From an uncultured Nitrospiraceae bacterium (GTDB taxonomy: Bacteria; Nitrospirota; Thermodesulfovibrionia; Thermodesulfovibrionales; Dissulfurispiraceae), in the NCBI GenBank assembly GCA_963727805.1, contig CAVSHF010000003.1, positions 1,280,001 to 1,344,000 on the forward strand: 64,000 bases of DNA, in the 5' to 3' direction. The stretch's first letter is position 1; every line of letters begins with the position of its first letter. A program made the translations under genes and the position numbers. Shown piece by piece: positions 1-64,000 of the stretch. The notes beneath the pieces are model-generated. The model saw nothing but the letters and a program-made list of their open reading frames with translations. It searched no databases and was not told where the DNA came from.

Positions 1-1
1 C

Positions 2-652
2 CCCATTGAAAAACCCTACCCTGTAGATGCCGAACGCATCAACCTCACTGGGAAGGAGGAGATGGAAGGCTTATTCAGTATCGATCTTTTTGCTGCAATA
101 AAAAACAGACAAAGCCATAGACATTTCAAGGATGCCCCACTAACACAGAAAGAGCTATCTTTTTTGCTCTGGACAACTCAGGGGATCCGATCAAAATCCA
201 ATGAATTCGCCACTCTTCGAACAGTTCCATCGGCCGGATGCCGCCACGCACTCGAAACATATTTATGCGTTTTGAATGTCCAGGGACTGGATGCCGGAAT
301 ATACCGGTACCTACCGATTGAACATCAACTTCTCGTTGTTTCAATAGACGATGAATTGTCGAAGAAAATCGTTGAAGCCACTTTCAACCAGGTTTTTACA
401 GGACGTTCAGCGGTAACCTTTATTTGGACTACCATCCCTTATCGCATGGAATGGCGCTATGACATCGCGGCCCATAAGGTGATTGCGCTTGATGCCGGTC
501 ATGTATGCCAAAATTTGTACTTGGCATGTGCAGCTATTGGCGGCGGGGCCTGCGCAGTCGGAGCCTATCATCAGCAACTGATGGACAAGCTAGTGGCAGT
601 TGACGGTATTGATGAGTTCACGATATACCTGGCCACTGTGGGAAAGATATAA
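2..652 (+). CDS. SagB/ThcOx-family nitroreductase-like dehydrogenase (5'-partial)
   Basis: Frame is open from the window edge (PIEKPYPVD...). Motifs RQSHRHF, RTVPSAGCRHALETY and LDAGHVCQNLYLA. Confidence 0.85.
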   Translation, partial: PIEKPYPVDAERINLTGKEEMEGLFSIDLFAAIKNRQSHRHFKDAPLTQKELSFLLWTTQGIRSKSNEFATLRTVPSAGCRHALETYLCVLNVQGLDAGIYRYLPIEHQLLVVSIDDELSKKIVEATFNQVFTGRSAVTFIWTTIPYRMEWRYDIAAHKVIALDAGHVCQNLYLACAAIGGGACAVGAYHQQLMDKLVAVDGIDEFTIYLATVGKI

Positions 653-658
653 TCGTTA

Positions 659-1465
659 TCACACTTTTATCGATTTTACGTCATACCTTTCCTTCAGATA
701 TTCCGCAAAGAGATTGAAGCAAAAAGCCGTTGCCGTTATCATCATGCCGGGAAAGAATACCGTCCACGGGGCAGTTAGGATATACGCCCGGCTTGCGCTA
801 ATCATCGCTCCCCATGAAGGCGCAGGCGGCTGGACGCCGAGTCCCAGAAATCCGAGCGTGGCTTCGGCTATAATAAATCCTCCCAACTTCATCCCCATCA
901 TAACAAGTCCTACGGTCAGGCATTGCGGAACGATATGAACAAACAGTATCCTCGCATTGCTGCAGCCTATGGCCCGGGCAGCCTCCACAAAAGGAAGGCC
1001 TTTAACGATAAGGACCTGCCCTCGAATAAGCCTCGCAAAAGAAGTCCAGCCGGCTGCGGATAGAGCGATCATGGCCGTGTGAATACCGGGGGGCAGTACA
1101 ACCGATATGGCGATGGCGAGGAGCAAGGATGGGAATGAGAGGATGAAGTCCACGATTGCCATTGCCACAGTGTCAATTTTACCGCCAAAGTATCCTGCTA
1201 CGAGGCCTATGAGGGAGCCGATGCAGCAGGATGCAATAGCTGCTGCAAGGGCCACGCTTATGGATACCTTTGCTCCGTAAATCACTCGTGAAAAAATATC
1301 CCTGCCTTTATGGTCGGTGCCGAAAGGGTGTTCTGCATCGGGGGATATTTTCAGGGAGTCGAGGTCTATCCTGTTGGGATCATGGAGGGGCAGCAGGGGT
1401 GCTGCAAGGGAAAGCGCAAACAGGAAAAGGACGATGTAGAAATAGACCTTACCCGCTTTTATCAT
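659..1465 (-). CDS. dppC: Peptide/nickel ABC transporter permease, DppC/OppC type
   Basis: HPFGTDHKGRDIFSR, EAA loop FVEAARAIG, LGFLGLGVQPPAPSWG. Confidence 0.9.
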   Translation of the reverse strand: MIKAGKVYFYIVLFLFALSLAAPLLPLHDPNRIDLDSLKISPDAEHPFGTDHKGRDIFSRVIYGAKVSISVALAAAIASCCIGSLIGLVAGYFGGKIDTVAMAIVDFILSFPSLLLAIAISVVLPPGIHTAMIALSAAGWTSFARLIRGQVLIVKGLPFVEAARAIGCSNARILFVHIVPQCLTVGLVMMGMKLGGFIIAEATLGFLGLGVQPPAPSWGAMISASRAYILTAPWTVFFPGMMITATAFCFNLFAEYLKERYDVKSIKV

Positions 1466-2381
1466 GGATGCTTATCCTCGGGTCTAGATAATGGTAAAGT
1501 ATGTCGGTTAGAGTGTTGACGATCACAAATACTGCGGTACAGGTGATGATACATCCCATAATCACGGGATAATCGCGCATAATGATGCCTTCCATTGTAA
1601 ATCGCCCTATTCCGTCCCAGCCGAATATGGTCTCGGTGACTACGGCTCCGCTTAGGTAACTGCCGAAATCGAGTCCTATAATCGTCACAATGGGGATGAG
1701 CGCGTTTTTCAGGACATGGATCATTGCTATTTTTAGAGGGGCGAGCCCCTTTGCCCTTGCGGTCCTGACATATGACATGCCCATAGTTTCCTCAATGGTT
1801 AATGCCGTTACCCTGGCAAGAGAGGACATGGCCGGGAGTGCAAGTACTAGGGCAGGCAGCATCAGAAATCTCAGCCCGCCCGTACCCGATGGCGGCAGCA
1901 GCTTGAGGTTCAGACTGAAGATAAGCATTGCCATAAGCCCGCACCAGAAGATAGGAACGCTCAGGCCACCGATGGAGATTATACTGACGAGCCGCTCCAT
2001 GGGCCGGCCTTTTCGATACGCCATTACCATACCGAATGCAATGCCGCACGGAACAGCGATTGTCATTGCAGCCAAAGCGAGCGCTATGGTGTTCGGCAAC
2101 TTAGCGACCATATCGTTGAGCACATCCCTATTGGAGTAATAGGATCTTCCGAAGTTACCCTGCATAATAAGCTTCAGATATCCGAGGTATTGCCAGGCAA
2201 CCCCTTTATCCGCACCGATCTCCTTTCTGATGCTTTCGATTGTTTCAGGGTTTGCACGCTCGCCGACCATCGAATACACGGGGTCTCCCGGCAAGGCCTT
2301 TAGCAGGCAAAAAGCGGTGAACGTAACGCCCAATAGCAGCGGAAAAAGGCTTATGATCTTTTTTAGGATATATGTCTTAAT
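1449..2381 (-). CDS. dppB: Peptide/nickel ABC transporter permease, DppB/OppB type (probable ATT start)
   Basis: LPGDP, YVRTARAKGL, GAVVTETIFGWDGIG. Homology extends upstream of the track start (2333) to IKTYILKKIISLFPLLLGV, with AGGAG 8 nt before ATT at 2381. Confidence 0.88.
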   Translation of the reverse strand: MKTYILKKIISLFPLLLGVTFTAFCLLKALPGDPVYSMVGERANPETIESIRKEIGADKGVAWQYLGYLKLIMQGNFGRSYYSNRDVLNDMVAKLPNTIALALAAMTIAVPCGIAFGMVMAYRKGRPMERLVSIISIGGLSVPIFWCGLMAMLIFSLNLKLLPPSGTGGLRFLMLPALVLALPAMSSLARVTALTIEETMGMSYVRTARAKGLAPLKIAMIHVLKNALIPIVTIIGLDFGSYLSGAVVTETIFGWDGIGRFTMEGIIMRDYPVIMGCIITCTAVFVIVNTLTDILYHYLDPRISIHDKSG

Positions 2382-3972
2382 AGTCTTGGCTCCTTAAGAG
2401 GACATCAAGCCCCTTATCCATTGTATAGATCGGGTACGTTTTGAACTCAGTTACCCACGGCTGTCGTATTATATAATCTGTCTTATGCCAAAAGGGAACC
2501 CATGGCGCGGCACTTACAATGATCTCTTCCGCTTTTTGATAGAAACGGTTTCTTTGTCGTTCATTGACGGAATATTGTCCGGCCTCGATGAGATGGTCGA
2601 CTTCCCTGTTGATGTACCACGTCCTATTCCCCGCTGGTCCCAGGTTTGCGGAATCGAAAAGGGGAAAAAGAAAATTCTCAGGGTCGGGGTAATCGGCCCA
2701 CCAACTCAGCCAGAACATGTCAGGTTCACCCTTGTTGATCGCCTCCTTGTATGCGCTCCATTCGAGTTGATGGACGACTATGTTCAGCCCTACCTCTGAG
2801 AGATAACTCTGAATAATCTCGGCAAGGTCGACCGCCTCTTGATCTGCAGGGACATAAAGCGCAAGGCTTGTGCCGTAAAGCTTGTGCTCCCGCATAATCG
2901 CCTTTGCCAATGAGGGGTTGTATTGCATTATGGACCCGTCTCTATCAAGGTTCCAGGGCCTGAGCAGATCAGGGATCGGGCCTTTAGCAAGTCTGCCCCT
3001 TCCTTCATAGAAGGTTTCAAGGATTTTTTTGCGGTCTATGGCCATGGTGATCGCTCTTCTTAACGCCGGATTGTTGAGGGGTGGCCTCGAGGTATTCAAG
3101 CCGAGATAGTATGTATTCAGCCCCTGGATGGATTCTATATATTGTTTCCACTTGTTATCATGATCCAATTTTTGATAAGCGGATGCGGGTATTTGCAAAA
3201 TGTCGATATTGCCCAGTTCGAATTCGCTGAGAGCAGTTAAATCTTCAGGTATAATCCGGTAAACAATACCTCTGAGCAACGCAGTGCCACCAAAATATCG
3301 CTCGTTGCGCTTCAATATTACTTCTTGATTGGGAAGCCATTTCTCCAGGATGTAAGGGCCGGTTCCTGAAGGATTCGCCGCAAAATTCGCACCTTTCATG
3401 TTAACAATCTCTTTCGGCACAACGTACGTTGAGGTCATCGTCAACATCTTTAAAAAAGGGGAGAAAGGCCGTATAAGCCTTATCTCAAACACATAGGGGT
3501 TGACGACCCTGAATCCCTCGACTCCTTCTGCCTTTCCCTCCCGGAAACACTTTGCCCCTTCAACATTATCAAAAACCCAGGTGTTGGGAGATTTGGTCGA
3601 AGGTCTCAATATACGCTCGAAAGAATACTTGAAATCCTGAGCCGTCACCTCGCGTCCGTGCGAAAACAAGACACCTTCTTTCAGGAAGAACCGATATGAC
3701 AGACCATCATTTGAGACTTCCCATCGTTCTGCAATATCAGGAGATATACCAAGACGTTCATTGAGCCTCACCAAGCCGTTAAAAAGTTTTGCTGCTATCA
3801 GGGACGCCTGCACATCGGTGATTAGCGCGGGATCGAGAGTGGTCGGGTTTACATTTAATCGGTAGTACAGATGATCGGCAAGACGATTTTGAGCAGAGCA
3901 GCCGACAAAAGCGAGAAAAAAGGACATTATGACGAGCTTTCTGATAACTGATTTGAAAGGCTCAGGATTCAA
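2377..3972 (-). CDS. dppA: ABC transporter substrate-binding lipoprotein, family 5 (DppA/OppA)
   Basis: Lipobox-like FVGC, TLDPA, PDIAERWEVS, GTGPY, WWADYPDPENFL. True start may be a later Met. Confidence 0.9.
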   Translation of the reverse strand: MNPEPFKSVIRKLVIMSFFLAFVGCSAQNRLADHLYYRLNVNPTTLDPALITDVQASLIAAKLFNGLVRLNERLGISPDIAERWEVSNDGLSYRFFLKEGVLFSHGREVTAQDFKYSFERILRPSTKSPNTWVFDNVEGAKCFREGKAEGVEGFRVVNPYVFEIRLIRPFSPFLKMLTMTSTYVVPKEIVNMKGANFAANPSGTGPYILEKWLPNQEVILKRNERYFGGTALLRGIVYRIIPEDLTALSEFELGNIDILQIPASAYQKLDHDNKWKQYIESIQGLNTYYLGLNTSRPPLNNPALRRAITMAIDRKKILETFYEGRGRLAKGPIPDLLRPWNLDRDGSIMQYNPSLAKAIMREHKLYGTSLALYVPADQEAVDLAEIIQSYLSEVGLNIVVHQLEWSAYKEAINKGEPDMFWLSWWADYPDPENFLFPLFDSANLGPAGNRTWYINREVDHLIEAGQYSVNERQRNRFYQKAEEIIVSAAPWVPFWHKTDYIIRQPWVTEFKTYPIYTMDKGLDVLLRSQDY

Positions 3973-4094
3973 CGAACTAGAAGCCCCTCGAGATTATTGA
4001 GCCGCCGCTCAAGCTTGGCAAGCCACTGAAATGTTCTCATCCCATCTGGCTTAGCAAACTTCTTCAGGTCATCTTTTTCTGCTGTTGTTGGCAT
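3969..4094 (-). CDS. Possible 41-aa small protein (MPTTAEKDDLKKFAKPDGMRTFQWLAKLERRLNNLEGLLVR)
   Basis: Translated by hand. It fills the gap between the GSU3473-like gene and dppA, and its stop overlaps the dppA TTG. No clear RBS. Confidence 0.3.
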   Translation of the reverse strand: MPTTAEKDDLKKFAKPDGMRTFQWLAKLERRLNNLEGLLVR

Positions 4095-4112
4095 GACATT
4101 ATGGATTAGCGC

Positions 4113-4319
4113 TCACAGGGGAGGCATCTTTCTTCGTTCAAGGCCGTTATATTTATCTTTACGTTTGCTTATGCGTATCGAATCGACGCCGATAGTGACC
4201 CATCTCTCCTCTGAGTTTCGATAAAATTTTACTACTTCATTCTTATTTATCAATCGGTCAAGGAGCTCATCAGGCAGGAAAGCGCATTCGCTATCATGAT
4301 ACATCACCCAGAGACTCAT
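4113..4319 (-). CDS. GSU3473-family small protein
   Basis: Pattern VMYxD...LDRLI...FYRxSEERWVTIGVDSIR...YNGLERR. RBS GGAGGGG upstream. Confidence 0.7.
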   Translation of the reverse strand: MSLWVMYHDSECAFLPDELLDRLINKNEVVKFYRNSEERWVTIGVDSIRISKRKDKYNGLERRKMPPL

Positions 4320-4702
4320 CCTTATACCCCTCCCTAAAATCTACTACAAATGATGGCGGTTAACAGCTTCCCCCCTTGTCGCTAAAAAAACCGACCACAA
4401 TAGCTAGCCCTATGCCTGTCAACACCGCAGTCGACAAAGATATGACTTCGTACGTGGACAACAGTAAAAGCAGTGAAATACCGCCTACTATTACTACCGG
4501 CACCCAAGGTGCCCTGTTATTACTCCCTCAAACCATTCCCATCACAATCTCCTTTCGTCATGCCACCCTTATTTTTACCTATTCCGACAACTAATGTACA
4601 CCCCATATTTTTTACTGAAAAGAACTGCATTTTTGTGAGTACGGGACAGCAATAAATATCACTGTTTCGAAACCTAGTGTACCCTGCTCATTTGCACTTA
4701 TT

Positions 4703-5617
4703 CTAGATCCCCCCTTTCTCTTTTTTTACGGCATGACCTCCGAATTCATTTCTCAGGGCGGCGATAAGCTTGTCGGAGAATGAATCGGTTTGACGAGAGC
4801 GGAACCGCTGAAAAAGAGAGAGCGCAAGCACTGGTGCAGGCACCGATGCTTCGATGGCTTGGAGAATAGTCCATCGTCCCTCTCCGGAATCGTCAACATA
4901 TCCCTTAATCCGCGAAAAAGAAGGGTCTTTTTCAAAAGCATCCTCAGCGAGCTCCAGGAGCCATGAGCGGACTACGCTCCCTTGGTTCCACAGATGAGCA
5001 ACCTTCGAAAAGTTGAGTTCACCAGCATAGGGAGAGGCATTCATAATAGCGAAACCTTCGCCATAGGCTTCGAGCATTCCATATTCGATACCATTATGGA
5101 CCATCTTAACGAAGTGACCTGCTCCGGATGGTCCACAGTAAAGGTATCCGCCCGTTGGTGCAAGAGTTGCAATGGCAGGCTCTAGCTGTGTAAATACTTC
5201 CTCATCTCCCCCTATCATCTGGCAATATCCGACCTTCAATCCCCATATGCCTCCGCTCACTCCGATATCCAGATAATTAATTCCGGCAGTCTTCAGCGAC
5301 GCACTCCTTCGCAACGCATCTTTGTAAAAGCTGTTCCCACCGTCAACAATCGTATCGCCTTTCTGTAGAAGGCCGCTCAACGATTCAATATGGTCATCGA
5401 CGGTCGTGCCGGCAGGCAGCATCAGCCAGACAAATCTCGGTGTCACGAGCTTCTCGACCAGTTCTGCGAGTGAATATGCGCCCGCAGCTCCTACCTTCAC
5501 GATTTCATCGACCTTATCGGAGGACCTGTTGAACGCGACCACATCATGCCCTCCCTTTACCAGCCGTAGCGCCATATTCATCCCCATCCGTCCGAGTCCC
5601 ACCATTCCTATCTGCAT
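4703..5617 (-). CDS. gnd: 6-phosphogluconate dehydrogenase, decarboxylating (short YqeC type)
   Basis: GLGRMG, VDGGNS, GVSGG, KMVHNGIEYG, DSGEGRWT, LRNEFGGH. Confidence 0.95.
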   Translation of the reverse strand: MQIGMVGLGRMGMNMALRLVKGGHDVVAFNRSSDKVDEIVKVGAAGAYSLAELVEKLVTPRFVWLMLPAGTTVDDHIESLSGLLQKGDTIVDGGNSFYKDALRRSASLKTAGINYLDIGVSGGIWGLKVGYCQMIGGDEEVFTQLEPAIATLAPTGGYLYCGPSGAGHFVKMVHNGIEYGMLEAYGEGFAIMNASPYAGELNFSKVAHLWNQGSVVRSWLLELAEDAFEKDPSFSRIKGYVDDSGEGRWTILQAIEASVPAPVLALSLFQRFRSRQTDSFSDKLIAALRNEFGGHAVKKEKGGI

Positions 5618-5628
5618 GTACGTCCTCC

Positions 5629-6402
5629 TTATATCTGCACGTAATCCTTTTTCGACATAAGCGATGCCGCTTCCGAATCGAGAACAAACATCAAGGTGCC
5701 ATTCGAAGGCTCAACCGTTGCTGCGGGGAATACAACCTGTCTTTCCTTGATTACTCGCTTGACAATCGCCGCCTTCCTCTCACCTGTTACAACAAAGATC
5801 ACATTGGCGGCATTATTTATAACTGGCAACGTGAGGCTTATCCTCGCATACCTAACATGATCGTATTCGACGGAAATGGCAAGCCGTATTTTCTGCCTGA
5901 CCTCCGGCGACTGACTCTCAGGGGCTTCTGGAAAGAGCGAAGCCGTGTGCCCATCAAGACCAATGCCCAGGCTGATCAGGTCGAATACAGGGAGTTCGGT
6001 TCCTGTAAGCTTGAAGAAACGTTTTAACTCCTCTTCGTAGCGGGCGGCTGCCTTGGACGGTGACGATTCATTTATACTTACGGCATGAATGTTTGTTCCG
6101 GGAATTTTGACTCTGCTCAATAAAAGAGAGTTAATCATCCCAAAATTGCTATTGCTGTCGCTGAAAGGGACAAAGCGTTCATCAACAAGAAAAATATGGG
6201 TCTGATCCCAGGGGAAGGAATCCTTCAGTGCCGCGAGAGTACTGTAAAAATCTGCTGGTGTTGTTCCCCCTGAAAGGGCTGCGGCAAAAAATCCTGTGCG
6301 CGCTATCGCATGATCGGCTATTTCCCGCCACTTCTGCACGAGAAAAGCCGTCATTTCATCCTTGTCCTTAAAAACACGAATGATCAAGCCGGGACTTGCC
6401 AT
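5629..6402 (-). CDS. pgl: 6-phosphogluconolactonase
   Basis: ALSGGTTP, VDERFVP...SN, LGIGLDGHTASLFP, RISLTLPVIN. Confidence 0.93.
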   Translation of the reverse strand: MASPGLIIRVFKDKDEMTAFLVQKWREIADHAIARTGFFAAALSGGTTPADFYSTLAALKDSFPWDQTHIFLVDERFVPFSDSNSNFGMINSLLLSRVKIPGTNIHAVSINESSPSKAAARYEEELKRFFKLTGTELPVFDLISLGIGLDGHTASLFPEAPESQSPEVRQKIRLAISVEYDHVRYARISLTLPVINNAANVIFVVTGERKAAIVKRVIKERQVVFPAATVEPSNGTLMFVLDSEAASLMSKKDYVQI

Positions 6403-6408
6403 TTCGCG

Positions 6409-7950
6409 CTAAACCGTAAGCCAGCGATGACCGTCCTCTTTGATGAGGCGATCTGCTTCTGCCGGTCCCCATGACCCAGCTTCATAATTCGGGAAATCAC
6501 CGGGGGGGAAGCTTTCCCATTTTTCGATAATCGGGTCGACTACTTCCCACATGGCATCAACCATATCTTCCCTGACAAAGAGGGTGAGGTCCCCTTTCAT
6601 GCAATCGATGAGTAATCTCTCATAAGCTCTGTAGTGCTCTTGTGGAAAGATGTCGCGATAACAGAAATCCATGTTTACCGGGTATATTTGATTCTCCGAA
6701 AATGGGTACTTGACTCCAAATCGGAGGGATATCTTTTCCTCAGGCTGGATCGTCAGGGTGAGTGTGTTAGGCTCCATAACATCGCAGGTGCGTCCGAAAA
6801 GTCTGAGCGGAAGCTGCTTGAACTGAAGGCAGATTTCGGTAACGCGTCTCTTCAGCCGCTTACCGGTGCGCACATAGAAGGGGACTTTAGCCCATCTCAG
6901 GTTATCAACATAGAACTTTCCCGCGAAAAAAGTCGGGATAACGGATAATGGTGATACCTTTTGTTCTTCCCGGTAACTCGGAACAGTTGTGCTATTTATT
7001 TTCCCTCCTCCATACTGCCCACGAACCATATACTTGTCTATATATTTACTCTCCATGGCCCTGATGGAGCGTACCACCTTGATCTTTTCATCTCTGATAT
7101 AATCTGCTTTAAATCCGATCGGCGGCTCCATGGCTATCATACCGATCAGTTGCAGAACATGGTTCTGGACAATATCCCGGACAATCCCATTCCTTTCATA
7201 AAATTCCCCTCGGAGCTCAATACCAATATCTTCCGCTACGGTTATCTGAACATTGTCAATATGCCGCTCATTCCAGAGCCGTTCGAATATAGGGTTAGTA
7301 AAACGAAGAAACATGATATTCTGAACGGTCTCTTTTCCGAGATAATGGTCGATGCGATATATCTGAGTCTCGTCAAAAGCATCTCTCAATATCGCGTTCA
7401 ACATGCCCGCGCTCTCTTGGTTCATACCCACCGGCTTTTCAACTATGATCTTTGCGTTTTTACAGAGGCTATGGTCCTTAAGAGCTTTAACGATTCCCGG
7501 GGTAGATTCAGGCGGGACGGCCAGATAATAAACAACCTCTTTGCTACCCTTCTGTGTCCTGATCGAAATCTCGTCGATTCGGGCGGATAGGCGTCTCATA
7601 GTGGCCTCCTCCCCGACATGGCCGGAAACGTAATAAAGATGCGAGATGAATTCTTCCAATGCCGACTCGCTATAAGATTTGACGGAATACTCTTCTAGGA
7701 ACTCCTTTATCAGAATCCGGAACTCGGCGTCCGTCATGCCGGTCCTCCCGAAGCCGAGTATCGAGAAATGTTTAGGTAACTCCCCATTTTTATGGAGATC
7801 AAACAGAGTCGGCATAAGCTTCTTTCTGCTCAAATCTCCGGTTCCCCCGAAGATCAGTAGAGTAAATGGTTCGATCTTTGATGCCTCTGTCGGTATGTCG
7901 CAGGCCTGGAGATACCTGCTGTCGATGACTTCATTAGTGTTAGCTGTCAT
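6409..7950 (-). CDS. zwf: Glucose-6-phosphate 1-dehydrogenase
   Basis: FGGTGDLSRKKL, EKP, RIDHYLGKETVQN, RTGKRL. Confidence 0.96.
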   Translation of the reverse strand: MTANTNEVIDSRYLQACDIPTEASKIEPFTLLIFGGTGDLSRKKLMPTLFDLHKNGELPKHFSILGFGRTGMTDAEFRILIKEFLEEYSVKSYSESALEEFISHLYYVSGHVGEEATMRRLSARIDEISIRTQKGSKEVVYYLAVPPESTPGIVKALKDHSLCKNAKIIVEKPVGMNQESAGMLNAILRDAFDETQIYRIDHYLGKETVQNIMFLRFTNPIFERLWNERHIDNVQITVAEDIGIELRGEFYERNGIVRDIVQNHVLQLIGMIAMEPPIGFKADYIRDEKIKVVRSIRAMESKYIDKYMVRGQYGGGKINSTTVPSYREEQKVSPLSVIPTFFAGKFYVDNLRWAKVPFYVRTGKRLKRRVTEICLQFKQLPLRLFGRTCDVMEPNTLTLTIQPEEKISLRFGVKYPFSENQIYPVNMDFCYRDIFPQEHYRAYERLLIDCMKGDLTLFVREDMVDAMWEVVDPIIEKWESFPPGDFPNYEAGSWGPAEADRLIKEDGHRWLTV

Positions 7951-8405
7951 GTCTGCAAAAACTCCTTTTCGATGGCAGTGACCTTGCCGAGTCTCCTGAC
8001 GTGTCTTTCAGCCTCTGAAAATCTCGCCACCAGAAAAAACGAAACGAGCTCCTTGGCAAGTTCTTCGCCGATAACTCTGGCTCCAAGACAGAGGATATTG
8101 ATGTTGTCATCCTCGACGCCCTGATGGGCTGAAAACGAGTCATGGCAGAGAGCGGCTCTTATGCCTGGGAATTTATTCGCGGCGACCGATGCGCCGACCC
8201 CGCTTCCGCATATCAAGATGCCCCTATCTGCGCCTCCTTTTAGAATCGTCTCCGCAACTGCCCTCGCAAAATCGGGATAGTCGTCCAAAGGCTCATGAAC
8301 AAAAGCGCCCGCATCTATGACGTCATGTCCTTTGTCAGATAAAAAGTGTGCGATTATCCCCTTAAGATCAAACCCGCCATGGTCGGAAGCAATCACTATT
8401 TTCAT
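7947..8405 (-). CDS. rpiB: Ribose-5-phosphate isomerase B
   Basis: ASDHGG, DYPD, ICGSGVG, ANKFPGIRAA, RHVRRL. Confidence 0.95.
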   Translation of the reverse strand: MKIVIASDHGGFDLKGIIAHFLSDKGHDVIDAGAFVHEPLDDYPDFARAVAETILKGGADRGILICGSGVGASVAANKFPGIRAALCHDSFSAHQGVEDDNINILCLGARVIGEELAKELVSFFLVARFSEAERHVRRLGKVTAIEKEFLQT

Positions 8406-9268
8406 AACGCGATTAAGAGGTTCCAGTCCGCAGAGAATCTTTCCATACCCTTTACCGTCAGGTCATGCGAGATATCGAACTTCTTCCAAGGCTTCGAAAG
8501 ATCGATTTCCTTGTAAGGAATTGTTTTCAGGCCTTTTGTATCGTAATTATATCGCTTATCAGGTAAAGGCAGGCCTCGAGACCCCCATTCCTTCACTATC
8601 TCGTACGGTACCGTCACGATATCGGAGCCTAATGCGATCGCATAGAGAAGGTGTTCTATGCTTCTGACACTCGCTGTCAACACTTCAACGTGGTGATCAC
8701 TGTTTCTGTACATGCGGAGGATATTCGAAATAAGGTCTATGCCGTTTTCACCCCTGTCGTCGAGCCGGCCAATGAAGGGGGAAACGAATACATCTCCCTT
8801 GTTCGCACTTCTGGTGGCGGCATAGACGGCAGCGGCTTGCTCCTGGGTGAAGCAAAGCGTCATGTTCACCCTTATGCCGTTCTTCACCGCCTGCTCTGCA
8901 GCCTTGAGACCCTCGGCTGATAAAGGGAATTTGACATGGGCATTGGGAATCCATGAAAACATTTCTTTACCTTGTGAAAACATCACCTCAGCTTTCGTGG
9001 ATGTGTCGGCATAAACCTCGACAGATACCGAGCCACCCGGTATCAGACTCGATATCTCGGTCACCACATCCCGATAGAAGCTGAATATTTCCTTTTGGTT
9101 AAATTTCCCCCCTCTCTTGAGACGCTCCTGCGCTTCAGGGTTTTTCGAAATGAGCGTCGGATTCGTCGTCTGGCCATCGAGAAAGCCGAGAATCCTGATA
9201 CTATCTCTCGTTTCCTCAGGATTGCCGCCATCAAGAAAAATTCGGGTTTGTAGATTAGCCGGTCTCAT
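8402..9268 (-). CDS. tal: Transaldolase
   Basis: TTNPTLI, VSVEV, NMTLCF, VSPFIGRLDD. Confidence 0.9.
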   Translation of the reverse strand: MRPANLQTRIFLDGGNPEETRDSIRILGFLDGQTTNPTLISKNPEAQERLKRGGKFNQKEIFSFYRDVVTEISSLIPGGSVSVEVYADTSTKAEVMFSQGKEMFSWIPNAHVKFPLSAEGLKAAEQAVKNGIRVNMTLCFTQEQAAAVYAATRSANKGDVFVSPFIGRLDDRGENGIDLISNILRMYRNSDHHVEVLTASVRSIEHLLYAIALGSDIVTVPYEIVKEWGSRGLPLPDKRYNYDTKGLKTIPYKEIDLSKPWKKFDISHDLTVKGMERFSADWNLLIAL

Positions 9269-11091
9269 AGCAACTCCTTTACCTTTTTGATAATCGCCTC
9301 TTTCGATATGTCCTCGAATAAGAGTAACTCTTCCGGCTTCCCGCTTTTCGGCATCTTCCGAACGGCGAGGGAATGCACGGCAGTGCCGGAGAGCGCGCTT
9401 CTCACAGCCTCACCTATACCGCCTTCTGATGCATGGTCTTCTACCGTTATGATCGCTTTGGTTGTCCTGGCGGCCTCTCTGAGGGTCGCTTCATCGAGCG
9501 GTTTGATGCTGTAAAGATCGATAACCCTCACTGCTATATTCTCTTTCATCAACTCTTCATATGCCTTTATTGATTCATGGAGGGTTACACCTGCCGCGAT
9601 TATCGTCACAGTATCAGCATCGCTCCGCTTTACAACCTTGCTTCCTCCTATGGCAAATAGTTCATCATTGTCATAGAGTATCGGGGTCTTCATTCTGGTA
9701 GTCCTGATATATACCATCCCCTTGTGCCTAGCAGCCTCTTCGACAAGCTTTTCGGTAGTCACGGCATCTGAAGGGTAGAGCACCACGCAGTCCTTGACTG
9801 TCCTGAACATGGCAATATCCTCGAGCCCCATTTGTGAAGGCCCGTCCTCGCCAATGGATACACCCGCGTGGGAACCGCAAAATTTGATGTTGGCGCGGGA
9901 ATATTGGCTCATACGTATCTGGTCAAAAGCCCGTGTAAAGAAGGCCGCAAAAGTAGAGACAAATGGGACCTTTCCCCTGCGCGCAAACCCGAGAGCCGCA
10001 CCGGCCATGTTCTGTTCTGCGATATACATTTCAAAAAACCTTTCGGGATAGGCATCCATGAATATCTCAGAGTAGGTTGAGTTACTCACTTCTCCATCCA
10101 GAACGACCATGTCGGGGAATTGGGGAAACAATCTTTTTAAAGCATGACCGTATGCCTCGCGAGTTGCGAAGGGCTTGTTCTTATCGTAAGAAATCGCAAC
10201 TGCCTCAATAGGAGCTTTCTTTTCAGCGCACTGGTCTTCAGGTTGGTCAATCTCCCCGATGACGGACATATCGACCGCGCCCAGTTCTCCAAGTGCAGTC
10301 TGAAACTCATCACGGTTGAGGGCCTTTCCATGCCAGCCGTTTTTGTCTTCGAGGAACGAAACTCCCTTCCCTTTTATAGTCCCGGCTATAATCATGATGG
10401 GTTTAGTCCGGCCCTGCGTTGCCTTCTTATACGCGTCGAGAACCTCCTCAAAATTGTGGCCGTCAATAACAATCGTATCCCAGCCGAAAGCGGAAACTCT
10501 TTTTTCATATGCTCCGAGATCGCAGCCATACATGGTTTCGCCTCTCTGCCCGAGGCGATTGACATCGATGATACCGATTAGATTGTCCAGTTTGTAATGG
10601 GCTGCAATCTGAATAGCTTCCCACTGAGACCCCTCGGCCATTTCACTGTCGCCCAGAAGCACGTAAGTCCTGTAGGCTAGCTTGTCGACATACTTTGCAT
10701 TCAATGCCTCGCCCACCCCGATTGGAAGTCCCTGTCCGAGGGAACCGGTGGCGGCCTCGGTGTATTGAAATGCAACTGCTGGATGACCTTCGAGGACGCT
10801 GCCGAATTTCCTGTAAGACTTTAGGTCCTGCTCGCCGAGCCTTCCCGCAGCGGCCCATAAGGCATAGAAAAGTGGTGTGGCGTGCCCTTTGGAAAAAATA
10901 AGCCGATCATTATTTGGTTTATTAGGTTTATCCAGGTCGAATCTGAAGACGCCCCCAAAAAGCAGACCAGTCATTAGCTCCGTCGCGGAAAGACTCGAGG
11001 TTGGATGGCCCGAACCCGCTTCTGTTGTCGAAAGAAGAATGTAATAACGGATAAGCCGGGCAATTTTTTCGAGAACTGCGATATCGTCCAT
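9265..11091 (-). CDS. tkt: Transketolase
   Basis: SGHPTSSLS, SKGHA, GSLGQG, TPP motif GDSEMAEG, IAEQNM, GEDGPSQ. Confidence 0.95.
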   Translation of the reverse strand: MDDIAVLEKIARLIRYYILLSTTEAGSGHPTSSLSATELMTGLLFGGVFRFDLDKPNKPNNDRLIFSKGHATPLFYALWAAAGRLGEQDLKSYRKFGSVLEGHPAVAFQYTEAATGSLGQGLPIGVGEALNAKYVDKLAYRTYVLLGDSEMAEGSQWEAIQIAAHYKLDNLIGIIDVNRLGQRGETMYGCDLGAYEKRVSAFGWDTIVIDGHNFEEVLDAYKKATQGRTKPIMIIAGTIKGKGVSFLEDKNGWHGKALNRDEFQTALGELGAVDMSVIGEIDQPEDQCAEKKAPIEAVAISYDKNKPFATREAYGHALKRLFPQFPDMVVLDGEVSNSTYSEIFMDAYPERFFEMYIAEQNMAGAALGFARRGKVPFVSTFAAFFTRAFDQIRMSQYSRANIKFCGSHAGVSIGEDGPSQMGLEDIAMFRTVKDCVVLYPSDAVTTEKLVEEAARHKGMVYIRTTRMKTPILYDNDELFAIGGSKVVKRSDADTVTIIAAGVTLHESIKAYEELMKENIAVRVIDLYSIKPLDEATLREAARTTKAIITVEDHASEGGIGEAVRSALSGTAVHSLAVRKMPKSGKPEELLLFEDISKEAIIKKVKELL

Positions 11092-11263
11092 CGAATGTCT
11101 CCTTTTACATATGATTAGTCTGCATCCGTATTTTTCCTATGCGGTTTCATCCCTCTGCTATAGTCAATATGTCTTAAATAAGTATATGGGTTTAAAGACC
11201 CAATACCAAGAGAGCACCCAGAGTCGTCTCAAGCATGTCATCACACTATTTCTCTTTAAGTGC

Positions 11264-12565
11264 CTACTCCTCAAGGAACTCGTCTCTTGAAGTCACAAGG
11301 ACAATGCCCTGTCCCGGCCTGAGGTCGTAAATAAAGGGAGACGGGATGGAGTCGAGCTGATATTCCGGAGAGATATCGACAGGTGCAGCTCCTGACTGGA
11401 GGTAATGGCCAATGTTTTCGACGTTAAAATGCTGATAGTTGTCAATATCCTTATTGAGGATAATCAGGGACTCCTCCTTCGTGCCTACCGATGCTTTCCA
11501 TATGAAAAGCACTTTCGAATTGTCGCAGTGAAAGACCATCGCAGGCCCATCCTCTTGGAAAATGCCTCGTGAGGCTTTAGTCCTGTTGACCTTCGCGATG
11601 AAGGAAGTCAGATCGATGCCCGTCTCTTCCCAATCTTCTGGCCGTGTCTTTACTACATGCATCCTCTTACGGAAGCCGAATTCGTAACCCATAGGCATCA
11701 TGACGCCACCGGAAAAGAGGGCTGCGAAAAGATAGCGCTGCTTTAGCACTTTGATATTGCCGTTCAGTTCTTCGCAGAGCCTTACTGTATCGTGGCTTTC
11801 AGGAAAGCTGATGGAAGGTGCGATGTCTCGCGTCAAAGCATACTGCTGCATAAGCCATGGGCTGTTGAAGTCCCACCACTTGGAACTGTTAAAGATATAA
11901 TCAAAACCAGCAGAGGCGGTTTTTCTTGTAAGGTCGGGCGTACAGCCGAGAGTCTCGGCGAAAAAAAGCACATCCCCATGATTCATTCGTATCTCGTCGA
12001 TAAGCCTTTTCCAAAGGCTCCTCGGCACCTGGTATGCCGCATCACACCGGAACCCCCTAAACCCGAGGGCTATCAGATATTCCACTACCTTCAGGCAATA
12101 GTCGTAGAGCCCTTCTTTATCGCGTGTTTCCCTATGATCGAATTTTGCTAGATCTGTCCAGACTACTTTCTTCCCATTTTCGTCCGCATCGGGATGGGCG
12201 ATATGGGCTCCCACCCAGACGAACCATTCGGGGTGTGATCTGAGCAAGCCCGAATCGACCGAACAGTGATTGATAACGAGGTCCACCATCATTTTCAGGC
12301 CGAGTCTTTCCGCTGATTCAATCATCTCTTTTACCTGTTCTTCGGCTGATCGTGCACTTTCGGCGTCGACCATGAGGGGATTGAAATCAAAGTAATCAGC
12401 TATCGAATAAAGGCTTCCCGAACTGCCAGTGCGTTGAATAGGATTCACAAATACCCAGTTAAACCCCATTTCTGCGACACGCGTCAAGTGCTTTTCCCAT
12501 GCCGTAACCCTACCCGCAAGTAGAGGGAATAGATTGTAAATAATCATTTTTTCAGGTTTTTTCAT
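11264..12565 (-). CDS. GH13 alpha-amylase-family glycoside hydrolase
   Basis: DLVINH, GFRCDAAY nucleophile, FAETLG, ESHDT. Start placed at MKKPEK after RBS GAGGTGG; the longer track ORF overlaps the upstream gene. Confidence 0.85.
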   Translation of the reverse strand: MKKPEKMIIYNLFPLLAGRVTAWEKHLTRVAEMGFNWVFVNPIQRTGSSGSLYSIADYFDFNPLMVDAESARSAEEQVKEMIESAERLGLKMMVDLVINHCSVDSGLLRSHPEWFVWVGAHIAHPDADENGKKVVWTDLAKFDHRETRDKEGLYDYCLKVVEYLIALGFRGFRCDAAYQVPRSLWKRLIDEIRMNHGDVLFFAETLGCTPDLTRKTASAGFDYIFNSSKWWDFNSPWLMQQYALTRDIAPSISFPESHDTVRLCEELNGNIKVLKQRYLFAALFSGGVMMPMGYEFGFRKRMHVVKTRPEDWEETGIDLTSFIAKVNRTKASRGIFQEDGPAMVFHCDNSKVLFIWKASVGTKEESLIILNKDIDNYQHFNVENIGHYLQSGAAPVDISPEYQLDSIPSPFIYDLRPGQGIVLVTSRDEFLEE

Positions 12566-13508
12566 TATCCACCTCTTTTTGCGAACCTTTATGATAAGCT
12601 GATGATTCTTGTGCAGCCCCGCTAATTTTTTTAACGACACCATCCGCCACTTGAGGAATGCCGATCGATAAGGAATCAATAATCTCAAGTAGCCTAGAAC
12701 GGGATGTGTTAAGTAGGCTCGGAGGGATCGGCCATTGTTCAAGGATAACGCAGCCAGTAAAATGACGTTGCTGCAGTCGCTTGAAAAGTCCCATGATGCC
12801 TGAGGGATCTCTCCCCGACGGTCCAGTAAAAAGAGGAAGATGACTGTCATAATCCCCATAATTTTCGTGCATGTGGAGATGAATGATGGGCACATCAGGC
12901 CCAATTAGGTCAACGTAACGGAGATAATCGTTCCGTGTAGTGTGACAAAGATTAGCATGTCCGAGATCAAGGCAGAGACCCACGCTATCGGCAGATATAA
13001 CGCCTGGCTCACGGAGCCGCCTGAAAAGCTCGTTGATATCCGCAGGAGTGGTGTCGATCGTGTTTTCGATAGAAAGTTTTATTCCGGCCTCAACAAGTTG
13101 ATTTATAATTGGCGTAATTGTCTCATAATAAACGCGGAGTCCCCCATTCGTGGAGAGATGGATATTGAAAAGCGACGCGCCGATATCCTGCGCAAATTCT
13201 ATCGTCTCATAAATAGACTTGTCGCCCGGGGGGTTCAGAGGAATGGTACGCGATGATGCATGGACAGTCAAACAGACGTCATTGCTGCGGGCGGCTTCCT
13301 TTATGACTGATCGCTTTTCAGCCGAAATATCGCCCTCCATCCAGCCTGCACCTGAGGCTTTTTTGTCAGGGAACCACTCGAAGGCGTCGAAGCCATTCAC
13401 GACGGCGTATTCGAAAGGCTGCATTATGTTCTGAACAGTATAAGCGGTCTGGTTGCCGATCCTGATTCGAACAGTTTCTTCCATATCGAATTGTCCCTGA
13501 GATCCCAT
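12552..13508 (-). CDS. Sugar phosphate isomerase/epimerase (xylose-isomerase-like TIM barrel)
   Basis: IEN, LCLDLGHAN, HLHMHENYGDYDSHL, ILEQW metal-ligand pattern. Confidence 0.8.
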   Translation of the reverse strand: MGSQGQFDMEETVRIRIGNQTAYTVQNIMQPFEYAVVNGFDAFEWFPDKKASGAGWMEGDISAEKRSVIKEAARSNDVCLTVHASSRTIPLNPPGDKSIYETIEFAQDIGASLFNIHLSTNGGLRVYYETITPIINQLVEAGIKLSIENTIDTTPADINELFRRLREPGVISADSVGLCLDLGHANLCHTTRNDYLRYVDLIGPDVPIIHLHMHENYGDYDSHLPLFTGPSGRDPSGIMGLFKRLQQRHFTGCVILEQWPIPPSLLNTSRSRLLEIIDSLSIGIPQVADGVVKKISGAAQESSAYHKGSQKEVDNEKT

Positions 13509-13822
13509 CCTCTCCCTCCGACGTGACGGAACGTCTGCACCACCTACGGGCTGGAAACAGGCGCATCAGGATGCCGTCGAACAACCTGCCCCTTTATCCG
13601 GATGTGAAAGCAGCCTTGCTCCCATGTATATAAAATATGCTGTTTATTCAAATTCATGCAAATTTTCATGGAGCTTGAGGAGACATAAGGATTTTTTCAT
13701 CTCTTGATTTTCGGTATCATCTGTCATAATAAATTCGTTCTGTCAACCGGACGTAGTAGCGGCAATATATGAATAAAGAGGAGGTAATGAGAGTGAAATC
13801 GTGATCGACCGATCCCGTCTAC

Positions 13823-14528
13823 ATGGAAAACATGCTCGAAGGCATAAAGAAAGACCTTGGCAAACTCAGTAACCCTGCAAAGGCTAAATACCTCCCGCGA
13901 TTCCAAAACCCTTCCGGGTGGTTATGCTAAGGGGGATATCTTCATCGGTGTCACTGTGCCAAACGTTCGCGCAGTGGCTAGAAAATACAGCAATCTGCCT
14001 CTTTCGCAGGCAAGGCACTTGCTGCGATCAAGGGTGCACGAACACAGGCTGGCAGCGCTTTTGATCCGCGTGGACTGTTTCAGGCGGTCCGGCGGACCTG
14101 AAAGAGAAAAAATCGCCGCTTTTTATCTGGATAATCTGTGCCACGTAAATAACTGGGATCTGGTAGATCTATCGGCGGACAAGATTCTCGGGAACTTTCT
14201 CTTCGATAAAGACCGAAGCATTTATACACCCTCTGCCGGTCGGACCAACTCTGGAGGCAGCGCGTTTCGATCATGTCAACCTTCTTTCATTCGTCACGGT
14301 CAATTTGATGACACATTTCGGCTAGCAGAGCAATTGCTTTCGCACAAACACGATCTCATTCATAAAGCGACAGGATGGATGCTTCGCGAGGTAGGCAAAA
14401 GGGACAAGAAAGCTGAAGAGAATTTCCTGAAAAAACATTACCACATAATGCCTCGAACCATGCTCAGGTATGCAATTGAAAAGTTCGACCCCAAGGAGCG
14501 AGAGAGCTATCTGAAAGGACTTGTCTGA
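13823..14528 (+). pseudogene. DNA alkylation repair protein (AlkD family), frameshifted
   Basis: GDIFIGVTVP, VNNWDLVD, DLIHKATGWMLREVGK, MPRTMLRYAIEK. The N-terminus (MENMLEGIKKDL...KAKYLPRF) and an internal segment (LYTLCRSDQLWRQRVSIMSTF) lie in a different frame from the track ORF. Confidence 0.8.
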
Positions 14529-14802
14529 TATACTCATGAATATAGCACTACAGTTCGCCAGCGACTCCATACAGCCCTCACATAAACCGAATCGTGCCTG
14601 CCATACATTTCGCTAAGAATCGACTGTCCCACAATCCAGAACTAGGGAACTCTTGCTTTCTAGCAACTTTTTCAAGGGAGGCAGCTTCAATCAGTATAAC
14701 TGGCTGAATCGTCCGTGACCTGTGCAGCATTTGACTTTCAGTACGGAAGGCTCGATAATCAAAATATCAGCAATTCTCTATTGCCGCGGGAGGGCGGAAG
14801 AA

Positions 14803-16200
14803 ATGAACGCATACCGTATTGAAGAAGATTCCATGGGGAAGGTCAATATACCATCAGGCGCTTTGTACGGGGCACAGACACAGCGGGCCATCGAGAATTT
14901 TCTTATCAGCGACCTGCACCTGCCGCACAGTTTTATTAAGGCGCTGGCCTTAATAAAAGACTGCGCCGCTCGGACAAATGCCGAATTGGGACTTCTTGAT
15001 CACGGTATCAGCAATGCTATAGCAGCAGCTGCAAACGAGGTTTTCGAGGGCAAATGGGTCGACGATTTCCCCATCGATGTATTCCAGACGGGCTCAGGCA
15101 CCTCCTCGAATATGAACGTCAATGAGGTGATTGCCAACCGGGCAGCACAGATACTCGACTTTGAGGTCGGGTCGAAAAGAGTCCATCCTAATGACCATGT
15201 AAATCTTTGCCAATCCTCGAATGACATTATCCCAACCGCAATTCACGTAAGCGCGCTGCTCCAAATACAGGAGATACTCATGCCCGGCCTGTCACACTTG
15301 CATTCGACGCTCATCAAGCGTGCTGTTGAATGCGATAACATCGTAAAAACTGGAAGGACACACCTGATGGATGCGTTACCGCTGCTTTTAAGTCAGGAAA
15401 TTGGTGGATGGGCTTATCAGATATCCTGGAGTATCGAGCGGATTGAGTCGTGTTTCCCCCGTCTTGCAAAACTAGCGATCGGAGGGACAGCTGTTGGCAC
15501 CGGAATAAATGCTCATCCCGAATTTGCTAACCGGGTAATAGAAAAGCTGAACGATCGGACGGGACTCGTCTTTGCCGAAACGGATAATCACTTTGCAGCG
15601 CAGGCTTCGATGGAGACGGTCGTCGAGTTGAGCGGGCATCTGAAGGCAGTGGCAGCGGCACTTTCAAAGATCTCGAATGATCTGCGCTGGATGAACAGCG
15701 GACCTGTCGCCGGACTTTCAGAGATATCCCTGCCAGCTCTCCAACCGGGATCAAGCATTATGCCGGGGAAGGTGAATCCAGTTATCTGCGAATCGGTGTT
15801 AATGGCATGTGCCCAGGTGATTGGCAACGATGCATCGATAGCGATATGCGCCAATCTCGGCAACTTTGAACTGAACACTGCGTTGCCTCTGATGGCTTAT
15901 AACATCCTTCAGTCAATAACTCTGCTCGGCAATGGAGCAACACTTCTTGCCGATAAGGCGGTTGCCGGATTCACGGTAAATGCCGAACATATCTCCGAAT
16001 TTCTCAATCGCAATCCGATACTCATTACAGTTCTCGCTCCGAAAATCGGCTATGACAAGGCTGCCCGGATCGCACAACGCGCCTTCAATGAGAAGAGGTC
16101 CATTAGGGAAATTGCATCGGAAGAACTGAAGATGCCGAAAGAGGAAATAGCGCGCATACTCGAACCGCTGAGGATGGTCCAAAAGGGTATTATCGGCTGA
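14803..16200 (+). CDS. fumC: Class II fumarate hydratase
   Basis: RIEEDSMG, QTGSGTSSNMN, HPNDHVN, KTGRTHLMDA, signature GSSIMPGKVNP. Confidence 0.92.
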   Translation: MNAYRIEEDSMGKVNIPSGALYGAQTQRAIENFLISDLHLPHSFIKALALIKDCAARTNAELGLLDHGISNAIAAAANEVFEGKWVDDFPIDVFQTGSGTSSNMNVNEVIANRAAQILDFEVGSKRVHPNDHVNLCQSSNDIIPTAIHVSALLQIQEILMPGLSHLHSTLIKRAVECDNIVKTGRTHLMDALPLLLSQEIGGWAYQISWSIERIESCFPRLAKLAIGGTAVGTGINAHPEFANRVIEKLNDRTGLVFAETDNHFAAQASMETVVELSGHLKAVAAALSKISNDLRWMNSGPVAGLSEISLPALQPGSSIMPGKVNPVICESVLMACAQVIGNDASIAICANLGNFELNTALPLMAYNILQSITLLGNGATLLADKAVAGFTVNAEHISEFLNRNPILITVLAPKIGYDKAARIAQRAFNEKRSIREIASEELKMPKEEIARILEPLRMVQKGIIG

Positions 16201-16435
16201 TAAGACAATTTAGCCAGGGGCACCTGACGCATCTGTCGCCGGCTTCTCAACCAACTATTCACTTTGATAAACGGCTTTTTATGAAACCTTGAATTGACAA
16301 TAATAAGCGTACCATTTATTTAGCTGAACACCTATCTCGGAAGGATTTGCATCAACTAAATAAGGAGAACTGCAAACAAAGATATTTGCCACGTGCAAGT
16401 GCTGTTTTCTTTCATCTCCGTAATGGCTTCAGAAA

Positions 16436-16732
16436 TTGGCGGACTTCTCAGTTATCAAAGAAGCAGGTAAACTTCAGGTTCTTTTAGCGGCAGGCAATGA
16501 ACTGAACTTGATAGATACCGAGCGCCATCTGCTTCTGCGCGCCCTCGAAAAAACGTCCCGGAATCAGATGAAAGCGGCCGCCGTGCTCGGCATCTCCCGC
16601 AACCGGCTTCGAACTGAGACGAAAAACCACGGGTTCCTGCAGGAAGAACAGTGTGAAATTCCGCAGAGCTCTGTTTCTACAGGCATACTAGAGGTAGTCA
16701 TGTCAGTCGATATCCTTAGGAAGTTTGAATAG
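16436..16732 (+). pseudogene. Isolated Fis-type HTH, probably the C-terminal remnant of a sigma54 activator
   Basis: ERHLLLRALEKTSRNQMKAAAVLGISRNRLR. No AAA+ or receiver domain upstream. Confidence 0.55.
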
Positions 16733-16799
16733 TTCAACTAAGCTTCATTCTACCGCAAAGTCGCAGAAGCACTCCTGAAGAACTCAGCCGTTGCACTGA

Positions 16800-18962
16800 C
16801 TATGATATCAGGTCGCTTTGTACAGGTATTGTGAAATAAAATGTCGAACCACTGCCCGATTTTGAATCTGCCCAGATCCCTCCACCATGGCGCTCTACGA
16901 CCTTCTTGCAGATTGCCAAGCCTATTCCGGTTCCTGGGTATTTTTTCCTGTCGTGAAGACGCTGAAAAATTAAAAAAATGCGCCCAAAATATTCAGGCTC
17001 TATGCCGATACCGTTATCACGGATGGAAAAGACCCATTCATCTTCTTGCTGATCAGCCGAAATATGGATACAAGGTGCCCGGTCCCCGCAAAACTTGATA
17101 GCATTACCGATAAGGTTCTGGAAAAGTTGCACAAGTTGGATGTCATCCCCCATAACTACAGGCAGCGGATCCCGCGTAACCAACGCACCGCTCTGTTTAA
17201 TAATCACCTGCAAGTTAGACAGCGCACGATCAAGCGCAACCTCACTGGATACCTGCTTGAATTGTTTTCCCCGGGACCCTACCCGCGAATAGGCAAGAAG
17301 ATCGGTGATCAACCTTTGCATACGATTCGCACCATCCACCGCATAATTGATGAAATCGTCAGCGTCCTGATCGAGTTTCCCTTTATAGCGTTTCTCCAAA
17401 AGTTGGACGAAGCTTGATACCATGCGGAGCGGTTCCTGCAAGTCGTGCGACGCTATATAGGCGAATTGTTCCAATTCTGCATTGGAACGGGCCAATTCAG
17501 CCATAGCATGTGTTAGCTTTTCCTCCGCGCGTTTGCGCTCGGTTATGTCCCTAAAAGTTACAACTGCTCCAACAAGTTTGCCGTCTTCCTTAATAGGAGT
17601 ACTGGTATATGCGACCGGAAAAGATGAATGGTCCTTTCTCCAAAAAACCTCGTCTCTCACATGATGAATAGAACCGTCCTTAATGGCTTTGTATATTGGG
17701 CATTCATCTTCTGGATATGGACTCCCATCTGCTTTTGTGTGATGACACATTGCATGGCTATGTTTATTCAGGAGTTCCTCAATTGCATATCCAAGCATTT
17801 CAGCGGCAACAGGATTAACAAAAGTATGATTCCCGTCTGAATCCAATCCGAATATCCCTTCCCCCGCTGAGTTTAAAAGCAGTTCCTTCTCAATTCTAAG
17901 TCGTTCAATTTTCTGTTCTGCATGCTTGCGCTCCTCAATTTCTAGAGATAGTTGTATATTCGAATCATTTAATTCAGCGGTTCGGTCCTTAACCCTTGTT
18001 TCCAATTCCTCTGTGAACTTCTGCAGTGAATAAATCAATTCTGATCTTTTATGTGCAAAATAAACACCTGTCAAAAGCATCATTGATGCAAAAGCAAAAA
18101 GCCCAAAGGTTATTTCCCGTAGTGGTGCGAAAGCCTCTTTCTCTAGTCTCTCAACAACTACTCCCCATCCATTTCCCTCAACCGGATGATATGCCGTAAG
18201 CATACGCTGCCCATCAGGACTTGAAAATGTCTCAACACCTGCCTTCCCTTGCTTGACTTTCTGCACCGCTGGAATACTGGAGAAATCAATAATCCGATCT
18301 ACTGTGTACTTGGGGTGGTATATTAAATTGCCATTCTTATCAACCACGTAAGCTGTCTGATTTTGTGGAGCATGTATATAAGATACTGCGTTTTTAACAT
18401 AATTCTCTTCCGGCTGCAATCCAAGAATGCCTATGATGCTATTGTCATCAGCCCTTATGGGTAAGGATATGGAAAAAACATACCTCTGAGGGGTACCAGC
18501 TCTCAGGTAAAATTCTGAGGCATAAGGCTGCCAGTTTTTGGAAACCCCTTTATACCAATCTCTCTGACTGAAATCCCTTTCAACTAACAAAGGATCATCC
18601 GGATAAACAGCAAGCAAAATGCCCCTGGAATTTGTTATAAATGCTGTCTCAATGGTGACAGAATGTTCAATATATTCCTTCAGGTGCCTTGTTATCTCTT
18701 TTCTGTCAGTACTTTTAATCGCCGCTATGAGAGATCTTCTTATGACAAGGAGATTGCCCAAGCGCACCTCGTTATCTATTTTCTCTTTTATATCATCTGC
18801 GACAGCAAGAGCAGACTGTTGGTTCTCTGTTATAACGATATCTTCAATGTAATTGGCGCTCTGAAAATAAATGAATACGGTAAGACCAATAATAGGAATC
18901 GCAGTGATGATTAATCCCGATAATATAACCCTCCATTTTTTCTGCAAAGACCATTTCTTCAT
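16800..18962 (-). CDS. Membrane sensor histidine kinase (Cache-type sensor, PAS, HisKA, HATPase)
   Basis: Two TM segments flanking a dCache-like region (RDWYKG, YVVDKNGNLIYHP), a PAS domain, H-box FAYIASHDLQEPLR, NLIGNAIK, DNGIGI, GTGIGL. Confidence 0.92.
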   Translation of the reverse strand: MKKWSLQKKWRVILSGLIITAIPIIGLTVFIYFQSANYIEDIVITENQQSALAVADDIKEKIDNEVRLGNLLVIRRSLIAAIKSTDRKEITRHLKEYIEHSVTIETAFITNSRGILLAVYPDDPLLVERDFSQRDWYKGVSKNWQPYASEFYLRAGTPQRYVFSISLPIRADDNSIIGILGLQPEENYVKNAVSYIHAPQNQTAYVVDKNGNLIYHPKYTVDRIIDFSSIPAVQKVKQGKAGVETFSSPDGQRMLTAYHPVEGNGWGVVVERLEKEAFAPLREITFGLFAFASMMLLTGVYFAHKRSELIYSLQKFTEELETRVKDRTAELNDSNIQLSLEIEERKHAEQKIERLRIEKELLLNSAGEGIFGLDSDGNHTFVNPVAAEMLGYAIEELLNKHSHAMCHHTKADGSPYPEDECPIYKAIKDGSIHHVRDEVFWRKDHSSFPVAYTSTPIKEDGKLVGAVVTFRDITERKRAEEKLTHAMAELARSNAELEQFAYIASHDLQEPLRMVSSFVQLLEKRYKGKLDQDADDFINYAVDGANRMQRLITDLLAYSRVGSRGKQFKQVSSEVALDRALSNLQVIIKQSGALVTRDPLPVVMGDDIQLVQLFQNLIGNAIKFCGDRAPCIHISADQQEDEWVFSIRDNGIGIEPEYFGRIFLIFQRLHDRKKYPGTGIGLAICKKVVERHGGGIWADSKSGSGSTFYFTIPVQSDLIS

Positions 18963-19199
18963 TTATGGATCCTGCAGCATAGAGAGTGCCTATACATTAA
19001 AGGTATCATCATTTGTCCCAAAGTTAATTGTTGATCTTGATCTGCAATCGTCACATCTTAGCACACTTCGAAATCTGAATCATTGTCACTCCTGATTTTA
19101 CAGATCGTTATGCCATGAATGACATGCTTGAATTGGTGATTTCTCACGGTTTGACGTCCACCTCTTCAACTTATATTGCCCACCTGACTAGTCGATTGT

Positions 19200-20666
19200 T
19201 CATTCTGCCGCTATAGTTAAATAAATTGTCGAGCCTGCTCTAAATATGAGCAAAAGAATATCCTCACCGGACTGAATCTTCGATACTACCCTCTCATAAT
19301 CTTTCAAAGACCAAATCTTCTTTTTATTGATCTCAAGTATTACGTCATATTGACCCAATATGCTCGCGGCGGGACTACCTGATCCGACACCGGTGACGAT
19401 GACTCCCACCATGCGCTTAGGCATATTCAGTCTCTTTTTCATCTCCGGAGTAACATCTTCGACGTGAATGTCCCTCAGAAGATTGTCGTATGCTTTTGAC
19501 ATCTTCTGCAGAGAAACTGGGAGCTCGCCGATAGCACTATTTACCGTCTTCAGTTTCCCTTCACGCTGAATCTTTATTGCAACCATCTGGTGGGGTGAAG
19601 TGCCTGCAACCATATTCCTGAGTGCTGTTGGGTCGGGGACCTCTTTCCCGTCATATTCAATGATCACGTCTCCCCTTTGGATGCCAGCTTTCTCCGCAGG
19701 GCTGCCCTCAGTGACATCTCCGACGAGCGCACCCTTTTCTTCCTTTAGTCCAAACTGCTTTGCAATTTCAGAAGTCACTGGCTGAATCGACACGCCAAGC
19801 CATCCCCTGACAACTTTTCCACTCTTGATTAGACTGTTCATCACCACTTTAGCCAAATCGCTGGGTATGGCAAAGCCCACGCCCTGGTAACCACCCGAGG
19901 TACTAAATATAGCGGTATTGATTCCTATAAGTTCCCCGCGTATGTTCACCAAAGCCCCACCAGAGTTTCCGGGATTAATCGCTGCATCTGTCTGTATGAA
20001 ATCCTCGTAATCAGTGATGCCAACATTAGCCCTTCCGATAGCGCTTACTATTCCCGAAGTCACAGTCTGGCTCAAGCCGAAGGGGTTGCCGACCGCCAGT
20101 ACGGTCTCACCCACTTTCATTTTACTGGAGTCTCCTATTTTAATTACTGGCAGATTGTGAGCATCGATCCGAATGATTGCGAGGTCAGTCTTAGGGTCAG
20201 TTCCGATGACCTTGCCTTTGAACTCACGTTTGTCTGAGAGCCTGATCTTTATCTCATCAGCATCTTTTATGACATGATTATTGGTGAGAATATACCCGTT
20301 CTTTTCGACGATAACGCCAGAACCGAGACTAGACTGCTTAAACTCTCTAGGTTTTTGGAGCCCGTTGAACTCTTCGCCGAAGAATCGTCTAAAGAGAGGA
20401 TCATTGAAAAAGGGATGCTGTGTCCCTCGTGCTTGAATGGAGTAGGTGGACGATATATTGACAACCGTAGGTTTGACTACTGCAACTACTTCGGCCATAG
20501 CCTGATCCACTTTGGAGAGTACATCAATAGATTCCTTCGATATCGTCGGCTGTTCGGAAGTGGCCATAGAGCTCAGATTGAGACTTGTTGATATCCCAAG
20601 TCCAATGATAATGCCTGCAATGGCAAACATTCCTGCAATGAGTAGCAGCTTTTTTCTTACTACCAT
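19200..20666 (-). CDS. degP: Do/DegP-family periplasmic serine protease with two PDZ domains
   Basis: LTNNHV, TDLA, IQTDAAINPGNSGG, RGWLGV, N-terminal membrane anchor. RBS AAGGAG before ATG at 20666. Confidence 0.93.
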   Translation of the reverse strand: MVVRKKLLLIAGMFAIAGIIIGLGISTSLNLSSMATSEQPTISKESIDVLSKVDQAMAEVVAVVKPTVVNISSTYSIQARGTQHPFFNDPLFRRFFGEEFNGLQKPREFKQSSLGSGVIVEKNGYILTNNHVIKDADEIKIRLSDKREFKGKVIGTDPKTDLAIIRIDAHNLPVIKIGDSSKMKVGETVLAVGNPFGLSQTVTSGIVSAIGRANVGITDYEDFIQTDAAINPGNSGGALVNIRGELIGINTAIFSTSGGYQGVGFAIPSDLAKVVMNSLIKSGKVVRGWLGVSIQPVTSEIAKQFGLKEEKGALVGDVTEGSPAEKAGIQRGDVIIEYDGKEVPDPTALRNMVAGTSPHQMVAIKIQREGKLKTVNSAIGELPVSLQKMSKAYDNLLRDIHVEDVTPEMKKRLNMPKRMVGVIVTGVGSGSPAASILGQYDVILEINKKKIWSLKDYERVVSKIQSGEDILLLIFRAGSTIYLTIAAE

Positions 20667-20866
20667 TTTTGATCTCCTTACATTATTACGTATATCGTTT
20701 ACCCAAAGCAAATCGTTGATATTTTATCCAAATGAGGCAGAAGCCCGCTCCGTCACGGTTGCGCCATTTTTTGAACTGCAACAAGCTAATCCATCGCACA
20801 AAAGAAGGCCGAGCAAATCTCATACTTAGAGGATCATTAAATGCTCATATGTGTTTCATTCAGCAC

Positions 20867-21358
20867 TTACTCGATCATAACTGCAATTTTCTTGGGTTTA
20901 TCTCGATCTTTAGCCGACTTTGGAAGTGTCACTGTCAACACTCCTTTTTTGAGTTGGGCTGCAATCTTGTCTTTATCAACTTCGACAGGAAGAAGAATGG
21001 TGCGGCTAAACGAACCATAGGAACGTTCCATGCGGTAATAGGCCTTTCCCTCCTGTTCTTTCTCTGCCTTTTTTTCACCTCTGATTGTCAGTGTGTTGTT
21101 ATTAAGCAAGACTTCTATATCGTCGTCATCTATTCCGGGAAGCTCGGCACGAACCGTGATGTCCCTAACATTCTCCGTAACGTCAACCTTGGGACTGAAG
21201 ATACCTTGACGGTCTTCAACAGGCTCCATATGGACTCCGCCGAAATAATCATCAAACAGAGAATCGATTCTATGCCGCAGAAGGCTAAAAGAATTCTCAT
21301 CCTCGCTTTTCCCGGGGACACTATTCTTTCTAGATGTCACAAGGCTTTTGATAGCCAT
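20867..21358 (-). CDS. Hsp20/alpha-crystallin small heat-shock protein
   Basis: PKVDVTE, AELPGI, LTIRGEK, ERSYGSFSRTI, GVLTVTLPK. Confidence 0.93.
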   Translation of the reverse strand: MAIKSLVTSRKNSVPGKSEDENSFSLLRHRIDSLFDDYFGGVHMEPVEDRQGIFSPKVDVTENVRDITVRAELPGIDDDDIEVLLNNNTLTIRGEKKAEKEQEGKAYYRMERSYGSFSRTILLPVEVDKDKIAAQLKKGVLTVTLPKSAKDRDKPKKIAVMIE

Positions 21359-21389
21359 AGCAAATACCTCCATCTTCAGGATTTACTCC

Positions 21390-21824
21390 TCACTTTACCA
21401 GGTCAATGACTCCACCGTCGCCCTCAGCCATTACCTGAATTTTATTTGTTTTAGCCGTCTCTGCCTTGGGCAGAATGATTTTCAAAATGCCGTTCTTAAC
21501 TGTTGCATGAATTTTGTCCCTGTCAACCTCATCAGTCAGAGTAAAGACCCTTTGATAATCGCCGATTCCATATTCTGCTTTGGCAAGCCTAAAATTCTGC
21601 GGTATTTCTGCTTCAACTCTTCCATAAATGGTAAGGACATTTTTCTCCAACGTTATATCAACAGTATTTTCGTCCACGCCAGACATATCAGCGATAACAA
21701 CAATGTCATTTCTCTTTTCCAGAATATTTACATTTGGTGCGTACATCCTCCTATCACTTGTACGCTCGCCTTGCTCAGGTGTTTTAGCCTCCTGTTTCCG
21801 CATCTCTTTTTTCGGCTCAGTCAT
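21390..21824 (-). CDS. Hsp20/alpha-crystallin small heat-shock protein
   Basis: PNVNILE, LTIYG, EYGIGDYQRVF, NGILKIILPK. Confidence 0.9.
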   Translation of the reverse strand: MTEPKKEMRKQEAKTPEQGERTSDRRMYAPNVNILEKRNDIVVIADMSGVDENTVDITLEKNVLTIYGRVEAEIPQNFRLAKAEYGIGDYQRVFTLTDEVDRDKIHATVKNGILKIILPKAETAKTNKIQVMAEGDGGVIDLVK

Positions 21825-21845
21825 GATCAGTTCGCCCCCCTCGAA

Positions 21846-22277
21846 TTATTCCGACTTTATTGATATCTTCCTGGGTTTGTCAGCTTCTGCACGGGGTAGC
21901 GATATCGACAAAATTCCTTTTGCATATTTTGTTTCTACTTTCTTGACCTCTACAGGGAACGAAAGCTCAAGAGTCTTAGTGAACTGTCCCTGCCATCTTT
22001 CTCTTCGGTGATAGGATTCGCTTTCAATAAGCCCGTCCGGTTGACGAGACCCACGCAGCGTGAGCGCATCGTTGATGACAGAAATATCTATGGCCTTAGG
22101 ATCTATCCCAGGTAATTCTGTCGTTACCAGTGCAAGATCGGCCGCAATCCAAACATTCACTGCAGGGAATTCGGCAGTTTGCGGGGTCACATGCCCTAAT
22201 GCAAACCGATTCGTACGCTCAAACTCAAGCCATGGATCAAGCCATCTGCCGAACCTATCCAAATCGTACCATAACAT
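21846..22277 (-). CDS. Hsp20/alpha-crystallin small heat-shock protein
   Basis: FPAVNVW, ELPGID, RRERWQGQF, GILSISLPR. RBS GGAGGT. Confidence 0.92.
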   Translation of the reverse strand: MLWYDLDRFGRWLDPWLEFERTNRFALGHVTPQTAEFPAVNVWIAADLALVTTELPGIDPKAIDISVINDALTLRGSRQPDGLIESESYHRRERWQGQFTKTLELSFPVEVKKVETKYAKGILSISLPRAEADKPRKISIKSE

Positions 22278-22303
22278 ATGCGTTACCTCCTGTTTACCAA
22301 CAA

Positions 22304-22330
22304 TTAGCACTCGCGAGCCTAGAGTGCTAA
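22304..22330. promoter_or_regulatory. CIRCE element (HrcA operator)
   Basis: Perfect TTAGCACTC-N9-GAGTGCTAA just upstream of the hsp20 cluster. TTGACA on the minus strand at 22358-22363. Confidence 0.97.
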
Positions 22331-22740
22331 TTGTTATTTAACAAAAAATTAAGAGTTTGTCAAGATCATTTAATTCATTTATTATTCAATAGGTTAATGC
22401 ATTGAGAAATGAAATAATTGTTTGAAAGATATTCTATTTTATCATCTTCATCAGGCAATCCGACGATATAAATCCGAATTATTGGGTCTTATCTTAAAAT
22501 AGAATTACTCCATTTTCCCAGTGGTAAGACTGATATGGATTTAACTTCAAACACATACAAGCCTATCAACGGCTTTACTAAGGTATTCGCGACGGGCTCG
22601 CAGGGCGAAATGTGAAAATTTTAGAAGTTCTATAAGCAACCGTGAACAGGGAATACGTTTAGCTTTTATTTTCTGCTACAATGGATTAAGAGAAGACATT
22701 TTTTGACGGATACCAAAAATAATTTTTGAGGAGGAACAGT

Positions 22741-23856
22741 ATGGCCACTTTATTTGATCCTACAGAGATCAATGGTATGAATCTTCAAAATCGCCTTATC
22801 CGCTCAGCCACTTGGGAAGGGATGTGCGACGCCGAAGGCCGTCCCACGAGCAAATTGATCAATTATTACCAAACCCTTGCCAAGGGTAGGATTGGTCTGA
22901 TTATAAGCGGGTATACCTTTATCAGGAAGGAGGGCAAGCAACTTCCCAGTCAAATGGGCCTCTATACTGAAGATTTTGCCCCTGAAATGAAAGCCCTTGC
23001 CAAGGCGGTGCATGATGAAGGCGGGAAAATCTGCATCCAGTTGGTTCATGCAGGCGGGCAGACAGACTCGGCCACAGCTGGCCGTCGCCCCCTTGCACCA
23101 TCCTCAGTGAGAATAGCACAGTTTCCTGAAGTCCCTCGGAAGCTGTCTAAAGAAGATATAGTTGAAATTGTAGTCGCGTTTGGTGATGCTGCCAGACGGG
23201 CACAAGCCTTTGGCTTTGACGCTATCCAGCTTCACGGAGCACACGGCTATTTGATCAACCAGTTCCTCTCTCCCCTAACCAACAGACGCACAGACTCATA
23301 CGGCGGTAGTATTGAAAACCGATGCCGTTTTCTCCTTGAAGTATACCGCATTGTACGTCAAACTGTAGGGAACGATTACCCAGTGATGATCAAACTCAAC
23401 GGTGCCGATTTCGTAGACGGCGGCCTATCTGTTGAAGATGCGGTATTTGCTGCCAACATCCTTGATCGCGAAGGGATAGATGCCATTGAGGTAAGCGGAG
23501 GCACCTCAGCCTCAGGCAATAAAACCCCTGTGCGAACAAAAATTAAGCACCCTACACAGGAGGCATACAATCTGGAACAGGCCAAAAAGATCAAAGTCGC
23601 GGTTAGCTGTCCTGTGGTCGTGGTTGGCGGTTACAGAAGCTTCGAGGTGGCTGATCAATCCATTCGGAAGGAACGGATGGATTACATTGCCATGGCGCGG
23701 CCTTTCATCAGAGAGCCCAATTTAGTTCAGCGGTGGCAGCAGGGCGACACCTCGGTGGCCAAATGCATTTCTTGCAACGGCTGCTTTAAACCTGGTCTGA
23801 AAGAAGGTGGCATTTACTGCGTGGTAGATGCAAAAGAAAAATTAAAAAAGAGATAG
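22741..23856 (+). CDS. NADH:flavin oxidoreductase (Old Yellow Enzyme family)
   Basis: NRLIRSAT, QLVHAG, QLHGAHGYLINQFLSP, YGGSIENR, C-terminal CISCNGC. Confidence 0.9.
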   Translation: MATLFDPTEINGMNLQNRLIRSATWEGMCDAEGRPTSKLINYYQTLAKGRIGLIISGYTFIRKEGKQLPSQMGLYTEDFAPEMKALAKAVHDEGGKICIQLVHAGGQTDSATAGRRPLAPSSVRIAQFPEVPRKLSKEDIVEIVVAFGDAARRAQAFGFDAIQLHGAHGYLINQFLSPLTNRRTDSYGGSIENRCRFLLEVYRIVRQTVGNDYPVMIKLNGADFVDGGLSVEDAVFAANILDREGIDAIEVSGGTSASGNKTPVRTKIKHPTQEAYNLEQAKKIKVAVSCPVVVVGGYRSFEVADQSIRKERMDYIAMARPFIREPNLVQRWQQGDTSVAKCISCNGCFKPGLKEGGIYCVVDAKEKLKKR

Positions 23857-23960
23857 TAAAATCGGTTAACCACATATTTACTGAGTCGTTGAGCTCATCC
23901 TGTGTTGTAATGCATGTCATTTTGACTGAATGTTAGTTACACCTATGCGAATAAAGGCGG

Positions 23961-25709
23961 TTAATAAGTAATTCCAGCGCTTTCCCCGAAGCTGTCAAGG
24001 ACCGGACCCGGAAATACCGGCTGAATACAAATACACGTACCTTCAAAATCATCACCAGTAGCCAGCTTCAGCGGCGTGTTTTTTTGTATGGCGTTGCTAC
24101 CATCCAACCAGGATTCAAAGCGCTCCTGATTTTGGATTACAACCTGATACGGGAAACACGCGAAGGCTTGATCAAGATGGAATTTAACCCCTTCGAAATC
24201 ATTGCGTGCCGCGGCAATGCAGGCATGTAAATTATGGACAAGCCCCGGCAGAAAATATCCCAGCTGCACTGCTCGCAACAGATGACGCTCCGCGGCATCC
24301 GGATTTCCCTCATGCAGATAAGCTCGGCACAAATCCACATGCAATAAATGCATTTCAGGGAGCCAGGCTGAAGCAGCCTGGCATTCTTCAACACCGTATT
24401 TCCAGATGTTCTGAATGCCTGGCATGGTACGGAGAGCTTTACGAATTCGTATTTCATCATCTTTGTGGCCGGCAAAACAGGTAAGACAAAAAAAATCTCT
24501 GGTGAAATATATTTCCGGCGAAACAAGTCCTTGCCTTTGAAAAATATCAAATTCTTCTGTTCCTGGATAAAGGTGGAGCTGCGAAAAGACGAATTGATTG
24601 GGGTTAGCCTTATTAATATAATCCAGACTCTGCTGGAATGTCTTTTGAGTCTCTCCCCGGTTCCCCACCATCATGTAATATCGGGTTTGAATGCCGTATT
24701 TTTTTGCCGTCCTGGTCACATCGAACAGCTTGTTCAACGAGAGCCTTTTTTTTATGTTTTTCAAAATGATATTTGAAGCAGATTCTACCCCCACGCTGAT
24801 CCTTATGCATCCGGACCGCCGCATCTCATACAGCAGCTCGTCATCCAAATAGTCTGCCCTTGTATCGCAGCTCCAGACAAATTCAAGTTGCCGTTTTCGA
24901 ATCCCCTCACAAATAGCCAGCACCCTGGGCTTGTTCGCCGTAAACGTATCATCTTTGAACGAGATAATCCTCTGACCATGCCGATTAACTGCGGTCTCCA
25001 GCATATCCAGTACATATGCCGCCGAGTGGAACCGTACTCGTTTTCCCCACATCAGACTGCTGCTGCAGAATGTGCACTGCATCGGACACCCGCGAGAAGT
25101 CAAAATAGTGCGCATGTTGAAATAGTCACATGGTGAAGCCAATACGTCCAGATCCCTAATCTGCTCTCGCGGCGGACCAAGTTGATAACCATGCGGACTT
25201 CGCCAGGCTGTTCCCGGAATCCCCCAGATAGGTTTGTCTTCCTCCAGGCATCGAATGATGTCCAGGAACGTTTGCTCGCCTTCGCCAACTATGACGGTAT
25301 CGATCGCCGGAATATGTCGAAGGGTTTCGATTGGCAATGCCGTGACATGAGGTCCGCCGACCACGATGTGGGACCTTGGGTGAACTTCATGGATCAACTG
25401 AGCCAACATCGCCACCCCGCGCCGATTTGCTGTCATGCATGAAAGCCCAAACAAGTCTGCATCAAGGCGACGAATGAGGATCTCGATAGCCGGCCAGGGG
25501 AAATTGGAAATATTAAATATCAGAACGCTCAGTCCATTCTTCAATGCTTGCGCCGCCAGCGAAAGCAGACCGTAAGGTGCCTGAATAAAATCACCTTCAT
25601 TCACAGCTGCAGCATCCACATTGTCCGGTGCACCTTCTCCGGAAGGATAGGCTGGATAGCCATCCAATGCAATTTTCCAGGGCGGTGCATATAACAGGAC
25701 AACTTTCAT
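23961..25709 (-). CDS. B12-binding-domain radical SAM protein with TPR-like C-terminus
   Basis: PYGLLSLA, VVGGPHVT, VGEGE, TSRGCPMQCTFC (CxxxCxxC), GVESA. Confidence 0.88.
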   Translation of the reverse strand: MKVVLLYAPPWKIALDGYPAYPSGEGAPDNVDAAAVNEGDFIQAPYGLLSLAAQALKNGLSVLIFNISNFPWPAIEILIRRLDADLFGLSCMTANRRGVAMLAQLIHEVHPRSHIVVGGPHVTALPIETLRHIPAIDTVIVGEGEQTFLDIIRCLEEDKPIWGIPGTAWRSPHGYQLGPPREQIRDLDVLASPCDYFNMRTILTSRGCPMQCTFCSSSLMWGKRVRFHSAAYVLDMLETAVNRHGQRIISFKDDTFTANKPRVLAICEGIRKRQLEFVWSCDTRADYLDDELLYEMRRSGCIRISVGVESASNIILKNIKKRLSLNKLFDVTRTAKKYGIQTRYYMMVGNRGETQKTFQQSLDYINKANPNQFVFSQLHLYPGTEEFDIFQRQGLVSPEIYFTRDFFCLTCFAGHKDDEIRIRKALRTMPGIQNIWKYGVEECQAASAWLPEMHLLHVDLCRAYLHEGNPDAAERHLLRAVQLGYFLPGLVHNLHACIAAARNDFEGVKFHLDQAFACFPYQVVIQNQERFESWLDGSNAIQKNTPLKLATGDDFEGTCICIQPVFPGPVLDSFGESAGITY

Positions 25710-25809
25710 GACTAGTTATTCAATTTTAATGCAAGCGAACCTGCTGGGAATCACAGTCAATTAACCTTTCATTGCGAGCGGCATCATTAGTGTGGTAGAA
25801 ACCCCTCAA

Positions 25810-25842
25810 CAAAAAAGCCCAGGCAGAACCAGGGCTTTTTTG
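25810..25842. terminator. Intrinsic terminator, potentially bidirectional
   Basis: CAAAAAAGCCC...GGGCTTTTTTG, directly downstream of the minus-strand lipoprotein gene. Confidence 0.8.
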
Positions 25843-25857
25843 CAGGCTAAAATAATA

Positions 25858-26346
25858 CTATCTCTGAGATGCAGGCGCTGCCGGCGGAGTTGGACAGGGA
25901 CCAAGATACTTGCCCTTCATAGTCATCTTCATCGTCATCTCCTTGCCTTCCACCTTCATGACCGATTCCATGAGACCATCATAACTGGTACCAGCGTAAG
26001 TAATGGTTCCCTTGCTCGTTGCGTTCGGACAGACAATCGTCCACGTAACGGTATTGCCAACTGTCGTCATGTCCTGCATTTTGCAGCCTGACTCTTCCTT
26101 GACCTTTGCAATCGGCTCTCTCTGCGTAAGGCACGTGGTCATGATATGGGGCTTTGCCATGCTGGCCGGCATACCAGGCATTTCATTGGTTACGGTAACC
26201 TCCCACTGCCCTTCCTGCATATTTACCTTAGGCTGGGCAGGCGCAGGTGCCCGAGCACCGTCTTTTGGTTTCTCACCGCAGGCAGTCAGTGAAAGAGCAA
26301 AAAAAAGCATCAACACCAACAAAAAAAGTCTCATAAAAGGTTTCAT
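25858..26346 (-). CDS. DUF3617-like lipoprotein
   Basis: Lipobox LTAC, GQWEVT, TTCLT, GCKM, C-terminal GKYLGPC. Confidence 0.75.
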   Translation of the reverse strand: MKPFMRLFLLVLMLFFALSLTACGEKPKDGARAPAPAQPKVNMQEGQWEVTVTNEMPGMPASMAKPHIMTTCLTQREPIAKVKEESGCKMQDMTTVGNTVTWTIVCPNATSKGTITYAGTSYDGLMESVMKVEGKEMTMKMTMKGKYLGPCPTPPAAPASQR

Positions 26347-27334
26347 CCTGTTCCCCTTCCTTGCCGATCTTGCACCGGCGCTTAAGATGACTGATAGGAA
26401 TTTGCTTTTTCAGTATGAAAGAAGAATAACACGAGAAAAGGAAATTATCAATATGAAGTGCAGGAAATTTATACGGAATATTTTTCGAACACTTCAATTC
26501 GGAGCAATTTTTGATGCATGCACAGAAAGTCCCATTTCGATCATAGTGATGTCCCGCCTCGCATCCTGCTTTTGTTGAGATAGATTGCCGCATCGCGTGC
26601 CTTTGACAACTTACGTAGCACCACCATAAAAAAACTTGCTGCCGGGGTCTTATATATTTGACGATCAGTCTGTTGAGATTGCTGATGTCTTTCTTTATCT
26701 TATTCGTCTTGGCCTCCTGGAGATACCTCATCCATCCACTTAGGACAATACTCTTGAGAATCTCATCGAGGCAATAGAGCGCCATATAAAAATAATTTTT
26801 TCTGTCCGCTATATGGTTCATCATGAAACCCTCAGCGAGGTAGGAAGGATGGACAAGGTACTATTCCGATCTCTCTAGGTACGTGCGACTTCGGATCTGC
26901 TTTACCCGTCAGCGGTGCGTTAGACCTCCATTTATAGATAAGAAGTGAGCATGCTGATATTATTATGTCTTCCCGCTTGAGCCCTTCCGGAACAATTTAC
27001 TTATCAGTCGTTCTGGTTCTATCTTCTGCAGTCTTTTGTCATCAATGATAGACCTAGTCTGTGAACGTTAAGTAATATTCAATTAAGTTATCCATTTTCT
27101 TTTTATCTTATGTGTGTATTCTGTCAACACTCATGTTATATTAAATAAATTACATAAGGCTTTCAGAGAACTCAGCTGACCCATTCTGGACTGCGCTTTT
27201 CGCGTATCTTCAAAGCTCTTTTTTGATAATCTCTGAATTTACAGCATATTATACTATGAACCACCGGTTCTTTTTATCTGGTACATTTATTGGTTAAATT
27301 AAGTGATTTTGAGCCAATTTCAAGGAGGAACTTC

Positions 27335-28600
27335 ATGAAGCGCGTTTGGATATCACTTGTAATTGCACTGAGTGCGACGATTTTTATGATGTGGCAGGGC
27401 GGTGCCTTCGCCGAGAAACCGAAGGACATGGCACAGGCTGAGACAAAGGTTGAGCAAAAATCTGATGCAACGCCTAATGCTGCAGTATCGCCGACCATCT
27501 TGATCGACAAGACTTCGCTCAGTAATGGCGGCACTATCACCGTTACCGGTACCGCTCCCGCGGGGAAACCGGTCTATATCGAAGTATGGTCTGACGACAA
27601 TGTGCGCGTCTCACGTTTCGATGCAGATGTGGACAAGGAGACCGGCAAGAGACCATATATCCTGTACATGACCGAACAAATGCCAGCCTACTATAAGATA
27701 TTTATGCCGACAGACAAGAAGGAGGCACTGGACGGGATCAAAAAAGAGGGGAAGAACTGGAGCGTCTCAAAGGCGGTTAAAGACCTCAGTGCGGACATCG
27801 CGTACTCGATACCCGCAAAGATCAAGATAGAACGTTACCAGGCGACGCTGATGGGCAGCATCATCGGCTCACGCGGCGACCTACTTCCCCAGATGGATGA
27901 AAAAGAAAGCAGGAAGCGTTCAATGCAGCTCATCAAGGCTCGCTTCCGATCTCCGGACAAAGTGCTCAGCGCCGATGTCGAGGTCAATCCCGACGGTACC
28001 TACAAGGCGACGATCATGATCAGGGAAGGTCTGGCACCGGGTAACTATTCAATCGCAGCAGTCGTCGATAAAGGTGTGAAGAGCCAGCCGGTATCCTTTG
28101 AAAATAAGATCAGCTTTCCGAATATCTATCTGAGTAATGCTGGAACGAGCCTCAATCTTTTCTGGCCTTTCTTGCTCAGCCTCGCCATATCGATCTTCGG
28201 CGTTCTCATGGGTGCTGGAGGGGGCTTCATTCTGAACCCGCTCCTCGTATCTATTTGGCCGCTTCCGCATACTGTAGTTGCCGGTACTGTCATGCCGACG
28301 GTCCTCTTTTCTCAAGGCAGCGGCATCTACAATTATTCAAAGATAAAATTCATCAACTGGAAACTTGGCATCACGATCGGCCTCGGCATGCTCCTGGGCG
28401 GATTCATCGGCCCGAAGCTTACAGAGTTGATCACTCTCGATCAGTATAAATTCGTCTTTGGCTGGATCCTAGTCATTCTTGCGGGCCTAATGCTCTGGCA
28501 GACAACACCCAGCTATCTCAACAAGAACAAGAAGGAACAGGCCATACTGAAGGAATTCAGGAGACGGGCGGAAGAATCGATAAAAGCGAAAGGCAAATAA
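27335..28600 (+). CDS. TauE/SafE (TSUP) transporter N-terminal half, fused to a large exported domain
   Basis: Signal peptide (GAFA|EK), about 250 hydrophilic residues, then GVLMGAGGGFILNPLL and four or so TM helices. RBS AGGAGG. Confidence 0.85.
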   Translation: MKRVWISLVIALSATIFMMWQGGAFAEKPKDMAQAETKVEQKSDATPNAAVSPTILIDKTSLSNGGTITVTGTAPAGKPVYIEVWSDDNVRVSRFDADVDKETGKRPYILYMTEQMPAYYKIFMPTDKKEALDGIKKEGKNWSVSKAVKDLSADIAYSIPAKIKIERYQATLMGSIIGSRGDLLPQMDEKESRKRSMQLIKARFRSPDKVLSADVEVNPDGTYKATIMIREGLAPGNYSIAAVVDKGVKSQPVSFENKISFPNIYLSNAGTSLNLFWPFLLSLAISIFGVLMGAGGGFILNPLLVSIWPLPHTVVAGTVMPTVLFSQGSGIYNYSKIKFINWKLGITIGLGMLLGGFIGPKLTELITLDQYKFVFGWILVILAGLMLWQTTPSYLNKNKKEQAILKEFRRRAEESIKAKGK

Positions 28601-28611
28601 GGAGGATAATC

Positions 28612-29001
28612 ATGATAGTCGAATTCTGGGGACACGAATTTAAGGTTAATATCATTTTCGGAGTAATCGGAGGTTTCCTGATCGCCATTGTTTCATCTAT
28701 GTTCGGGTTCGGTGGCGGCCCCTTTATGACACCTCTCATGGCGGTAGGCCTTGGACTGCCGATGTATCTCGTCGTCGGAAGTTCGCTGCTCGCAATCTTC
28801 TTCAATACTTTGATGGGCACGATGCGTCATTACCAGTTCGGCAACTTCGACCTCGCCTTTTTTCTTATCATGTTTCCAGCCGCGATCCTCGGAGGATTCA
28901 TCGCGCCGCAGATTGCGAAACGAGTCAGCCCCATTGTGGTAAAGCGGGTTGCGGTCGCCGGACTGCTCATCCTTGCGTTGAACCTGCTTGGGCTTTACTA
29001 G
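28612..29001 (+). CDS. TauE/SafE (TSUP) transporter C-terminal half
   Basis: SSMFGFGGGPFMTP, VGSSLL, four TM helices. Confidence 0.85.
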   Translation: MIVEFWGHEFKVNIIFGVIGGFLIAIVSSMFGFGGGPFMTPLMAVGLGLPMYLVVGSSLLAIFFNTLMGTMRHYQFGNFDLAFFLIMFPAAILGGFIAPQIAKRVSPIVVKRVAVAGLLILALNLLGLY

Positions 29002-29022
29002 AGACCGATGTTGAAGGGGCGA

Positions 29023-29049
29023 GGAGCAGGGTCGAATAGTCCCTGCTCC
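29023..29049. other. GC-rich stem-loop between the transporter and oxidoreductase genes
   Basis: GGAGCAGGG-N9-CCCTGCTCC perfect 9-bp stem with no clear U-tract. Confidence 0.55.
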
Positions 29050-29293
29050 TTCAAGAGCAGCATGAGACAGAAGTGCCGGATCAAAAGCGCGATGAATCAG
29101 TCAGTCGTATTATGAGTTCACTCGTTAGGAATGAACATGAACCACAGGGGTAAGACTGTCGTGGATACTCACACGCCCGACTGAATACAAAGACATCGCG
29201 CTTTAGCTCACGTTTTTCTTCGTGACGACAAATTTATGTTAAGCTGAATTTAGAAAGGGTTTTACGAAAGCAAATAACTACAGAGGGACAGAT

Positions 29294-31387
29294 ATGACAG
29301 AACAGACTTCTGTTTTTAGCATGTGCGGCATGTGCGCTGTGAGATGCCCCATCCGCGTCGAAGTTGAAGGTGGTGCCGTGACTTGGATCGAGGGCAATCC
29401 GCATGTGCCGGGCATCGAGGGGGCACTCTGCGCCAAAGGTTCTGCTGGACTTGCCTTTGAATACGACGCGGAAAGACCTCAGCATCCGATGATCAGAAGA
29501 GGTGCAAGGGGGGCCGGCAAGTGGGCACAAGCCACGTGGGACGAGGCCCTCGATTATATCGCCGACAAACTCAAAGAGGTGACAGACAAGCACGGAGACA
29601 GAGCCATTGCACTCGCGGACCGTTGCGGCCCCTTCACCGACCTGACTAAGAGTTTCCTCAAGTCTCTCGGCTCGCCCAACTATTTCGACCACGACGACTC
29701 TTGCGCGATGAACGTAAACATGGCCTGCCAATCTCTTTTCGGGTACGGCCGCGGTGAGTTGGGCTATGACTTTTCGAACACGAAGTATATCGTACTCTTC
29801 GGTCGTAATATCTTCGAATCCCTCCAAGTCAAAGAGGTGAACACGGTCTTGGACGGCATGGAGAAAGGCGCGAAGATGGTTTACATCGATATCAGAGCCA
29901 CAGTAACCGCATCAAAGGCCGATAAGTTCCTAACGATTCGTCCCGGAAGCGACTATGCTATGTTGCTTGCCCTTGTTAACACAGTTTTGAAAGAACGGCT
30001 TTATGATGCGGCATATGTCAATCGCTATGTGTCGGGACTTGCAGAGCTTGAAGCCTTCGTTGCGGCCTACACCCCCGAGTGGGCCGAAAAGGAGACAGGC
30101 ATTCCTGCCCACGAGATATACACCATAGCGCACGACGCGGCAGCTGCCAAGCCGAACGTCATATTCCACGGCGGCTGGATGCTGTCCAGATACATCGATT
30201 CCTTCTATGCCAGCAGGATGCTTTATATCCTTAACGCCCTTCTGGGTAGTGTCGAGTCTAGAGGAGGCATCATCATTGCCAAGGGGCCGAAGGATACTGG
30301 CAGAAAGGGGCTAAAGTCTTTGGGCGCTCATATTCCGGATGTATCAGACACGATTGTGGATACCGACATGAAAAAGAAGTCACTCGGTACAGGCCACATG
30401 GTCAATCTCTATAAGGCGATCAGGACCGGAGAACCCTACCCTGTGAAAGCCTTCATCGCGTACCGATTCGATCCGATAGCGGCATTCCCGGATCCCGATG
30501 AACAACGGCAGGTGCTGGATAATCTCGACCTGCTAGTAGCGATAGATGTGAATTATAGCGATACCGCGTGGCATGCTGACGTGATTCTGCCCGAGGCAAC
30601 ATATCTTGAACGTTCGAACATCATCGCGACACAAAAAGGGCCGAAACCGGCATTTGTCATGAGAAGGCAAGCAATGGCACCACGCTACGACAGCAAACCC
30701 GCCTGGGAGATCTTCACGCTTCTTGCCGAGCGCATGGGCGCTGGCCGGTATTTTCCTTACAAGAACATAGATGACATCTGGAACTATCAGCTCGAGGGCA
30801 CTGGTGTGGAGATCGAAGACTTCGGCGCAAAGGGTCTTGTAAGCCTTGCCAAGGACCCGATCATAATGCCGCGTGATTCCATCAAGTTCACAACTGCATC
30901 AGGAAAAATCGAGTTGGTCTCATCGAAGCTCGAAAAGGCAGTATTCTCATCATTCGCTCCATATGTGACCCCAAAGAAACCCGAAGTGGGATTCTTCCGT
31001 CTTGCCTTCGGCCGCACTGCTGTGCATGCACATGCGCAGTCACAAAACAATCCATACCTCAATGAGCTTGTTCCCAAAAACACTCTGTGGATAAACGATG
31101 GCGAGGCAGAGAAGCTTGGCATTAAAAACGGTGATGACGTCGAAGTAAGCACCGAAGGTTATAGCGGGAAGATCAGGGCCTATGTTACCGCATACATTCA
31201 TCCAGAAGCGGTATTCATGCTCCATGGCTTTGGAAACGAAGTGCCGCTCAAGACGAGGTCCTTCAAAAAGGGACTACGAGATACCAAGTTCCAGAAGGGA
31301 CTTATTGAAACGGTTGATCCTGTTGGCGGTGGGGTCGCGTATCTCGAATGCATGGTTAGCGTGAAAAAGGCATCTGGGGGGCAATAA
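29294..31387 (+). CDS. Mo/W-bisPGD oxidoreductase catalytic subunit, PsrA/PhsA-like, no Tat signal
   Basis: CGMCAVRC...LCAKG [4Fe-4S] motif at residue 11, putative Cys ligand HDDSC, IRPGSDYA, ADVILPEATYLER, VFMLHGFG. Confidence 0.9.
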   Translation: MTEQTSVFSMCGMCAVRCPIRVEVEGGAVTWIEGNPHVPGIEGALCAKGSAGLAFEYDAERPQHPMIRRGARGAGKWAQATWDEALDYIADKLKEVTDKHGDRAIALADRCGPFTDLTKSFLKSLGSPNYFDHDDSCAMNVNMACQSLFGYGRGELGYDFSNTKYIVLFGRNIFESLQVKEVNTVLDGMEKGAKMVYIDIRATVTASKADKFLTIRPGSDYAMLLALVNTVLKERLYDAAYVNRYVSGLAELEAFVAAYTPEWAEKETGIPAHEIYTIAHDAAAAKPNVIFHGGWMLSRYIDSFYASRMLYILNALLGSVESRGGIIIAKGPKDTGRKGLKSLGAHIPDVSDTIVDTDMKKKSLGTGHMVNLYKAIRTGEPYPVKAFIAYRFDPIAAFPDPDEQRQVLDNLDLLVAIDVNYSDTAWHADVILPEATYLERSNIIATQKGPKPAFVMRRQAMAPRYDSKPAWEIFTLLAERMGAGRYFPYKNIDDIWNYQLEGTGVEIEDFGAKGLVSLAKDPIIMPRDSIKFTTASGKIELVSSKLEKAVFSSFAPYVTPKKPEVGFFRLAFGRTAVHAHAQSQNNPYLNELVPKNTLWINDGEAEKLGIKNGDDVEVSTEGYSGKIRAYVTAYIHPEAVFMLHGFGNEVPLKTRSFKKGLRDTKFQKGLIETVDPVGGGVAYLECMVSVKKASGGQ

Positions 31388-31894
31388 ATGAGCATTTATT
31401 ACATATATCAGGACCAGAATCGATGTATTGGCTGTTACGCCTGTGAGGTGCACTGCAAGACCAAGAATAATCTTCCGGTCGGACCGCGTTTTTGTAGGAT
31501 TATACCTGTGGGGCCAAAACCGGTCAGGGGAATACCGAAACTCAATTTCGTCTTCATGCCCTGCTTTCACTGTGAGAAGCCGTGGTGCGCATCTGCGTGC
31601 CCCACGGGTGCTATGCAGAAGCGGGCAAGGGACGGCATAGTCTTCGTCGATGCATCGCTGTGCGTCGGCTGCAAATCATGCATCACTGCATGTCCGTGGG
31701 GTGTGCCGCAATGGGACTGTACAACGGGCAAGGTGATCAAATGCGATTACTGCAAGGACAGGGTCGACAGAGGTTTGAAGCCTGCATGCGTGACCAAATG
31801 TACTGCTCACGCCCTGCGGTGGGTGTCTCCTGACGAGGCGTCTGAATTAAAGAGGGAAAGGTTTGCCAAGGATATCACTGAAAATCAACAGTAG
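31388..31894 (+). CDS. Four-cluster Fe-S electron-transfer subunit (PsrB/DmsB-like)
   Basis: CIGCYACEVHC, CFHCEKPWCASACP, CVGCKSCITACP, CDYC...PACVTKC. Confidence 0.92.
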   Translation: MSIYYIYQDQNRCIGCYACEVHCKTKNNLPVGPRFCRIIPVGPKPVRGIPKLNFVFMPCFHCEKPWCASACPTGAMQKRARDGIVFVDASLCVGCKSCITACPWGVPQWDCTTGKVIKCDYCKDRVDRGLKPACVTKCTAHALRWVSPDEASELKRERFAKDITENQQ

Positions 31895-32648
31895 GGAAGT
31901 GCAGGCGGCCGAGGGCATGACAGTCCTCGAAGCTGCGCGCCAGGAGGGGGTCGACATTCCTACCCTCTGCTATCTCAAGGCACTAGGTCCCTACGGCGTA
32001 TGCCGACTTTGCATAGTCGAGGCAGAGGGGCCAGGGCTTATTCCCACAATACTTCCTTCCTGTAACCTGACGATTTCAGAAGGTCTCATCGTCATAACGA
32101 ATTCTCCTGTCATTCAGTCAATGAGAAGGACCATCCTAGAACTACTCCTAGCAAGCACGCCTTTAACAGAAGCCCTGAGAGTGATTGCGGATAAGTTCGG
32201 ACTAGAGACTTCACGATTCAAGTCAGCAAAGAGCGATCCATGTTTTTTGTGTGGTCTCTGCGTAAGGGTCTGCTGCGACAGGATTGGCGCTTCGGCCCTC
32301 TCATTTACAAGTGTCGGGAATGAACAAGTGGTTGCAGAACGAATACGGATGAACGCGGAATTGTGCATAGGCTGCGGCACCTGTGCGAACATATGCCCTA
32401 TGCAGGCTATGCAACTCGAAGATGCGGAAGCCGAGAGAAGGATTATACTATATGGCGAGGTTGTAAAAAGATTTGATCTGGTCAAATGCGACGGCTGTGG
32501 TACACCGTATACTACACAGAAATTCATAGACTCCATTATCTCACGACTCGCTGATGAACAGAGATGCGGCCTTAAGAATCTATGTCCTGAATGCGCCCGT
32601 CAATACTATGCCGAAGCTCTCACGGGACAATTCCCCTCTGAAGGATAG
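31863..32648 (+). CDS. [2Fe-2S]/[4Fe-4S] protein resembling the N-terminus of NuoG/[FeFe]-hydrogenase
   Basis: IPTLC...GVCRLC...PSC, CFLCGLCVRVC, CIGCGTCANICP, CDGC...CPEC. Confidence 0.85.
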   Translation: MPRISLKINSREVQAAEGMTVLEAARQEGVDIPTLCYLKALGPYGVCRLCIVEAEGPGLIPTILPSCNLTISEGLIVITNSPVIQSMRRTILELLLASTPLTEALRVIADKFGLETSRFKSAKSDPCFLCGLCVRVCCDRIGASALSFTSVGNEQVVAERIRMNAELCIGCGTCANICPMQAMQLEDAEAERRIILYGEVVKRFDLVKCDGCGTPYTTQKFIDSIISRLADEQRCGLKNLCPECARQYYAEALTGQFPSEG

Positions 32649-32653
32649 TATAG

Positions 32654-34636
32654 ATGTCGCGTGAGAGGTCAATCAAGTACTGGAACAACAAACCAATGGG
32701 AAATGCACCGCCACTCAGGTACGGTGACCGAAAAGTCGCTGCTGTAATCGGATGGGGCGGCATCCAGGTGTTCGACACGCACGTTGACCTTATCAAGGTT
32801 TGTTATGAATATGCCCAAGCTGTGCAGAACAATTCGTGCGGCCAGTGCATCCCATGCAGGACTGGGATGAGGGTGCTCGCAGGCCTTTTTGCAAAGATCA
32901 GTGCAGGTCGCGGCGAGGGAAAAGACCTTGAGTATATAGAAGAGCTTTCAATGACGATTTCAAGGTCTTCGATGTGTGAGATAGGACAGAGCTCGCCAAG
33001 AGTCTTTCTCTACCTGCTTGAAAACTTCAGGGATACCTTCGTCGCCGCCCTGAAAGACAAACCTGGAGTTAAGAGTGACGGAAGCAGGCGGTATTCATTC
33101 CATTCAATGCTAACAGCACCGTGCATGCAGGCTTGTCCAATCCACCTCGACATCCCAAAATACATTGAGGATATTAAGACAGGAAGATTTCGGGAATCCC
33201 TCGAGATTATAAAGATTAGGCTTCCCCTCCCTGGCATTGTCGGAAGGGTTTGCGTGCGGCCCTGCGAATTCAATTGCCGGAGGGAGTTGGTGGATGAGCC
33301 CATCCAGATAAGACATCTTAAGAGGTTCGTCGCGGATTATGCGCGCGATCATGCTCAAGACTCATCGGATAAACATGTCCCTAAGACGACAGCTGCCGTT
33401 AATTTCAAACAACACGCCGCACCACAAAAGGTTGCCGTCATCGGGGCAGGACCGTCAGGTCTCACGTGCGCTTCCTTCCTAGCAAAGGCAGGTTATGACG
33501 TCACTATCTTCGAAATGCTCCCTGAGGCCGGAGGTATGGCAGCAGTAGGGATTCCGGATTATCGCCTCCCCCGCTACATTGTTCGCGGTGAAGTTGAGGA
33601 AATAGAAAAACTAGGCGTCAAAATCGTTTATGGTAAAGCCCTGGGCCCTAGTTTCACCCTGGATGACCTTGAAAAGGACGGGTATAAAGCAACATTCATC
33701 GGCATGGGCTGCCATTGTCATAAGAGCCTCGGCATAGAAGGTGAAGACAAAGGGTATTATGGGTATGTGCCAGGCGTCTACTTTCTACGGAACATAAACC
33801 TCGGACTTTATGATGAGATTCCCAAAGGAAAGAAGATGGTGGTAGTCGGCGGCGGCAATGTTGCCATAGACTGCGTGCGGACCGCCTTCAGGGTGGGTTT
33901 TGATGAGTCCCATATCGTATACCGCAGGTCACGGAAAGAGATGCCGGCAGATCAGGTTGAGATCGATGATGCAGAGTCTGAGGGAGTCAGCTTTCATTTC
34001 CTGACCGCGCCCAACCGTATCATAGGGGAGAACGACAAAGTGAAAGGACTCGAATGCCTGAGGATGGAACTCGGAGAACCCGACTCATCCGGTCGGAGAA
34101 GGCCAGTCGTAGTCCCCGGCTCGGAGTTCGTCATCGAGGCAGATGTGATTGTAGCCGCCATCGGCCAGGAAGGGGATTTCAACTGCATGTGCAATCTGCC
34201 GGGTGTGGAGGTGTCGAAAAAAGGGGCGATCCTCGTCGATGAAAATCTGATGACATCACGAAAAGGCGTCTTCGCGGGAGGAGACTGCGTCACCGGTCCT
34301 GACGTCCTCATAAAAGCATGCGCGCATGGAAGACGAATCGGCATGGCTATAGACAAGTATCTGATCGATGGCAGCTTGGCCCCCTTGGGAGAGGTAACGG
34401 ATGAGAAGTTCCTGGAACAACTGAAGTTATATGATTCATCCGAAGTCATCGCTCTTCCCGCAGGCACGGGACGAATACCAGTCCGTCACGAACCATCCGC
34501 TGAGAGGAAGAAAGACTTTCGTGAAGTCGATAAAGGATTCACCCCCGAAGAGGCCGTTGCAGAGGCATCGAGATGTCTCAGATGCTATCGTGTGGTAATG
34601 TACGCCTGTGCCCGCTATGGAACTGATGAGATATAG
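32654..34636 (+). CDS. GltD/SfrB-like NAD(P)H:FAD Fe-S oxidoreductase with N-terminal NuoF-type [4Fe-4S] domain
   Basis: SCGQCIPCR...SMCEIG, APCMQACP, GRVCVRPCEFNC, GAGPSG, GGGNVAIDC...YRRSRKEMPA, FAGGD, RCLRC. Confidence 0.9.
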   Translation: MSRERSIKYWNNKPMGNAPPLRYGDRKVAAVIGWGGIQVFDTHVDLIKVCYEYAQAVQNNSCGQCIPCRTGMRVLAGLFAKISAGRGEGKDLEYIEELSMTISRSSMCEIGQSSPRVFLYLLENFRDTFVAALKDKPGVKSDGSRRYSFHSMLTAPCMQACPIHLDIPKYIEDIKTGRFRESLEIIKIRLPLPGIVGRVCVRPCEFNCRRELVDEPIQIRHLKRFVADYARDHAQDSSDKHVPKTTAAVNFKQHAAPQKVAVIGAGPSGLTCASFLAKAGYDVTIFEMLPEAGGMAAVGIPDYRLPRYIVRGEVEEIEKLGVKIVYGKALGPSFTLDDLEKDGYKATFIGMGCHCHKSLGIEGEDKGYYGYVPGVYFLRNINLGLYDEIPKGKKMVVVGGGNVAIDCVRTAFRVGFDESHIVYRRSRKEMPADQVEIDDAESEGVSFHFLTAPNRIIGENDKVKGLECLRMELGEPDSSGRRRPVVVPGSEFVIEADVIVAAIGQEGDFNCMCNLPGVEVSKKGAILVDENLMTSRKGVFAGGDCVTGPDVLIKACAHGRRIGMAIDKYLIDGSLAPLGEVTDEKFLEQLKLYDSSEVIALPAGTGRIPVRHEPSAERKKDFREVDKGFTPEEAVAEASRCLRCYRVVMYACARYGTDEI

Positions 34637-34842
34637 TGCTGCGAAAGCTGCATAAAAATCAGTAGCAGATCATTGGGTGGTCTTTCTGGTAATTCTCACA
34701 TCGGCATCTACTTGTTGCTCATCATGTTTCAACTGGAACTCTATATAGCCGCACAAGCTCATCATGATTTTACCCGTAAAGACTTCAGAATGTAGAAGTC
34801 TGTTGCAAAGGAGGTACAATCCCACTTACTGGCTCCATTCCA

Positions 34843-35328
34843 CTACTTATCGGCCAGATGAAAATGCAAATATGTGACGTCCTGAAACCCAGGCCCATTG
34901 GTACATAGGCGATATTTGTATAACTTATCTTTTTCAATAATCTGTCTTGAGACAAGGTATGCGTCGATCAAATACGGAGCATCCGCCTCAGAAAGCTCTC
35001 CAATATTCTTAATATCTTTCTTGGGAATAATAACATAATGAAAATGCTTTTTTTGTAATGGCAGCTTTATGGCAATTGTTTTGTCAGTTTCCAAAACGAT
35101 GAATGGTATCATGCTGGGTAATTTTTGTATTCCGACCGATGCGAGCAGACCGGCTAGTTCATTGGGGCTCAAACAATTTTGACACTGGTTTAGTGCAAGC
35201 AGTGATCGCGGCTGCGATTGCGAAAACAGATATCCTCCAATCACAATGCCGACAAACAACAATAATAGAGATAGAGTTGCAACTCTCCATCTACTCATCG
35301 TATTATGGCCACTATTTAAATTGGTCAT
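34843..35328 (-). CDS. HIT-like domain protein with N-terminal TM/signal segment
   Basis: HYVIIPKKDI, TNGPGFQDVTYLHFH, hydrophobic N-terminus. Confidence 0.7.
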   Translation of the reverse strand: MTNLNSGHNTMSRWRVATLSLLLLFVGIVIGGYLFSQSQPRSLLALNQCQNCLSPNELAGLLASVGIQKLPSMIPFIVLETDKTIAIKLPLQKKHFHYVIIPKKDIKNIGELSEADAPYLIDAYLVSRQIIEKDKLYKYRLCTNGPGFQDVTYLHFHLADK

Positions 35329-35726
35329 TGTAAAAACAAAAGTATAATATCAATTCTGTAAAGCTTAAAAGGGGATAATCCTCAAGGCTTTCATAATAAC
35401 CTCGCTGCCCCATAGATTCACTGTTCTAATCATCACAATTATATCAAACTTGAAGAGCACATTTCAGAAATGACGTAATAATATTTTGTCGCAAGTCGGA
35501 GGACTTACTCTCTCTCGTACTCTTCTAAATATAATTTATTGCAAGGATGCGACTTCCCCCTAAAAGTCTGCAATACTGTGCAGCCGAACCGGCGATGATA
35601 ATATGATAGGGAATGCCCTGACCCTCAGCTCTTTTGCTCTCGCTTAAGGAACTACTATTATTGAGCTGTTCAAATAGCTGGCTTATCCTGTATCACTCAT
35701 TTACCCAGAGCATTGCCGATGGGCTA

Positions 35727-36536
35727 TCAGTCGCCAAACGGCAATATCGGCATCACGTAAACATTAATTTCTTTAACGCCAGGGATATTTTTGGCAGACT
35801 CTTTTATATTCTCAATGAGTATGTCTTCCTGATGTGCTGTAGCGCTCGTTTTAATCGATACAATACCTTCTTTGGCATATACTACCGCATCCGGAGCGTA
35901 CTCTAATATTGCAACTTTTACTCTGGCCGCGACAAGCATCTCATGAAGAACCTCTTGAGACCCTGGAGAAGCTTTGAATTGATTCAGGCGAATCGTTTGG
36001 CAGATAATATCAACAGCATCATCAACGGATATCTTCTTGATATGAATTATCAAGTCATACAGACTTGAATCGTTAGTGTCAATCCCATAAACATGGTGAC
36101 TCCATTTTCTTCTTTCTTCGTCATCATTTTTTAAAAGACGGGCTGCCTCTTTTTCTGACATTTTTTCACGTTCCATCTCCCACTTTATTCGATCTGCCAT
36201 ATCAGCAATGATCCTCACCTTCAATACATGGGAGACGCCTTTGAGCAGAAAATGTCCAGCGAGTCCATGGTAGACGACATTATCTTTACTCAGATGCTCA
36301 AGAAAAGCTACCTGATAGTACGCAATAAATTTCTCTTTCCCATATGTAAATTCATCTAAAATTGAAGGCGCATCATGCAGTGCCCGTTCGAGTTTAACTG
36401 CAGGTATATTGAATTCTTGTGACGCCTCAATAATTGCCTCGCGAGCAATACACTCATATCCAACCTTCTTAGCAACCTTTTCCGCAATTTCCTTCCCTTT
36501 GGTATATGAACCTCTTGAAATAGTAATTATAGACAT
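35727..36536 (-). CDS. Cytidylate-kinase-like family protein with C-terminal BON-like domain
   Basis: ITISRGSYTKGKEIAE, VVYHGLAGHF, LKVRIIA, YDLII, C-terminal IPGVKEI. Confidence 0.8.
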   Translation of the reverse strand: MSIITISRGSYTKGKEIAEKVAKKVGYECIAREAIIEASQEFNIPAVKLERALHDAPSILDEFTYGKEKFIAYYQVAFLEHLSKDNVVYHGLAGHFLLKGVSHVLKVRIIADMADRIKWEMEREKMSEKEAARLLKNDDEERRKWSHHVYGIDTNDSSLYDLIIHIKKISVDDAVDIICQTIRLNQFKASPGSQEVLHEMLVAARVKVAILEYAPDAVVYAKEGIVSIKTSATAHQEDILIENIKESAKNIPGVKEINVYVMPILPFGD

Positions 36537-36698
36537 TACGATCCTCCATCAGAAAACTAATTCATTATAGATGCCATAAGGCATCTTTGCATCAGGCATA
36601 AAGCTTATTTTGCCGAAAAAATATATTAAAGTAAAGTATATTAACCAGATTAGAGTTAACGATATTATAAAATAAGGTTGTGACATAAGCTGCTGGTT

Positions 36699-38606
36699 TC
36701 ATTCAGGCTTTCCAGGCAACGTCCCTTGCGCGTCAGCGTCAGCGTCAGCTTCGCCTTCAGATACTGTCTTGCCTGGACATAATTTAACCGGCTCTGTCCT
36801 GCAGTAAGGATATTTCACCGTCTCGCATTCCCAGAAGACAAGGTTAGGACATTTCTCCCGGCAGTGGGTGTAGTCGATTCTATTGAAAAGTCTTGTTATC
36901 GAATCACCTTTCGAAAGGAACCAGTGATCCTGCTCGAAAATACGCTTGAGCCCAGACCGTTCCAGCACATCAGCAACTGGAGTCTTCACATTGGCCAGAT
37001 ATACCTCTACGCCCTTCTTTTTAAGTTCCAGCACCAGTTCGCGCATCTCATCCACACCGGTAGAGTCGATTTTGTTGACCATCTCCAGGTCAAGTAGAAT
37101 GTATTTGAGATTGTCCTTAAATATCTCTGCTTTTTCGAGTACAGACTTGCGGAAGGATTCGGCATTAGCAAAATATATTGAGAAATCCGGTAGGAGATAG
37201 ATGATCTGGGGACAGACTGGCAGTTTTTTTGCTTCGGCGTTAACAAAAATCTCGGATCTGGGATCGCGGGTTAGCATGATCATGCGTGGAGTCATGGATT
37301 CCCAAAGAAAGAGCAAGAGCGAGAGGGCTATACCGATGAAGATTGCGTAATCAGGCTTGGTAATGACTGCAAAGAGGAAAGTCGTGAGGGCCACAATGCC
37401 GTCATGCTTGTTTGTCCTGAGAAGCTTCGCAAACTGGCTTTGTCTCACCAGACCGACTACTGCCGAGATGACTATGGCGGCCAATGTTGCCTTCGGAAGG
37501 TGATGGAAAGCCGACGTAAAAAATACGAGAGTGGCAATTACGATGCATCCCGAAAAGACATTCGACAGCGCGGTCCTACCACCGGCCTGGAGGTTCACGG
37601 CGCTGCTGGAAAAGGAGCCGCTTACCGGATAAGCATGAAAAAATGACCCCACCAGGTTAGCCGCGCCCTGGCCGATCAACTCCTGGTCAATATCGACAGA
37701 TTGTTTTGTTTTTTCAGAGATCGCTTTTGTAATTGCCATGGCTTCCATGAAGCCTACGATGGCGATAATAAGGCCAGGGCCGATGAGGCGGAAAATAGCC
37801 TCAAGGTTCGCTGCCGCCGAGACAACACCGTGCAGATCGATGTTCTCCTGTGGAACCATGGGCCCCATATACTGCCAGAAAGGGATGATGATCGAGGGCA
37901 GACCGGCAGGCATATCCCCTATGGTCCTCACCCCATAGCGGTCGATAGAAAAAAAATAGCTGATAAGCGTGGTAACAACAATAGCTATCATTGTAACCGG
38001 CAATTTACCACTTACCTTGCGGCCACCAAAAATGATCGTGAGAGAAAGTAAACCGATACCAAATGTGAGGAGATTAACATGAGAAACATTTTTTACGATA
38101 TCGACAAATATGGGGAAGATGAACTCGCTGTCTCTCACCTGTATGCCGAACAGGTGCTTAACCTGCGTCGTAGCGATAATGATTGCAGCGGCGTTGGTAA
38201 ACCCCGTTATGACGGGATGCGACACGAACCTCATGATAAAGCCGAGCTTTAAGATGCCCATCAAAAGCTGGAAAGTGCCGACTATGGCCGCCAAGTTAAT
38301 GGCAATGATTATGAACTCAGGCGTTCCTGGCTTCGCAAAGGGAAGGACCGATGCGAAGGTAAGGAGGCTGACAATGGCGACCGGCCCCGTAGCGAGTTGG
38401 CTAGACCGACCCCACAGAGCCCCCACAATAGGGGGAATGCTAGCTCCATAGAGCCCATATATAGGAGGCAGGCCGGCAATCATGGCATTGGACATTGACT
38501 GCGGAATGAGGACCGCCGCAACTGTGATACTGGCAATCAAGTCCTGAGGAAGGTCTTCTTTTCGGTAGTCCTTCAGCCAGCCTATAAACGGAAGAAATCT
38601 TTGCAT
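36699..38606 (-). CDS. sulP: SulP/SLC26 anion transporter with STAS domain
   Basis: LIPQSMS, GLPPIYGLY, ATGPVAI, GFTNAAA, QELIGQG, STAS (IYFANAE, IDSTG). Confidence 0.92.
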   Translation of the reverse strand: MQRFLPFIGWLKDYRKEDLPQDLIASITVAAVLIPQSMSNAMIAGLPPIYGLYGASIPPIVGALWGRSSQLATGPVAIVSLLTFASVLPFAKPGTPEFIIIAINLAAIVGTFQLLMGILKLGFIMRFVSHPVITGFTNAAAIIIATTQVKHLFGIQVRDSEFIFPIFVDIVKNVSHVNLLTFGIGLLSLTIIFGGRKVSGKLPVTMIAIVVTTLISYFFSIDRYGVRTIGDMPAGLPSIIIPFWQYMGPMVPQENIDLHGVVSAAANLEAIFRLIGPGLIIAIVGFMEAMAITKAISEKTKQSVDIDQELIGQGAANLVGSFFHAYPVSGSFSSSAVNLQAGGRTALSNVFSGCIVIATLVFFTSAFHHLPKATLAAIVISAVVGLVRQSQFAKLLRTNKHDGIVALTTFLFAVITKPDYAIFIGIALSLLLFLWESMTPRMIMLTRDPRSEIFVNAEAKKLPVCPQIIYLLPDFSIYFANAESFRKSVLEKAEIFKDNLKYILLDLEMVNKIDSTGVDEMRELVLELKKKGVEVYLANVKTPVADVLERSGLKRIFEQDHWFLSKGDSITRLFNRIDYTHCREKCPNLVFWECETVKYPYCRTEPVKLCPGKTVSEGEADADADAQGTLPGKPE

Positions 38607-39344
38607 CGTATCAGAGCTCTCCTTCCCTACATTGATGATCGATAGTATACTGGTGTAACCGGTTAATAATTCTGAGACTTAAGAATTCTAGTTATTTACT
38701 ACTTTATATTTATAACTTATTTTAGTGAAGTCTTCAAGCCTGACCGTTACCAAGCAATATGTCTCCTTTGATATTCAACCACTTTTTTTCAGCACATCTT
38801 CAGATATGTTCTTTCGGCTGTGACGTATTCTATTTGTATCGAGATAAACTTTTATGGTATCCGTTTTCATGGCGTTTAGTGAATTTCTTATTCAAGCTGT
38901 TAATGCCGGAAGAGTGCCAGAGTCTACCTTTTTTGTGGGAATCTGCATGTTTTATTTTCGCAATATTCGCATTCACAAGTGCTAGCTGTAGACTCTTCAA
39001 ATGTCTCGAATGTAAAGCTCGTAGGTAGAAGAGCTGAGAAAGAAGATTGACGCTTTTTTCAGAAATTAGCATTTCTGCAGTTATCGTTGGACAAACGATT
39101 TGACGTGAAATGTCCATCAAAACTGCGTTCTTACAGTCTCAAAATGAATCTGTTCTTTTGGCCACTTTGTACCTCCAGTATTAGCTTAACGCCAATATCG
39201 GCGATGCAGAGTTCCGGAACGGGCGGATCGAGGAAAGCAATAGGCTTCTTGATAATACTGTCGCATCAGCTAAAAGGATGGAGAAAACCAGACAAGCCAT
39301 GATCGTATATTGACGTGACTGCCCCCTCAAAGAATGCCGAGTTC

Positions 39345-39485
39345 AATCGCTTTATATCCCTCTGCCGAACCATGATAATGTCCTTTCCCGCCATACCGCC
39401 TCCATTTCAAAAGGACAGTATAGCAATCCCTACAACAGGACATTTCTGCTTTGCTCTAATAGGACATTATCACTTTGCTGTTACA
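39345..39485 (-). mobile_element. Left end of an ISNCY/IS1202-like (IS481-related) element with truncated transposase start
   Basis: Minus strand begins TGTAACAGC with two imperfect 19-nt repeats (39437-39455, 39461-39479). RBS GGAGG, then MAGKDIIMVRQRDIKRL from 39394, which breaks off. Confidence 0.65.
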
Positions 39486-39833
39486 TACTATACCGTCGGG
39501 CTAAGAAATACTATTATGCCAATCGTTGAAGTCGGTACAGATAGTACAACATGCCATGTGTAATAGCAGAAATTAGCATCCATGATCATCAATTTCAAAT
39601 ATTTGAGAAACCAACTATGTCAAACATAGAGCCAAGCTCAGATGCAGAATTCTAGAAGAAATTTGTCTATTGCTTAGCTCGCCAGATAACAGACTTCCAG
39701 AAAGAACAGGATCCAACACTTGTGACCAATAAATCCAAGTTTTTTGCACAAATGAGTATGCTTGATATATTTATTTTATTGCTACTTGAAGAGGAAGAAG
39801 TGGGATTTTAACGTCATAAGTCTCGCATCTCAG

Positions 39834-40471
39834 GTCGAGTAGGCCGGTGGAATCGCACCACCAGCCCCTCACAGATTCCGTACGTGAACCTCTCGATTCA
39901 TACGGCTCGTGTCAATCATCAAGTTGAGTCTTTGCAGTCTCAACCATACACATTGAGCGATAGTTCCTCCTGGTCACCCAGTTGACTGGTACTCTTTGTG
40001 GATTGACCCATCCCCTTCCCTCCACGGCTTATTATCACCGCTTCATCGGTACTATTGGACGGTCCGACCCCTTCACCTGCATCGATACTTTCCCCCTTCG
40101 TTTGCACTTATAGGGTTTTCTCTTAGCATCAGATGAAGAGTTCCCGCGTTCCACACAGGAGCCTAGATCAGCTTCATGCCGCCTCTATGCCGGACGCCGT
40201 TCAGGCAGTAAACAGGTATCTCCTGAACTAATCCTGATGCAAAGTAAGAACATCAGTTTTGACGTCGTCCTTTTCCTTTCGACACCTCATCAGCGGTTCG
40301 CTTACGCTCATCTCTCTGATCCATCCCTGACACGATCTAGTCGTGCCTTTTCCTTTAACGCTCACCACCGGAGCCTTTCGACTACAGCAGCTTAAGGTGG
40401 GTTGAAGCCTGCTCCTGCAAGCCGGCTTCGAGGGGCCAACCCTCATCTTCCTGTGCAGCCTCGTGGCGCAC
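39834..40471 (-). ncRNA. Group II intron ribozyme lacking an intron-encoded protein (638 nt)
   Basis: 5' GTGCG, domain V GAGCCGTATGAATCGAGAGGTTCACGTACGGAATC with AGC triad, domain VI ending CCTACTCGAC, closed ~97-nt domain IV, and EBS1/IBS1 match of 5/6. Confidence 0.88.
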
Positions 40472-40763
40472 TTATTTCTGGAAGTCGACACGACATAATT
40501 GCATGAAATATTTAACATACAAGCGGAAGTCTAAATACTTTTGCCGCCGAACAAGGGATGGTAATATCAAACTGGTGTAACAGCGACGTGCCACTCAATC
40601 ATGATGCAGCAATCACGCTGCAAAGCCTTCGGTGGTTATCGTCTCGTGGTGAATCATCCACCTCTTTTGTTTAGTATTACTGCATAAAAAAACCGGTACC
40701 AAAGTGGATCGGCTTTGCACTAATGGTATAATTACGTCTAACACTAATTGAGAGGTATTCGAA

Positions 40764-41621
40764 ATGCATCTATTCCAAATTCTTGTTCTGGCAATAATCC
40801 AAGGGGCTGCCGAGCTGTTGCCGGTTTCAAGCTCTGCACATGTCATTGTAGCGGAAAAATTGATGGGGCTCGACCCGACTAGCCCCGAGATGACTCTCTT
40901 GCTAGTGATGCTTCACACCGGCACCATGTTTGCCGTTATTTTCTACTTCTGGAGGTCTTGGAAGGAGAGCTTTTTTGCTTCTCAAAAAGTATTCATGAAT
41001 TCCATTAAGCTCATCGCCGTGGCGACTTTTTTGACGGGGATAATAGGTCTAGTGCTGAAATCACTTATTGAAAGATTCGTGCTAGGAAATGTCGCACATG
41101 CCGAAATCGAACTTCTGTTTGGCAACCTGTTTCTGATATCGGCATCTCTTGCAACTGTTGGAGTCTTGATCATGGTTGCCGGTTGGAAGAGCCGCTCCGG
41201 ACATAAAACCTCCATGGACCTGAAAAGGTCCTGTCTGATCGGGATCGTGCAGGGCCTGTGTTTGCCCTTTCGTGGGTTTTCCCGTTCAGGAGCAACTATA
41301 TCTACCGGTCTTCTTTTGGGGATCGATAAAATAAGGGCCGAGGAATTCAGCTTCGCACTTGCGGTCGTCCTCACGCCGCCTGTCATCGCCCGTGAAGTCT
41401 TTCGATTGCTTAAGGCACAACATTCTGCGACATTTAATACGGCGGATATGGTCGCGCTTTTCTATCCGAGCCTGATCGGCATGGCTCTAAGCTTTATCTC
41501 GGGCATTCTGGCCCTAAAATGGCTCTCAAGCTGGCTGGATCGAGGCCGTTGGCATCTGTTCGGGATTTATTGTCTATGCGGTGCTGTTATTGTTTTTCTG
41601 CTTCATAGCAACGGATTGTAA
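40764..41621 (+). CDS. uppP: Undecaprenyl-diphosphate phosphatase
   Basis: IQGAAELLPVSSSAH, HTGT, GFSRSGATI, AEEFSF. Confidence 0.93.
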   Translation: MHLFQILVLAIIQGAAELLPVSSSAHVIVAEKLMGLDPTSPEMTLLLVMLHTGTMFAVIFYFWRSWKESFFASQKVFMNSIKLIAVATFLTGIIGLVLKSLIERFVLGNVAHAEIELLFGNLFLISASLATVGVLIMVAGWKSRSGHKTSMDLKRSCLIGIVQGLCLPFRGFSRSGATISTGLLLGIDKIRAEEFSFALAVVLTPPVIAREVFRLLKAQHSATFNTADMVALFYPSLIGMALSFISGILALKWLSSWLDRGRWHLFGIYCLCGAVIVFLLHSNGL

Positions 41622-42196
41622 TATGCTGCTGCCTTGATAATTTGATGTCCTTGCAGCAAAATATCTGCATTTCTGGTTATTGATAGAGCAAATTTTCTTT
41701 TTATTTTAACCCGTGACATCGACGACCCAGTGAGAGCAACGCGTCGCATCCTCCTTACAATGTTGCCAAAAACGTGTGGTCATGGAATTGATGTCGTTCT
41801 CATCGACAACGGAGTATACAGTCAGTGGATAAACATCTGACTTCCTTATCGAGCACCCGTTCTTTTTTCCCCTCCTATTCGAATGTCGCATTTGCACTAA
41901 TTTGACTTTCTCTTCTCTTTCTAAAGTTTCCGATAAAGCTATCATCCAGCCTGCGATCAGCCACTTTTCCCCCTGACGGGCGAAGAACGCAACCTTTGCA
42001 GTTTCAATAGTCGATAGTCTTAGCACTGTTTAGCAAACTTTCAACTTGTAGTAAAGGCAGCACAATCTCAAAAGTCTTAAAGGCATTGAATTCAAGAGGA
42101 AGTGATCATAAGGCCGTAGCTCTTCCTCGCTTCATTGTGCATCTATCAGCTTGCAGGCGGTACGCTTGGATCAAGAGACCGATGAATCTCTCTTTT

Positions 42197-42490
42197 TTAC
42201 ACCTTGCAAAAATCGTATCTACCAACTCCTTGAACCAGTAAATACTCGGCTTTAGCATTACCAATATTATTTACCCGATGTACCTGCATGGAATGGAGTT
42301 GTAAATGCTGACCAGGAAGAAGTTGCATCTTCTCATCGGGTTCTCTCCTTTCCACTTGCACTACTCCAGTTAAACAAACAAAGAAATCTACCACTTGCGT
42401 GTGAAAATGCCAATCTGTAGCAGTACCGTGGTCGAGTTCCATTATTCTAACCGATACATCATCTGTCTTCATAATTACACGATTAATCAT
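42197..42490 (-). CDS. Cupin-domain protein
   Basis: WHFHTQVVDFF...G, LLPGQ, VHRVNN. Confidence 0.75.
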   Translation of the reverse strand: MINRVIMKTDDVSVRIMELDHGTATDWHFHTQVVDFFVCLTGVVQVERREPDEKMQLLPGQHLQLHSMQVHRVNNIGNAKAEYLLVQGVGRYDFCKV

Positions 42491-42722
42491 GCCTTTTTAC
42501 CTCCCGAGGATTATCTATCGTTGCGACCAAGTATCTATCTTAGTGACATGCATTTTTCTTTTTGGGCCCATTCAGAACAGTAACTGTATTTTATATCTCT
42601 CGATTCGCCCCAGATCGGGCTCATGGTAATTATTTGGTTCCAGACTTACAACCTCTGACAGCAGATGCAAAATGAGTGGCCAAGTTTCTGAATCGTTTTA
42701 AAGGGTCTCCCGCATAACGCTA

Positions 42723-44180
42723 TTACCATTTCCCGATTGTACTGGCCGGAGAGAAACTCGTGTCTTGTCTCCCATTTTCTAATTTGTCAGCCACGACTCC
42801 CCATCCCCCTCCCATCGCCTTGTACAAATTGATCATGGCTTGAAAGAGTGCTCCTTGCGTTTGCGCGTAACTGAGTTCAGCGTTGAAGAGGTTACGTTCA
42901 GCGTCAAGCACAGTGATGTAGCTGGTATATCCGTTATCATACCGGAGCCGTGCTACCCGAGCGTATGTGTGCAGTGCTCCAACTTGTCGCGCTTGAGCCG
43001 CAAGCTGTTCCCGGGTACGATCTTGGTCGACGAGAGCGTCCTCTACATCCCGGAAGGCATTCTGGATCGTCTGCTGATACTGAAGAAGCGTTTCCTCCCG
43101 AATAGCCTCGGCTGTCTGGACCTGTCCGGAGATCCTCCCACTCGTAAAAATTGGAACAGTTATAGGTGCGACCCAATTCCAAGCGCGTGCGGGGCCCGTG
43201 AAAAGACTCGATAGTTTGGTACTTTCCCCAGCGAACATGCCTGTCAGAGTAATATCAGGGAAATACTGAGACCTTGCGACGCCGATCTGCGCATTGGCAG
43301 CTATGAGATTTTGCTCGGCTTGGCATATGTCGGGCCTCTGTGCAAGAATGTCCGACGGAAGCCCTGCGGGGACGGAAGGCATGCCTAAAACATTTAAAGT
43401 TTTACCCCTTTCAATGGGTCCCGGATTGCGGCCAAGGAGTATGCTCAGGGCATCCTCCTGCTGTGCAATAGCCTTTTCTAAGGGAGGAATGGTTGCAGAT
43501 ACTTGTTCGTATTCAGACTCGGCCTGACTCAGTTCCAACTCAGAGACGTAACCTGCTCGGAAGCGGACTTGGAATATCCGGTATGATTCTTCGCGAGTTT
43601 TCGCGGTATTCCGGGCTATTTCCAACTGATGGTCCAGGTCGATCAGATTCACATAGGCGCTAGCAACGGATGTTACAAGCGTGAGGATAACGCCTCTTCG
43701 TCCCTCCTCATTACTCAGCACACTGGCAATTGCAGCCTCGGTTCCACGCCGAAGTTTACCCCAAAGGTCAATTTCCCAACTAGCCGATAATGACACCTGA
43801 TACTGATTGAAGGGGTTAGGGGTGCCTGCAGGCAGAGGAACCTGCCCGAGTGCAGAGGTTCGCTCACGCTGCACGCTGGTATTGCCGAAAACCTGAGGGA
43901 AAAGAGATGAACGGGCGAAGGTATACCTTCCCATGAACTCTTCCACACGGAAAGCTGCAATCTTGAGGTCCTTATTATTAGAGAGGGCAGTGCTGATCAG
44001 TTTGGTCAGCACCTGGTCATTGAATTGCTCCCACCATGCTGTGTTTGCAACGTCTTTTGCTTCCTTGTTCTCAAATCTCCATGCTTGAGGGATGTCGACC
44101 GAGGGGCGTTTGTAATTCGGACCGACCATGCAGCCGAAAAGAGTCAAGGCTACGAGCATAGTTAAGGCGACTCTTTGCAT
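42723..44180 (-). CDS. RND efflux outer-membrane lipoprotein (NodT/OprM family)
   Basis: LFGCMVGPNYKRP, SWEIDLWGKLRR, QRPDI, LYKAMGGGW. Confidence 0.93.
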   Translation of the reverse strand: MQRVALTMLVALTLFGCMVGPNYKRPSVDIPQAWRFENKEAKDVANTAWWEQFNDQVLTKLISTALSNNKDLKIAAFRVEEFMGRYTFARSSLFPQVFGNTSVQRERTSALGQVPLPAGTPNPFNQYQVSLSASWEIDLWGKLRRGTEAAIASVLSNEEGRRGVILTLVTSVASAYVNLIDLDHQLEIARNTAKTREESYRIFQVRFRAGYVSELELSQAESEYEQVSATIPPLEKAIAQQEDALSILLGRNPGPIERGKTLNVLGMPSVPAGLPSDILAQRPDICQAEQNLIAANAQIGVARSQYFPDITLTGMFAGESTKLSSLFTGPARAWNWVAPITVPIFTSGRISGQVQTAEAIREETLLQYQQTIQNAFRDVEDALVDQDRTREQLAAQARQVGALHTYARVARLRYDNGYTSYITVLDAERNLFNAELSYAQTQGALFQAMINLYKAMGGGWGVVADKLENGRQDTSFSPASTIGKW

Positions 44181-44181
44181 G

Positions 44182-47100
44182 TCAGTCGGTCTCCTTTGAG
44201 GACGGCTTTTCTTCTGTTGTCAATCCTTTCTGTTTGCCATGTTCGGCCGCAACCTTCGTTTTGCCCTTGCTGAATTTTTCAATGATGTAGAACATCATGG
44301 GGATCAGAAATATGGCAATGCATGTTGCAGCAAGCATGCCGCCGATAACACTAGTGCCCATTACCTCCCGGGCCTTAGCACCGGCGCCGCTAGCGATTGC
44401 AAGTGGCAGACAGCCGAATATGAATGCAAAGGAAGTCATCAAAATTGGACGCAATCGCAACCGAGCTCCCGTAAGAGCCGCCTCTTTGAGATCCTTGCCC
44501 TTTTCATATTCGTTCTTGGCAAATTCAACGATGAGGATCGCATTCTTCGCTGCAAGGCCAATTAGTACGACAAGGCCCACCTGCGCGTAAATGTTGAATT
44601 CCATCCCCCTGATCAGAAGAGCTGCGAATGCGCCAAACACGGCAATGGGAGTACCGAGTAACACGCTGAACGGTAATGACCAGCTCTCATAGAGAGCTGC
44701 CAGAATCAAAAATACAAACAAAAGAGAAAGCATAAAGACGGCCTCAGGCGACACTCCCTGCTGGGCGAGCTTCTCCTGAAACGACATCCCCAGGTAATCG
44801 AAGCCCATATCAGACGGCATGGTATTAGCGAAAACTTCTTCCAGAGCTTTCATCGCTTGTGATGATGTGTAGCCGGGAGCAGCCGTGGCATTGATTTGCG
44901 CAGATCGGAACAGATTATAGCGCATGGTAAATTCAGGTCCAGTGCGTCGTTCGATATGTGTCACCGCCGCAAGCGGCACAGGGTCGCCATTTGAGTTGCG
45001 AACATAGAACTGACCCACCTGCTTCACATCCTTCCGATAGTCTCCCTCGGCCTCTACGTAGACCTGCCATTGTCTACCGAAGCGGTTGAAGTAGTTTACA
45101 AATTGCCCCCCCATGAATGCCTGAAGAGTTCCATAGACTTGGCCGAGGTCTACGCCTTGACTTAGTACCTTATCACGGTCTACTTCCACAAAATACTGCG
45201 GAACGCTGGGCAGCAGTGAGGTACTTACTCGCCCCAATTCTGGTCGCTTTTGGGCTGCAGCAATGAACTTTTGAGTATTCTCGGCAAGAAAATTGATATC
45301 TTTACCGGCACGGTCTTCGAGGACAAAGGTCACCCCCCCTGCCGTACCGACCCCTTGAATGGCTGGCGGTGAAAAAGAGAACGCAAGTCCCTGCGGCAGT
45401 TGACTAAGCTCCCGGTTGAGCCGTGCCATGATGGCCGAGGATCTCTCTTCCGGACTCTTTCGCTTGTCCCATTCCTTGAGTGTGACGAAAAAAAAACCGC
45501 TATAAGTGTTTCGAACATAGCTTAATAGGCTAAACCCGGAAACCCCAACCAAGCCCTCTACCCCCGGGGTGTTCAAGATAATGTTCTCCACCTGATGACT
45601 TGCCTCCGTGGTGCGCTGCAGAGAAGAAGTATTTGGCAGTTGTAGGCCGGTATAGAGGTACCCCTGATCCTCTTCAGGAAGAAAGCCACCGGGTATTTGT
45701 TCCTTGAGCAGGAAGGCTCCAACAGCCATGACCACAAGAATGACAAATCCAATCGCTGCCTTGCGCATTACGAACGAAGATAAATTAATATAGCCTTCGG
45801 TAGTACGCTTGAATGTGCGGTTGAACCAGCGGTAAAACAAGCCCATTGGGCCGCGCACTTCTTTTTTTGGGCGGAGCAGGATCGAGCAAAGGGCTGGGCT
45901 AAGCGTCAAGGCATTGAAGGCGGAAAGAAGCATTGATATCGCGATAGTGACAGCGAACTGCTGGTAAAGCCGCCCCGTGATACCGGGGAGGAAGACAGTG
46001 GGAAGAAAAACAGATGCTAAGACAAGTGCTATGGCTGTAACCGGGCCAGCAACCTCCTCCATCGCCTTCACAGCCGATTCTTTTGGTGATAATCCTTCTT
46101 CAATGTGACGCTCCACCGACTCAACCACAACGATGGCATCGTCCACAACAAGTCCTATTGCCACAACCATCCCCATGAGGGCAATAGGATTAACCGAAAA
46201 ACCAAGCAGGGGGAAAAAGGCAAAGGTACCTATAAGCGAGACAGGCACAGCGATAGCAGGAATAAGCGTCGCTCGCCACCCCTGGAGGAATACGAAAACT
46301 ACGATGATCACCAAGATAAGAGCTATGATGAGGGTCTCAACAATCTCTTTAATACCAGCGGTAACTGGACGGGTCGTATCAAGGGCAATTGTGTACTCCA
46401 GATCGCTGGGAAAAGATTCCTTGAGCCGTGCCATCACTTTCTTGACACCCTCCGCCGCATCCAGAGCGTTTGTGCCAGGCAACTGGAAAAGCGCAAGGAT
46501 CCCTGACGGTTTGCCATTGAAGCGTCCCTGGATGTTGTAGTCTTGGGCGCCCAACTCAATTCGGGCGACATCTCTCAATCTTACAAGAGAGCCATCTGAG
46601 TTGGCGCGCAATACAATCCTTCCGAATTCTTCAGGTTCAACAAGGCGTCCTTGAGCCCGGACTGCATAGGTGAAATCTTGGCCCTGGGGAATAGGTTCGC
46701 CGCCTACTTGCCCGGCGGGGTTAACTGTATTCTGTTTTTGCACAGCGTCAATAATCTCTGGTATTGTGATACTAAGCTTTGCCAGGACATCCGGCCGCAC
46801 CCAGCATCTAATGGCATATTGCCCGGCCCCAAAGACTGTAACACTGGCGATTCCTTTAACTCGAGTCAGTTGATCGTTTATGTGGATATAGGCATAGTTG
46901 GCCAGGAAAGTTGAATCATAGGTTCCTTTGGGCGACGTCAGGGCAATGAGAATGAACGGTGCAGAGAGAGATTTCTGGACCGTCACTCCGAAATTTCGCA
47001 CATCGATCGGAAGCTGTGATTCTGCCTGTGCTTGACGCAGTTGAGCAAGGACCTGATCAGTGTTCGGGTCGGTCTTCACATCGAAGTTCACAATCAGCCG

Positions 47101-47364
47101 CATCAAGCCATTGTTTGGACTAAGCGAATACATGTAGTTCATATTGTCAACACCGCTCATTTGTTGCTCGATGGGGGTGGCCACAGATTGCTCAATTGTC
47201 AGCGCATCGGCACCAACGTAAGTTGTTTGGACAAGAATCTCTGGTGGGACAATATTGGGATATTGCGCTACCGGTAGCCTTGCCAAAGACACCAAGCCGA
47301 CAATGACCATGATTATCGCTATGACCATCGCCACAATTGGGCGTCTTATAAAGAAGCGGTACAT
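44182..47364 (-). CDS. RND multidrug efflux permease (HAE1, AcrB-like)
   Basis: FFIRRPIVA, AIGLVVDDAIVVVE, GLAAKNAILIVE, RLRPILMTS. Confidence 0.95.
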   Translation of the reverse strand: MYRFFIRRPIVAMVIAIIMVIVGLVSLARLPVAQYPNIVPPEILVQTTYVGADALTIEQSVATPIEQQMSGVDNMNYMYSLSPNNGLMRLIVNFDVKTDPNTDQVLAQLRQAQAESQLPIDVRNFGVTVQKSLSAPFILIALTSPKGTYDSTFLANYAYIHINDQLTRVKGIASVTVFGAGQYAIRCWVRPDVLAKLSITIPEIIDAVQKQNTVNPAGQVGGEPIPQGQDFTYAVRAQGRLVEPEEFGRIVLRANSDGSLVRLRDVARIELGAQDYNIQGRFNGKPSGILALFQLPGTNALDAAEGVKKVMARLKESFPSDLEYTIALDTTRPVTAGIKEIVETLIIALILVIIVVFVFLQGWRATLIPAIAVPVSLIGTFAFFPLLGFSVNPIALMGMVVAIGLVVDDAIVVVESVERHIEEGLSPKESAVKAMEEVAGPVTAIALVLASVFLPTVFLPGITGRLYQQFAVTIAISMLLSAFNALTLSPALCSILLRPKKEVRGPMGLFYRWFNRTFKRTTEGYINLSSFVMRKAAIGFVILVVMAVGAFLLKEQIPGGFLPEEDQGYLYTGLQLPNTSSLQRTTEASHQVENIILNTPGVEGLVGVSGFSLLSYVRNTYSGFFFVTLKEWDKRKSPEERSSAIMARLNRELSQLPQGLAFSFSPPAIQGVGTAGGVTFVLEDRAGKDINFLAENTQKFIAAAQKRPELGRVSTSLLPSVPQYFVEVDRDKVLSQGVDLGQVYGTLQAFMGGQFVNYFNRFGRQWQVYVEAEGDYRKDVKQVGQFYVRNSNGDPVPLAAVTHIERRTGPEFTMRYNLFRSAQINATAAPGYTSSQAMKALEEVFANTMPSDMGFDYLGMSFQEKLAQQGVSPEAVFMLSLLFVFLILAALYESWSLPFSVLLGTPIAVFGAFAALLIRGMEFNIYAQVGLVVLIGLAAKNAILIVEFAKNEYEKGKDLKEAALTGARLRLRPILMTSFAFIFGCLPLAIASGAGAKAREVMGTSVIGGMLAATCIAIFLIPMMFYIIEKFSKGKTKVAAEHGKQKGLTTEEKPSSKETD

Positions 47365-47385
47365 GATGAGTTATCGTCTCATTGA

Positions 47386-48588
47386 CTATGGGTTGGATTC
47401 AGGTTTTGGCGCGACGCCTTGGCCGGTTGTACTGTTTGGGGTAAACGGCTTTGGAGAGACTAATAAGCCCTGTTTCACCTTTTGGATCCCTTCTACTACA
47501 ACTCGCTCCCCTGGCTTCAACCCATCGTCGATTAGCCAAAGGGTCCCGAATCTATCTCCAGTCTTGACTGTCCGGATGTCTACTATGTTGTCAGATCCCA
47601 CTACCGCTACCTGCTGGCGTCCCTGAAGTTCAGTTACAGCCCGTTGTGGGATGAGGAGGGCTCCCTTATTTGTGCCGATCAAAACACGCACTCTCACAAA
47701 CTGCCCGGGCCGAAGTAAGTGGGCAGGGTTCGGAAAAAGTCCCGCCACTCGCTGCGTGCCCGTTCTAACATCTATCTGTCGACCGGCGGCATAAAATCTT
47801 CCTTTTTGCTGATAAATCGATCCATCCGCCAGGACTAGTTCTAGTTGCAGCTTTTTTGCATGTTCAAGACCTTCCGCCTGAGTCGAGAACCGTTTCATGA
47901 AATTGATGTACGCCTGTTCATTGACAGTATAGTAAACTTTGATCGGATCAACGGTAGAAACAACTGCCAACTCTCCTGCCTGAGAAGGGCCAACCAAATC
48001 CCCAACCTGTGCCCTGGCGATGCCAGCGATACCATAAATAGGAGAGGTTATTTTTGTAAATCCAAAGTCGAGCCGGGCTTTCTCTACAGCAGCTCGAGCA
48101 GCCGTGACCCCGGCAAGAGCTGACTGCTCCGCGCCAATGGCATCGTCCAAATCTTTCTTGCTAAGCGCGTTCTCAGCGGCCAGAGGCTTGACTCTAGTAA
48201 GATTTGCTCTGGCATTTTCATACTGAGCTTCTTGCTGGGCAAGGGTACCCTTTGCCTGATCCAATGCAGCTTGGAAAGGACGGGGGTCAATCTCAAACAT
48301 CACCTGTCCTTTGTTCACAATTTCGCCCTCGGTATAGTCCTGCTTGATCAAATATCCTGTCACCTGAGCTCTGATCGTAGCGTTGACAAAGCCGTCAGTG
48401 GTGCCAACCCACTCGTGAATGATCGGAACATCTTGCTGAAGGACTTCCATTACTTCCACAGTCGGAGGTGATGGTGCAGTTTTCTGCTCTTTTTTGCATC
48501 CAAGTAAAAATGAAAGACAAACACAATAGATAGCGACGAGAACAAATTTAGAAGGCAAGAAATCCTTTGTCCTTGATATCATTTCCAC
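47386..48588 (-). CDS. RND periplasmic adaptor (MFP)
   Basis: LLGC lipobox, IRAQVTGYL, EIDPRPF, TKITSPIYG, LRPGQF. Confidence 0.93.
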   Translation of the reverse strand: MEMISRTKDFLPSKFVLVAIYCVCLSFLLGCKKEQKTAPSPPTVEVMEVLQQDVPIIHEWVGTTDGFVNATIRAQVTGYLIKQDYTEGEIVNKGQVMFEIDPRPFQAALDQAKGTLAQQEAQYENARANLTRVKPLAAENALSKKDLDDAIGAEQSALAGVTAARAAVEKARLDFGFTKITSPIYGIAGIARAQVGDLVGPSQAGELAVVSTVDPIKVYYTVNEQAYINFMKRFSTQAEGLEHAKKLQLELVLADGSIYQQKGRFYAAGRQIDVRTGTQRVAGLFPNPAHLLRPGQFVRVRVLIGTNKGALLIPQRAVTELQGRQQVAVVGSDNIVDIRTVKTGDRFGTLWLIDDGLKPGERVVVEGIQKVKQGLLVSPKPFTPNSTTGQGVAPKPESNP

Positions 48589-49280
48589 CTAGAAAAACCC
48601 CCTGCTTAATTTAGATAATAATAACGCAGGAATATATTGCTGCTGGTCTGTTTCCCATATCGCTTACTAAGAAACTATACATAAAATTCCATGCGACCGC
48701 AAGTCGAATCAAAGTTCTTATGAACTCGGCGAACCAGTGGAAATATCCCCAACTGTAGCTGACAAAAAACGAACGATCAACCGTGTCCTCGTTGATCAGA
48801 TATTGAGAGTTTAGTTCGCAGATATTCTTACATAGATCCGAAATGTGCTCTGCCTTTGATTCCCCAAAATGCTCTTCGTGGAAATAGGAATGTTAGTGGT
48901 TTAGTTTAACGCAAGATTGTGTAATTTATTACTTTAAGCTTTTATCCAAGCAAGTCTCAAGAGAAAAGCGAAATCAGAAAATGACTTCCCGAAATTAACA
49001 AAGATTATCCATAATCCGTGTCATCTCTCGTAGACTTCAGGGAGTGATTACCAGAAAAAAGTATTCTCTGATATCTCACTTTTTTGGGGGGGTGTAAAAT
49101 CGCAAATAAACACTTTTCCGACATGCCCGCAAGTGAATAGCTATAGGTGTAACAAACGGCCAGAGAGACTTGGTCGGTACACGTATTTCTCTGTGAAATT
49201 GACAATGGAGAACAAGACCTAATCGCTTTTTTGCCGTCTATAGGTCAAACCGTGTCAACGATACATATTGAGAATGTTAT

Positions 49281-49826
49281 CTACTTTTGCCATAGCGAGC
49301 GACGAAACTCCCATGGCGGAGCCGCATTTGAGTCTTGCCATAGCCCTAACCGTTGCTCACGAGCGTCTCTTTCAGCGCCCATATAATACCAATCATCAGG
49401 TCGTTTTAGATGTTGCCTATAGGCCCAAGCATATCCCAGTCTCACCATCTCGAGGTTCACATCCATGCCATTATTTTCGATTCGGCACACCTCTCTTTTA
49501 TACGTCTTAGCGCCTGTCAGAGTGACCTGAACGGTCTGTCCTAGGATCATTTTCTTAAGGGCAGTTGTTGCCTCTTCACCGTATGGCTGCCCAGGCTTCT
49601 TAAGACGGCCCTTTCTGGTATACTTTGGCGTCTCGGGAGCATCGATACCGTAAAGCCGGCATATGAAAAATGATCTATCCATGACCGGATTGATAACGAC
49701 AGTATCACCATCAGTCACTTTCATAACCTTACCGGTGATAGTTTTTTCCACGGCATGGGACGAAACAGTAAATAGTAAAAGCAGTAGAGGAACGAGGAGA
49801 ATATATATGGTCTTTATTCTATGCAT
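49281..49826 (-). CDS. Secreted thermonuclease (SNase family)
   Basis: Signal peptide, VTDGDT, RLYGIDAPE, VNLEMVRLGYAWAY, GLW...PPWEFR. Confidence 0.9.
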   Translation of the reverse strand: MHRIKTIYILLVPLLLLLFTVSSHAVEKTITGKVMKVTDGDTVVINPVMDRSFFICRLYGIDAPETPKYTRKGRLKKPGQPYGEEATTALKKMILGQTVQVTLTGAKTYKREVCRIENNGMDVNLEMVRLGYAWAYRQHLKRPDDWYYMGAERDAREQRLGLWQDSNAAPPWEFRRSLWQK

Positions 49827-49955
49827 AGGAAATTATATCAGAAAATTACTATTACATTTTTGATAGGATTTTGATTTCAGGGAATCTTCCCCTCCTATGA
49901 CAGAAAACTGACAGAATCATGCAGGAAGAAAATCTTCGCCAATATTATGGCGTTA

Positions 49956-51050
49956 CTAAGTAGTGCATAAGTAAGGCCTCATTATGGTATACTAGTATGC
50001 ATGAATACCACTGATGGCAGGAAACTCAGACATGAGGTTTTAGAGGCGATTCGAATTAGGGCAGTCAAACAGGTTGAGGCAGGGGAGAGCCCTGAGGTGG
50101 TAATTAGGGCCTTGGGGATGAACCGACGCTGCATCTACAAATGGATAGCGAAATATCGAGAAGGTGGCGTAGAGGCGCTGAGGGCGAGGGTTCTTTCGGG
50201 GAGACCGTTAACGCTAACGGGAAGTCAACTGCGCTGGATATTCAGGACTGTTACGACAAAGAACCCTCTGCAATTGCAGTTTCCTTATGCCTTGTGGACG
50301 CGGGAAATGGTCAAAGAGTTGATTAAGAGAAAATACAGGATCAAGCTAAGTATCACCTCTGTCGGGAGACTCTTGAAGAAACTGGGGTTAAGCTGTCAGA
50401 AGCCTTTGATGAGGGCTTTTCAGCAAGACGGGGTTCTTGTGCAACAATGGGTTGAGCAGGATTATCCGAAGATCAGGGCAAAGGCAAAGAAGATTAAGGC
50501 AGAAATATATTTCGGAGACGAGGCAGGGATGCGGTCTGATTACCACCGTGGCACAACGTGGGGATTACGCGGAGATACCCCGATCATTGCAACGACAGGA
50601 GCCCGTTTTTCAATGAATATGCTGTCCGCCATTACAGCGAAAGGCAAAATACGGTTCATGACTCATACGGGAAAGATAAACGCAACGGTATTCTGTGAGT
50701 TTCTCAAGCGTCTGATGCACAATGTTGATAATAGCGTATTTCTGATTCTGGACAGTCATCCGGTGCACAGATCATCAATGGTTAAGAAGTTTGTGGAGAC
50801 ACTAAAGGGGAAATTGCAGCTGTTCTTTTTGCCACCGTACTCACCGGAACTCAACCCTGATGAGCTGGTATGGAATAGTGTTAAGCGGAGAGTGAGTCGT
50901 TCTTCGGTGAAAGGCCCAGATGATCTCGGGATGAAAGTTCGCGGCCACCTCCGGCTTCTGCAACGGAATCCAGAGAAAGTCTGTGCATTCTTTAAGGAGC
51001 CGAATGTTCGATATGCAGCTTAAACGGGGCTTTACTTATGGCCTCCTTAG
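49956..51050 (+). mobile_element. IS630-family insertion sequence, apparently intact
   Basis: Imperfect terminal inverted repeats CTAAGTAGTGCATAAGTAAGGCC / CTAAGGAGGCCATAAGTAAAGCC, with TA on both flanks (49954-55, 51051-52). Confidence 0.9.
50001..51023 (+). CDS. IS630 transposase
   Basis: N-terminal HTH, DDE motifs FGDEAG, ILDSHPVH and PYSPELNPDELVW. Confidence 0.95.
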   Translation: MNTTDGRKLRHEVLEAIRIRAVKQVEAGESPEVVIRALGMNRRCIYKWIAKYREGGVEALRARVLSGRPLTLTGSQLRWIFRTVTTKNPLQLQFPYALWTREMVKELIKRKYRIKLSITSVGRLLKKLGLSCQKPLMRAFQQDGVLVQQWVEQDYPKIRAKAKKIKAEIYFGDEAGMRSDYHRGTTWGLRGDTPIIATTGARFSMNMLSAITAKGKIRFMTHTGKINATVFCEFLKRLMHNVDNSVFLILDSHPVHRSSMVKKFVETLKGKLQLFFLPPYSPELNPDELVWNSVKRRVSRSSVKGPDDLGMKVRGHLRLLQRNPEKVCAFFKEPNVRYAA

Positions 51051-51317
51051 TAACTCGATTCATCGCCTGCGGGAACATGAATCAACTGTAACAGCCGGCA
51101 AGAATGAATCGGGATGATTGGCAGGAATAATCCCGGCTATACATCGGTCAGGTCGTTATAGTCACATATGACAGGAAGACCTCTCGATCAAAGCCGATGA
51201 GGGTTCTTACCTTTGTGGATTGAGGACTCAAAAACCAGATATAAAATGATCTACGCCAGAGCGGAGATAGTTGTTTAATGAGGCAATGTTGATATATTTA
51301 TAAAAGAGGGGGTAGAC

Positions 51318-52358
51318 GTGAAGCCTCGTGTACACATAGCTATTATGATCGTCTCGGTTATTCTCTCCTGCGTTTTTGCTCATAATACCCTTTCCTATGC
51401 GGCAGACGCTGGCTATCATGTGATCAAAAGGCTGCAGCTCGGCGGAGAGGGCGGTTGGGACTACCTGACTGTGGATAGTGCATCAAGAAGACTATACATC
51501 TCTCGAAGCACTCATGTGATGGTTGTTGATATCGATACTAATACATTAATTGGCGACATCCCGGAAACACCAGGAGTGCATGGAATTGCGGTCGCACCAG
51601 AATTGAATCGCGGTTTTACAAGCAATGGCCGAATCAATACTTCTACTATTTTCGACCTAAAAACCCTAAAAATACTCGGACAAGTGAAAACAGGAACAAA
51701 TCCTGACGCAATCCTCTACGATCCGGCAACCAAACGAGTATTTACCTTTAATGGCCGCAGCAGGGACGCTACGGTGTTCGAAGCGATTTCAGGAGAGATT
51801 GCAGGGCGGATAGAGCTCGGTGGCAAGCCAGAATTTGCAGCGGCTGATAGTAAAGGCACGGTCTACGTGAATATTGAAGATACGAATGAGGTTGTCGAAA
51901 TTGACAGCCGAAAGCTCGCAGTGTTGAAGCGATTTTCACTCAAGCCTTGCGAAGAACCCACGGGAATGGGTCTTGACGTAGAGCATCATCGTGTTTTTTC
52001 TGGATGCCACAACAAGATTATGACTATTCTGGACGCAAAGGCGGGCACGGTGATTGCAACCATGCCAATTGGCGAAGGTGTTGATGGAAACGGCTTCGAT
52101 CCAGGGATGAAGCTGGCATTCAGCGCCAATGGGGATGGTACTCTGACAATCGTGGGCGAGCCTTCTCTCGGCAAGTTTGAGGTGGTCGCTACTGTTACTA
52201 CGCAGCGCGGAGCCCGAACAATGGCGATCGATCCCAAGACCCATTATATCTATTTGCCAACTGCAAAATTTTCTCCATTTCCTTCTTCAGTCGTTGGAGC
52301 GAGACCTCGCCCCGTGATGATCAAGGACAGCTTCGAGATTTTAGTAGTCGGAGAATAG
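51318..52358 (+). CDS. YncE/YVTN-family secreted beta-propeller protein
   Basis: Signal peptide, GGWDYLTVD, GVHGIA, NPDAILYD, GKPEFA, GARTMAID. Confidence 0.82.
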   Translation: MKPRVHIAIMIVSVILSCVFAHNTLSYAADAGYHVIKRLQLGGEGGWDYLTVDSASRRLYISRSTHVMVVDIDTNTLIGDIPETPGVHGIAVAPELNRGFTSNGRINTSTIFDLKTLKILGQVKTGTNPDAILYDPATKRVFTFNGRSRDATVFEAISGEIAGRIELGGKPEFAAADSKGTVYVNIEDTNEVVEIDSRKLAVLKRFSLKPCEEPTGMGLDVEHHRVFSGCHNKIMTILDAKAGTVIATMPIGEGVDGNGFDPGMKLAFSANGDGTLTIVGEPSLGKFEVVATVTTQRGARTMAIDPKTHYIYLPTAKFSPFPSSVVGARPRPVMIKDSFEILVVGE

Positions 52359-52537
52359 CATTTGTGTGAGAGTACTTTCGAATTATATATCGGCATACTG
52401 ATCCTTGCCAGGCAGAGACTCATTGTATCACACGGGAAGCATGAACAATCTATTGCGATATTGGTAGACAGGTCAGAGTTGAATGCCGATATGGACCAAA
52501 ATTAAATGCCTATTGACATGTATGATGGATACCCAAT

Positions 52538-52567
52538 TTGACGGAACTTAAGCGGATATGTTATCAT
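52538..52567 (+). promoter_or_regulatory. Putative sigma70 promoter of the cold-shock gene
   Basis: TTGACG-N18-TATCAT with extended -10 TG. Confidence 0.45.
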
Positions 52568-52685
52568 ATAAAAACAGATTCAGAAGTATTTGCGATCGCA
52601 TAAGGGCACAAAGACTTTGAACTTTGTGCCCTTATTTAATCTAAACCTTCTGAAGTCTCAAATTAACCGATAGGAGAAACAAGAA

Positions 52686-52886
52686 ATGGCACAAGGGACT
52701 GTAAAATGGTTTAACGACAGCAAGGGGTTTGGTTTTATTACGGCCGATGACGGAACTGATGTTTTCGTGCACCACACATCCATCGAAGGCAGCGGATTTA
52801 AGAGCCTTGCCGAAGGAGATAAAGTCAGCTTTGATGTTGAAAAAGGACCGAAGGGCCCCAAGGCGATCAACGTAGTAAAACAATAA
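52686..52886 (+). CDS. cspA: Cold-shock protein
   Basis: [28 protein letters not shown]. Confidence 0.96.
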
Positions 52887-52947
52887 TTTACCCGAAAGGC
52901 TCGTTTCTCATTTTTTTGATCGAATGGCCTTATTATTTGGAGTGAAA

Positions 52948-53313
52948 ATGAACAAAAGAGCGAAAATGACGTTGGCTAAAGCTGAAAGGAAGCAACAGAG
53001 GGATGAGGCGGGCCTAGTGTCTTCTCATTTCCCCAATGTTGCCAGTATCGTCATTAGCATGACATATAGGCAAATTGGAGTATTGGAACCCATGCTGCGG
53101 ACTATTAATTTTTTCCCGGGCAGTTACGCCATGTTCGTCGTTAACTGTTTAAACGAAGGATGCGTTGGTGGCGGGTTCGATTTTCGCGAAGTGATAGCAG
53201 ACAAGATCAAGAACCTCAAAAATGTAGCAAAGGGGGAGCTCTCTTGTGCTGTTTGCGGTCCTGCCGCTCATTTTTCTGATGTTGTCTACGATATCTCAAT
53301 ACGTTACGCATAA
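52948..53313 (+). CDS. Hypothetical Cys-containing protein
   Basis: RBS GGAG. CLNEGCVGGGFD and C-terminal CAVC. Confidence 0.65.
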   Translation: MNKRAKMTLAKAERKQQRDEAGLVSSHFPNVASIVISMTYRQIGVLEPMLRTINFFPGSYAMFVVNCLNEGCVGGGFDFREVIADKIKNLKNVAKGELSCAVCGPAAHFSDVVYDISIRYA

Positions 53314-53648
53314 ATAGAATCCTCCATGGCGGTGCCGCTCTCGAGTTTATCTCCTCAGCCAGACTAACAAAGCACCTGCACAAAGTTCTGGGTGCGTACT
53401 TTCGAAAACAAAGGGTTAAAGAGGAACTTTTATCATATTGATTTAAAAATATACAGATCACGTTAAAAGGGAGACAGGGATAATAGAACCAAAAAAGGCA
53501 GAAAATGTAGAGACTTCATTCCGGGACGCCTCAGTAGTTGGGAGCCCGCTGAATGAAGCGTTCGAAAAAGCGAAGGACGGCAGGACAAAAAGCAGATCAG
53601 GGCAGTCATCGACGTGAACGTCTTCGAGCCTGAGGCAGGCGTAGAATA

Positions 53649-53813
53649 ATGCTGTTCCTTTTGAAGTTCATCGGATCCACCGCTTTGGGAATGCTCGGCA
53701 GCTGGCTCGGTGGGTTTATCGGCTTCGGCATGGGGCTCTTCCTCAGCATCGTTCTTAGCATTGTAGGCTGGTATTTGACTAAGTACCTGTGCGAGGAATA
53801 CTTGCCAGTTTGA
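53649..53813 (+). CDS. 54-aa Gly-rich small membrane protein
   Basis: Hand translation MLFLLKFIGSTALGMLGSWLGGFIGFGMGLFLSIVLSIVGWYLTKYLCEEYLPV. Below the track cutoff. Confidence 0.6.
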   Translation: MLFLLKFIGSTALGMLGSWLGGFIGFGMGLFLSIVLSIVGWYLTKYLCEEYLPV

Positions 53814-54084
53814 CTAAGCACAATCATTTTAAAGTCGTTGGCATCGGCTTATACTCCTTTTAGTTCAGCGGAAAGATGCGAGGGAGATTATTTCTAGCAA
53901 CCCTCAGGTCACCCAGTTGCTAGATTCGGAGGATTTCAATCGGGAATTGATAACCTTGAATTCCGGCAAAAGCTTGCCGAGGCAAAGACCTATCTCGTTG
54001 TACTGAGCACGATTTATATCATTGCAAGACTTAACCCCATTGCCGAGTATCCAGATAAAAGTATAATCTTTAAAGAGGTGCAAA

Positions 54085-54573
54085 ATGATAAAATCAAAGG
54101 AATCAATACCTGACAGAGTCAAAAAAGGAACTGTACCTGCACTCGAAAGGTTAAGTGCACTTGATATAGACCAGCTTCATGCTGTACTAGCAACTACATT
54201 AGATGGACAACCTTATACTTCTTTAATCGCTTATGCACTTACTCCTGATAAGAAAGGGCTTGTATTTGTTACACCCCAAAAAACACAGAAATATAGAAAT
54301 ATCCTCAAAAATAATCGCGTTTCCCTTCTCATTGATACACGATCAAATACAGAAAAAGATTATATGGGTGCTGAATCATTGACTATTTTAGGAAATGCCA
54401 AGCTCGTGAGAAAAAGGGGGGAATGGCCAGAATTAGCTGACGTGCTCATACGGAAGCATCCGACTCTTAAGGAAATAATTCATTCTGCTGAAACGAATTT
54501 GATATTCGTAACAATCACCAGGTGTATCCATGTTACAAGATTTCAGACTGTATCAGAATGGATTTTACGATAA
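54085..54573 (+). CDS. Pyridoxamine 5'-phosphate oxidase-like FMN-binding protein
   Basis: AVLAT...GQPYTSLI, T.KYRNILKNNRVSLLID. Confidence 0.8.
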   Translation: MIKSKESIPDRVKKGTVPALERLSALDIDQLHAVLATTLDGQPYTSLIAYALTPDKKGLVFVTPQKTQKYRNILKNNRVSLLIDTRSNTEKDYMGAESLTILGNAKLVRKRGEWPELADVLIRKHPTLKEIIHSAETNLIFVTITRCIHVTRFQTVSEWILR

Positions 54574-54625
54574 ATGCAATATATGGAAATCTATAATATG
54601 ACGGTGGTTCGATACAACTGAACAT

Positions 54626-55147
54626 ATGAAGCGCCGATATAAACTTATCTTTGACTTTAGTTTGCCTGGGGAAGAAAATCGATGGGAAATCATGACAGAT
54701 GGGGTCATGGGTGGTATCTCACAAAGTCAACTGTCAATCACATCGAATAAGAGAGGCATTTTCCATGGGGGGGTATCATTAGAAAATTATGGTGGCTTTG
54801 CCTCTATACGATCCCGTCCACAGAAACATCAGTTGGATGGCTTTGAAGGCATTGCTTTGCGGGTTAAAGGTGATGGCAAGAAATACCGACTCCGTTTGAA
54901 AACCGACGATGAATTTGAGGGTGTTGCATATCAGGCAAGTTATACAACACAGGCCGAAAGGTGGATTACTGTACATTTACCATTCAAAGAGTTTATACCT
55001 GTTTTCCGCGGGCGCACAGTGCTAGAAGCTGCCAAGCTTGAAGCGCGCCACATCAGAAGAATCGGCTTTATGATTGCTGATAAACAAGCAGGACCTTTTA
55101 ACCTTGAAATTGATTGGGTAAAAGCCTATACGGATAATAATTCATAA
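54626..55147 (+). CDS. CIA30-family protein
   Basis: DGVMGGIS, GVSLENYGGFASIR, VKGDGKKY, F.PVFRG. Confidence 0.88.
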   Translation: MKRRYKLIFDFSLPGEENRWEIMTDGVMGGISQSQLSITSNKRGIFHGGVSLENYGGFASIRSRPQKHQLDGFEGIALRVKGDGKKYRLRLKTDDEFEGVAYQASYTTQAERWITVHLPFKEFIPVFRGRTVLEAAKLEARHIRRIGFMIADKQAGPFNLEIDWVKAYTDNNS

Positions 55148-55398
55148 TAAGAATTGGCTAGGGAATGGATATAAGAGAAAAGAAATCGGCTGCCGGATTT
55201 CATAACCTGTCTTCTAAAGTTCTGCATCAATGTAATCCATTTCGATAGGAATGATCTTTACCATACTCATAAAATATGGTATCAATACTGGTTTGAGACT
55301 CTTATGTTTTTTTGGAAGCCTTAATCCCTTCTTCGAATAGTGCGGACCCTCTTCTGTCGATCTCGGCAGTTCCGCTAAGCATATCATGATCTATCCTC

Positions 55399-55959
55399 TC
55401 AAATCTTGTATGAATCTGCTTCAAACTGGACAGTTTTTATCAGATTACCGGTATCATAAAATTGAATTCTCAGCTTTTGCAAAATATGGTCATATTTTTT
55501 TTCGTCCATTTTAGGTGATCGGTTCAGTATCCATAAATACTTTCTGTCGGGATGACCTACAACAGCATAATCATAATTTTCTCCAAGGTCGATAATCCAG
55601 TAATGTCCAGAAAAAAACCAGAAAAAAGAAACCTTCAATTTAGCATTTGTCGTATGATCAACTACCCACGCTTTTCCCTTGATTGAAGAAATCACACCGT
55701 CAAGCGTCCCCTTTCGGCATTGATTCAGGACATCAATCTTACCATCCTCACGGATTGAGTAAGTTGCAGTCGTTCCAACGCATCCTTCTTGAAAACGGTT
55801 GGGATAGTGGGCGATCTCATACCATTTTCCAGCGTATCGGGTTAGATCAACGAAAGTAACCACCTCTAGAGGAGGTGCCCCCTTCTTCAGCCAAGAACTA
55901 CAGGCCAGAAAAGATATGCTCAATGTCAGGAAAATCCACATGTGCTTACCTATTTCCAT
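55399..55959 (-). CDS. blc: Bacterial lipocalin
   Basis: Lipobox FLAC, VDLTRYAGKWYEIA, AKLKVSFF, YLWIL. Confidence 0.88.
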   Translation of the reverse strand: MEIGKHMWIFLTLSISFLACSSWLKKGAPPLEVVTFVDLTRYAGKWYEIAHYPNRFQEGCVGTTATYSIREDGKIDVLNQCRKGTLDGVISSIKGKAWVVDHTTNAKLKVSFFWFFSGHYWIIDLGENYDYAVVGHPDRKYLWILNRSPKMDEKKYDHILQKLRIQFYDTGNLIKTVQFEADSYKI

Positions 55960-56402
55960 ACATAGAGCATAGTTAAAAAATATCCGTTAACCAAGTCAGG
56001 GACAGAGATAGGGTCAGCCCTTGATTCTTAAAAAAATCCCCGAGCTAACAAAAAAGAAGGCTGACACTGACTTGCGATAAAATAAAACATGTAAATCGGC
56101 GTAGCATTTTGAGCCACTCATACGCATGCTAAAAGCTTGGATAAGAGTATGTTAAGACATTAGCAGACGGATCAAAGTTGAATGCCCATAGAGGGCAAAC
56201 GCAGGTCAAACGCCTTGGCTGTCAACATAATACTGGTAGATCTGGCCTTAAGGCTACATGAGTGCATGCTTTCAGAAGCGTATATTCGCATATTGAGAAG
56301 TAACGACTGCGTCTGGAAGAAACAATCTCGAAGTTCGATATGGCAAAATTAGTGAACAAGCACCTGAGTTGATACCCTAATCCAGTTTGAATAGTGGGAT
56401 TC

Positions 56403-56442
56403 TGCTCTGAAGCTTCCCAGCACTTACGGAAGCTTCAGAGCA
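56403..56442. terminator. 15-bp perfect inverted repeat, probable terminator of the small minus-strand gene
   Basis: TGCTCTGAAGCTTCC-N10-GGAAGCTTCAGAGCA. Confidence 0.55.
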
Positions 56443-56468
56443 AACGATGTTACATCACACCGCTAATG

Positions 56469-56630
56469 TCAGGATACCTTTTGCAGAAGGCCTTTTACGA
56501 CAGCCTCTTCCTCGTGGAGGGACGATTTGTCGTGTTTCGTTTCTACGATTTCCAGTCTCAACTCTGAAAGGTAGGAATCAAGAACCTTCTTCAGCAGGGT
56601 CTTCTCTGCGGCGCTCACCTCAACGTTCAT
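56469..56630 (-). CDS. 53-aa small helical protein
   Basis: MNVEVSAAEKTLLKKVLDSYLSELRLEI..., strong RBS AAGGAGGAG, promoter TTGACA-N16-TATACT at 56668-56695 on the minus strand. Confidence 0.7.
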   Translation of the reverse strand: MNVEVSAAEKTLLKKVLDSYLSELRLEIVETKHDKSSLHEEEAVVKGLLQKVS

Positions 56631-56876
56631 GACGATGCTCCTCCTTTTTAGTGTATTACATGATCTTAGTATAGCTGAAAAAAGCAGAGTGTCAAGACAA
56701 TCAACCGCTTTTCTATGCCCTTTATCTGCTGCGGACAAGATCAGACGAAGGGGGGCAGAAGAGACCTTCACATTTCACGTCAGGACAGGATCTCCGATTC
56801 GAGACTATAGACTGAAGTAGGTTGTCATTATCTATTTTTTGACAAACACGGTTTCCGAGTGACTGGTATCGGCAGA

Positions 56877-56936
56877 ACGGGCAAAATAAACATTGAATGT
56901 CCTTGGTCAAGGGCATTCAATGTTTATTTTGCCCGT
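56877..56936. repeat. 60-bp near-perfect palindrome
   Basis: 29-bp arms with one mismatch around a 2-nt centre. Confidence 0.9.
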
Positions 56937-57626
56937 ACCATGACATTATCTTTTTTGCTCCGAGATACGACTCTATCTTTTCTTGACAGGATCTAATACG
57001 GTGATATACTTAACGTATTGATTAAAGCTTTGCTTGACTCAATATCCATAGACATGAATGAGGTTGGAAGGATGACAAAGGCACTATCCGAAAAGGCTCT
57101 TGCTCAATAGGGTTTTCTGGGATAGGCTTAATATGGCAACCAAAGAAAGTCTCGGGAAAGTATGCCACAAATGAAAGGGCTGAAAGAGCTAATGTTGCCG
57201 GTTAGGCGACAAAGAGAGGATGCGCAGATATAGTGGATCTTGGATATGCAGGATCTTGGATATGCAGGAGCCTATATGTTCCCATAGGAAATGCAAGAAA
57301 AGACCACGTGAGGGAAATCTGTGCATTGTCAGGATATTAAGGAAATTGGGGGACAGATCCCTATAGAAACAAATGCAGCAATTCGCCATGACGCAGAGGC
57401 TGCAGGGCGATTGTGATGGCCTTTTCTAGGGCGAACGGCCGAGGCAGTCCCCTTGAGGAGGATCCACACTATTTTCAATAAGGCTCATACAACACAGGGC
57501 GGAAATGTGACAGGCGTCAGCACTGTCTGCGGGCCTGCACAGGTTTCATGTGCACTATTAGGGAATCTAACAGGTGGGACATATCTAAGATTATAGACGT
57601 GTATCCAGCTCGAAAGGATGTATGAA

Positions 57627-58160
57627 ATGGCACAATGGATTGTGGATCCTGATCACTCAGTAGCGGCATTTTCCATTCGCCACATGATGATTGCTCATGT
57701 TCGGGGCCAGTTCAACAAAATCGCGGGGAGTATATATTTTGATCCTCCTAATATTGATAACTCATCAATAGACCTAACCATTGATGTATCAAGCATTTTT
57801 ACAGGGGTAACGAAACGTGACGATCACTTGAGAAGCCCTGATTTTTTTAATATCGAGAAATATCCCACCATCTCGTTCAAGAGTATCCAAACAACTGCAG
57901 TTAATGGCAACCGGGTGAAAGTGACTGGCGACTTAACAATACACGGAATAACACGTCAGATAACTATTCCTGTTGAGTTTTGGGGTCCAGTAAAAGACCC
58001 CTTTGGCGACGGATTAAGCATGGGCTTTGCAGCATCTGCAATAATAAATCGTGAGGACTACGAGATTAATTGGAATCAGATAATGGCAGACAATGGGATC
58101 ATGGTCGGCCGGAAGGTCAATCTTTTCATAGATGTGGAAGCAGATCTCGCCCCGGAATAA
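57627..58160 (+). CDS. YceI-family protein
   Basis: VDPDHS, F.IRHMM, RDDHLRSPDFF, GDLTIHG. Confidence 0.9.
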   Translation: MAQWIVDPDHSVAAFSIRHMMIAHVRGQFNKIAGSIYFDPPNIDNSSIDLTIDVSSIFTGVTKRDDHLRSPDFFNIEKYPTISFKSIQTTAVNGNRVKVTGDLTIHGITRQITIPVEFWGPVKDPFGDGLSMGFAASAIINREDYEINWNQIMADNGIMVGRKVNLFIDVEADLAPE

Positions 58161-58193
58161 AGACAATTATCCCAACAATGAAGAGGTGAAGTC

Positions 58194-59558
58194 ATGAAAA
58201 CATATGATGTCATCGTCGTTGGTGCGGGTGATGTAGGCTTGGCGGTCGCCTTTAAAGCTATCTCAAAAGGTCTGAAGGTTGCTCTCATCGACAAGGGATA
58301 TACAGGCGGAACCTGTGTTAACAGCGGGTGTGTACCCTCTAAAATGCTTATATATACTGCAGACCGAATAATTGAGACACGAGAAAATACAAAACTCGGC
58401 ATCAGTTCGGCAATAATCGATGTAAACTTTAGAGCGGTCATGGACCGGATGAGAAGTGTTGTCATTAGAGGCAGAAACTCTATAACAAATGCTATTGAGG
58501 AGTCTGAGAATCTCCATTTCATAGGCAAACAAGGCCATTTCATAGACGAACATACTCTTGAAGTCGATGGTGATAAAATCCGAGGGAAGAAGATTTTCAT
58601 CGCCACTGGTGCACGACCTTCGATTCCCCCGTTAAAAGGACTTGGTAAAGTGCCGTATTTGACGAATGAAAGCGTCTTGGAACTCAAAAAGAAGCCTGAG
58701 AGCATCATTTTTATCGGGGGCGGATATATAGCGCTTGAGTATGCGCATTTCTTTTCGGCCTTGGGTGTGAAGGTTACGATAATCGATAGAAACTTGACCC
58801 TTCTGCCTTTCGGTGAACCGGAAATTTCTGACTTGCTAAAGAAGAAATTGGAGACACGCATCGAACTGCATTTGGGCGTTGAGGGGATTGAAGTGAGACG
58901 GACAGTCAACGGACCCAGGATGTTAATAAGAAACATCGGCACCGGCGGGGAAAAAGAGATTTCAGCAAAGGCGGTGATGGTCTCCGCTGGCAGAAAATCC
59001 AATGCCGATCTACTGAAACCTGAACATGCTGGAATCGAGACAGACAAGGCCAATTTCATAAAAGTTGACGAGTACCTCCGGACGAACAAGCAGCACATTT
59101 GGGCACTTGGAGATGCCATCGGTAGGACAATGTTTACCCATGCCGGAGACAAGGAAGCCGAGTTAGCATGGCACAATGCCACACACAGGGAAAAGATCAA
59201 GATGAATTTCCGGTCCGTCCCCCATGCGGTCTACACGTGCCCGCAGATAGCATCTATTGGCCTGACCGAGCGGCAGGCCCGAAACGCCCACAACATTCTA
59301 GTAGGCCGTGCGTTATATTCCGATACTGTGATGGGAGAGGCGATGATGGAGCGTGATGGTTTTGCAAAAGCTATCGTCGAAAAGGGCACTGGCAGAATTC
59401 TAGGGTTTCACATCATCGGTCCGAATGCTGCAATACTGATTCAGGAGGTTGTCAATGCTATACTAAACAAGGGCGACGTGAAATCTATAACTGAATGTAT
59501 TCATATATTCCCTGCTCTGTCAAACATCGTGCCGGAAACTTTCAGTAATCTTGAATAA
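58194..59558 (+). CDS. Class I pyridine nucleotide-disulfide oxidoreductase (dihydrolipoamide dehydrogenase-like)
   Basis: GGTCVNSGCVPSK redox disulfide, IATGARP, GGGYIALE, WALGD. Confidence 0.85.
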   Translation: MKTYDVIVVGAGDVGLAVAFKAISKGLKVALIDKGYTGGTCVNSGCVPSKMLIYTADRIIETRENTKLGISSAIIDVNFRAVMDRMRSVVIRGRNSITNAIEESENLHFIGKQGHFIDEHTLEVDGDKIRGKKIFIATGARPSIPPLKGLGKVPYLTNESVLELKKKPESIIFIGGGYIALEYAHFFSALGVKVTIIDRNLTLLPFGEPEISDLLKKKLETRIELHLGVEGIEVRRTVNGPRMLIRNIGTGGEKEISAKAVMVSAGRKSNADLLKPEHAGIETDKANFIKVDEYLRTNKQHIWALGDAIGRTMFTHAGDKEAELAWHNATHREKIKMNFRSVPHAVYTCPQIASIGLTERQARNAHNILVGRALYSDTVMGEAMMERDGFAKAIVEKGTGRILGFHIIGPNAAILIQEVVNAILNKGDVKSITECIHIFPALSNIVPETFSNLE

Positions 59559-59664
59559 GATCAAATCACAGACACTTCAAAAGAAGCTGCATTTTTCAAC
59601 CTTTCTCCTACCAGCACACCTTGCTTTGCATCTTCGCCTAAAAGACAGTATATAACTATGTATC

Positions 59665-59880
59665 AGTCCCGGTACTTCTTGCAGTCAAAGATTTGATCAG
59701 TGACTTTTATTTTCGGGGACCCACACCATCGCTATGAGCCTGTTTTGTGGCCTCGGCAGGGGGAAACATACTCGAGCACAGCCCAGAAGATGTTTCCCTG
59801 CAAAAAACCAACAGATCTAGAGGTGCCCGACTCGCGTGGACTTCAGGAAGGAATGTCGCAACAATGTCTTCATTAGAGTC
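59665..59880 (+). ncRNA. ssrS: Probable 6S RNA
   Basis: Long rod-like self-complementarity with internal bubbles, and similarity to 6S motifs as recalled (AGTCCCGG...TTTGATC...TTTT...CGGGGACCC; AGAGGTGCCCGAC). Boundaries approximate. Confidence 0.6.
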
Positions 59881-60006
59881 GAGGAGGAATTTAAGTAGTA
59901 ATGCGCTAAGATAAAATCATATTTTGAGGTCGTAGTTGAATACCGCATTCCGAAACCCCAGTCAAGATGTGTTTTTACAGTAAATTCACATAATCTCTTA
60001 TACAGA

Positions 60007-60216
60007 TCATTTTGCCTGCTTCTTGTATTGATAAATCAGATTTTTCATCTCCTGAGATTCGGCCTTCAGCGTTCCGATCTTGTTCTCCCTGGTATATTCG
60101 CCTTCAAAAACATCGAAATCCCCATGCTGGTTCGCTACGTATTTCTTTCCCTCATGTTCATAGCACGTGACCAGCATATTGCTGTATAAAGAACGCACAT
60201 GAGTCATTGCAACCAT
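60007..60216 (-). CDS. Small hypothetical protein
   Basis: Strong RBS GAGGAGG, co-oriented directly after yajQ. Confidence 0.7.
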   Translation of the reverse strand: MVAMTHVRSLYSNMLVTCYEHEGKKYVANQHGDFDVFEGEYTRENKIGTLKAESQEMKNLIYQYKKQAK

Positions 60217-60234
60217 AGGTCCTCCTCTTCCGTT

Positions 60235-60732
60235 TTATCGGTAATTCGTAAATTGCACGTGAATCCCTAGATCCTTTCCCTTAATCAAAGCCATAAGCGT
60301 CTGGAGGTCATCGATTTTTTTGCCCCTCACCCTGACCTGGTCTTTCTGTATTTCAGCGTTTACTTTGAGCTTCGTATCCTTGATGATCCTGACAATCTCT
60401 TTAGCCTTTTCCTGGGGTATGCCTTGCTGGAGTGTAATGACCTGCCTGACCGTGCTGCCAGCCGCCTGTTCTATCTTGCCGTAAGTCAGTGCTTTCAGCG
60501 AGACACCCCTCTTTACGAGTTTTGACTGGAGGACCTCGGTAACACTCTTTAGCTTGAATTCATCATCCGACACCAGTGTGATAATTGCCTTGCCCTTGTC
60601 GAGTTCGATAGAGCTCTTACTGCCTTTGAAATCAAACCGCTGGCCTATTTCCTTCTCTGCCTGGGTAACAGCGTTTAAAACCTCTTGCATATCAATTTCG
60701 CACGCAATATCAAAAGTATGTTCATCAGCCAT
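60235..60732 (-). CDS. yajQ: YajQ-family nucleotide/c-di-GMP-binding protein
   Basis: [29 protein letters not shown]. Confidence 0.95.
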
Positions 60733-60830
60733 TGAGGACCTCCTGACAACTTAGTCCATTTTGATTATTATATCATAAAGGCTTCCCTTAGCGGTTGCAC
60801 AAAGCCCCACATTCCCTTTAATATTAAAGC

Positions 60831-61301
60831 ATGTTCGACCGATGCATCCCGCCCCGTTTTACCCTGAGCCTGAAGTTCATTATCGGATGTAGCCTCACGC
60901 TAATCATTGCCCTCGGCATCTCTTTTCATTTTCTCGCTGAACGACAGGAGAAGCTCATTATGGGGCAGGTCGAAAGAGAGGTTAGGGTCCTTTTCAAGCA
61001 GATCGTCATTACAAGAGAGTCGGTTGCAGACCACGGCGGCATCTTCATCAAACGTCTTCCTTCAGTAAAGCCGAGCCTTTATGTTCCCAATCCTGAGATC
61101 GTTGATGTGAATGGAAAACGTTACATCATAAAAACTCTCGCCATGCTTACAAAGGACCTTTCCGAATACGCCAAAGAGCAGGGGCTTTAGTGGTTCCGTA
61201 TAACAAGCCTTAAGCTTACCAATCCGGAAAATGCGCCGGACGAGTTCGAGATCAGGCAGTACCCGGCACCACAGGGACTTTCCTTTCATAGTACAATGTA
61301 A
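60831..61301 (+). pseudogene. Truncated DUF3365 (Tll0287-like) sensor domain with an internal TAG
   Basis: TM segment and ADHGGIF, TAG at 61188-61190, then in-frame WFRITSLKLTNPENAPDEFE. No downstream CxxCH. Confidence 0.65.
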
Positions 61302-61318
61302 GCAGGAGACTAAAATAA

Positions 61319-62389
61319 ATGGACAGGGAAAAAATTCATGAGATTATCATCAACAATCTTCCGCACGGCTTTTCGCTCGTCGATAAAGAGGGCATCATTA
61401 TCGAATTCAATCGCGCCGCCGAGGAGTTGACGGGGTATTCGAAGAGTGATGTTATCGGGCGCTCGCATCTGGAGATTTTCCACAGCACTTCTGATAAATC
61501 GAAATGTCCCCTTATGCAATTCACCGTACACGAAAAAAAAGGCTTTGATTCTCTCGAAAGCCTCCTGAAGAAGAAGAACGGCGAAACAATTATGATTTCG
61601 GTCACCGTCTTTCCTATTTATGATACGAACGGTTCATTTATGGGCGGCGTTGAGCTTTTCAGGGACATCACGGCCCAGAAGAAAAGAGAGCGTGAGCATA
61701 AGAACATCCTTTCTATGTTCGCACATGACATGAAAAACCCGGTAGTCATAGCTCGCGGGTTCCTGGCGCGCCTGCTTTCAGAAAAAGCCGGTGACGTGAC
61801 CGAAAAACAACGTGAGTATTATGGCTTGATGGAAGAGGAACTCAAGAGACTACACGAACTCATTTCTGATTTTCTTCAATTTTCCCGTTTTGAAGCTAAA
61901 GAATATGTCCCTGTGCTTTCTTCGTTCAATATCACCGATGCATTGTTGGAACATGTAAGATTCGCCAAAGTTGAGGCAGATATAAAAAATATCAATATCG
62001 TATGCGACATCCCCACTGGTGATCATAGCCCCCTAATGGCTGACGGGTCGATGATCAGCAGGGTTGTCTCGAACCTCCTTGATAATGCAATCAAATACAC
62101 CAATCCCGGTGGAACCATTGTCGTCACGATCGCCGACCGAAACAATTATCTCCTTGTTAGCATAAAAGACACCGGAGTCGGTATTTCTAAAGAACACCTG
62201 CCCTTTATCTTTGATGCTTTTTACCGAGTAAGCAAGGACAGCAAAGGCTCGGGACTCGGTCTTTTTATCGCAAAGACCATCGTGGAAGCCCACGGCGGGA
62301 CAATCTGGGTGGAGAGCGTTCCCTCAGAGGGCAGTACTTTTTCCTTCACCCTCCCTAAAAAATTGTGCGAGATGGCCTTATTATCCTAA
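61319..62389 (+). CDS. Cytoplasmic PAS sensor histidine kinase
   Basis: PAS (FNRAAEELTGY), FAHDMKNP, NLLDNAIKY, DTGVGI, GSGLGL. Confidence 0.92.
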   Translation: MDREKIHEIIINNLPHGFSLVDKEGIIIEFNRAAEELTGYSKSDVIGRSHLEIFHSTSDKSKCPLMQFTVHEKKGFDSLESLLKKKNGETIMISVTVFPIYDTNGSFMGGVELFRDITAQKKREREHKNILSMFAHDMKNPVVIARGFLARLLSEKAGDVTEKQREYYGLMEEELKRLHELISDFLQFSRFEAKEYVPVLSSFNITDALLEHVRFAKVEADIKNINIVCDIPTGDHSPLMADGSMISRVVSNLLDNAIKYTNPGGTIVVTIADRNNYLLVSIKDTGVGISKEHLPFIFDAFYRVSKDSKGSGLGLFIAKTIVEAHGGTIWVESVPSEGSTFSFTLPKKLCEMALLS

Positions 62390-62828
62390 CATCCTTTCCC
62401 TGCAGAACTCGCAGGACTGATTATCAATGCCTATGAGAAAATCCAAGCTGATTCTGTTCACCCTCCTTTGGAATCCGGCTAAGTTAACTCCAGACCGCGA
62501 AGCCATTACCTGACACTCTCCGAGGCAGAACGACAATGTCTTGCTGGGTGTATCCGAAACAAGGTATCAGTATCGAAAAAGCGCTGCAGGGAAGGATAGT
62601 CGAACCTTTAAATCAGACCCAAAGAGGTCGCAAGGCTAAGATCTGCAGCACCGACTGTGGGCTCTCATTGTCAAAATTTCGTAGACATATTGGGCGACAG
62701 CGGCAAAGGAAGTGCTTTCTTCTTTACTCAACCGTTAAACATATCATAACATTGTTGCCTCCATTTGGCTACAAGGCGTGATACCACTATACTGAACGTA
62801 TGACTACCTATTCGAAGGAAGGTGTGGT

Positions 62829-63266
62829 ATGGATAAGATAGTTGTCGTAGCTGATCTCGGCCATTTTAGTGCGTACAGATTTTCAAAGACCCCGCAGGGA
62901 ACAGGAAAACTTGATCTGATCGAAAGCTTCGATTCCATCGAGGCCCATGGGAGGTATTCCGAAAAAGTTACCGATCAGGCGGGCAAGTTCGGGGCTGCGA
63001 ACGGAAAAAATTGGGCCAAGGGATATGGGGAAGCGCACAACATTGATATCGAAAATGAAAAGAGGATTATAAAGAATATTGCTAAAACGATTCATAAGAT
63101 TATCAAAGAGGGGACTTGCGACAGCTGGCATCTCGCTGCCGAAAAGGCCATCAATGGCCAAATAGTAGATTATCTTGAGCCAGCGGTGAAGGCCAAGCTC
63201 GAAAAGAATATCGCCGCTAATCTTACAAAAGCCGATAAAAACGAAATTATAAGCAGATTCCTATAA
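62829..63266 (+). CDS. Host attachment protein family (release-factor-like fold)
   Basis: IVVVADLG, DQAGKF, WHLAA, ANLTK. Confidence 0.7.
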   Translation: MDKIVVVADLGHFSAYRFSKTPQGTGKLDLIESFDSIEAHGRYSEKVTDQAGKFGAANGKNWAKGYGEAHNIDIENEKRIIKNIAKTIHKIIKEGTCDSWHLAAEKAINGQIVDYLEPAVKAKLEKNIAANLTKADKNEIISRFL

Positions 63267-63273
63267 AATTACG

Positions 63274-63999
63274 CTAAACTTTGAACGAGAGCGGGTTGTC
63301 TTTCCCGACAGCCCGCCGGCATGCTGTGATACAGTCACCACAGTTGTGGCAAAGGGGATATATTGTTCCGCCCATAGGATTGAGGCCCAATTGGCATGCC
63401 TTAACACATTCTCCGCATTTTATGCATTGGTCTGTCTCTCTCCGATAGGTGACCGACATGGTCTTTGCGATCCTGAAAATCCCGAGAAAGCCACCGACCG
63501 GACAAATATAGTTACACCACCCTCTGCGGATCATGAAAAATTCAAAAATGATGATAACCCCTATAAGCCCCAACTCCACACCCACTGCGCTAGACATCAA
63601 ATAATAAGATATTTGGACCGAAATGATTCCCGGCGCAGAGATAAGATTGGCAACAGGAAAGCCCAGAATCACAGTGAGAGTGAGCATGACAGCGAGGACT
63701 GCATATCGCGGCATGGGAGTTAGAGGCAAGCTAAAAGGCCGTTGAACCCCGATCTTTCTCGACAGGAAATCAAAAAGTTCGGAGAGCGCATTCTGCGGGC
63801 ACATCCAGCCACAAAAAACCCGTCCAAAGACAAGTGCAAATACTATCGGGATAGACATTGAAACTATCAGCGTTGCATCAGCGCTGAGGGTCGTCAGAAT
63901 GACCTGTAGGCCGCTTAATGGATCGGTTATCCAAATCGGCCCGATGGCAAGAGAATAAAGACTTCCAATTAAAGCATCGATGCCTCTCTTATTCAGCAT
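63274..63999 (-). CDS. napH: NapH/MauN-type membrane polyferredoxin (5'-partial)
   Basis: GRVFCGWMCP, RGWCNYICPVG, CIKCGECVKAC, CHNCGDCITAC. Confidence 0.75.
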   Translation of the reverse strand: MLNKRGIDALIGSLYSLAIGPIWITDPLSGLQVILTTLSADATLIVSMSIPIVFALVFGRVFCGWMCPQNALSELFDFLSRKIGVQRPFSLPLTPMPRYAVLAVMLTLTVILGFPVANLISAPGIISVQISYYLMSSAVGVELGLIGVIIIFEFFMIRRGWCNYICPVGGFLGIFRIAKTMSVTYRRETDQCIKCGECVKACQLGLNPMGGTIYPLCHNCGDCITACRRAVGKDNPLSFKV

Positions 64000-64000
64000 A

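Follow-up and report, generated by a model that had tools for sequence, protein, structure and literature searches.

How does a PhsA-like molybdoenzyme that carries neither an export signal nor a membrane anchor obtain its electrons, and on what does it act? Earlier work on sulfur reducers has discussed PhsAB-like enzymes with neither a Tat leader nor an anchor (PMC13490349, PMC9751629, PMC5165239), and recent proteomics singles out a cytoplasmic, anchor-less enzyme of this kind as probably catalyzing the first reaction of thiosulfate disproportionation, with its electron partner left unnamed and biochemistry called for (PMC13490349); functional analysis of PhsAB has also been noted as missing (PMC9751629). 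Here, we analyze six genes of a sulfate-reducing bacterium, part of a 64,000-nt stretch of DNA (the window), that supply a candidate electron donor for such an enzyme.

Organization of the gene cluster

All six open reading frames lie on the + strand, in agreement with the sequence-only reading of this DNA. Gene 1 (27335..28600) and gene 2 (28612..29001), separated by 11 nt, encode the N- and C-terminal halves of a TauE/SafE protein (PF01925 profile positions 2-114 and 125-237), which together cover the full domain (69.5 and 74.5 bits vs. a cut-off of 32.6). After a 292-nt spacer (29002..29293, +) follow gene 3 (29294..31387), a Tat-less Mo/W-bisPGD catalytic subunit (Pfam Molybdopterin/Fe4S4/binding), gene 4 (31388..31894), a PsrB/WorS/HycB-type subunit for four [4Fe-4S] clusters with a helix-like C-terminal tail (Fer4_11), gene 5 (31863..32648), a WorA-type adaptor (Fer2_4 and Fer4), and gene 6 (32654..34636), which joins a NuoF-type [4Fe-4S] domain to a GltD/Nfn-type FAD/NADPH unit (NADH_4Fe-4S, Fer4_20 and Pyr_redox_2; PF10589, PF14691 and PF07992). 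The tight packing claimed for the last four genes was borne out: genes 3 and 4 abut (TAAATG), genes 4 and 5 overlap by 32 nt counted from the TTG start of gene 5, and gene 6 starts 5 nt after gene 5. Likewise, Pfam revealed no NrfD/PsrC/cytochrome b anchor in the cluster, the quinol-oxidizing membrane subunit C of PhsABC/PsrABC type being absent from it and five NrfD matches lying elsewhere in the genome, and hydropathy gave no clear membrane helix in genes 3-6 (peaks 1.24-1.77, two marginal). Three parts had been overlooked by the sequence-only reading, i.e., an extracytoplasmic domain in gene 1, the zinc finger and helix of the gene 5 adaptor, and, at the start of gene 6, a 4Fe-4S domain of NuoF type.

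The TauE half of gene 1 is preceded by a signal-peptide-like start and an extracytoplasmic domain of ~230 aa that is conserved across 33 aligned copies. The same domain layout, with TauE unsplit, occurs at locus L027 (hhalign probability 98.3), while a PDB profile search for the fold of this domain gave one chance match (E 0.75) and the Atlas scores were 0.76. TauE/SafE is a sulfite-exporter family according to Pfam, and the split pair is also present in 10 of the 13 other loci with the same NADPH/adaptor module.

Upstream of gene 1 there is a putative, degenerate sigma-54-type -24/-12 site (27279..27293, +), in which G replaces the consensus C at -12. A sigma-54 regular expression matched no site in the window and one in 8/29 related loci; by eye, near-consensus sites stand at the same distance to the start in L173, L001, L002 and L007. 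A GC-rich hairpin in the spacer (~29021-29052; fold z-score -2.38) is without a U-run. The spacer occurs just once in the genome, with a match of only 40 nt in one other locus, Rfam gave no match within the cluster, and a promoter/terminator scan returned 14 and 6 sites vs. 9.5 and 7.2 expected. One wetland metatranscriptome had 0.07 of the words in common with this DNA, which may reflect DNA carry-over, and its contigs were mostly pieces of other organisms (29/47 were <90% alike).

A leaderless catalytic subunit related to PhsA

Gene 3 opens with the CxxCxxxC motif of the FS0 cluster (Cys11-18), only 10 residues preceding the first Cys, and has no twin-Arg leader, just as had been noted. The cytoplasmic location proposed on this basis agrees with the whole group, since none of 91 full-length locus copies has a true Tat leader by regular expression (the single match was located upstream of the start and was discounted). 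The Cys of the HDDSC motif (residues 133-137) is also where it had been reported to be: in the alignment to Thermus PsrA (2vpw_A), Cys137 falls on Cys173, the position that we take to be the Mo-binding Cys, and is hence the predicted metal ligand.

Model scores, structural matches and trees all place gene 3 with PsrA/PhsA as claimed, and not with formate or nitrate enzymes (NapA falls elsewhere). Its best NCBIfam model is PhsA, with 536.3 bits (under the 694-bit equivalog cut-off), compared to 145 bits for ArrA, 65 for TtrA and 146-148 for YnfE/F, and its best PDB match is 2vpw_A (E 1.4e-116). The Tat-less clade to which it belongs (support 100/100) is sister (support 99/98) to the clade with the three proteins scoring over the PhsA cut-off, one cluster of which bears the name PhsA and with which the PNxFxH..C ligand motif is shared; within the tree, the sister group of gene 3 consists of Nuo-linked enzymes. 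Homologs are labelled "thiosulfate reductase/polysulfide reductase chain A" in the sources, and we found in the literature no measured activity for any member of the Tat-less clade.

A WorA-type adaptor and an NADPH-type flavoprotein

Gene 4 matches both 2vpw_B (E 4e-24) and 9mqx_E (E 7.8e-16). Gene 5 had been described as a NuoG-N-like Fe-S protein; its Fe-S domains (Fer2_4/Fer4) stand, but it is not a plain NuoG fragment, WorA being closer (best PDB match 9mqx_A, residues 15-248, E 1.6e-33). It carries motifs for one [2Fe-2S] and two [4Fe-4S] clusters, a CxxC..CxxC zinc-finger motif and a C-terminal helix, all 16 motif Cys being invariant across 19 copies; that is, the A1, A2 and A4 clusters of BfuA-type proteins are found here with the zinc finger and helix of WorA. 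In WorA, the latter two elements dock a PsrB-like subunit, with the helix recruiting WorS (PMC12318220). Behind the same catalytic head, three different soluble modules (types A, B and E) retain the zinc-finger domain (blastp E 1e-21 to 1e-41). The idea of a universal adaptor was rejected, as none of nine NuoI proteins from Nuo-linked loci has a zinc-finger extension, and the adaptor is thus common to the soluble modules only.

The GltD-like assignment of gene 6 was right as to the fold and incomplete as to the start of the protein, where a NuoF-type 4Fe-4S domain had gone unnoticed. Motifs include GxGxxG at 264, GxGxxA at 399 and YRRSRKEMPA at 423, and the best PDB matches are 9bov_A, 8oh5_C and 9n5u_A. 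Because GxGxxA is an NADP(H)-type motif (PMC7483475), its presence together with the FAD-type GxGxxG supports the proposed NADPH-type flavoprotein. By Pfam, the PF01512 FMN domain is absent from gene 6 and a NuoE gene from the cluster, whereas type-B relatives possess both an FMN-domain subunit and a NuoE-like gene. We take gene 6 to be SfrB-like. Homologs of ~50% identity often precede a NuoG/Fdh-alpha-like gene of 870-880 aa, presumably the SfrB-SfrA layout, and in four genomes a homolog of 55-59% identity stands alone with no adaptor or Mo gene adjoining.

Exchange of the electron module among relatives

The TauE pair and the two PhsAB-like subunits (A and B, genes 3 and 4 here) form a stable unit, and the electron module behind it is swappable. 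Among 73 classifiable copies, 33 have a complex-I-like Nuo module, 14 the NADPH/WorA-adaptor module described here, one both, 17 other flavoprotein modules, one the adaptor only, and seven none. Hence, while the flavoprotein pair does recur downstream of the Mo subunits (in 13 further loci and the mixed one), as had been expected, the notion of a fixed set of six genes or four subunits "decoupled from the quinone pool" is not supported as it stood, given that Nuo genes are the commonest partner. Decoupling from quinone is unproven for this genome as well, which also encodes, away from the cluster, a headless complex I, nuoA-N without EFG (C3:384470-394659). This complex has a NuoB with 81% identity to a Psr-linked one, and its NuoD clusters with Psr-linked forms (support 100); as the tree holds no unlinked headless Nuo from that phylum, kinship alone may account for this. 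In L017, L163 and L174, the operons have NuoD and NuoI only, which implies that these join a membrane arm specified at another locus. Finally, the catalytic subunit has diverged in the type-A loci L116 and L117 (50-53%, with HHAxC as motif), indicating that the module does not fix the substrate.

Occurrence and link to sulfur metabolism

The Tat-less enzyme was found in 35/301 and 105/401 sampled genomes of two phyla. The suggested link to Dsr sulfur metabolism is upheld by dsrA in 33 of 35 carriers vs. a background of 159/301 in that phylum sample (dsrA was over its cut-off in 35/39 carrier genomes), with the enzyme present in just 33 of the 159 dsrA-positive genomes. The host itself has dsrAB and aprA, as well as open reading frames reading as NfnAB, sat and qmo. 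A Pfam search for DsrD had no match in the host genome, nor in any control; a 79-aa open reading frame after dsrB is DsrD-like by position only. Several relatives encode a kinase and a sigma-54 regulator together with a PhnD-like binding protein, a domain type that is used in thiosulfate and tetrathionate sensors (PMC5408782). In proteomic data, a Tat-less PhsAB-like pair of Dissulfuribacter increased by 2.45 and 3.51 log2-fold in thiosulfate disproportionation (PMC13490349); in Desulfolithobacter disproportionating thiosulfate, the PhsA copies were minor, one of them reaching a higher level when sulfate was reduced (PMC9751629).

Discussion

The cluster encodes a leaderless, PhsA-related Mo enzyme, and we favor its being a cytoplasmic NADPH-dependent thiosulfate reductase, a call that we consider evenly balanced between right and wrong. 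Under this hypothesis, electrons would pass within gene 6 from NADPH to FAD, two GltD-type [4Fe-4S] clusters and the NuoF-type [4Fe-4S] cluster, then through the [2Fe-2S] and two [4Fe-4S] clusters of gene 5 to the four [4Fe-4S] clusters of gene 4, and finally via FS0 to the Mo-bisPGD of gene 3. The complex would be held together by the C-terminal helix of gene 5 sitting in a groove of gene 4, in the way WorA docks on WorS. For the split TauE, uptake of thiosulfate or release of sulfite is proposed. By standard potentials (-402 mV vs. -320 mV), thiosulfate reduction by NADPH is uphill unless sulfite is low; DsrAB or Apr/Sat could drain sulfite, pulling thiosulfate cleavage forward.

Alternatively, the complex might run in the reverse direction, oxidizing sulfite (to sulfate when alone, to thiosulfate with sulfide) and reducing NADP+, with electrons going in relatives to NAD+/ferredoxin, or to quinone via a proton-pumping headless complex I. 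The NADPH flavoprotein, the NuoEF-type subunits and headless Nuo are all readable as acceptors for a low-potential donor, forward complex-I chemistry would suit an oxidizing head, TauE/SafE proteins are sulfite exporters as a family, two carriers, Pseudomonadota by title, are possible sulfur oxidizers, and "oxidation or reduction" was left open in PMC5165239. However, the sister group is PhsA, and the Dissulfuribacter pair is higher on thiosulfate than on sulfite/H2 (PMC13490349), which makes the reverse direction unlikely in our view. Similarly improbable is an NADPH-dependent polysulfide or sulfane-sulfur reductase, serving as electron sink or in redox balance, in place of a thiosulfate enzyme. 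Its best points are that NADPH-driven polysulfide reduction is downhill, that Thermus PsrA is the best solved relative of gene 3, and that the names given to homologs include polysulfide reductase; however, the Thermus-type group is more distant than PhsA-type proteins by both ligand motif and tree, and the oxyanion-type transporter and sensor indicate an oxyanion substrate.

That the A and B subunits work mainly on the separate headless complex I and are quinone-linked, the NADPH module being an optional second input or independent, seems quite improbable, even though Nuo genes follow the head in so many copies, including the sister group of gene 3, the host's own NuoB and NuoD resemble Psr-linked forms, and gene 4 retains the tail found in 33/33 Nuo-linked copies. 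Against it, the operon has no NuoD/NuoI of its own, and genes 4-6 are spaced as in a co-assembled complex. Very improbable, finally, is a cytoplasmic reductase of another oxyanion (tetrathionate, arsenate or selenate) for detoxification. Arsenic sensors also use PhnD-like binders, and the sensor-regulator set of the relatives resembles arsenic regulators; one relative, moreover, has an ExtI-like porin upstream. The substrate of this family is unreadable from sequence (PMC12998232), yet the ArrA, TtrA and YnfE/F scores of gene 3 are far below its PhsA score, the association with dsrA is strong, and no ars genes lie beside the cluster within the window. More broadly, although we regard it as doubtful, the Tat-less PhsAB head may act as a plug and socket, with several units of A and B stacked into a WorS-type iron-sulfur nanowire via the C-terminal helix of B and plugging into either the NADPH module or headless complex I; a reversible enzyme would then perform the cytoplasmic thiosulfate-cleaving or sulfite-oxidizing step of sulfur disproportionation, its direction and energy yield being determined by the plug.

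Tat-less PhsAB-like enzymes and their Nuo-linked form are already published, and the novelty is consequently smaller than the sequence-only reading implied; of the NADPH/WorA-adaptor form, we found no description in the literature. The present data widen the range of the WorA zinc-finger/helix adaptor to include Mo-bisPGD enzymes and show one catalytic head swapping its electron module repeatedly. Since the operon is predicted to be fully soluble, its four genes should, unlike membrane-bound variants, be expressible and assayable with NADPH, and what a single assay taught would carry over to the annotation of many genomes, as the family is common in two phyla that bear Dsr.

Comparison with known systems

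PhsABC/PsrABC (PRK15488; Thermus PDB 2vpw) share with this operon the Mo-bisPGD subunit with FS0, the ligand-position Cys, the PsrB-like partner and the sister-clade position, but use quinol electrons where NADPH is the predicted donor here; the operon has no Tat leader or PsrC/PhsC anchor, and gene 3 stays under the PhsA cut-off. Also comparable are the cytoplasmic PhsAB-like enzymes of Dissulfuribacter thermophilus (DITHS69_2028/2027) and Desulfolithobacter dissulfuricans (GF1_30490/30500 and GF1_10120/10130), likened to the Tat-less clade by description, gene order and lengths, and the PsrAB with headless Nuo of Thermodesulfovibrio N1 (THER_0567-0582), all with Tat-less or anchor-less A and B subunits of ~700 and 150-168 aa. 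The order and lengths of GF1_30490-30570 equal those of our locus L030 (A 701, B 168, NuoA 124, NuoB 173, NuoC 195, NuoD 408). These published enzymes have a Nuo module or no described module, and a WorA-type adaptor with an NADPH flavoprotein has been described for none of them. The MOLY cluster (MolyABC; PMC9676032, PMC12998232) is also an anchor-less Mo enzyme of A and B subunits, proposed for sulfur disproportionation, but is predicted to be exported and has a TorD chaperone. Identity with MOLY was rejected, TorD/DmsD and export being absent here, and the host's Tat- and TorD-type cluster is a separate C4 locus of another clade.

SfrAB of Geobacter, likened by layout, and Stn/Nfn-Bfu (8oh5, 9bov, 9n5u) share the GltD-type FAD/NADPH domain of gene 6; the long partner of SfrAB is replaced here by a short adaptor and the PsrAB head. 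WorABCSL of Acetomicrobium mobile (9MQX; PMC12318220) is matched by gene 5 throughout WorA, including the zinc-finger Cys and terminal helix, and by gene 4, which is WorS-like with its C-terminal tail. The catalytic subunit, however, is Mo-bisPGD here and of WOR fold there, and the bifurcating WorBC (NuoF/NuoE), kept as NuoE/F by type-B relatives, is replaced by the GltD-type flavoprotein, so that the complex proposed here would be expected to run without bifurcation.

Operon structure and catalytic subunit

The six ORFs, junctions and motifs described in the sequence-only reading agree with our analysis of ORFs, Pfam domains and motifs, and the cluster is a real, conserved operon in a genome rated 100% complete (G000), of which the window spans C3:1280001-1344000. 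It comprises a split TauE/SafE pair (genes 1 and 2, 27335-28600 and 28612-29001), the catalytic Mo subunit (gene 3, 29294-31387), a PsrB/WorS-type Fe-S protein (gene 4, 31388-31894), a WorA-type adaptor (gene 5, 31863-32648) and a NuoF-cluster/GltD flavoprotein (gene 6, 32654-34636). Genes 3 and 4 are hereafter the head, and the downstream electron partner the module. The closest relatives of gene 3 are from MAGs titled Dissulfurispiraceae, Nitrospiraceae or Nitrospirota; at E 1e-150 its family occurs in 35/301 own-phylum genomes, among them 12/12 of one genus, and in 105/401 genomes from the phylum to which the Desulfobulbaceae MAG G014 belongs.

The proposed absence of a twin-Arg leader extends to the family, with no true leader among 91 full-length locus copies by regular expression. 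The leaderless proteins form a clade both in a quick tree, whose 141 rows combine 16 locus copies, three paralogs and the 122 full-length members of a set of 150 representatives, and in a careful one built from 34 of these (support 100/100), both midpoint-rooted only; the sister clade (99/98) holds all three proteins passing the PhsA cut-off among 64 scanned. PhsA is the top-scoring model for gene 3 (536 bits, under the cut-off of 694) and the Fdh and Nap models score far lower, which bears out the PsrA/PhsA-type assignment.

Ahead of its TauE N-half, gene 1 encodes a signal-peptide-like start followed by a conserved domain of ~230 aa, and an unsplit homolog of the same layout lies close to a related enzyme in locus L027. 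Several relatives carry genes for a PhnD-like binding protein, a kinase and a sigma-54 regulator upstream, none of which was found in the 64-kb window; tetrathionate and thiosulfate sensors use PhnD-like domains (PMC5408782, in excerpt). The closest match in G000 to the relatives' regulator is 46% identical, and its operon retains merely a degenerate -24/-12 site.

Several features flank the operon. A ~190-200-nt stretch upstream (26640-26860) recurs at two other places in the genome with 70-73% similarity. Genes for a SulP/STAS anion permease and a cytidylate-kinase-like protein (35727-38606, minus strand) run towards the cluster from 1 kb beyond its end, and were not found in related loci L001-L038. 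A ~640-nt group II intron (39833-40474, minus strand; Rfam RF00029 match at 39834-39910) has no long ORF (longest stop-free stretch 81 aa) and has nine further G000 copies at 99-100% identity plus several diverged ones, most copies sitting behind a TTCC..AG-like sequence. Since G000 encodes two reverse-transcriptase-like ORFs (C3:7005-8504 and C5:45200-46459), the intron may be mobilised in trans.

Swappable electron modules

We classified modules behind 92 distinct gene 3 copies from fetched loci, which are best-scoring matches rather than a random sample; 19 had too little downstream DNA, leaving 73. Labels were set by hand for the G000 locus (type A), L033 and L034 (type E) and L110 (Nuo behind an insertion). 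Nuo genes follow the head in 33/73 copies, type A (adaptor plus gene-6 type) in 14, G000 included, type E (a GltD-adaptor fusion) in 10, type B (NuoE/F plus adaptor) in five and type D (HydN-like plus pyridine-nucleotide reductase) in two; one copy mixes Nuo, A and D, one has the adaptor alone and seven show no module. When 70 of these copies are placed on a tree, the module state changes at least 18 times, eight between membrane and soluble types. A fixed six-gene system is not supported: the split TauE pair stands beside 36/41 copies at ≥58% identity with enough flank, but the downstream module varies.

Coupling of head and module does not look strict either: four genomes have a gene 6 homolog (55-59%) by itself, and loci L116 and L117 combine a diverged catalytic subunit with the same type A module. 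In L164-L166, stand-alone 57% homologs lie between housekeeping genes without an adaptor, and the Psr head of those genomes is Nuo-linked. The catalytic gene of L116 (6628-8736) and L117 (6739-8844), with ligand motif HHAxC, shows only 50-53% identity, against 63-89% for all its neighbours, and looks exchanged inside an intact operon; L116 has two adaptor genes.

Across nearly its whole length, gene 5 best matches WorA in the PDB (9mqx_A, E 1.6e-33), and gene 4 matches PsrB as well as WorS. In the solved WorABCSL complex the C-terminal helix of WorA, braced by a zinc finger, docks WorS, and WorS units stack via their own C-terminal helices (PMC12318220, in excerpt). The four zinc-finger Cys of gene 5 are kept in 19/19 aligned copies; the domain is common to types A, B and E and absent from all nine Psr-linked NuoI examined. 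The gene 4 C-terminal tail is present in 33/33 Nuo, 9/9 E, 5/5 B, 2/2 D and 11/15 A copies, and in 1/5 copies without a module. By homology, we infer that the adaptor helix may dock on gene 4.

In gene 6, a NuoF-type [4Fe-4S] domain is fused to a FAD domain of the GltD type, whose GxGxxA reads as an NADP(H)-type motif (available text of PMC7483475). Homologs at ~50% identity are common (101/401 genomes), and most of 30 fetched stand before a long NuoG/Fdh-alpha-like gene, which we take to be the SfrB-SfrA layout. Here, adaptor and PhsAB-like head replace the long partner. The available sections of PMC3543383 and PMC9888536 mention SfrB solely as an NADPH-oxidising partner. Many genomes of G014's phylum (L168, L169 and others of L134-L162) have nuo operons in which a gene-6-like flavoprotein and a ~880-aa NuoG/Fdh-like gene take the place of nuoEFG, and such operons likely encode an NADPH-fed complex I.

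Link to dissimilatory sulfur metabolism

The suggested correlation with dsr is supported: dsrA was found in 33/35 own-phylum carriers vs. 159/301 genomes overall (handles matched by eye), and the enzyme in 2/142 own-phylum genomes without a dsrA match, although kin are not independent in these counts. Of 39 carrier genomes, 35 have dsrA above cut-off, some of them under the titles Acidobacteriota, Myxococcota or Pseudomonadota; of the other four, two gave a partial match and two no match. The single-contig genome G095 gave no dsrA match though 11/12 of its genus are positive, possibly a search miss. Because merely 33/159 dsrA-positive own-phylum genomes, kin again not independent, carry the enzyme, it is accessory to dsrA-bearing metabolism. 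G000 has dsrA and aprA above their cut-offs, and ORFs labelled by eye from translations as dsrB, dsrC, dsrMKJOP, sat, qmoABC and nfnAB.

Reaction, direction and electron donor

The standard potentials are -402 mV for thiosulfate and -320 mV for NADPH. Calculated from these values, the thiosulfate couple lies at -313 mV with each species at 1 mM, near balance with NADPH, and at -224 to -254 mV at micromolar sulfite, favourable with NADPH; Dsr or Apr could hold sulfite micromolar, favouring cleavage. We give NADPH-dependent thiosulfate cleavage an even chance, and consider operation in the oxidative direction unlikely. Action on polysulfide is similarly improbable: Thermus PsrA is the best solved relative of gene 3, yet the ligand motif PNxFxH..C agrees with PhsA proteins and not with the Thermus type. 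Another oxyanion as substrate is very unlikely, the ArrA and TtrA models scoring far lower than PhsA.

That the head is mainly Nuo-coupled seems quite unlikely. The sister group of the G000 catalytic subunit is Nuo-linked (support 99). G000 also encodes nuoA-N without EFG at C3:384470-394659, with no head linked, and its NuoD clusters with Psr-linked NuoD in a tree without unlinked headless Nuo from its own phylum. Therefore, the proposed decoupling from quinone is plausible for the encoded complex but unproven for the cell. An orphan nuoD and nuoI pair adjoins a NuoE/F/G-type module at C3:438421-446179, and such pairs adjoin a Psr head in relatives L017, L163 and L174, which suggests that NuoD/NuoI serve a single headless complex I as exchangeable subunits for docking. 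NADPH-dependent thiosulfate cleavage remains our preferred reading.

Comparison with known systems

Compared with PhsABC/PsrABC, the G000 cluster lacks the Tat leader and membrane anchor and falls below the PhsA cut-off. In the literature covered, subscription journals thinly, we found no account in which a PhsAB-like head is paired with a GltD-type NADPH module or WorA-type adaptor. The closest accounts, each available in part, are the headless Nuo cluster of Thermodesulfovibrio to which PsrAB is linked (PMC5165239); a PhsAB pair that has no subunit C and stands before Nuo genes (PMC9751629), whose lengths equal those of locus L030, with NuoD 3.2-fold higher under thiosulfate disproportionation and PhsA a minor player in the authors' judgement; and a PhsAB-like pair that has no Tat leader and ranks among the proteins induced most strongly on thiosulfate, its donor hypothetical (PMC13490349). 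MOLY, as far as the excerpts of PMC9676032 and PMC12998232 describe it, is an exported cluster different from this operon, and its full set occurs solely in Desulfobacterota among the strains of the latter. A separate G000 locus (L179:2557-6524, contig C4) has MOLY-like anatomy (Tat-bearing Mo enzyme, Fe-S subunit, TorD-type chaperone and small cytochrome gene) and adjoins ArsC- and Acr3-like genes. The G000 cluster is predicted to work like cytoplasmic PhsAB, and it adds three things to the known PhsAB-like systems: a WorA-type adaptor, an electron module that is swappable, and a soluble form open to assay.
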